From: Squatina squatina
Lineage: Eukaryota
Length of the DNA stretch: 39,551 bases
Assembly: GCA_031763465.1 (NCBI GenBank)
Contig: JARFOE010000013.1
Location: 13,741,850 to 13,781,400 of the forward strand
Reading direction: 5' to 3'
A program made the position numbers and the translations under genes. This document shows positions 1 through 39,551 of this stretch, piece after piece; within the stretch, counting starts at the first letter, position 1, and each line of letters starts with the position of its first letter. The notes below the pieces were generated by a model. It did not search any database and was not told the DNA's origin. It saw only the letters and a list, made by a program, of their open reading frames with translations.

Positions 1-649
1 TATGGAACTGCACACCAGCACATGTCACAACCTTTGGGAGAGGAGGAAAGAAAATTGGAAAATAAATTGTACTGATACTTCATTAAAATGTTACGAAGCA
101 TCAATATTTAAGTAAATTATTCAGATGGCCCAATTATGTGCTATGAGCAAAGTGTATTAAATTCTGAGTCTCAATTTTGAATTTGAGCTTAAAGGATATG
201 TACAACTTTGTTGTTTTAATTTCTGTCCAGCAACCATGTATGGCTATTCCAGAGCATTCAGGCGATAGGAGTTTGCGCAGTCTATTAGCTAAGCATGGCA
301 ATGCATTGTTGGCCAACAAAAAGGATGCTGCTTTCTTATATTCAAGTAGCCCCTCAACACACCAGAGAACTGTGACCCAATCATGAAGACAAATAAACGT
401 GGTGGAAAATATGTGGTGACTAAACATGGCATCAGTGTGAATATTATACCAGGTCAATGGTTTGATGAAGGCTGAATATGGCAATCATTAATACTTTAAC
501 ACTTCAAGGCTACTATTAGCTAGCGGCTACTGGGTTATTTAACGTTGTTTCCAGGAATAATAGACAATATTGCTTGTTTCTAATCAAGGAAATATGGTGA
601 GTATCTTCCAAAGATAATAATATGCTAGATGATGTATTTATGATCATAC

Positions 650-735
650 CCTGCCCGCTCCTTCAGTTTCTTATCTGTTATTCCATCTTTGGATACAAGT
701 TTGTTAAATACCAGAATGCCAATAACCATGTTCAC
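650..735 (-). CDS. ADGRB1: ADGRB1 exon: end of TM5 and ICL3 ([29 protein letters not shown])
   Basis: 86-nt exon with acceptor tttttatttcaacAG (737-736) and donor GG|GTATGA (649-648). The peptide matches the human BAI1 TM5/ICL3 segment as recalled. Confidence 0.95.
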
Positions 736-764
736 CTGTTGAAATAAAAATGTATAAACATAAA

Positions 765-1342
765 ATGAAACAAGGAGACACACACATAAACTGAAACATG
801 GAGACACACACACTGAAACATGGAGACACACACACTGAAACATGGAGACACACACACTGAAACATGGAGACACACAGATTGAAACATTGAGACACAAACT
901 GACACATGGAGACACACAGATTGAAACATTGAGACACAAACTGAAACATGGAGACACACAGGTTGAAACATTGAGACACAGATTGAAACATTGTGACACA
1001 TAAACTGAAACATGGAGACACATAAACTGAAACATGGAGACACACACACTGAAACATGGAGACACACACACTGAAACATGGAGACACACAGATTGAAATA
1101 TTGAGACAAAAACCCAACATGGAGACACACAGATTGAAACATTGAGACACAAACTGAAACATGGAGACACACAGATTGAAACATTGAGACACAAACTGAA
1201 ACATGGAGACACACAAACTGAAACATGGGTCCGCACATAAACTGAAACATGGAGACACACGAACTGAAACATGGAGACACACAAACTGAAACATGGGTCC
1301 GCACATAAACTGAAACATGGAGACACACACACTGAAACATGG
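765..1342. repeat. Minisatellite, about 22-bp unit CTGAAACATGGAGACACACACA with 20-bp variants; truncated by a gap
   Basis: Tandem copies are directly visible (e.g. at 791, 813, 835). It generates the spurious C/V/S-rich ORFs 625..1674, 704..1909 and 732..1559. Confidence 0.95.
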
Positions 1343-1442
1343 NNNNNNNNNNNNNNNNNNNNNNNNNNNNNNNNNNNNNNNNNNNNNNNNNNNNNNNNNN
1401 NNNNNNNNNNNNNNNNNNNNNNNNNNNNNNNNNNNNNNNNNN

Positions 1443-1590
1443 AGGGACAAGAGGCAGCGGGCGGGGCTGAGGGACAAGAGGCAGCTGGAACGGGGCTGAG
1501 GGACAATAGGCTGGGACCGGGCTGAGGGACAATAGGCAGCGGGCGGGGCTGGGGGACAATAGGCTGGGACGGGGCTGAGGGAGGGGACAG
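1443..1590. repeat. G-rich minisatellite, about 27-bp unit AGGGACAA(T/G)AGGC...GGGGCTG
   Basis: About 5 tandem copies visible right after the gap. Confidence 0.9.
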
Positions 1591-1706
1591 TTGGAGAATG
1601 GAAAGGGGTGGGGCTACCATGGCGAAATAGAAGTGGAGTTTCAAACGGATAATAAAATTCGCAATGCTTTCCATGGCTAAAGGACATAAAGATGCTGTCT
1701 ACTAAC

Positions 1707-1857
1707 CCCATCCAAGACACAGAAAACGTTTCCGAATGATTCGATTTCGCAATCTTCCTGTGACAGCCATGTATGACTGCCAGGCCTCGGTCAGCACCCA
1801 GCAGAATGACGACAGGAAGAAGAAATGCAGAAACGCTGCTACAAGGGTACAGATCAC
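1707..1857 (-). CDS. ADGRB1: ADGRB1 exon: TM3-ICL2-start of TM4 ([51 protein letters not shown])
   Basis: 151-nt exon with acceptor ctttttttgacAG (1859-1858) and donor G|GTTAGT (1706-1705). Near-identical to BAI1 TM3 ([20 protein letters not shown]). Confidence 0.96.
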
Positions 1858-2206
1858 CTGTCAAAAAAAGTAAAGAAACATTGACTAGTAAGCTCCGTAA
1901 CTGAAGCAATAAAATCAGTGTCCCAATGACGTTAACACTTAGAAAGTTAGCCGCGACTTTGTCTTTCCGATGCCAATTAACCTGCTGTTGTGCAATTCCT
2001 GCATTTCAAGCTATTTCATAAACTGTAGCATTCAGTTTTTTTTTTAAATTATAGAAAGGTCTGCCTCACAAAAACTTCTCCCCCAGAAGGATCAGCTCCC
2101 CACAAAAGCCGGATTGGCTCATTGTTCGATCACCACTCGCCTGCAGAAGGACTGATCAGTCTCCACTGAAGCCCATTTACATAGCGATCGACTGACAGTT
2201 AAATCA

Positions 2207-2368
2207 GAGAATCATAGAATGTTTGCAGCACAGAAGGAGGCCATTCGGCCCATGAAGCCTGTGCCGGCTCTCAGTGACAGCACTTCAGCTAGCCCTGCAC
2301 CACCTCCACCCCCCTACCCCACATCCCCACCCTTTCCCCATAGCCCTGCAATTTTTTTTTTCCTTCAG
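2207..2368 (-). mobile_element. CR1-type LINE 3' end fragment
   Basis: Tail-like AGAATCATAGAAT followed by CAGCACAGAAGGAGGCCATTCGGCCCAT, the reverse complement of the copy at 25630-25835. Confidence 0.75.
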
Positions 2369-2902
2369 NNNNNNNNNNNNNNNNNNNNNNNNNNNNNNNN
2401 NNNNNNNNNNNNNNNNNNNNNNNNNNNNNNNNNNNNNNNNNNNNNNNNNNNNNNNNNNNNNNNNNNNNCACTGATACCACGCACCACTCAAACATATTTA
2501 CTTTATGTATAAAGCAGATTTGCATTTGGCAATATTTGTGTGTGTTTAATCATTTTAATCCTACACGTATATTTGAAGCAAGTGACCACATTAAATAACA
2601 ATTCAGCGTCATATCATGTGAAAGCATCTGGACTGAACATTTAATAAATTCTGGTTGCAATTCATTCCAATGCCAGGAGCCATGGTAAATTCTAGTTTCT
2701 TAATAGATGCAGCAGCCATACACATACATACATATATATATATAAAAAATGAAATGTCAGCCTCCAATCACAGCTGGCATGTCCCTTGCTTTGCTGCATT
2801 CAGTTGCAATGAAATTACCTGCAGTATTTTATATTGTTTATTTCCAGAGACTAAATGCAACATTTTTCCCCCCCAAAAAAAAAATTAAAAAAAAAGACTT
2901 AC

Positions 2903-2992
2903 CGAATCTGAAGAGAGCTGAGCCAAAATGGCGAACCTGGAGAGTCGGTCACACTGGCATTTTGTACGTGACGAGTCAATAGGGAACGTCTT
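2903..2992 (-). CDS. ADGRB1: ADGRB1 GPS/Stachel exon, 5' part lost in gap ([30 protein letters not shown])
   Basis: Open frame matching BAI1 GPS motif RTRCLCDRL/STFAILAQL; phase-0 donor TCG|GTAAGT at 2902-2901. Confidence 0.93.
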
Positions 2993-4459
2993 NNNNNNNN
3001 NNNNNNNNNNNNNNNNNNNNNNNNNNNNNNNNNNNNNNNNNNNNNNNNNNNNNNNNNNNNNNNNNNNNNNNNNNNNNNNNNNNNNNNNNNNNTCAGTAGA
3101 GGGAATTTGGGCTCATTTTTCCTTCATTAAATTAATGGCCACTAGGTCAAACTGTAGCACTTCAAATGGTGCCCCAATTGACATCAACTTACTAGGAATC
3201 AAGCCGATGATCCTCTGGTCAGTCTGGTTCAATTATCAACACAACCTTTGCCAACTGAGCCATCAAGAGAGATTTCAGTGAGGGTCTTAATATAATTGAG
3301 TCTTAATACGTAACTCAAGGAATACAATTTATCCAATGAAATTCTATGTCATTGTAATAAACTACCTGTTTTTGCCTAGTGCAGTAGCTCTGTGAGGTAA
3401 AGGTTGAAAATAATAACATCGTCTGCTATTTTGTGAGGGAGGAAAATATTTAATTTTTAGGCTTTTTGGTTTGCATCAAGCTTATACAACAACTTTTCCT
3501 AGATCGTAAGAGGCAAATACGAATGATAATAGCAGGTTAGAAGATGACAAAATNNNNNNNNNNATCACCCACCCTAGGGGGAATAGTTGTCCAGGGTCCC
3601 CCCCTCCTGGATCCCAGCCACGTTATCCTCAGCCCCATGAGCAAGGGGCCAATCAGTAGCAATGTTTTTAAAATTTCAACTCCTTAGGGATCCAGCCCGC
3701 TAAGGAGCTAGGAAATGCAAAACTAAAGTGGTACCGTGCCACCACTGATGTGATTATGTAATTATAATGTGACTGACAGATAATAGATTTAATACAAAGC
3801 AAGATCATTGCACATAATTTACCTCAAAGCTCACCGAATGCATACCATTACTTCAAACAAATCAATGCAGTAACATGACCTTGATAATTCAACTGTGATA
3901 CATTTAAATAAGCCGATTTGAAACGTGTTTAGAGCTGCTATATTGTTAAGCGCAAAAATGATGACTTGCTGACCTTTTCTGGCTTGGTGCTGATCTTTGA
4001 TGTGAAATCCTCTGATCTGGCTAATAAGAAATTTAACATAAACTCTGCTTTGTGCTCTATAAAACAATCATCGACCCGTGTGAATTGAAAGCCTCTTCAT
4101 GCTGTGCAGCAAAAGAAAAAGGCCACGTGACTGTCCAATCATCAATGATTTCATCCTTGCCCCCATTCANNNNNNNNNNNNNNNNNNNNNNNNNNNNNNN
4201 NNNNNNNNNNNNNNNNNNNNNNNNNNNNNNNNNNNNNNNNNNNNNNNNNNNNNNNNNNNNNNNNNNNNNCACACATTTCAGGCTCAAAATTTCCATCAAG
4301 GTTAACTCTCTTTGCAAGAGAGTGACTTGCAGTCATACAAAATAATAACATCCATAAAGATGAAATACTACAAGAGAGCACAAGTTTTCATTAAAAAAAA
4401 ACAGCACCAGTTGGAATGAGAAAAGTGTCCTGATGGATCTGTGATCAAATGTACTACCC

Positions 4460-4790
4460 CCATGTGATACTGAGCTACTCAGACCAGAAGTGACTTAAGT
4501 TTGAATGTTGATCTGTGCTGACAGAGCTGATCTCAGCAGACAGCAGCGAGGGCTGGAACTGGCCACAGCATTCCAGGCTAGGAAAGGGAAGAAATCAGCT
4601 CCAGTTCCTGCTGGAAAATGCATGTGTGACCACTGATGGAAGATAGGATCAGGTCTGGCTTTGCTGCCCCTTGTGATGAATAGCCACCTGACAACGACTG
4701 TCTAGACTCACACGGGAAGAATGGCTACTTGGATGAGATACCAGATGACTGTGGGCAATTGTATAACAGTCCCAATGCATCAATCAGTGC
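4460..4790 (+). mobile_element. Degenerate SINE-like interspersed repeat
   Basis: Resembles a repeat I recall from shark genomes (TCTGTGCTGA...AGCTGATCTCAGC...GAAGAATGGC). The family is not firmly assigned. Confidence 0.4.
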
Positions 4791-5489
4791 CTGAAGACAA
4801 GGGGGCCAGCCATTGCCAAAAAATAGAAAGGAAATTCTGGCTGAATAAAAAAATAAATGAATTTAAGAGATCTGTTGATAAAATCTCGTCGACACNNNNN
4901 NNNNNCTGAAACAACACGACTCTTTAAAGTATGAGTGAATTTCCGACTTAAACTTCCAACTGGACATAATGCGTTGTTCTTTGAGGCCACTTTTAGTTAG
5001 TGGACTGAACTTTACATTTTAAAAAACTTACGTGTCTGTTTCATCCCATGCGATACACGACTGATTTGTAGTGCCCTGTTAAAGAAAATGAACACTTTTT
5101 TTAAAATACAGATGATTCTACCCAAGATGTATATTGAAATTTAAACAATAAATCTCGCACAGGCCTAAATTCCTTTGTCAGTCACTAATTCAGTCCCTTC
5201 TCAATGCAGACTACATAGGGTAAGTCTTGCAAGGCTCCACTCTGGGGGCAAATGCCTTACTCGACAGGAATGCAAATGGGACAATTGGAGGCAGAGGTCG
5301 GTCAGCGTGATCAGATATTCCCATCACTCACGTTAATCTCCAAGAAATTAGGAGCTCCCAGATCAGGTGCACTGACCTCAGCACCAAATAGTCTGGGTGG
5401 ATCTCCTGCCAACAAAGACACTCTCAAAGCTTGGAAGGATCTAAAAAACCTGGGGTTGCAAATACATAATTCCCTGAAAGTGTGACTGT

Positions 5490-5696
5490 GGTGGATATTT
5501 CTGGATGTGGTTTTCGGGTGGGTTGATACGACTGAGTGGCTTGCTCGGTCATTTCAGAGACCATGTTGGTGTGGGACTGGCGTCACATATAGGCCAGACC
5601 AGGTAAGGAGGGCAGATTTCCTCTCCCTGAAGGAACCAGTTGGGTTTTTACGACAATCCGATATCTTCATGGTCACTTGTATTGATATCTGCTTTT
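5490..5696 (-). mobile_element. SINE-like repeat fragment (same family as 6898-7165 and 28892-29134)
   Basis: Shares GTCACATATAGGCCAGACCAGGTAAG...GGCAG..TT..TCCCT.AAGG...GTTGGGTTT with the other copies in the window. Confidence 0.65.
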
Positions 5697-5861
5697 NNNN
5701 NNNNNNNNNNNNNNNNNNNNNNNNNNNNNNNNNNNNNNNNNNNNNNNNNNNNNNNNNNNNNNNNNNNNNNNNNNNNNNNNNNNNNNNNNNNNNNNNGGCA
5801 CAGTGAGAGGGGAAATGCGGGAGAAATTGTAAGTAACTTTCACAAAACAAGTGACCTCAGG

Positions 5862-6074
5862 CAGGGTGACCAGATATTTAAAACTAAAAACAGGGACAAA
5901 ACTTACCTTCCAGCCTGCACAAGCGGAGTCAGGTCTCTGCCGGGACACTTTCCGTTCTCGCTTGCTGGAAACCGGGATATTTGAGCAATTTTAAGGTAAG
6001 TGTCGGGACACCGGGACATTTACTAAAAAAAAAACGGGACTGTCCTGGCAAAACCAGGACGTCTGGTCACCCTA
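5862..6074. mobile_element. hAT-superfamily MITE (213 bp) with perfect 8-bp TSD
   Basis: TIRs cAGGGTGACCAGA ... TCTGGTCACCCTa, flanked by ACCTCAGG at 5854-5861 and 6075-6082. Several internal (C)GGGACA subterminal motifs. Confidence 0.9.
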
Positions 6075-6351
6075 ACCTCAGGCATAAAATAACGTCCTCA
6101 AACTTTTGGGTTTACATTCTCGTTGGCTCTATCCTTGGATGAGTGGCCCTCAACAGTTTGAATACTCAAGTGCCCTGCTAAATACTCGTTGCGTATCTCC
6201 TTGCCAATTATACCAACACAAGTTATTTAAAGAAACATCGGCATTTAAGAGTGTGGCCCATTGGAGCTGGATCTCATTGCTGATCTGAGCAACCCTTGAA
6301 GTCCAGCAGGTGAAAGGGCATCGAGCCTGCCAAGATAGCCCGGGGACCCGA

Positions 6352-6528
6352 TCAATCCATTTCATTCAGAAACAGCATCATGATGCTTGTTGCTGCTCTG
6401 GTCTGGTTCATGGGCAGCTCCACCCATTGAGGGAATGTCGAAAGCTTGAAGATGAGATTGCCCCAGGTGTTGGTAGCTAGATTAACTAAGATGATTCCCA
6501 GGATGTTCATTGGTAGTCCAGCCTTCAT
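6352..6528 (-). CDS. SLC13-family (Na+/di-/tricarboxylate or sulfate cotransporter) terminal coding exon, 58 aa: MKAGLPMNILGIILVNLATNTWGNLIFKLSTFPQWVELPMNQTRAATSIMMLFLNEMD*
   Basis: Hand-translated; below the ORF-track cutoff. Fits the SLC13 C-terminal pattern KxGxxMNIxGxxxxxLAxNTWGxxIFxLxxFPxW plus an N-glycosylation sequon (NQT). Preceded by branch-point-like ACTAAC and the acceptor ctttctgtcaccAG (6530-6529) in phase 0, where SLC13 genes start their last exon. The paralogue (A2/A3/A5-like) cannot be assigned. Confidence 0.85.
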   Translation of the reverse strand: MKAGLPMNILGIILVNLATNTWGNLIFKLSTFPQWVELPMNQTRAATSIMMLFLNEMD

Positions 6529-6757
6529 CTGGTGACAGAAAGCCAGCGTTAGTTTCTATCTAGAGGATAGGGTTGCAAAATGTACAGAGCTCACGTCGGA
6601 AATTCCAGTGGCTCTGCCTACGGTTCCCCACACGCCTGAACTTCTGTTACACTTCCAGTGAAGGCCCGCTGAATGTGTGGATTTGTAAAATTATTGCCTG
6701 GATTTTATTTTAATCAAAATCTTTTTTTCTTTTTCTGATTACCGAGGTTTGGGACAT

Positions 6758-6897
6758 CAGAAAGAAAGAAAGACTTGCATTTATATATCAGCTTTCACGA
6801 CCACCGGACGTCTCAAAGCGCTTTACAGCCAATGAAGTACTTTTGAAGTATAGCCACTGTTGTAATGTAGGAAAAGCGACAATCAATTTGCGCACTT
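6758..6897 (-). mobile_element. SINE 3' part with L2-derived tail (SacSINE1/DeuSINE-like)
   Basis: GAAAGACTTGCATTTATAT...CTTTACAGCCAATGAAGTACTTTTGAAGT; same motif as 30566-30857. Confidence 0.7.
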
Positions 6898-7165
6898 CAG
6901 AAGGCAATTAAGAGTCAACCAAATTGTTGTGGGACTGGTGTCACGTGTAGACCAGACTAGGTAAGAACGGCAGGTTTGCTTCCTTAAAGGGCATTAGTGA
7001 ATCCGTTGGGTTTGCAATCCAGCAACTTAAATGGTCACTTTTACTGACCAGCTTTTTACTTCTAGATTTAAAGGAAAAACTGAATTAAAATTCACAAACT
7101 GCAATGTTGGGATTCCAGGCCCCCGGGCCTATGAGTCCGGTAACAAAACTGCTACACTGCCGTAC
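6898..7165 (-). mobile_element. SINE-like repeat (family of 5490-5696 and 28892-29134)
   Basis: GGCAATTAAGAGTCAACCA...GTCACGTGTAGACCAGACTAGGTAAG matches the other copies. Confidence 0.65.
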
Positions 7166-7886
7166 CTGTTTGCCTTTACAGAAACACTCCCTACATGCCT
7201 TGATATCAATAACAATACAACACCTAGCTCCCGGGGGTAACAAAACAGAAAAAAATAGCAACAACTGAAGAATGGAAATTAAAAAATGAGTCAAAAAGCT
7301 TTCCCCTTTAAGAGCTCCTCCATGCACGACATTACTGTTAATTCTCATGCAGATAGATGAGCAGAATTCATAACGTGATCATACACTAAACTAATGTGGG
7401 CATTGCATTGGGGATATTGACATGAATTAGAGTACAGTTAATATTTAAACGAAGCACTCGCATACTAAATGGTTGTCCAGAAGATTTCACGGTGTTGCAA
7501 TAATCTAGTTAAAGGGATCGCCATGAGACTTAATTGGTTATTGTTTTTTTGAAAGCGCAAGAAACAACACTGTACAGGAATTAATGAAACACATTCTGTT
7601 TTATTGCCCTGGCTATTGCTGTTTCTACAGTTTCCTTGGCAAGACCAAAATAACTTGTAAACATTTCTCCACAGAACACGCCGCAGATGTCTGCTCAAGC
7701 TCCTCATAATTAACCAAGGGCTGTTTTTCAAGAATTGTTTCACTGATGAAATAAGATTTTAATTTTCACATCAGCACAGTTATTTTCAATTATGAATAAA
7801 ATGTGTACTTAGACAGTTGCAAATAACCTAATCCTTAAGTAAAACCATCCTGTTGCACTGTACATAATTTGAACACATTGACTTAC

Positions 7887-7989
7887 GTTATATAGATGAG
7901 AAAATTCAATTTCCAAAGGGCTGGATAAAGATTTTGGAGAAGGCTTCACAATAACAGAGATTATCTTGGAATTCAGCACTGTGGCATTC
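7887..7989 (-). CDS. ADGRB1: ADGRB1 GAIN-domain exon ((R)[34 protein letters not shown])
   Basis: 103-nt exon with acceptor ttcaatttcAG (7991-7990) and phase-0 donor AAC|GTAAGT (7886-7885). Matches BAI1 NTTVLNSKVISVTVKP...PLEIEFAHMYN. Confidence 0.94.
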
Positions 7990-8642
7990 CTGAAATTGAA
8001 TCAAAAGACAAGCAATTTGTTAATGATTTAAAATACTCTGTACATTATGAGTTGTTTGAAGTCAAAACATAAAATAACTGGGTCATACTACTGTGGTTGT
8101 ATTATTGACGGCTTCTGGGTCAGTTGCTGACTTAAATTAATTAGGTTAGTTTTGCTGGTTACCCATCATGAGCAGGGCAGAGAACCTTACTGTGTCATTG
8201 TGGCTTTCACTGACTGTGCTACAATAGGTTATTTTCTTAATATCTTAGGCAGTCGAGGATGACTTGTTTCCACTCTGGAGTTGTGGGTTCAGAGGTGACT
8301 AAATAGTCNNNNNNNNNNNNNNNNNNNNNNNNNNNNNNNNNNNNNNNNNNNNNNNNNNNNNNNNNNNNNNNNNNNNNNNNNNNNNNNNNNNNNNNNNNNN
8401 NNNNNNNNAGGGTTGAGCACTTAAAAAAAAAACTATAGTAAAGCTGAATAGAAAGCAATATGGTGCACTGGAAATCTGCACCAGGTGAGGTCTGTCTGGG
8501 ATTGCTTTATTGGCTGATATCCCCATTATGGTAAGAGACAATAGTGCTGGGGAGCAGAGGCATGAAGTGGAAAGCTGAAATCAATTTGATGCAATATATC
8601 TCAAGGACATTTTAGAAATAAAATTAATAAATCTCGGCACAC

Positions 8643-8751
8643 CTAGATTTTCTGTAACGAGGTAGGAATCCCTGAAGTCGCTCATTCGAAAGCCAATGAC
8701 ATCAATAAAATTCTCAACAGTTTGCATCACTTCCTTTGTGTTTGGCCCAGT
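8643..8751 (-). CDS. ADGRB1: ADGRB1 GAIN-domain exon ([36 protein letters not shown])
   Basis: 109-nt exon with acceptor attttatcttacAG (8753-8752) and donor G|GTGCCG (8642-8641). Matches BAI1 [36 protein letters not shown]. Confidence 0.92.
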
Positions 8752-9400
8752 CTGTAAGATAAAATGAAACATTATATGAATTATTGCAGTCACATATTCA
8801 AAATGTAATATTTCAAGAGACAGCACTCTTTAAAAACAATTCAATTAATTGAAAGCCAGCATCCTTTTTGGAAGCACAGAATGGAAGCTCTCACCTACAG
8901 CTTCCTTATCTGTGACAAAGATTAGTCAAGCAGTGCCATGTGTCTTCTCCCCTCCCCTATTATTTTCCTTTCTTCCCTCACGCTAAGGTATGGTTCAAAC
9001 ATATTACCAGCGGCTCTCCCGTAGCTCACTCAAGTCATCATTCTTCCGAGTGTCTACAGGCTATTTATTGTGGAGCCTAATTCTGTTCTTACCTGAAGTC
9101 TATATGTAAAAAGCAGGAAGACCATCTAATTTTTCTTCTTTCTGAGGCACTCCTACTACTGCTGTCGTCAAGATGTCCAAACTCAGTAGAAGCAAACATA
9201 GGAGCGTCCTGGTCTATATGGAGTACTACTCCAAGTAGTGCGTAATACTGGGATGAGTAGCAGAGGTGGGCATTCTGTAATATATTCTCATTCTCGCTTT
9301 NNNNNNNNNNNNNNNNNNNNNNNNNNNNNNNNNNNNNNNNNNNNNNNNNNNNNNNNNNNNNNNNNNNNNNNNNNNNNNNNNNNNNNNNNNNNNNNNNNNN

Positions 9401-9800
9401 TGAACATTCAGTACTGGGACATACAATCCTGTTATACACACAGTCAGTGCTGGGACACTCAGTCCTGTTATACACACAGTCAGTGCTGGGATACTCAGTC
9501 CTGTCACACACACAATTAGTGCTGGGACACTCAGTCCTTTTAGACAGAGTCAGTGCTGGGACACTCAGTCCTGTTACATACACAGTCAGTGCTGCGACAC
9601 TCAGTCCTGTTATACACACAGTCAGGGCTGGGACACTCAGTCCTGTTACACACACAGTCAGTACTGGGACACTCAGTCCAGTTACACACACAGTCAGTGC
9701 TGGGACACTCAGCCCTGTGACATGAACATTCAGTGCTGGTACACACAGTCCTGTTATTCACAGTCAGTGCTGGGACACTCATTTGTGTTTCACACACACA
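9401..9800. repeat. Minisatellite, 36-bp unit CAGTCAGTGCTGGGACACTCAGTCCTGTTATACACA
   Basis: About 10 tandem copies (e.g. at 9441 and 9477). Explains the 12-aa periodic ORFs (VTGLSVPALTVC). Confidence 0.95.
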
Positions 9801-10271
9801 AGTATTCTTTATGGGTTTGTCCGCGAGAAATTGCCAACTGAAGGTTCACAAAGTCCAAATTAGGAACGGTTTTGTACTGTGGACCTGTACCTACCGGGGA
9901 TTAGGTCCAAATTCATTAACTGAGTAATTTTACTTCAAAACACTTTTTTAAAATATACACAGGTAGAACAGTGAATTAGAGTCATTTCAATTCTTGGCAC
10001 AAAAGTCTCCTCAGTCTACTGCCTGTTAGAATATAATAGTTAAAGTGAGTCAAAGGCCAGGAATTTCCTTGAAACTGCTCACACTTCACCTCTGTAACTT
10101 CGCTGGAAGTGTGACAGTAACCCCCTCCTTACAAGTATGGTTAGAAAAGCACACAGTCAAGTTAAAAAAGTACAGGCTTGGATTTATATACTCGATGGGC
10201 TATAAATAGGAGAGAGTGGGGAACTTCTATCCCATACCTTTTCCATCAATCAACTATCACATTTTACTAAC

Positions 10272-10461
10272 CTGGATATCTCCAGAGACAGGAGTGTAGT
10301 AGTCGGAAGATTTCTGTCATGTTCTTCAAAATGTCAATTAAGGCTAAGATGTCTCCACTATAGCTGGTCCCTCCCTCGGAGGTGTCTGCCAGCTTTTTTA
10401 TGATTGCTGACACTCCTTCGCCTATTAACCCTCGCTGGGCCTTCGACAAGTGTTCCTTTGT
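10272..10461 (-). CDS. ADGRB1: ADGRB1 GAIN subdomain-A exon ([63 protein letters not shown]), frameshifted in this assembly
   Basis: Acceptor tttctttaacctgcAG (10463-10462) and donor CAG|GTTAGT (10271-10270). Strong match to BAI1 TREHLAKAQRGL...NMTEIFRRAYYSPTPGDVQ, but 190 nt rather than 195 nt. Confidence 0.92.
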
Positions 10462-11214
10462 CTGCAGGTTAAAGAAACATGCTGCGTAATGCACAAGACT
10501 GGGCGAAGATATGCAAAATCCTAGGAGTATAAATTGATTTCACACACAAAATGTCCTTTTTCCTATATTCTTCATGGAATCAATAAGGTATGCAGCTAAT
10601 AGACATGAAAATATCTGGAAGTACTACACAACAATCTGAACATATGTGCAGTAAACAATGGAATTAAGTTGTGGTTAGGTGAATATGGATATTTTTCATA
10701 CTTGTGACACACATCTTAATTTTTAAAGTACTTAATCGTGTAATATTGTTTCNNNNNNNNNNNNNNNNNNNNNNNNNNNNNNNNNNNNNNNNNNNNNNNN
10801 NNNNNNNNNNNNNNNNNNNNNNNNNNNNNNNNNNNNNNNNNNNNNNNNNNNNGACATGCTGGTTCGTGGTCTGTGTTTTCAAATTCCTAACCCATGTCCA
10901 CCATTTTGTTCCATGTTGCCTGGTCCTGGTTTTATGATCTCAAAAACCCACCATTTTGGCCCGATTCTTACAGGGCTCTATGTATGTCAGAGGATCCTGA
11001 TTAGTATATATTAATAAGGTTTCTGCCTGATTCAGGCGAGTGCCTCAGCTATCAGCAAAAACAATAGAGTTAACACTGCTGTGGGATGCAAATGGAGTGT
11101 CAAATAAAGTTGTTCAATTTTATCTCCTGTCCTCCTGGTTTCTGCCAGGTGGAGGGTGCAAAAATTCCACTGATATTCTAACTGCAGCCTAACCAATTAT
11201 TTGTATCTGTTTAA

Positions 11215-11620
11215 TACTTGCTTTTACACTTGATACTCCTATTTATAAAATCTCAGATCCCATATCCATTTTTCCAGCTTTATCAAATTCTGCTCTCATT
11301 TTTAATAATATGTGTATCTGAACCCTTTTGACTCTTTGCTCCCCTACCCTTCTTAAAGTTTTGTAATTTAGTGCATATGGCTTCTCCTTCTATATCCCAA
11401 AATGTACCACCTCATATGTCTCCATATTAAATTTCATCTGCCTTCCATCTGCTCAATCTATTAACCTGTCTAGGGCCTTCCAAAGTCACTAATGGACCTC
11501 TTCACAGTAATCACACTCTGTTTTTTTTGTTGTCTGAAAACGTTGATGTTGTGACCCCATCCTCGCCCCAGATCATTTATATACATTGAGAATAGCAATA
11601 GTCCTAACACTGACCCTGTC
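11215..11620 (-). mobile_element. Decayed CR1 LINE reverse-transcriptase fragment
   Basis: The minus strand reads GSVLGLLLFSMYINDL near 11570-11617, the RT motif GSVLGPLLFxIYINDL. Confidence 0.75.
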
Positions 11621-12072
11621 GAAATCCTGGGTTCAACTCATTTCAATATAGCTGGGCGTGTCTCGTCAACGATTGGCCAGTTATGCCAGGAGGCCCAGAA
11701 AATACATGGGGAGAGAGACAGAGGAAGCACTTAAGGGAGCAGCATGCGGGATTTAAAGCTAAATAACTTGCACCCACATATGGTTTACACTATTAAATGC
11801 TACTGTTCAACAATCATAAATGGCTTCTTTTTTTGATGTTCATACTCTGCGGAGACCTCTTATATGAGCCTAGCTGGAAGAAAAAATAGACAGCAAGCAA
11901 TCATCACATTTCTCATTCTCCTTGTTTACACAGAAGCCTGGATATAAGAAAGATGCCACAGAGACAGAAAAGGAACCAGTGCCAGAACCTTCAACATCTG
12001 ACATTGAGCAGAAATGTTCACACTTCATCATGAATTCTATATTACAACATAGCCACAGCCCAAAATATTTAC

Positions 12073-12237
12073 CTGGGCACTTTTTGTCATTGCACAACCT
12101 GTACTCCTCTTGAGGCCCATCACACTGCAATCCTCCAAAATGTGGCCCAGAGCATACCCTCACTCGAAGCTGTGTCCCACCATCGCAACTTTTGGTGCAT
12201 GGTTCCCAACTGCTCCATTTTTGCCATTTTCCATCCA
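12073..12237 (-). CDS. ADGRB1: ADGRB1 thrombospondin type-1 repeat 5 exon ((V)[54 protein letters not shown])
   Basis: 165-nt phase 1-1 exon with acceptor tcttgtgttacAG (12239-12238) and donor G|GTAAAT (12072-12071). Has the WxxWxxW and six-Cys TSR pattern; closer to BAI1 (VDGKWQ..CSGPFFGG..GPQDEYR) than to BAI3. Confidence 0.95.
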
Positions 12238-12649
12238 CTGTAACACAAGACATCAATGTTGCTAATAGACCTCCATTTACCTGGTTCATTTAAAGTCTTA
12301 GTCATCAGGAATTTAGAGCTCCAGCACCCTCCGCAATCCAGCATCACATGACATCGACTGCTTGTAGCCTACGCCGAGACAGTTGTATTGGCTGTTATGC
12401 TTATAATTAGCACAAAACTATATATGGCAACACAGTAAAAGTGCTTACTTCATAGCCAGATAGCTATGGGTTAGAGTTTCAGGCCTTTCTGACAAGTAAA
12501 TTCAACATTAAATTTCAAACAGGGAAAAAAAACATATTTTTGAAGAAAATATCTGGGATACAAGTACAAGAGCTTACGAATAACAGAGTGGGCATATTGA
12601 GTAAAAAGTGCAAGATACTTCAGGAACTAGCCTAAATGAAAGTATTTGT

Positions 12650-12772
12650 AGGTCCTGACAAAAGGTCATCGAACTGAAATGTTAACTTTGTTTCTCTCTC
12701 CACAGAGGAGTATTTCCAGCATTTGCTGTTTTGAATTCAGATTTCCAGCATCCACAGTGGTTTGCTTTTGTG
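12650..12772 (+). mobile_element. Penelope-like element terminal fragment
   Basis: CTGACAAAAGGTCATCGAACTGAAATGTTAACTTTGTTTCTCTCTCCACAGA...CAGATTTCCAGCATC resembles the common shark Penelope-derived repeat (recalled, not searched). Confidence 0.55.
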
Positions 12773-14679
12773 AAAGTATTTGTACTGAGGAAGCAGAAGG
12801 TTCTGCTGCTACCTCTTGCCAGCATTACCTTACATATCAAAAGGTTAAAAAAAGAATTTCACTTACGATGCTGCCCATATTCAGCCCTTGTTATCTAAGA
12901 GGAAGACAGTGTGGAGAAAGAATGGGTTTGCAGCTCATCTTATCAAATGGACTGTGGTTGGGTTGAGTATAACATCAGACCATCATTTCGACTTTGCCAA
13001 AGTATCGTCAATGAGGGTGAAGTCTCAACTGAAGCTACCCTTCAGCTAATCCAATTTTAATATTCACAAAAGGTGAAATTGACTGTCAGATTGACATCAT
13101 ACTTCTTCACTGTTAAGGCGGTACTATGTCCCCAGAATGTTAAAACAGAGTACTATAAATCAGAAAATCCTTCCTCACTAATCAAGGGAGACAATCATAT
13201 TAAAATGGTACGTAGTGCAGGGTGCTCACTTCAATAATCCTGACAATAAACTATTGCTTGGAACAAGCCTGCCAAAGCAGAGATCATTTCATGAGCCAAC
13301 AGTTGCTATGCAACATTACCAGCTTCCTATTATTAACCCCATCATATTCAACAAGGCCCAGGCCACTTACATAAGTGTTTTCAGACTCTGATTCACTATG
13401 CCGTTGGGCAATGCTTTGTCAGCGTCAAGAAAAATATAACTAATGACATCTAGCTATCGTCCCGAAAAGAGGATATGGAGTGGCTCTTTCACCAATATGT
13501 TTTGAGATTTGCAGCTGTTGTAGACCCCATGGACAAAAATGAGGCAAGCACCCATTCAGATAATATGCAGATCATAAATTTGCCAAAAGTGCAGCATAAG
13601 GTCCAGGAATTGGACCAAGACATCGGGTCCCAGTCTTGTTGGTGAGTTTCCAGTGAGGCCGGTTTGCAGTGTAACCTCCATTTGTCCTACACGTAACCAC
13701 TAATGTCAGAGCCAGGGGGAGAGAATTCCCAAGCTGTGAGATTCCTCGGCTCCAGCTTGCATTACACTGGGCTGCCGGTATGCCAGGATGAACAAAACGT
13801 ACTGGCTCACTCGTCGTGTGTGGGGGTCACCTGGCAGTCTTGATTCCTGACCTGGGCCCCTGAGGAAAACATCTATCCGGGGAGAGATTAAAAAGGGGGC
13901 CAATAGGTCCTTCAATAAATATCTCATGTACAGGATTCCTGTCTGAAGAGAGGCTGCCCAGCACCGCATTATCTGCCCCCCTGTTCTGGTGGAGCCTAAG
14001 ATGTGCCAATAATGGCAAGGGCACTATTCAAATTAGAGAACCTCCCCATGACCCTGGATACTTTGACAGAGTCAGTGGTAGAAATTTATGGTGGGCACAT
14101 ATCAGAACTTACACTGGATAAGAAGGCCCGTGGATTATTGAGGCCTGGATGTTTTCCCAGTAGTATTAAGAACACAGATTAGAATCTAATAAAATAAATA
14201 ACTGAAAATTCGGGTTAAGGTTCATGCTCCAGCTGATACTGAAATCTTGAAGTTCATCCCGGCCANNNNNNNNNNNNNNNNNNNNNNNNNNNNNNNNNNN
14301 NNNNNNNNNNNNNNNNNNNNNNNNNNNNNNNNNNNNNNNNNNNNNNNNNNNNNNNNNNNNNNNNNTGCATGGGGTCTCTGGGTGGCGGGGAGCTTGGACA
14401 TCTCTGATGATCACCAGGTGCCAGAGTTTCTGGCTACATGCGGGTCCGGGGTTACCTGAGATGTACCTGTAGTGGCACAGGTGCTCAGTGGCCCCATGCA
14501 ATGGGCTACCCTCCCACTAACCCTACAAACTCCAGTGGGGTCAAAACTGGACACCATTGATAAGCAGAAACCCAGCGTTACTGTCAAGATTGTAGCCCAT
14601 GCAATTTCAAGGCCTGAATCTTGTGAAAAGTATTTCAAGCGATTGCTGGATGCATGTACCATAGTGGTTTTACTGGTTA

Positions 14680-15065
14680 AAAAAAATCTAATTGAAGTGC
14701 TTAGAATGATAAAAGGATTTGATTGAGTAGATACAGAAAAACTATTTCCTTTGGTGGGACAATCCTGAGCAAAAGCCAGGATCATAAAATTAGAGCCTGG
14801 GCCATTTAGGAGTGAAATCAGGAAGCCCTTTTTGTAGTGAATGTAGTGAAAATCTGGAATTCTTGCAACCCACCACCCACCAAAAAAGTCTGTTGAAGTT
14901 TGGTCAATTAAAATGATCAGAATTGAGATGTGCATGATTTTTGCTATGTAAGGGTATCAAGAGATATGGAGCAAGGGCTGGTAAATGCAGGTGAGTTTCA
15001 GATGAACCATGATCTAATGGAATTGTGGAATAGGCACTGGGCTGAATGGCTTGCTGGTCCTATTT
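14680..15065 (+). mobile_element. CR1 LINE 3' fragment
   Basis: CTAATTGAAGTG...ATGATAAAAGGATTTGAT...AGGAGTGAAATCAGGAAGC...TGGAATTCT...GGCTGAATGGCTTGCT follows the CR1 ORF2 end and 3'UTR pattern. Confidence 0.7.
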
Positions 15066-17789
15066 TAATTTTCTTGTGTAGTACTTCACATTTCCATATT
15101 AAATTTCACTTGCGATTGTTTTGCCCACCTCATTTTGTAGTTCCCAAGCTGTCTCATCAGATTCAACTGTGAATTGAGTTTCTGAATCCAGGTCATTAAT
15201 ATAAATTGGAAAGGGTTCTGACACTGATTCATCGAACAAATAATGTGCTACTTCCTAATCTACCAATTTCTTATACATTCCCAGGTTTTACCCTGAATCG
15301 CCACCACTTTTAATTTTATGTGGAACGCAGATATATTTATTTTTGGAGGTTAAGGTACAAGGTCATAGAGCTTTCCACAATCCACTTGGAAAAAGTCAAG
15401 GAGATTTCATCACACAGGCTCTTCCTCTTCTGAATTCATGTTGGCTGCTATTTACTCCCAATAACCTTGGAGTAAATCTCACTCACTAGAGCTGAGTTGA
15501 GGAAAAAAAAGACATGTCGATGCACCTCGTTCTCAAAAGAAAGCTCCACATACTTAAGTTGTTACAATCTGTCTCCTTTACATTTTGGTTTCCAATAGCA
15601 ACAAACTTTACATTTGGAATGATCCTCAAAGCTGTTACACATACACAGTGTGTAAACTAATGCAACGTATAGCAGAACTGTTACTTGGGACAAGGTAGTC
15701 ACAAGCAAGATAACCCAACTTGTTCCATAAGCCAGTTATTACATGGAGCAGTTGCATATAGATAAAAATGCAAGGCAGGCAGGAGTGCAGTGACTGACCT
15801 GACAGGCATTGCGTATTTTTGTAAGTGGAGTGACACCACTGGGAGGAGGCAGCTGCATTGCATTGGCTGCAGTATAATCACGATCAGTACTGAGCAAACT
15901 TTAAATGGCTCATCAATAACCTTTCTGATGATGGCAGAGAGCCCAATGTCCCATCAGCTTTTCACCATCATTAAAAATTAACTGGCATTTAGATATTGGT
16001 GAACTGAGTTTTATGCATGTCTCCTTGTACCGTTACACAGAACTTTCCTTCGTTTGACAATGAGACTGAAGTGAAATCACTGAAATAATGCATGTCTGCC
16101 GACCGTGCAGCATTTTAAGTCACTACAAGTCTGAAATTGGTACTTGTGTTATAATGGCACTCAACTAATAAAAAAAAACACTAAGTCACAATTGATAAAA
16201 ACAAATTCAACTTATCCAGAAAATGTAAAATATGGCAATAACTTTTCTATGGCTAGAAAGATTACATAGACAGTTAAGGGAATAGAAGAGTTTGAGAAAA
16301 AACACATCTTTTCATTTCATTCACATGCACTTTCAGCAGTGGCTATCAAATATTTTTCAATAAAGTATTTACCCTTTACGATCATTTCAAACTATCATAT
16401 AGTCTGGGTTGACTAAAAAAAAATCATATTATCTTTCTTGAAAGGCACATACAAAAGTAAGGAAGTTACTTTCCAAATGTTAGGTGACATTGCATTACAG
16501 CAAAGTAAAAATTATGCAATGAAAACTAAAATTCAGCAGTTAAAGCTACACTGAATAAGTTGAAGTCAGGAATTTATGGGAACACTATTCTTTGAACTCT
16601 GGATCCAAGGTTAAAGCCAGACCAGAGAGAATGAAGGTTTCCTTTTTCTGACATCTGCTAAGAGTCCTCAGCAAAGTGAGTCTGTCAAGTTTTAATCCTG
16701 CATCCACAGTACAAGTCCACATCTCACCACAGTTCTGAAAACTGAGCACTGATCGAGAAGGTGACTGGAGCGGTGATGGAAAGGGAGNNNNNNNNNNTAA
16801 ATGTCTCGAGGAAATGAAAGTGCGTGGGATGGAAACGTCACATTGGTGCCTTTGGTGTTGGCTTTGAGGTTGGCACATACTGTCAGGGCAAACTTAAGGA
16901 CATCAGCATTACATCAGACCAAAGTCATTCTTGACCTTGGAACTTTGATGCAGTTACTGGCAATTTCCCAGCGCTGTCAAGGTCAAATACCTTGATAGCT
17001 CACAAGCACAGATCGAAATTAAGAGAGAGCTGGGATAAATAAGTGAAGGCAATGCACAGCAACAACAAGTGTTTCCATTAGTTCAAGCAAACCTGGACAC
17101 ACTGCTGAATTGTTGCATAGTCTCATTTCTCGCAGAGGTCCACTACACGAGGTGCCATATGGAGATGATACACNNNNNNNNNNNNNNNNNNNNNNNNNNN
17201 NNNNNNNNNNNNNNNNNNNNNNNNNNNNNNNNNNNNNNNNNNNNNNNNNNNNNNNNNNNNNNNNNNNNNNNNNTACAAGAGACTTCTTTTTGACCTGGGG
17301 TGCAATTCTAATAAAAATTTATTTGAAGTAGAAACACCATTGACTTTCTAGCTAACCATTTATAATTTACCAATGCAAATTATGACTAAAAATCCAGTTT
17401 TTGACTAAAGCCCAGCTCATTAATTATCCCCAGGAGATCATTAAGGCATTTGCTGGTTGAACAGGAGACCTGCAATGAAATATTAAGGCTTTAGTTATTT
17501 CTTCCCCTTTTCATTTCACACCCATTGTATCTTAAACTGAAAGTATGTGTGATTAAAAAAATCCACTTAGAAATCAAGCTGGAAAACGGTACCACACTTA
17601 CTGCAACCAAGATTTTTTTGAGGTAATGAAAAACAAACAAAAAAAAAGTCATGCAGGTTTAGAGGCGATAGAGATACATCATTTTATGAAAATTTGAGCA
17701 CAGTTTCGTAGTGAAAGCTTTGGCAGACACACACAATGGGCTGGAGAAAGGGTTAGTATCAAACAAGGGCTTTGCATTTCCCCACTTAC

Positions 17790-17897
17790 CTGTCTGAGAT
17801 AAGGAGTATCCATAGCGATAGAAACCGTCAACATCTTTGTGTTTCCTGTAGTCTATTGACCTCAGTGATTGACTTCTGGAATTATAGCGTCCATATG
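17790..17897 (-). CDS. ADGRB1: ADGRB1 exon: linker between TSP1 and TSP2 (YGRYNSRSQSLRSIDYRKHKDVDGFYRYGYSLSQT-G)
   Basis: 108-nt phase 1-1 exon with acceptor ttgccttgccatAG (17899-17898) and donor G|GTAAGT (17789-17788). SRSQSLRS.D and terminal QTG match the BAI1 linker. Confidence 0.88.
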
Positions 17898-18304
17898 CTA
17901 TGGCAAGGCAATGGCTTGTGTAAATAACCTTTGCTTTCATTTTAAGCATATTAAGGATCACAATTTTACAATGCAAATCACTTAATGCAGGAGAATTGAC
18001 ACATTAGGGCAGACCTTTTCCCCAATTTAAGGCCACAACCTTTAAAAAGAAATATTTTACCCTGGCTAACACGGATTTCAAAATCATCTCCAAAAATTAA
18101 ATCTGAAGCTGCTCTGTGTTTCCTTAAACTGAAAAAAAATCTTTACCAAGGACAACTGGTCTTTATGGCAAGATTATTGGCTGCTGAAGGCTTACAGGTC
18201 TGAANNNNNNNNNNNNNNNNNNNNNNNNNNNNNNNNNNNNNNNNNNNNNNNNNNNNNNNNNNNNNNNNNNNNNNNNNNNNNNNNNNNNNNNNNNNNNNNN
18301 NNNN

Positions 18305-18490
18305 TCTTTTATGTTCACCTGAGAGGACGGACGGGGTCTCGGATTAATGCCGCATCCGAAAGATGGCACCTCTAACTGGTACTGCACTGGGAGTGTCAAC
18401 CTAGATTTTTGTGCTGAAGTTTCTGGAGTGGGACAATTACCCCACAGCCTTCTGACCTGGAGGCAAGAGCGCTGCCCACTGAGCCCCAGC
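18305..18490 (-). mobile_element. tRNA-headed SINE (SacSINE1/DeuSINE-like), 5' part
   Basis: The reverse complement begins GGCTCAGTGGGCAGCGCTCTTGCCTCC..GTCAGAAGG..GTGGGT, homologous to 26352-26461. Confidence 0.75.
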
Positions 18491-19959
18491 TGATACCTCT
18501 GGCACCATCTATACTTCGTTTCTGGAGGCACGCAAATAAACCAGTTTCCACGAATTGTCACAGTACACCTGGATCAATGTGGTATGGGGCAGGTGCAGAA
18601 TTCATCACCTCTACTGGAAAGTGTCTGTCCCAGCTCTAACTGGGAATGGCAGGTCCTGCTTCGGGTCTGCAATCCACCCCCACACGACTTGGTGCAGTCA
18701 CCCCAAGACGACCAGGCATCCCAGCCACCTAGTCAAGAACCAGAGCAGTATGAGATACAGGACTTTTCTTTTTTAATTTCCCGGCGCTTCTAAGCTACAT
18801 TCGCTAACTACAGTCAAGCCCATAAGAACAAATGAATGCATCATGCAATGAGCTTTGCCAGCAGGACCAGTAAAGCACTCTACTTCCAAGCCCCTTCCCT
18901 CTCTCCTTTCCTCTGCTCATCAGCCTGCAGTCAGTGGTATTCCTGCAGAGGAGGAAGACCTGCTGGCTGAGATCAAGGCACAAACAAAACAGGATGGCTT
19001 TGCAGCACTTTGGAGGTCTATCAGTTTTCTGTGCTTGAAACCAGACTTTGGCATCAATATGAAGAGTTATCATGCTACAATCTCTAACTTGTTAAGACAG
19101 TGCACAGTCTCTAACCGTTCGACCATCCTTTGAACGGCAGCAGCTGAGATAATTTACCCTCAGTTGCTGAATGGAAATAGTTGAGCTCATTTGAGGACAC
19201 CTGGGAGATATTGTGATGGACTGAACCACAAGGTTGGGGGAAAGCAGAAAACCATAAAAAGTAATGAAAAGATTGAAAAAAAAAAATCGAAATAAGAAAA
19301 TTAAATATGGAAATGCAAAAAATAAATCTTTACAGTGTAATTTGAAGGCAGTAATGAATTTTTTGTGTACTGTCTTTGGAGCATAAAGGTATATACAAAG
19401 AATAATGATTGGCTCATCTTGTGATTTGATCATTTGATTGTTCAGCCAATCATCAATTTGTTGAGACAGTGCACAGCTGCATCCATTATTGCTTGCATCG
19501 TGGTCTTTTATAAAGAAAAGTTCCAATTGGCTGACAACTGTGTAAACACACACTTTGAATGAACAATGTCACCCAGTTTCATCACCTTTCATCGCTTTGT
19601 ATTAGAGTAATGCTCAAAAAACCAATAAAGTCCACAGACAGCTATACAATGAATTGCAGGGAGATTACTGAAAGAGAAAAAAGTGCAGAGTGATGTTGGA
19701 CCGCAGACCCCATAGAAAAGCAATTGGGGTGGTGCAGTCCGCCACTAAGAAGTTGGATTCTTTTTCAGCAACTCACTGCTGTCAAATATTTGCCACATTT
19801 AATGAGCCAGATTTTTTCAGCTCAGGAGGTTTGGAAATAAAATGTATTCAGTGATAAACATTTTATCTCACTTCAATCAAACGCTCGATTGCAGAGGCAT
19901 CAATAAATACTGTAACTTAGATGAAGGAAAGTGCATCTCCGTTCTCAAATGGTTTTACC

Positions 19960-20590
19960 TCAAGAAAGAGGGCAGGAGGAAGTGAGGCAGATAAAGAGGC
20001 GAGAGGAGGCTGCGAGTCCAAGTTTAAAGGAATAGGCGGCAGGGAACAAACAAATTAAAGTGAAGGGCATTGAAGAGACAGAGTAGAGGGAGGGCTAGAA
20101 CAAGAATTTGAGAGCTGCGAGGGAAAGAAAGGATAGGCAGGGGACAAGGTTTTGACACAAACAGAAGAGAGTTGGATAAGTGAAGGAGAGAGAGTGCAAG
20201 AGAAAAGGCCAGGTTGAGAGTACAAAGGATCAAAGGACCAAGTCGGAGAAGTAATCAAGAGCTGTAAAGGAGGGAGCAAACTTCAACAGCACTAAAAGAA
20301 ACAGAGAAATGTGGAAAAGATTGATACTATTAAGGGAATGAGGTGCTAGCAAAAAAGAGTAAGACATCAAGATCAGCAAAGGAAAGGGCGAGCAAAATAA
20401 TGAAGCATCAAGACTGGTCAGGGAAGCCGGTACAGCAATGAGACTATGGCTGAGATCAATACAAGAAAGGTGGCAAGCAGGCACAGAGGAATATTGCAAT
20501 TGGTAAGACAGACATGTGGGAAGGATAGAGATTAAGAATAGTGATTAAAATTAAGGACAGGCAAGGGGAAAAGCAATAATGAAAACACTT
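19960..20590. repeat. Purine-skewed (GA-rich) low-complexity tract
   Basis: Strong A/G excess on the plus strand for about 600 bp with no clear unit. Yields spurious L/S/F-rich minus-strand ORFs. Confidence 0.7.
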
Positions 20591-23059
20591 TCTTTTATTA
20601 GGGTTCCAATGATATTAAACATGCAACTGTATATTTTAAATGATATGCATAAAAATAAACCAGATCCTTACAGAACACCAGCACGTGCATGCTTCCCTCA
20701 TGGTTTCTGACTCACTACTCAGATGGCATGTCACTTTTCACTTGCTTTAACATAAGAAACAGTGTTTGAATGCACGAAGCAACAAATTAGAAATTAATGC
20801 TGTAAACACACAGTGAAAATAGGACACCAAGGCATTAGCACAATGGTCACAGTTCTATCACAAACACAAACTATTAGAAGTANNNNNNNNNNNNNNNNNN
20901 NNNNNNNNNNNNNNNNNNNNNNNNNNNNNNNNNNNNNNNNNNNNNNNNNNNNNNNNNNNNNNNNNNNNNNNNNNNNNNNNNNTGCATCATATTTAACCAA
21001 AGTGCTGTCAGTTTCTGTGCACCTGAAGTATTTTGGATGTTCTCGTGTGTTCTGGAGGTCTAAGCAGCTGGAAGGGCCTACCCAATGGACATACCCCTAT
21101 CTGCATCATAATGGAGAGGAAGAGGAGCAGCAGAGGCAAGAAGCTTTGAGAGTGAGGCGCCACATCAGAAGGCAGCAGCCCAGTCGCTATTCCGGCGTAG
21201 GCAAATGAGCTCTGCAGGAAATTTTGGGCATAATTTCCCATTGGCAAGATCGGCAAACAAATCAGCATAAATTTCATCGAAACTTTGGTGTAAATGTGAT
21301 TGAGGACATTCTAGGTCATGGTCAGAACTTCCTTGCAACTTCTCCCACTCCGCCGCCGTAGCTTTGGCAGGAGTGCAGCAGAATCCTTGTGTATGCGCAT
21401 AAATGCTGTCGTAGGAGCAGCTCTGAGGAAAAATAAAGTCGGCAGAATGCACCAGGCCTCCCGCCATCTATAAACAGGGGGAAAAAAGAAGTGAAGTATG
21501 AAAAGTGGGAGCGACAGTACTTTTGAATGGCTCAAGTGAAGACTTTGCCAGCCTCAACAGGGTCACTGGTGCTTTTACGTGAGAGAGGGATGGGTTTACT
21601 TGAAGCACACTCTCCCTTTGCCTCAGCAAGCGACTGAAAAGATAGGGTTTGACCTTTTAAATTTCCAGTCTGTTTTAAATAATAAATTTGGATTAGAATG
21701 TTTAATGTTTAACATCCAAATGTATTCATTTCAACGCACTTTCATTCTTAAAGGAGCATCGTCACCTCAGTGGACGTTTTCAATTTGGCAAATAAGACCA
21801 TTTATGCAGCAGTCAGTTCCATGACAAGGGTTGAAACTTTTGCGATGCATTTGGCTTTGCCTTAATTTCCCTGCTAACTTCACAATGAATGAGGGCAGAC
21901 AAAACAATATCGTGAAGTTGCAACATCGCTGATGAAATCATTGCACACTCCTCCATTTACACCTTGTCATTGTAGCACAAGACGGTGGTCCTTAAATATT
22001 CCTTACTCTGAAAATTGTTTTTTTCCCTGCTAGGATTGAGTCATCCTTATCAAGAGGTTGGCTACTGTTTAATATTTGAGAAAGGTAACCTTATGGAATT
22101 TTTGCACTGATCCAATCTAATTATTAACTCAGACAATGAATCGTGACCGAAATGAAAGGTTAACATCCCACATGGCTCCCATATGAGGACAAATATGTAT
22201 GATGTGTGGGAATATTTGTCTCTCTCAACGCCCCTGATGATACAGCTGGTTTTTTTTTAAATCCTGAATCTATATTCCCCTATCTGTGGAGCCTTTAATG
22301 ACACATCACCAAACCACATAATTAAACTCGTAATTTATTGCACAAAATGAAATTTAAATTACAGCAGCAGCATTAAAACCTGTTGTAGAAAACTGTCNNN
22401 NNNNNNNNNNNNNNNNNNNNNNNNNNNNNNNNNNNNNNNNNNNNNNNNNNNNNNNNNNNNNNNNNNNNNNNNNNNNNNNNNNNNNNNNNNNNNNNNNCTC
22501 ATTTTTACCATGTTTTATGAATATAAACCTGAAGGATGTTAGTCAGGAGAAAGGGCCACTTTTCATCTTGGACTCCCAGTCTTGGTGTTAAGCACTCCAA
22601 GGTCAAGTATAACACGGTGAGTTGCAGGGCAATAACAATGGCCAATCACGCCCATGCTCGAGGTCTGTTTGCAATAACCCTACCCATCACGGGCATACCA
22701 ACCTCATCTTACTTCAACGCATAGCATTTGATTTCACTTGCAACACATGTCATGTATGCGGGTGAAGGTTAAAATAGAATTCAAGAGCGATACTGTCTTT
22801 TGCTGAATCTAAAACTGGATGGGGGTAAAATTTTAAATGGAGTGGGGATTAATGGAGTTACTTCAAGTTTATTTTCTTCATTTTGTTTTCTCTTCATAAA
22901 ATAGATCGGGACCAAGAAGGCCCTATAAACCATTTAATCTTACCCTTCCAGAATACAAATCCAAAAAGTCTCCTCTGACTTTTCTATATATATATATAAG
23001 CTCTCTTTTTCTGTTTCATCATATTGACTATCTATTTCATCATCCAGGAAGCCCTGACT

Positions 23060-23290
23060 TTAGTTGCCCTACCTTTCCCCCCATGGGAATGTATCTCGAC
23101 TATACCCAAGCTATTTCCTCTTTAAAGGCAGCCCATTGTTCCCCTACTGTTTTACCTGCCAATCTTTGATTTCAGTTTACCCGAGCCAGATTAGTTCTCA
23201 TCCCACTGAACTTGGCTTTCCCCCAGTTAAACATTTTACTCTAGATTGCTCCCTGTCCTTTTCCATAGCTCATCTAAACCTTATGATACA
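23060..23290 (-). mobile_element. CR1 LINE ORF2 fragment
   Basis: TACTCTAGATTGCTCCCTGTCCTTTTCCATAGCT..CTAAACCTTATGATAC; the reverse strand reads IIRFR..MEKDREQSRVK, typical of the end of the CR1 endonuclease region. Confidence 0.6.
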
Positions 23291-23304
23291 TGCCATACTA
23301 GGAT

Positions 23305-23810
23305 AGATGACCAAAAGCTTGGTCAGAGGTAGGTTTTAAAGGAGCAGAGAGAGGTAAAGAGGAGGAGAGGTTTAGGAAGGGAATTCCAGAGCTTAGGGCC
23401 TAGGCAGCTGAACGTACAGCTGCCAATGGTGGAGCGATTAAAATCGAGGATGCACAAGAGGCCAGAATTGGAGGAGCGCCGAGATCTCGTAGGGCTGGTG
23501 GAGGTTACGGAAATAGGGAGGAGCGAGACTATAGAGGGATTTGAAAACAATGATGAGAATCTTAAATTGAGGCATTGCCTGAACAGGAACTAATGTATGC
23601 CAGTGAGCACAGAGGTGATGGGTGAACGTGATTTTGTGTGAGTTAGTGTACAGGCAGCAGAGTTTTGGATGACCTCAAGTTTATGGAGGGTGGACGATGG
23701 GAGGCCGGCCGGCCGGAGAGCATTGAAATAGTCGAGTCTGGAGGTAACAAAGACATGGATAAGAGCTTCAGCAGGAGATGAGCTCAGGCAGGGATGGAGT
23801 CGGCCAATTA
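23305..23810 (-). mobile_element. L2-clade LINE 3' fragment (RT C-terminus and 3'UTR)
   Basis: ORF pieces AEALIHVFVTSRLDYFNAL...LEVIQNSAA and FSCLGPKLWNSLP are L2 ORF2 C-terminal motifs. Confidence 0.85.
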
Positions 23811-23987
23811 TATTAGCATCTCTGCAAAGTTCTTGGTGTTGGTAACTAACATTGTACTTTAACAAGTAAAGGCCATGAGGCCGATCCCTAGTGTTAGAAG
23901 ACTGAATTATGAGGATAGGCTAAAATCTGCCAACCTTGAAGTAGAGTCGCATATAAGAAGCTAAGGAGGATTGAAAAGTTAAATCTC

Positions 23988-24140
23988 TGCCCCCCTCATC
24001 CCTTCCCCTCTCTCTCTCGCTTATTCCTCTCTCTCTCACTCTCACTATTCTCTTCTCACTCTCTTCTCCCTCACTTTCTCTGTGCCATTTTCTCTTTCTT
24101 TTTGTCCCCCTCTCTCTTTCCTGTCTCTCTCTCTCTCTCA
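23988..24140. repeat. CT-rich degenerate microsatellite
   Basis: Runs of (CT)n and polypyrimidine on the plus strand. Confidence 0.85.
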
Positions 24141-24967
24141 ACATCTTTATTTTATTAATACCACTACGATCATTGCTGCTCTGCATTTTCCCCTTTTTTC
24201 TGTTTCCTCTAAGCTGCAAATAGTCCACCCTGCGTGCTCATCCCCCTAAATCCTTGATATTTACATCCAGACTTATTGCTGTAACTAAATCTTTCCCAGA
24301 CCTCCAAACTCCTGTTGCATATTTTTCAGGGCTTTGCAACCCATGCTGGACATCACATAATCATTTGTTCCTGATATACTTCAGCATCTTATCTGTTGAT
24401 GTTTTCAACTTTGATGTTCTGCATTGTGGGCTTCCCCAGCTGTTCTTAACCAAATTTTCCGAGTTTTAAAAAAAGATGACGAAAATATTATGGTAATGAC
24501 TTACTACACATTTTTTTTTGGAAAAAAGTTCAAGATTTTCCCTCTACCGCAGTGCTGACTTTATGAGTTGAACTTGTATGTGAATGCGATTATGTAAATG
24601 AGATTATTAATTCAAGTTTGAGGATGACTCTGTCACTGTCTTATTACACAGTGCATTTCGAGCAAGAGAGTGAGAAATTTGGGACATGGATTCTGTGGTG
24701 GGGTTGCCCTCTTTGAAAGGGATAGACTTGTTGGTTCTAATCCCCTATTCTTAATCCAAAATGAAATCTTCAGTTCTCTACAGTTTAGTATTCAGTTTTG
24801 AATCTTTGTTGTTTAAAACATTAACTTACAGCAATTTAATAAATAAAATCACTATAGTCTTGAGGAAGAAGGGATCCTTTGAATCATGTCTAATATCTCT
24901 ATTGACCTGTCTGTTTTCCAGTTGTCCTCAAAGGTGGACTCTTCAGACTTCCATTCACACAGCAAAA

Positions 24968-25052
24968 ATGTCATATGGGGCTATCGATGGCAGCAGCTTC
25001 AGTGGACGGAATCCATTTGGAGGGCCTTCCCGGCAAGGATATCAGCCTTTAG
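24968..25052 (+). CDS. TSNARE1: TSNARE1 first coding exon ([28 protein letters not shown]); exon spans 24922-25052 including 5'UTR
   Basis: Acceptor ctgtctgttttccAG (24920-24921), ATG in an AAAATG context and phase-1 donor G|GTAAAT (25053-25054). Matches the human N-terminus [29 protein letters not shown], and synteny with ADGRB1 supports the call. Confidence 0.9.
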
Positions 25053-25629
25053 GTAAATCTCACCATTTGATAACCTTTCCTGAATATTTCCTAGGTTTTT
25101 CTGTTTGACGATCAAACCACAAGTGTCTGATGCATTTATTGCTTGCCTACAGTGTCTGGAGCAAGATGCATCATTTCTACCATAATCAGTNNNNNNNNNN
25201 NNNNNNNNNNNNNNNNNNNNNNNNNNNNNNNNNNNNNNNNNNNNNNNNNNNNNNNNNNNNNNNNNNNNNNNNNNNNNNNNNNNNNNNNNNCTTGTGTAGA
25301 GCAGTAATCTTTGCCGATGTGTTGAATGTACATAAGGTGTACGGGGGGAAATGGTCTCTGAAAGATTGTGGTTCCTTTTCTTCCTAATTACTAGTTTCCA
25401 CTTGCACTGCCTTGCCAGGTATGTGCAATAGTTTTGTAATTATTCTTTCCTGTGCACAGCTTTGAACACTGCCAAAATGGCACCAAACACTTCAATAATT
25501 ACTATAATTTGACACCCCCCCCTCCAGATAAGGACAATATAAAGGGCCAATATGTTTTAACTGCAGTACAAAAGAATTAGCTGCAGCATCAATGCAAACA
25601 GTGGAGTGAATGTGACAAAATAAGTGACA

Positions 25630-25835
25630 GTTTAATGCTGTGGGAAAGGGTGGTGGGGGAAGACTCGATCGTGGCTTTCAAAAGGGAGTTGGATAAGTAC
25701 CTGAAGGAAAAAATGAATTGCAGGACTACGGGGAAAGGACGGGTGAGTGGGACTAGCTGAGGTGCAGAGGGCCGGCACAGGCCCATCGGGCCTAATGGCC
25801 TCCTTCTGTGCTGTAACCATTCTATGATTTTATGA
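25630..25835 (+). mobile_element. CR1 LINE 3' end with tail
   Basis: GCTTTCAAAAGGGAGTTGGATAAGTACCTGAAGG...GGGCCTAATGGCCTCCTTCTGTGCTGTAACCATTCTATGATTTTATGA. Confidence 0.8.
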
Positions 25836-25979
25836 AATGTCTTTTTGTTCTTCAAACGTGTGTCTTCCTGAAATCCGTTTGTTTTAGCTGCGATTGAGGC
25901 CTTTAAATAATTGTTTTTCTGACAACATACTACATAGTTGGCCTTGCAACAATACATGCTGTGTTGTGTATCTTGGGTG

Positions 25980-26142
25980 TAGCATTGCCAACCCGCCAGG
26001 ATTGTCCTGGAGTATCCAGCAATTAAAGATTCATTTCCTGGGTTGCTCTGCTAACACCCCGGGAGTAAAATCAGAGGGGCATTAAAAAAGCGTTTTTCCA
26101 TTTTTTTAAGACACATTTGTTATAAAAATATTGGCAACCTTA
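25980..26142. mobile_element. hAT-superfamily MITE (163 bp) with perfect 8-bp TSD
   Basis: Imperfect TIRs TAGCATTGCCAA ... TTGGCAACCTTA, flanked by CTTGGGTG at 25972-25979 and 26143-26150. Confidence 0.85.
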
Positions 26143-26351
26143 CTTGGGTGTGAAATTCACCTAAAGCACACTTGGCTAACCTCCTCAAGGTACGGGTTTT
26201 GCACGATGTGAGTATAGCCAAATGCAGAGATGCAGCTCTCTTAATAAACCTCCTGCCTAATCCAGATATACTCTACTGTACATGCTCATTAATCTTCCCC
26301 TTTTCTGGTAATTTTACAAAACATTTGTGTAAAGGAGCCTGGTTTTCTTTT

Positions 26352-26461
26352 CAGCCGTGGCTCAGTGGGTAGCACACTCGCCTCTGAGTCAGAGGTTTGT
26401 GGGTTCAAGTCTCACTCCAGGGACTTGAGCACATAGGTTTAGGCTGGCACTCTAGCGCAGT
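26352..26461 (+). mobile_element. tRNA-headed SINE (SacSINE1/DeuSINE-like) 5' end, cut by a gap
   Basis: Pol III A box (TGGCTCAGTGGG) and B-box-like GGTTCAAGTCTC, followed by a non-tRNA body. Confidence 0.8.
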
Positions 26462-27769
26462 NNNNNNNNNNNNNNNNNNNNNNNNNNNNNNNNNNNNNNN
26501 NNNNNNNNNNNNNNNNNNNNNNNNNNNNNNNNNNNNNNNNNNNNNNNNNNNNNNNNNNNNNAAGAGCTATGATTTCTCTAGATCGGCCAAGGATATATGA
26601 GTTTTCCTGTGTGCAGGTCATACAATGCTGTGAAAGTGTCTAGCTCAGACACAGGTATTTATGGACTTCAGGCACAGCCATACATAAAAGGATTTCACAA
26701 ATACTGCAACTTGATCATTAAACAGGCAATAAATCTTCAATGGAATCAGCTTCACCTGCACCCAAAGTATAAGTGACTCATTCCGATTTTGCCTTTTGTT
26801 CCCAATTAGAGTGGGATTCAGGCAGCCTAATAAGCAATAGTCTACCATTGCCACACAGGCAGTCCTTGTGGCAGTGTGCCTTTTGAATCTGTGTATAAGC
26901 TTTGATATCCGATTTATCTATCTAATTGATTAATCATCTCTGCTGTGGTAACTTTTACCAGTGCGCTATGGAGGGTTTTAAGCCTTTGATTTTATTTTTG
27001 GTCTCTCCCAAGCATGGGGCGATCAAAGGAAGAGAATGAGCAGTTTGTCACTTCCCTGAAAATTGGTTAATGATGAGATAACGCTAATGAATCACTTGCA
27101 GATGTTAAGGACTGTGTTCCAGATGTCTTTTAATATTCTGTGCACTTTGGCTTGTTGAAGCCTGTTCTTCTCTTAACTCAGTACAAATGAACCTCATTTG
27201 CAAGAACCTGCTGGGACTACCCTTAATAGCCCTTATTATTAGAGATTCATATTATCTCGACTTTCCATTAAATCCAGCAGTGCGTTCCAATTTACTCCTC
27301 ATGGATTGGACTCTGCAATCTAGTGTACAATGTGTTTGTGTGTCTTGTGATGGTCTGTGAGTAAAAGATTTGTGAACTGCTGTCTGAAAGGAATGCGCAG
27401 GTGTACTCTGTTTTGCTTAAGCTCAATGTGAGCGATTCCTACTCCTCTTTTCATGCCCCTTCCCAATTTGTTTTACATGCTTAATTTATGTTGCGTCTTT
27501 GTAGTTATGAAATATGGCAGAACTGTTGGTATTCTACACTTACCTTCTGATGAAGAATGGGAGCTTCAGCAGCATACTGAAGTATGCAAAATATGAGTTT
27601 GTTTCTGATTGTGGACTTTTCCTCAATGTATAAATAATGGACTGTAGTGTTTTTAAAAAAATTATGTATTATTTTTAAAAGTTGTCATTTCAAAGATAGA
27701 AATACGTCACAAATCATATACAATAGCAATCACATAACTGAAGATACCAGTATTACAGTTAAAACAGGA

Positions 27770-27970
27770 AACATGTCTTAATTAAGAGGTGATCTCAGGT
27801 CATGAAAATCTGCAACTCCCTCAAATAGCTGTTGAGGCTCGGTCAATTGAAAATTTCAAAACTGAGATTGATAAGTTTTTGTTCGGTAAGGACATTAAGA
27901 GATGTGGAACCAAGGTGGATGGTGCAACAGGCTTGAGGGGCTGAATGATCTACTACTGTTTCCATATTCC
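27770..27970 (+). mobile_element. CR1 LINE 3' fragment
   Basis: AACTCCCTC...GCTGTTGAGGCT...AATTTCAAAACTGAGATTGATAAG...GGCTTGAGGGGCTGAATGATCTACTACTGTT. Confidence 0.7.
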
Positions 27971-28009
27971 TACTGATATTACAGAGAATCTGAGTGCAGA
28001 CTGGATTGT

Positions 28010-28285
28010 ACACATAAGAACATAAGAAATAGGAGCAGGTGTAGACCATTCGGCCCCTCGAGCCTGCTCCCCCATTCAATGAGATCATGGCTGACCTGAT
28101 TCTGGCCTCAACTCCACTTTTCTGCCTGATCCCCATAACCCTTGACTACCTTGCTGCTGAAAAATGTGTCTATCTCAGCCTTGAATGTACTCAATGACTC
28201 AGCCTCCACAGCTCTCTGGGGTGCAGAATTCCAAAGATTCACGACACACTGAGAGAGAAGAAATTCCTCCTCATCTCCGTCAAGA
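28010..28285 (-). mobile_element. CR1 LINE 3' end, tail-to-tail with the previous fragment
   Basis: (ACATAAGA)2 tail followed by AATAGGAGCAGG...CCATTCGGCCCCTCGAGCCTGCTCC. Confidence 0.8.
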
Positions 28286-28891
28286 ATTTTATATACTTGT
28301 AGAAGCTCTTACTGTCAGTTTTTATATTTCTTTATAATTTTTATATTTTATACTACTCTCAAAATCTATTTTCTCCCTCTTATTTTTTTAGTCATCCTTT
28401 GCTGGTTTTTAAAATTTTCCCAATCTTCGGGCCTACCACTAATCTTTGCAACATTGTATACCTATCCTTTCAATTTGATATCATCCTTAACTTCCTTAGT
28501 TAGCTATGATTGGTTCTTTCTTCTCTTTGAGTCTTTCTTCCTCACTAGAATATATATATATATATTTGAAGTCAGACTTTTTATTTACACTTAACATTGG
28601 GTTAACATCAGTTCAGGTGGGTAGGGGGAGAGAATAATCGTATTTGAGCACAAATATGGAAGAAAACAAACTGATGTTTGTATCTCATAAAGTTGACATG
28701 ATTTCCTTGTATGATTCACTGCATGCAGAGACTTTGAAATATTTCTGTGGTGGCTCCCATTGTACTTTAACAACTCCACGCACGTATTTGANNNNNNNNN
28801 NNNNNNNNNNNNNNNNNNNNNNNNNNNNNNNNNNNNNNNNNNNNNNNNNNNNNNNNNNNNNNNNNNNNNNNNNNNNNNNNNNNNNNNNNNN

Positions 28892-29134
28892 GGCCTATAT
28901 GTGGCTCCAGACTCACAGCGATGTGGTTGACTCCCAACTGCCCTCGAAAATGGCCTAGCAAGCCACTTAGTTGTAACAAACGGCGATAACAAAGTCAGCA
29001 CTGTAGGAGTGCCTTCACAAGGACTGCAGCAGTTCAAGAAGGCGACTCACCACCATCTTGAGGGCAATTAAAGATGGGCAATAAATGCCGGCCTTGCAAG
29101 CGATGCCCACATCCCATGAAAGAATAAATAAATA
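28892..29134 (+). mobile_element. SINE-like repeat with CR1-like tail
   Basis: GGACTGCAGCAGTTCAAGAAGGC..CTCACCACCATCTTGAGGGCAATTA..GATGGGCAATAAATGC...CCCATGAAAGAATAAATAAATAAA. Confidence 0.7.
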
Positions 29135-30261
29135 AAACCCAGATTATATTACTGGGAGGTTTGACAGCAGTGGGAGCAATAGAAAAGCAACTTGTGCAAT
29201 GTTTTTAACGTCACAGTTTGCAGCTTAGTTCGAGCCGCCATACTTTCTCTAATGGACAGGGAAGATTAGTATGAGCTGGTGGGCAGAGACTGATTTATTA
29301 ACCAGTGTGGTTTGCCCCATCTCTCATTGTGATGTTGCCCAGAGGAGCTTGTGGACACAACAAACTGTCTTAACTCAGTCTCAGATCCTCAGGAGGCAGA
29401 AACATTAGCTTTATTGTGCCAAAGTCAGGACTACCATCAGAGGCTGGACGTCAGAGTAAAAGCAACAGGAGAAAGAAAAAGAATGGGGAATAAATAGGAC
29501 CCACAGCATGTGGAGCTGGCTATGGGCTGCTGTAAATGCAGTCAGTAGTTAATAAGAAATTTGTGTATCTTTGAAAAATAAAACTTTTCATGCAACATTG
29601 GAAGAAAATTGCAAATTTACATTTCATGTTCCCATCCACTGCTTTAGCTTTGTGATAAGTTGGAATTCACTTTTAATCTTGTAGCTCAGCCCAGCTTCCA
29701 AAGGAATGGGTTTGGCTTTAATGAACTCGGAGATTTACTTAAAACCTTTTCTATGATTAACTTTAATCAGAATCCCGCAAGTGGATTAATAATTCCCGGG
29801 CCTGCGAATGGTACAGTGAAGGAAGATGTGAAAGGATAAGTACATCAATCGTTTCTGAATGTAAAATGCCTTGCGGNNNNNNNNNNNNNNNNNNNNNNNN
29901 NNNNNNNNNNNNNNNNNNNNNNNNNNNNNNNNNNNNNNNNNNNNNNNNNNNNNNNNNNNNNNNNNNNNNNNNNNNNTGAAAATTGTTGTCTGTGATTACC
30001 ACAACCATTAGAAGCATGTCATGTCAGACAGAAATTTCAATAGGTTGTGTTTAAGACCTGGCTTATTAAACAATCCTCTAGTCAGTGAAGCGGCTACTGT
30101 CCACATTCCATCCACTTGAGTGATAGAAATAATTAGTATAATTTTAATATAATTACTGGCCATTTGAGAGAAAATCTCGGGAACATGCGAATGTGAAAGG
30201 ACTGTTTTGATCTGGAGTATCAACAGCCTCTCATTTTCCCTACTTTTCATTTTCCCTTGTT

Positions 30262-30505
30262 TCACCATTGCCGGCTGTGCTTTCAGCTGCCAAGGTCCTA
30301 AGCTCTGGAACTCCCTCCCTAAACCTCTCCACCTCTCTAACTCTCTTCCCTCCTTTAAGATGCTCCTTAAAACCTACCTTTTTGAGCAAGCTTTTGGTCA
30401 TCTGCCCTAATATCCCCTTATGCGACTCGGTGTCAAATTTTGTTTGATAACCAGTCCTGTGAAGCACCTTAGAGTGCTTTACTGCTACGTAAATGCAAGT
30501 AGTTG
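30262..30505 (+). mobile_element. L2 LINE 3' end
   Basis: Reads TIAGCAFSCQGPKLWNSLPKPL...FKMLLKTYLFEQAF, then a tail ending AAATGCAAGTAGTTGT. Confidence 0.85.
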
Positions 30506-30565
30506 TTTAGTTGTGCATCATGGCATTGAGCTGGAACTCCATGGGACAGAAACATGCCCCAGTTG

Positions 30566-30857
30566 AAGAAAGAACTTGCATTTATGCAGCACTTTTCACA
30601 TCCTCAAAATGTCACAAGATGCTTCACAGCCAATCACACTGTTGTCTTGTAGGCAAATGTGGCAGCCAACTTGCATGCACCAAGGGCCCACAGCGGCAAT
30701 GAAATGAATGACCATTTAATCTGTCGTATTTGGTGTTGTTGGTTGAGGGATAAATGCTGGCCTGGACAGGGGGAGAACTCCCCTCCTCTTTGAATAGTGC
30801 TGTGGGATCGTTTTGCGTTCAGAAAGAAGGCATTCCTGCAGCACAGCACTAATGTAT
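30566..30857 (-). mobile_element. SINE (SacSINE1/DeuSINE-like) with L2 tail
   Basis: GAAAGAACTTGCATTTAT...GGTTGAGGGATAAAT..GGCC..GGACA..GGGGAGAACTCCCCT; same family as 6758-6897. Confidence 0.75.
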
Positions 30858-31598
30858 NNNNNNNNNNNNNNNNNNNNNNNNNNNNNNNNNNNNNNNNNNN
30901 NNNNNNNNNNNNNNNNNNNNNNNNNNNNNNNNNNNNNNNNNNNNNNNNNNNNNNNNNATCACTCACACTCTGTCTCGGGTACATGTACGGTTCTCATGCT
31001 CAAAATCACATGGAAGTATATTTTGGCTCCCGAGAGGGTATGGAGGAGAGAAAGGGGGATGATTCTGAGTATTCAGTAATTGAGGGGTGGGAAAGAGGCA
31101 AGTTGGTTTTGTCCTTTGATGAAGATGATGGGCTTGTTTGTTGGGCCCGATTGTCTTCCTGCTTCGACAAATTCATGTGTTCCAGACGTTCCATATGGAA
31201 TCTCATATTGTCGTAATGTACTTTCCAGCAGGTGCATTGGAGAGAATGAAGAATTCCACCAACTTAATCAGTGTCCATTTATTGGCGTCCCTGATGTACC
31301 ACACCTGTATTTTGGCAGCTCGTCCCAGAAATGAACAGCTGGAGGATCAATTATAGCTGCTTAATGGCCTGATTTGGAATGTCAGATGCTGTAATGTTTT
31401 ATCTAATTGACATAACTGTTTGCTAAATAGTATCAAAATGCGTTTAATTATAAAATTACACGAAGATGCACCCCAATGTACTGCAGCTGACTTACTGATG
31501 TCATGCCTCAGGGAGCTGAGAGCATCATGACACAGAAGAGTTGCTGATCAGAGGAGGCATGGATGTAGCACGTAAGGAAATGAGTAGAAAGATTCAAA

Positions 31599-32342
31599 GG
31601 GCGAAATTGCCCTTTTTTATAGCCCTGTTAGTGCCTCCGGGGGGCACTAATGGGGCATAAATTCATTTTCGCCTGGGTGGGTGGGTGAGGCGGCGTTACC
31701 ACCTCCGGGGAAAAGGGCCGGGAGGTTGCGGAGGCGCTGGTCCATTGGCGTCGCACCCTGCCATTAGTGCCCAACCAGCGATGACGTCATCACCGTGCAT
31801 GGTGACCCCCGCAGCGCTTCACGCCGACCCCCAACGCGGGACGAGAGGCCGGTGTGAGCCGATGGCAACGCCAGCTTTGTGGGTCATGAAGCTGGCGGAC
31901 ATCGTCTCCCGGGGCGCTCCCTAAAGGGGAGGGCACTAGCGCCCCGGGCTGCCATTGTTTTTTCCTCGGCCAACTCTTTGGTTCGCGGACCGATGGTGGC
32001 CCTTGTGTGCTCTGGGCGGCCATCCTGCAGCCCGGCATGCAACTCGGCGTGCCAGGCTACTGGCCCAATCGCACAGTGGTGGCCATCAGCGGCCGGTGCA
32101 GAGTGAGCAGCAGCCCTCCCCTTTCATTCAAGGGGAGAGGCGGTGTAGCGCACCAGCGCCATGTGGAGCATCCGTGTAGTGCTGCATAATTCGGCCCGAC
32201 ACTGCCCCATTATGCCCCCAAAGCTCCTTTTCTGGGGCGGTAAGCCTAAATCAGCGGCGAGGCCGGACTTCTGCACCCGGCACAGAAAGACCTGGCCCCG
32301 GCTGCTTACCGCCCGGCAATGGGGCGCAGAGCAATTTCGCCC
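31599..32342. mobile_element. GC/CpG-rich non-autonomous DNA transposon (about 745 bp), probably PIF/Harbinger-type
   Basis: Perfect 12-bp TIR GGGCGAAATTGC ... GCAATTTCGCCC and a sharp GC boundary at both ends. No clean TSD, so the superfamily is inferred. Confidence 0.8.
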
Positions 32343-32384
32343 TTGATGGCTTTTAATGTCAGGAATTACATTTTGCTAAGAATT

Positions 32385-32710
32385 CTAAAATTTGACACCG
32401 AGTCACATAAGGTGACATCAGGACAGGCGACCAACAGCTAGGGCAAAGGGACAGGTTTTTAGGAGCATCTTAAAAGAGGAGAGACTGGTAGAGAGGCGGA
32501 GAGATTTAGCGAGGGAATTCCAGAGCCTATGGCCTGGAGCGGGGGGGGTGCGGGTTCGGGCTGGAGGAGCTTACAGAGATAGGGAGGGTCAAGGCCCTGG
32601 AGGGATTTGAAAACAAGGATGAGAATTTTAATATCCAGACGTTGCCAGACTGGGAACCAATGTAGGTCAGCTAGCACAGAGGCTGATGGATGAACAGGAC
32701 TTGGTGTGAA
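32385..32710 (-). mobile_element. L2 LINE 3' fragment with internal deletion
   Basis: ORF LADLHWFPVWQRLDIKILILVFKSLQGLDPPYLCKLLQP is the L2 ORF2 C-terminal motif. Confidence 0.85.
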
Positions 32711-32797
32711 TCAGTGCTGGAAGGATGGGGGAGGGATAGGACTTCCAGACAAACTATGGTCCAAGTATCATCTCTGTTGTAGATTTCTGGGCTTGGC

Positions 32798-33024
32798 GTG
32801 AGGTTTTTAAGGTGTGTTTTAAAGGAGGAGAGTGAATTAGAGAGCCGGAGAGGTTTAGAGAGGGAATTCCAGAGCTTAGGGAAGATTCTCCTTAAAACCT
32901 ACCTCTCGCCTGTCCTAAGATCTCCTTATGTGGCTCGGTGTCAAATTCTGACTGATAACACTCCTGTGAAGTGCCTTGGAACATTTTACTATGATAACGG
33001 CACTATATAAATGCAAGTTGTTGT
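32798..33024 (+). mobile_element. L2 3' end with an inverted 5' segment
   Basis: 32798-32881 is antisense L2 sequence; 32888-33024 is the sense continuation ending in the TATATAAATGCAAGTTGTTGT tail. Confidence 0.75.
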
Positions 33025-35095
33025 CTATAACAATGCTGATCAATGCTGTTCTTGTTTATTGACAAATCCTAATCTAATGTACTTTACAGGAGCCTTTACA
33101 CACCAGTGTTCCAGGCAGTAAGGGATTATGTGACAATTTTTTAAAACCAGAATTGAACAAGACAAATAATGCTCTTTCACTTTACTGAAATATTTCATGC
33201 AAAGTTTTAGTGCCACACTCGCTGTAATGTGTTTTCNNNNNNNNNNNNNNNNNNNNNNNNNNNNNNNNNNNNNNNNNNNNNNNNNNNNNNNNNNNNNNNN
33301 NNNNNNNNNNNNNNNNNNNNNNNNNNNNNNNNNNNNCTGATGAGTGCTCAGTTTATTTCTGTGCTCATTGGCTTGCTGAGCTGCGCCAGCGCGCACAAGT
33401 AATATTCTTCACTGCTGATGGCAGTTTTTGCAGTAGACGAGACATTGCCTTGGGCCAGGAGCAATACTGAGTTTTCCTTAACTGCTGTGACACTTCATCT
33501 TCATTGTGATATATAACATGCCTCTACACATATGACAGCGCAATCATGAGGGTAGCTGCAAATGCACTGCTACCTATTCCTGGAGCAAGGATGTCAGGCG
33601 TGTGATGTTTGACTTAAGAGCCTCCCCATAGATAACAGTCAAGTCGGTTTTAGTCACGTTTGGCTCTATTGAGGTTGCAACGTATTCTGAGCACTCGTGT
33701 ATCCCAAGCCATATCTACACCCTGAAAAGTTGCAGAGGAAACTTTGGGTAGTCTGTGTAATCTTCCAGTTGGAGCTACTTTATGTGACATCTTCATTATA
33801 ATAGTGAGATTCAGCTCTGATAGATTTTCTCTCTTTCCCAAAATAATGACTGCTTGCACATCACGTTACACATTTCCACTTCCAAGCAGTGATAGCACTA
33901 ACATACTTACTATAACGAGAAGGGATCATTCAGTGAAATGCGCATTGCTCATACCTCTGTGCAGATTTGACAGCCTGGTGTTTCCTCTCTGGGCACGACC
34001 CAGGCATTTGACCCGAAAGCACGCCCAAAGCATCTTGCCAATCTCATTATAATAAGGCCGAATTTAAAATTCTCGTAAAACAGCATCAACATTTGAGGCC
34101 CGAAGAAGAGCGCTGAACCCAAACCATTAATTTCTTCTCCGCATATGAAAATTAAATTTCAAATTATTCAACCATCGTTCCTGCTCATTAGGCACAGCAT
34201 GTTCAAGAACCTGCAATCGGAGAAGCTTTTCAGTTTTTAATGTAACTTAAACTAACACCATAAAAATGCATTAAAAAAATAGAGAGCAAGTCTCAGTTAA
34301 AATACATTTTAAAAAATGCTCGGAAAATTGCAATAAGGCGCCAGAAGAATGACTTTTTCTTTCTCGAACAAGCATGATGACAGGACAATCGTGATTGAGA
34401 GCTGGGGGCGTGGCCAGTTTTGTGGGTGGAGATTNNNNNNNNNNNNNNNNNNNNNNNNNNNNNNNNNNNNNNNNNNNNNNNNNNNNNNNNNNNNNNNNNN
34501 NNNNNNNNNNNNNNNNNNNNNNNNNNNNNNNNNNGGCGAATGCAATTGCAAGAAGAAGCTATGGTGGTCAGCATAAAATGAAGCACTTAAAGCTCGCTGT
34601 TTGGGAAGATTAAAAATGAGTAAGATTGAAAGTGTTCTTGGCATATAACGGACCAGCACCTAGCTATTATCAGAGCCATAAAAATCAGGTCAGCCAGATT
34701 CTGGAAGAGAATGAGAGGAGTATTCCATTTCAAATATTGGATTCCTCTTTCAATTCTCAACAAGCAATACGACAGGAGCTTGCCTTTATTTACAGATGCT
34801 GACTGAAATTTCTTTCCTTTTATGTTTCAGACTCCAGCATTTGTAGTTTTTGTCCTTTCCATCTCACTAATAGACTTGCTTTGCACTTCAAGCATTTTCT
34901 GCTTTTGCATTTTTCTTTTTATCAGCAAAGCTCTGTTAATCTTCATAAAACATTACTTAAGTTGCATCTGATCTCTGCACTGGCAGCCTCTAGTGACAGA
35001 TAAAGTGAAGTACTACCTTATTCTGTCTGTGAAATACAATGTTGTTCCTCCTGTTTTGTGTCAGGTTTGATCTCACAAAAGGCACAGGAACATAG

Positions 35096-35748
35096 GGGGC
35101 CCAATTGGTCTTCTGTAGACCTGTGGTAGCGCCGTAGCGCCGCACGCGACACGGCGCAGAAACAATGTGGACCAAAAATTTTAGCTTTTCAGTAATTGGG
35201 CCAGGCGCCAAGGCCTCATCCAGGGGGATGCCACGTGTCGTCATCAAGTCACGAGCCGACCCCTCTATCCTGGTCCACGACTCGCCGCCCCGCCCCGCCC
35301 CGCCCCGTTGCTGGCGAGCTGCCTCCGGAATTGGAGGGCGGCTCACCGGCGAGGCTCCAGGCATTAAAGGTGCGGTGACAGCGCCGCCGCCCGCCATATT
35401 TGGCGGCCGATCGGCTGCCATCGCTGCTGGCCTCAGTTGAGGCGCGGCAGCATGTTTCACCGCCTGGAGTCGGCTCCCTGGTGACCCAGCAACCTTTGGC
35501 AAGCCTCCGCTGTTGCAGCCTGCAGCCCTTCCCCTTAAGGCAGGGGCGGGGTCGCGGCTTACGCAGGTGCACTGGCCTTGGCAGCGAGGCAGCACACTGC
35601 CAACGCAACCCAGCAGTAATGCTGCATTGGCCAGGTCAGCGCCGGAATTGTGACTAAATGCCCAATTCCGGGTCAGCGTCCTTCGCACCCACATGACGAG
35701 GGGGCCCTGAATGCAGCGCCCAGTTTTGGCGCTGTCCAGTTGGGCCCC
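35096..35748. mobile_element. GC/CpG-rich non-autonomous DNA transposon (about 650 bp) inserted in a CR1 tail
   Basis: 13-bp TIR GGGGCCCAATTGG ... CCAGTTGGGCCCC with 1 mismatch, and ATAG on both sides (35092-35095, 35749-35752). Confidence 0.85.
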
Positions 35749-36420
35749 ATAGTAACATAGGAACAGTAGTTGACCATTGAGCCCCTCGAGCCTGTTCCGC
35801 CTGATTTACCCGCCTTTGTCCCAAACCCTTAATACCTTTGGTTAACAAAAAGTAATCAATCCCTGATTTAAAATTAACAATTGATCTTGCATCAATTGCC
35901 ATTTGCGCAAGAGAGTTCCAAACTTCTACCACCCTTTGTGTGTAGAAGTGTTTCCTAATTTCGCTCCTGAAAGGTTTGGCTCTAATTCTTAGGCTATGCC
36001 CCTAGTCCTAGCATCCCCAACCAACGGACATAGNNNNNNNNNNTTCCACTTAATATCTTGAAAACTTCGGTCACATTACCTCCTAACCTTCTAAAATCTA
36101 GGGAATACAACCCTAATTTGTGTAATCTCTCCTCATAACTTAACCTTAGAGTCCAGGTATCATTCTGGTAAACCTACACTGCAGTCCCTCCAAGGCCAAT
36201 ATATCCTTCCTGAGGTGTTGCATCCAAAACTGCTCACAGTGCTCCAGGTGTGGTCTAACCAGGGCTTTGTACAGCTGCACCATAACTTCTACCCCCTTGT
36301 ATTCTAGTCCTCTCGATATAAAGACCAGCATTCCATTAGCCTTTGTGATTATTTTCTGTACCTTTTCATGACATTTTAATCATCTATGTACCTGGACCCC
36401 CAAGTCTCTTTGGACATCCA
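35749..36420 (-). mobile_element. CR1 LINE 3' region (ORF2 C-terminus and 3'UTR)
   Basis: ORF pieces FISRGLEYKGVEVMVQLYKALVRPHLEHCEQFW...RFTRMIPGL and VEVWNSL...FKSGIDYFL, with an (ACATAGGA)-type tail. Confidence 0.9.
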
Positions 36421-36791
36421 GGCCCAGAAATTAGCCTCTTTAGTGCCTCCCATTATCGTCTCCGGGAGCGATAACAGGACCCTAACCACTTGCCAACCGG
36501 GCATGGCGAGATGATCGGCTTCTGCTAAATTCGGCGGGAGGTTCCGGTGGCAGTAGGAAGTTGCGCCCCAACCTCCTTCGCTCGGAGATCATGACATTAT
36601 CAGCGTGCACATCGCCCTGGTAATGAACCGGACCCGAACTTCGGTTGCGTCCTGCCAGGCGAAAACACTGGCAGCTGCAGGGGACGTTCATCAGGTGACC
36701 AGGTGCTTCGGGGTAATATTTAAAGGCGAGGTGGCTGAGTTAAGTGGACAAGTTTCGAAAATGATCTCTCTCGATTTTTACCGATCCTTTT
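36421..36791. mobile_element. Left end of another GC-rich DNA-transposon-like element, truncated by a gap
   Basis: Abrupt switch from CR1 sequence to GGCCCAGAAATT...TTAGTGCCTCC, sharing TTAGTGCCTCC and CTCCGGG with the left end of 31599-32342. Confidence 0.55.
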
Positions 36792-38779
36792 NNNNNNNNN
36801 NNNNNNNNNNNNNNNNNNNNNNNNNNNNNNNNNNNNNNNNNNNNNNNNNNNNNNNNNNNNNNNNNNNNNNNNNNNNNNNNNNNNNNNNNNNTGGGTGGAA
36901 ATTGTTTCTCCACTAACATCTGCTCATCTGCCCGTGTAATACCATCAATCTATTGCTGCAGCCATCTGTGTGAAGGATGAGGATATTTTAGTTCCGGTGC
37001 AGTTTAGTGGAATTGACGAATGGAACTATTAGTAGGAATGATATCACTAAACCAGCAGCAGTAATTGACAAATGTATTAGGCAGACACAAGTCTAAACTT
37101 CACCGCCACCGTTGCAGTGGAATTTGATATTTGGATCAGTGAGAAGCAGAGTCACATTGTTGTGTTCCTCATACCATCGACATTTAATGATCTGGCTGAT
37201 AGTTTGCAGGAATTTTTACGAAGGTTCAGGAGCTGAGCCAGTAAATTAACCTGCAACTCATGGTACATAATCTTAAGCATTGCAAGAACTGGTTGCTACA
37301 CATTGTTTATGCTAATCCGCTCTTTGGTGCACTCCCCGTAGTGCAATTAGCCACTCTGTATCTGCACTAATCACACAGCAATTTAGAGTCTCAGCGCTTC
37401 AGATCAAATGCACAAAGCAGTTTCTGAATGTCAGCGTGAAGTCTTCCCAGATTAATTTCTATCAAGAAAGTACTTAGAAAAGAGTTCAAGATCGTTTTCC
37501 ATCAATATACTTGTGCCATTTATAGTTAAACCTAAGAAAGGCTGAGATACAGAGCAAGAGGCTGGGATCTTCTGCCCTCCCTCTCCCTTTTTTTAGGGAA
37601 TTGTTCTGGTAATTCCCCGTAATATTGCCTAACTCCGCCCGACTTCAGCTCATCTGCTGCTGAAACCCTCATCGATACATTTACTTCTAGACTTAACTAT
37701 TCCAATGCGCTCCCTTCCAGCCTCCCATCCCCCACCCTACATAAACTTGAGCTCATCCNNNNNNNNNNNNNNNNNNNNNNNNNNNNNNNNNNNNNNNNNN
37801 NNNNNNNNNNNNNNNNNNNNNNNNNNNNNNNNNNNNNNNNNNNNNNNNNNNNNNNNNNGGGACGGAGGGGATTGGTACTCAAGCAGTTGGGAGAGTCAAC
37901 AGCTGCAAAGTTCAAGTGGAAAGAGAGACACTATGGCAACCAGTTTCAGTCTTGCAATCTCACTTTTTTTGGCAGCTTTGCTCAATAAAGACAGCACTGG
38001 GAATGCACAACAGATCTATCAGCATTTGTAAAAGATAAGTTCATGTCTTAAGTGGAAACCCCTTAGCGGTTGTAGTATTTTGATTTTAATTTCAGATTGT
38101 CTCGCTTTCTTAATTTCTACACTAATATCCCTCATGAGTGCAAACACAGCAGAAAACATTAAAAAAAAGATTTAGGATTTTGTACCCGAGAGAAAATTGC
38201 ACTACATTACTGTGTGAGGCTCTCTTAAAGACAGGAGTATGCAATCTCGGAGCAGGAATTACTTTTTTGCAACGTCAAATGGTGGGGGAAATGTGAATAA
38301 ATTTGAGTGCGTTCTGTAACGATGATATTGCATGAATTGATATTAAACTTGATGAAACTAATGGCATGCAAACAGCTGAAGACATCTATTCAAAAGCAAT
38401 TGAAAAGCATGTGGTTTCTGCATTGAGGGAAATTGGTCTATTGTAACTGAGGCAATGAGATTTAAAAAAAAACTTTTTATATAACAATAAGTACAAAGGC
38501 TAGTGGGAACAAATAGAAATCAGTAAATCCTCCTGGAAGCAAGGACAAAACATAAATGCTGGCTTTGTGTAAATTGGGCTGTAACTGAGGTTAAGATTGT
38601 GTTGTCTGGGTCACATACCAGGAATTTATCTTCACTTCACAGGAAAGAAAGTTCTGGGTAAATAGAAGCACTCATCTTTCCATTTTAACCATGTAATTGG
38701 AATATCGCCCCAAATTCTATCTTATGGGCTGTTTTTCTGGTGGGATGATTGCCTCTGGCTGCTATGTGTTTGTGACATT

Positions 38780-38820
38780 GACATAGAAACATAGAAAATA
38801 GGAGCAGGAGTAGGCCCTTC
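38780..38820 (-). mobile_element. CR1 LINE tail stub
   Basis: (ACATAGAA)2 followed by AATAGGAGCAGGAGTAGGCC, next to a gap. Confidence 0.7.
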
Positions 38821-39551
38821 NNNNNNNNNNNNNNNNNNNNNNNNNNNNNNNNNNNNNNNNNNNNNNNNNNNNNNNNNNNNNNNNNNNNNNNNNNNNNNNN
38901 NNNNNNNNNNNNNNNNNNNNGACGTGATTAAGGACTCTGAGTTGTTTTTCTCCCCAAACGATGAATGAGCTAAAATGGGTTGAATGGCTTCCCTCATCTT
39001 TCATCTTGTGAACACAGGTATTCTTGATTGATTTCGATCCACCTGACTTTCCCATCTTGTTCTGGTATATTCAATGAGAATGTTGTAATGGAAACTTGAA
39101 TTTTCTCTCAAAGCTATTACTGTTGTAAAGCACATGATATACACCAGTCTTCTGATTTATTATTGGCCAGGTAAACCCTACTTTGCCACGAACATAAATT
39201 TATCCTGAAGCCACTATCAGTCTGCTTTACTGCTCCAGTGTATATAGCCTTCACTTAGAGCTCAGTAACAGCGATGTTAGCTTAAAAAAAACAACCCTTT
39301 CTACTTTAAATTCAGCAGTGGTGCAAAATCAGCAACAACTGTTCAATTATTTTTGCCAATATATCGATCTCCCTCACTACCTTTAATACTCTTCACTGGC
39401 TGCACGTTGCATCAATGATAAGGAATGGGATTTTTTTCAGTAGCGCATCCCTCAACATAATACCAGCTCTAATTGTTACAAATGCTTGAGGCCTGACAAT
39501 TTAGAACGAGGGAGAGAACCAAAGGATCATTAATAGTAACTTTCACTGTGT

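Follow-up and report, generated by a model that had tools for sequence, protein, structure and literature searches.

A terminal exon of a shark SLC13A3-like gene assembled within an intron of ADGRB1 in Squatina squatina: a probable mis-join at a SINE

Introduction

In the genome assembly of Squatina squatina (GCA_031763465.1), an intact last exon of an SLC13 transporter gene is placed within an intron of the adhesion GPCR gene ADGRB1. The question raised by this locus is whether the exon occupies that intron in the animal or only in the assembly. The window analysed is the whole stretch of 39,551 nucleotides (contig JARFOE010000013.1, positions 13,741,850 to 13,781,400 of the forward strand), and coordinates given below are counted from its first letter. 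An earlier sequence-only reading of the window had offered three explanations, namely an SLC13 gene interleaved with ADGRB1 on the same strand, an orphan exon moved at the DNA level, or a mis-join through the SINEs at 6758-7165. The last of these fits best, and the surprising part of the arrangement, which is the location of the exon, is probably not real.

Structure of the exon and its place within ADGRB1

The SLC13 exon is encoded on the minus strand at 6352-6528 and consists of 58 codons (6528-6355) followed by a TGA stop codon at 6354-6352. The open frame in which it lies, measured from stop to stop, spans 6555-6355 and corresponds to 67 amino acids. The exon encodes the final transmembrane helix, the motifs NTWG and FPxW, and one N-glycosylation sequon (NQT). 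Its acceptor AG is at 6530-6529 in phase 0, with a branch-like CTAAC motif 21 nt upstream, which confirms the earlier description of a stop-free minus-strand frame of 58 codons that starts at an acceptor. Also confirmed is that the exon shares the gap-free contig 5797-8308 with the ADGRB1 exon at 7887-7989. This ADGRB1 exon, which is on the same strand and lies 1.36 kb upstream of the SLC13 exon, encodes part of the GAIN domain (aa 822-856 of Heterodontus ADGRB1, to which it is 97% identical) and ends in a phase-0 donor. The next ADGRB1 exon, from aa 857 onward, is at 5032-5075 on the minus strand of the neighbouring contig 4906-5696, and the SLC13 exon is thereby placed between the two.

ADGRB1 exons are collinear and on the same strand from 18729 down to approximately 15 kb to the left of the window. 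That the host is shark ADGRB1, as the sequence-only reading had held, is borne out by one GAIN exon which is 85-91% identical to shark and ray proteins named ADGRB1. A fourth ADGRB paralogue located near SLC13A3 was considered as the host and rejected, given this identity and the single copy found. Within 240 kb, 764 of the 1577 ADGRB1 residues were recovered, and many exons are absent from the scaffold. In the exon for aa 624-689, the window has one base at 10303-10301 where Heterodontus has two codons; this frame-shifting deletion of 5 nt, in an ADGRB1 that is otherwise 91-100% conserved, is either an assembly error or a real allele. Between the SLC13 exon at 6352-6528 and the ADGRB1 exon at 7887-7989 no other SLC13 exon was found, as had been stated earlier, and none was found in the 239.6 kb around the exon (about 100 kb on either side), 92.7 kb (39%) of which is N.

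Assignment of the exon to an SLC13A3-like paralogue

Among solved structures, the best phmmer match of the exon was human NaDC3/SLC13A3 (E 7.5e-9), followed by SLC13A5 (3.4e-7), SLC13A2 (4.4e-6) and SLC13A1 (0.0026). With the Heptranchias SLC13A3-like protein as query, tblastn covered all 58 residues at an E value of 1e-17. Judged from these scores the SLC13 match is not due to chance, and the proposed identity as an SLC13 last exon holds, with phmmer and tblastn giving the matches but a Pfam scan of the exon peptide alone returning no family. A word-index protein search with the peptide gave no match, and the ESM Atlas gave weak unnamed matches only, the best at 0.80. A search of 50% representatives gave 93 matches, all at 58% identity or less, and yielded full-length SLC13A3 proteins for use as queries.

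Another exon of the genome, used as query, retrieved both canonical SLC13A3 and a divergent SLC13A3-like paralogue from sharks. The window exon is 69% identical to the SLC13A3-like proteins of Heterodontus and Heptranchias over 55-58 aa, tail included, and equals its Heptranchias counterpart in length, whereas its identity to canonical shark SLC13A3 is 43-50%. In a tree of 19 last-exon peptides the window exon clusters with five SLC13A3-like rows (90/93, below the starred threshold), and the exon L003 (G000:C306547:1240-1405) clusters with canonical SLC13A3 (95/90). These sequence comparisons identify the window exon as the last exon, intact, of the SLC13A3-like paralogue of sharks. Its assignment to canonical SLC13A3 was rejected; that gene has its own last exon, L003, in the genome. 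In L003 itself, the conserved Trp of PxW is replaced by Cys. Relatives are referred to here as organisms A, B and C. The phase-0 acceptor of the window exon sits at the conserved exon boundary and the stop region is conserved as well; acceptor and branch region align in organisms B and C up to 6557, and the residues private to the window exon are Leu6Pro, Ile/Leu19Thr and Ala36Val.

The shark SLC13A3-like paralogue (P0216, P0217, P0225, P0312 and P0336) evolves fast, with 67-75% identity between distant species. The gene itself is already known, in that RefSeq annotates it as 'like'. A literature search found no published work on this paralogue or on an SLC13A3/ADGRB1 locus. According to one report, a transcript annotated slc13a3, with paralogues not separated, reaches a high abundance in the kidney of stingrays, at TPM 304-412 in seawater (PMC9396271).

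Selection on the exon

The exon is 55-69% identical to five orthologues, which are 47-71% identical among themselves when the Hemiscyllium-Chiloscyllium pair at 92% is left out. The ratio dN/dS, a measure that the sequence-only reading had proposed, is 0.18 over codons 1-36 against one relative, organism B (Fisher p 3e-4). The synonymous differences number 11.5 over 24.2 sites and the non-synonymous ones 10.5 over 83.8 sites, on the basis of 22 listed of the 29 differences in 6392-6557. On the branch leading to the window exon, 5 synonymous and 3 non-synonymous changes are found in codons 1-22 (p 0.017), polarised by hand using organisms A and B together with annotated proteins. These results suggest that the exon is under purifying selection and is not detectably decaying, with the caveat that a very recent copy would not yet display relaxed selection. 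One of the 3 non-synonymous changes is the Leu-to-Pro at codon 6, within the helix. Neither AATAAA nor ATTAAA occurs between the stop codon and the contig end at 5797. A shift towards AT at third positions, as a sign of a move to AT-rich DNA, was also considered and rejected, the GC3 of the exon being 0.60 and that of the gene's other exons 0.40-0.72.

Copy number, remaining exons and synteny

Four protein searches and one DNA search of the assembly found no second SLC13A3-like last exon, and the penultimate exon was likewise not found in the assembly. Four further exons of the gene, all with open frames (aa 121-176, 198-261, 261-304 and 333-367; 70-77% identity to Heterodontus), are on unplaced contigs of 0.7-3 kb (C417714, C793861, C973436 and C304563), none of them placed on C13, the scaffold of the window. 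With the window exon included, the five exons cover 256 of 595 residues (43%) and the other 57% is unassembled. With less than half of the gene assembled, the lack of a parent copy carries little weight.

SLC13A3-like and ADGRB1 are on records of different length in all five sharks with both proteins retrieved (Heterodontus, Scyliorhinus canicula, Chiloscyllium plagiosum, C. punctatum and Rhincodon), the pairs of record lengths being 103.5 versus 209.0, 211.7 versus 191.9, 64.5 versus 138.1, 75.6 versus 146.3 and 57.8 versus 121.4 Mb for SLC13A3-like and ADGRB1, respectively. The Rhincodon protein is a 364-aa model named SLC13A3 that was put in the paralogue by 75% identity. The two genes are likely on different chromosomes in sharks, as read from record length with one assembly per species assumed. 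In S. canicula, SLC13A3-like and canonical SLC13A3 are on one record and have neighbouring accession numbers, which suggests a tandem pair, and the shark SLC13A3-like gene is likely in tandem with SLC13A3.

Another scaffold, C222, carries two SLC13 loci that presumably correspond to SLC13A1-like and SLC13A4-like paralogues, located approximately 450 kb apart. The SLC13A1-like exon (G000:C222:3176630-3177444; L017/L018) has about 12 residues fewer than the SLC13A3 queries, and the exon after it reads LLVSNPPN instead of the usual MLPVxxPPN. From these differences, the locus is possibly a decaying SLC13A1.

The junction between the two DNAs

Only 229 nt of the gene's own intron precede the exon. 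This stretch (6529-6757, minus strand), which contains the CTAAC motif and the acceptor, is the 3' end of the last intron of the SLC13A3-like gene and is collinear with the exon in organisms A and C, where the exon start and pieces of the intron (6620-6711 and 6672-6711) occur on single contigs. The exon contig of organism A continues into the SINE up to 6814. The exon's own intron thus travelled with it, which excludes a retrocopy, as the retained intron had been taken to argue; a processed retrocopy was rejected on this ground. The 3' flank of the exon (5797-6351, minus strand) is homologous in organisms B and C, with 6152-6351 on the exon's contig. Within the flank, a small element at 5862-6074 (strand unassigned) has terminal inverted repeats and is presumably a hAT-like MITE. 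It is poorly covered by contigs of the relatives, spans 5854-6082 with its perfect 8-bp flanking duplications, and is probably a lineage-specific insertion.

On the other side, the 5' part of the ADGRB1 intron (7166-7886, minus strand; GC 0.36) and the ADGRB1 exon are collinear in organisms A and C, whose contigs link that exon to the intron down to 7075 and 7206. By these alignments, the DNA from 5797 to 6814 is shown to be SLC13A3-like and that above 7165 to be ADGRB1, and the limits of homology on both sides place the switch within 6758-7165.

This interval holds two SINEs, confirmed as repeats in keeping with the sequence-only reading. SINE2 (6758-6895, minus strand) is a 5'-truncated copy of a very high-copy element and is far more abundant than SINE1 (6893-7165, minus strand), a 3'-truncated copy of a second SINE family that abuts SINE2 via a 3-bp GTG overlap. 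Shark SINEs with L2-type tails are described in an earlier study (PMC5499810). The neighbouring contig 4906-5696 starts in the middle of a SINE1 copy (5520-5696), in the same orientation and about level with window position 7057. The SINE1-SINE2 junction was present in 0 of 39 other copies scored (of 1,697 candidates), and neither the junction nor the SLC13-side 25-mer occurs anywhere else in the assembly.

The longest run of SINE2 lacking a private change, in a comparison of 15 copies, is 6814-6849, the candidate point of mis-join or recombination. This core of 36 bp has 398 exact matches in the assembly, its own copy included. Exact sharing with SINE2 reaches 49 bp in 1 of 29 sampled copies, and the longest stretch, 55 bp, is shared with contig C987083 (C987083:466-520), which, as a candidate reciprocal chimera, matched neither exon nor flank. 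On neither side of the junction was an overlapping leftover contig end found. A test for a mosaic SINE using subfamily markers gave 2/8 versus approximately 24/100, the latter being the first 100 of 2,499 and counted by eye. The GC content is 0.46 on the SLC13 side and 0.36-0.37 in ADGRB1 introns, and the step falls across the SINEs; other SLC13A3-like exon contigs have values of 0.44-0.50, and about 9% of 115 nearby contigs reach 0.46.

The two contigs of organism A end at 6814 and, as judged from record length, near 6855, which one shared SINE copy fits as well as two. No contig bridging 6758-7165 is listed for organisms A, B or C, and since such contigs break in SINEs this is uninformative. 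A mis-join inside SINE1 is less likely than one in SINE2, given that there is no exact end overlap with contig 4906-5696 and that the longest exact run with other SINE1 copies is 26 bp. The assembly comprises 1,152,659 contigs; in the 240 kb around the exon their median length is 974 bp.

Origin of the arrangement

The place of the exon in the ADGRB1 intron is, with a probability of about 0.65, the product of an assembly mis-join within SINE2. The assembler, or a chimeric library molecule, would have passed from the SINE copy in the ADGRB1 intron to that in the SLC13A3-like intron, crossing at the 36-55 bp shared by the two, and the scaffolder would then have positioned the whole contig by means of the half that belongs to ADGRB1. 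The animal itself would carry the exon on a different chromosome, beside canonical SLC13A3, where it would be joined by splicing to the rest of the gene's exons. A mis-join appears to be the simplest reading because the exon is selected and single-copy and because its intron breaks off after 229 nt, at a repeat found identically at hundreds of loci. Other points in its favour are the SLC13A3-like identity of the exon, the other exons on unplaced contigs, the different records in 5/5 sharks, the lack of another SLC13 exon in 240 kb, the 398 exact matches to the core and the drop in GC from 0.46 to 0.36, as well as the state of the assembly, which has 1.15 million contigs (local median about 1 kb) and in which another ADGRB1 exon is frameshifted by 5 nt. 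Against a mis-join, an identity of 36-55 bp is shorter than a short read and should be resolved by ordinary reads, the words on either flank occur once or rarely, no leftover contig end with an overlap was found and the subfamily markers gave no clear sign of a mosaic.

The points on decay, copy number, synteny, intron length, the SINE core and GC fit a recent, real duplication equally well. It is possible, but rather doubtful, that SINE2-SINE2 recombination or template switching placed a copy of 1 kb or more from the 3' end of the SLC13A3-like gene in the ADGRB1 intron, with a near-identical parent that is collapsed or missing. Such an event would give the same sequence picture as a mis-join, it is favoured by the unique flanks of the core and the shortness of the shared stretch, and with 57% of the gene unassembled its parent may be missing. 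No second breakpoint lies inside the contig, however, as the block continues until the contig stops at 5797; a parent-side contig end with an overlap to the SINE was looked for and not found, and mis-joins are judged to be commoner in an assembly so fragmented.

That the exon is an old orphan, a duplicate which entered the ADGRB1 intron before the lineage of organism A diverged and which is now a pseudo-exon, is improbable. Organism A has a SINE2 tail beside the SLC13 intron and a SINE1 head beside the ADGRB1 intron, with contig ends that fit the same SINE pair, and the sequence of organism C diverges beyond 6711; the private proline in the helix and the lack of a poly(A) signal before the contig end would also suit a pseudo-exon. 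These points are countered by the synonymous excess on the window branch (p 0.017), an identity equal to that of functional orthologues, the failure to find a diverged parent copy, the persistence of the GC step and a threefold difference in depth between the two contigs of organism A (2.9 versus 9.4, a noisy figure). An orphan exon moved at the DNA level, as one of the three options offered earlier, is thus disfavoured in its old form by purifying selection and the single copy, and is left with the recent duplication described above.

It is very improbable that the join is real and that ADGRB1 transcripts can end alternatively in the SLC13 exon. The donor of the ADGRB1 exon (7887) and the acceptor of the SLC13 exon (6528) share phase 0, and a splice between them would be in-frame, giving an ADGRB1 ectodomain cut before the GPS and anchored by the SLC13 helix. 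Equally improbable, as part of the same reading, is that such a product would be a non-signalling decoy made by SINE-mediated exon shuffling; an end of this type was found in 0 of 25 chondrichthyan ADGRB1 proteins. The least probable of the readings, and the one of the three original options that is contradicted, is a functional SLC13A3-like gene that shares the strand of ADGRB1 and is interleaved with it, its upstream exons lying in introns further up ADGRB1. In its favour, the exon is intact and under selection, and the N that makes up 39% of the 240 kb may conceal exons. Against it, the genes are on different records in 5/5 sharks, a search of the 240 kb yielded no other SLC13 exon, not one of the four exons recovered elsewhere is placed on C13 and a transcript would need to skip several ADGRB1 exons.

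If the exon was placed by a mis-join, the locus serves only as a warning that a gap-free contig in this assembly can still unite two chromosomes at a SINE, and findings of a foreign exon in an intron in this assembly need read support. Should the join prove real, it would add a new instance of exon shuffling through a SINE, one in which a frame-compatible terminal exon was put into an adhesion GPCR.

Comparison with known systems

The elasmobranch SLC13A3-like proteins, also named Na(+)/dicarboxylate cotransporter 3-like (XP_067904635 of Heterodontus, XP_067856403 of Heptranchias and XP_038659530 of Scyliorhinus canicula) have the same exon start after a KDM motif, the same helix, NTWG and FPxW, and a homologous tail, with a length in Heptranchias equal to that of the window exon and identities of 55-69% to it. 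The differences are the three residues private to the window exon and the location, as the window exon is assembled 1.36 kb behind an ADGRB1 exon whereas the gene in those species is on another record. Canonical SLC13A3 (NaDC3) has the same exon boundary and gave the best match among solved structures, with the shark form 43-50% identical to the window exon. Compared with a nested or interleaved arrangement, none of the gene's other exons was found within the span of the host gene (240 kb, 39% N).

Alu-Alu rearrangements are an analogue for SINE-mediated segmental duplication. Such duplications likewise have a breakpoint in a SINE, a retained intron and no poly(A) tail, but here neither a second breakpoint nor a parent copy was found. 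In repeat-induced chimeric contigs of short-read assemblies, two unrelated single-copy sequences are likewise joined within a high-copy repeat through an identical core, which here measures only 36-55 bp, and one gene is likewise severed from its other exons.
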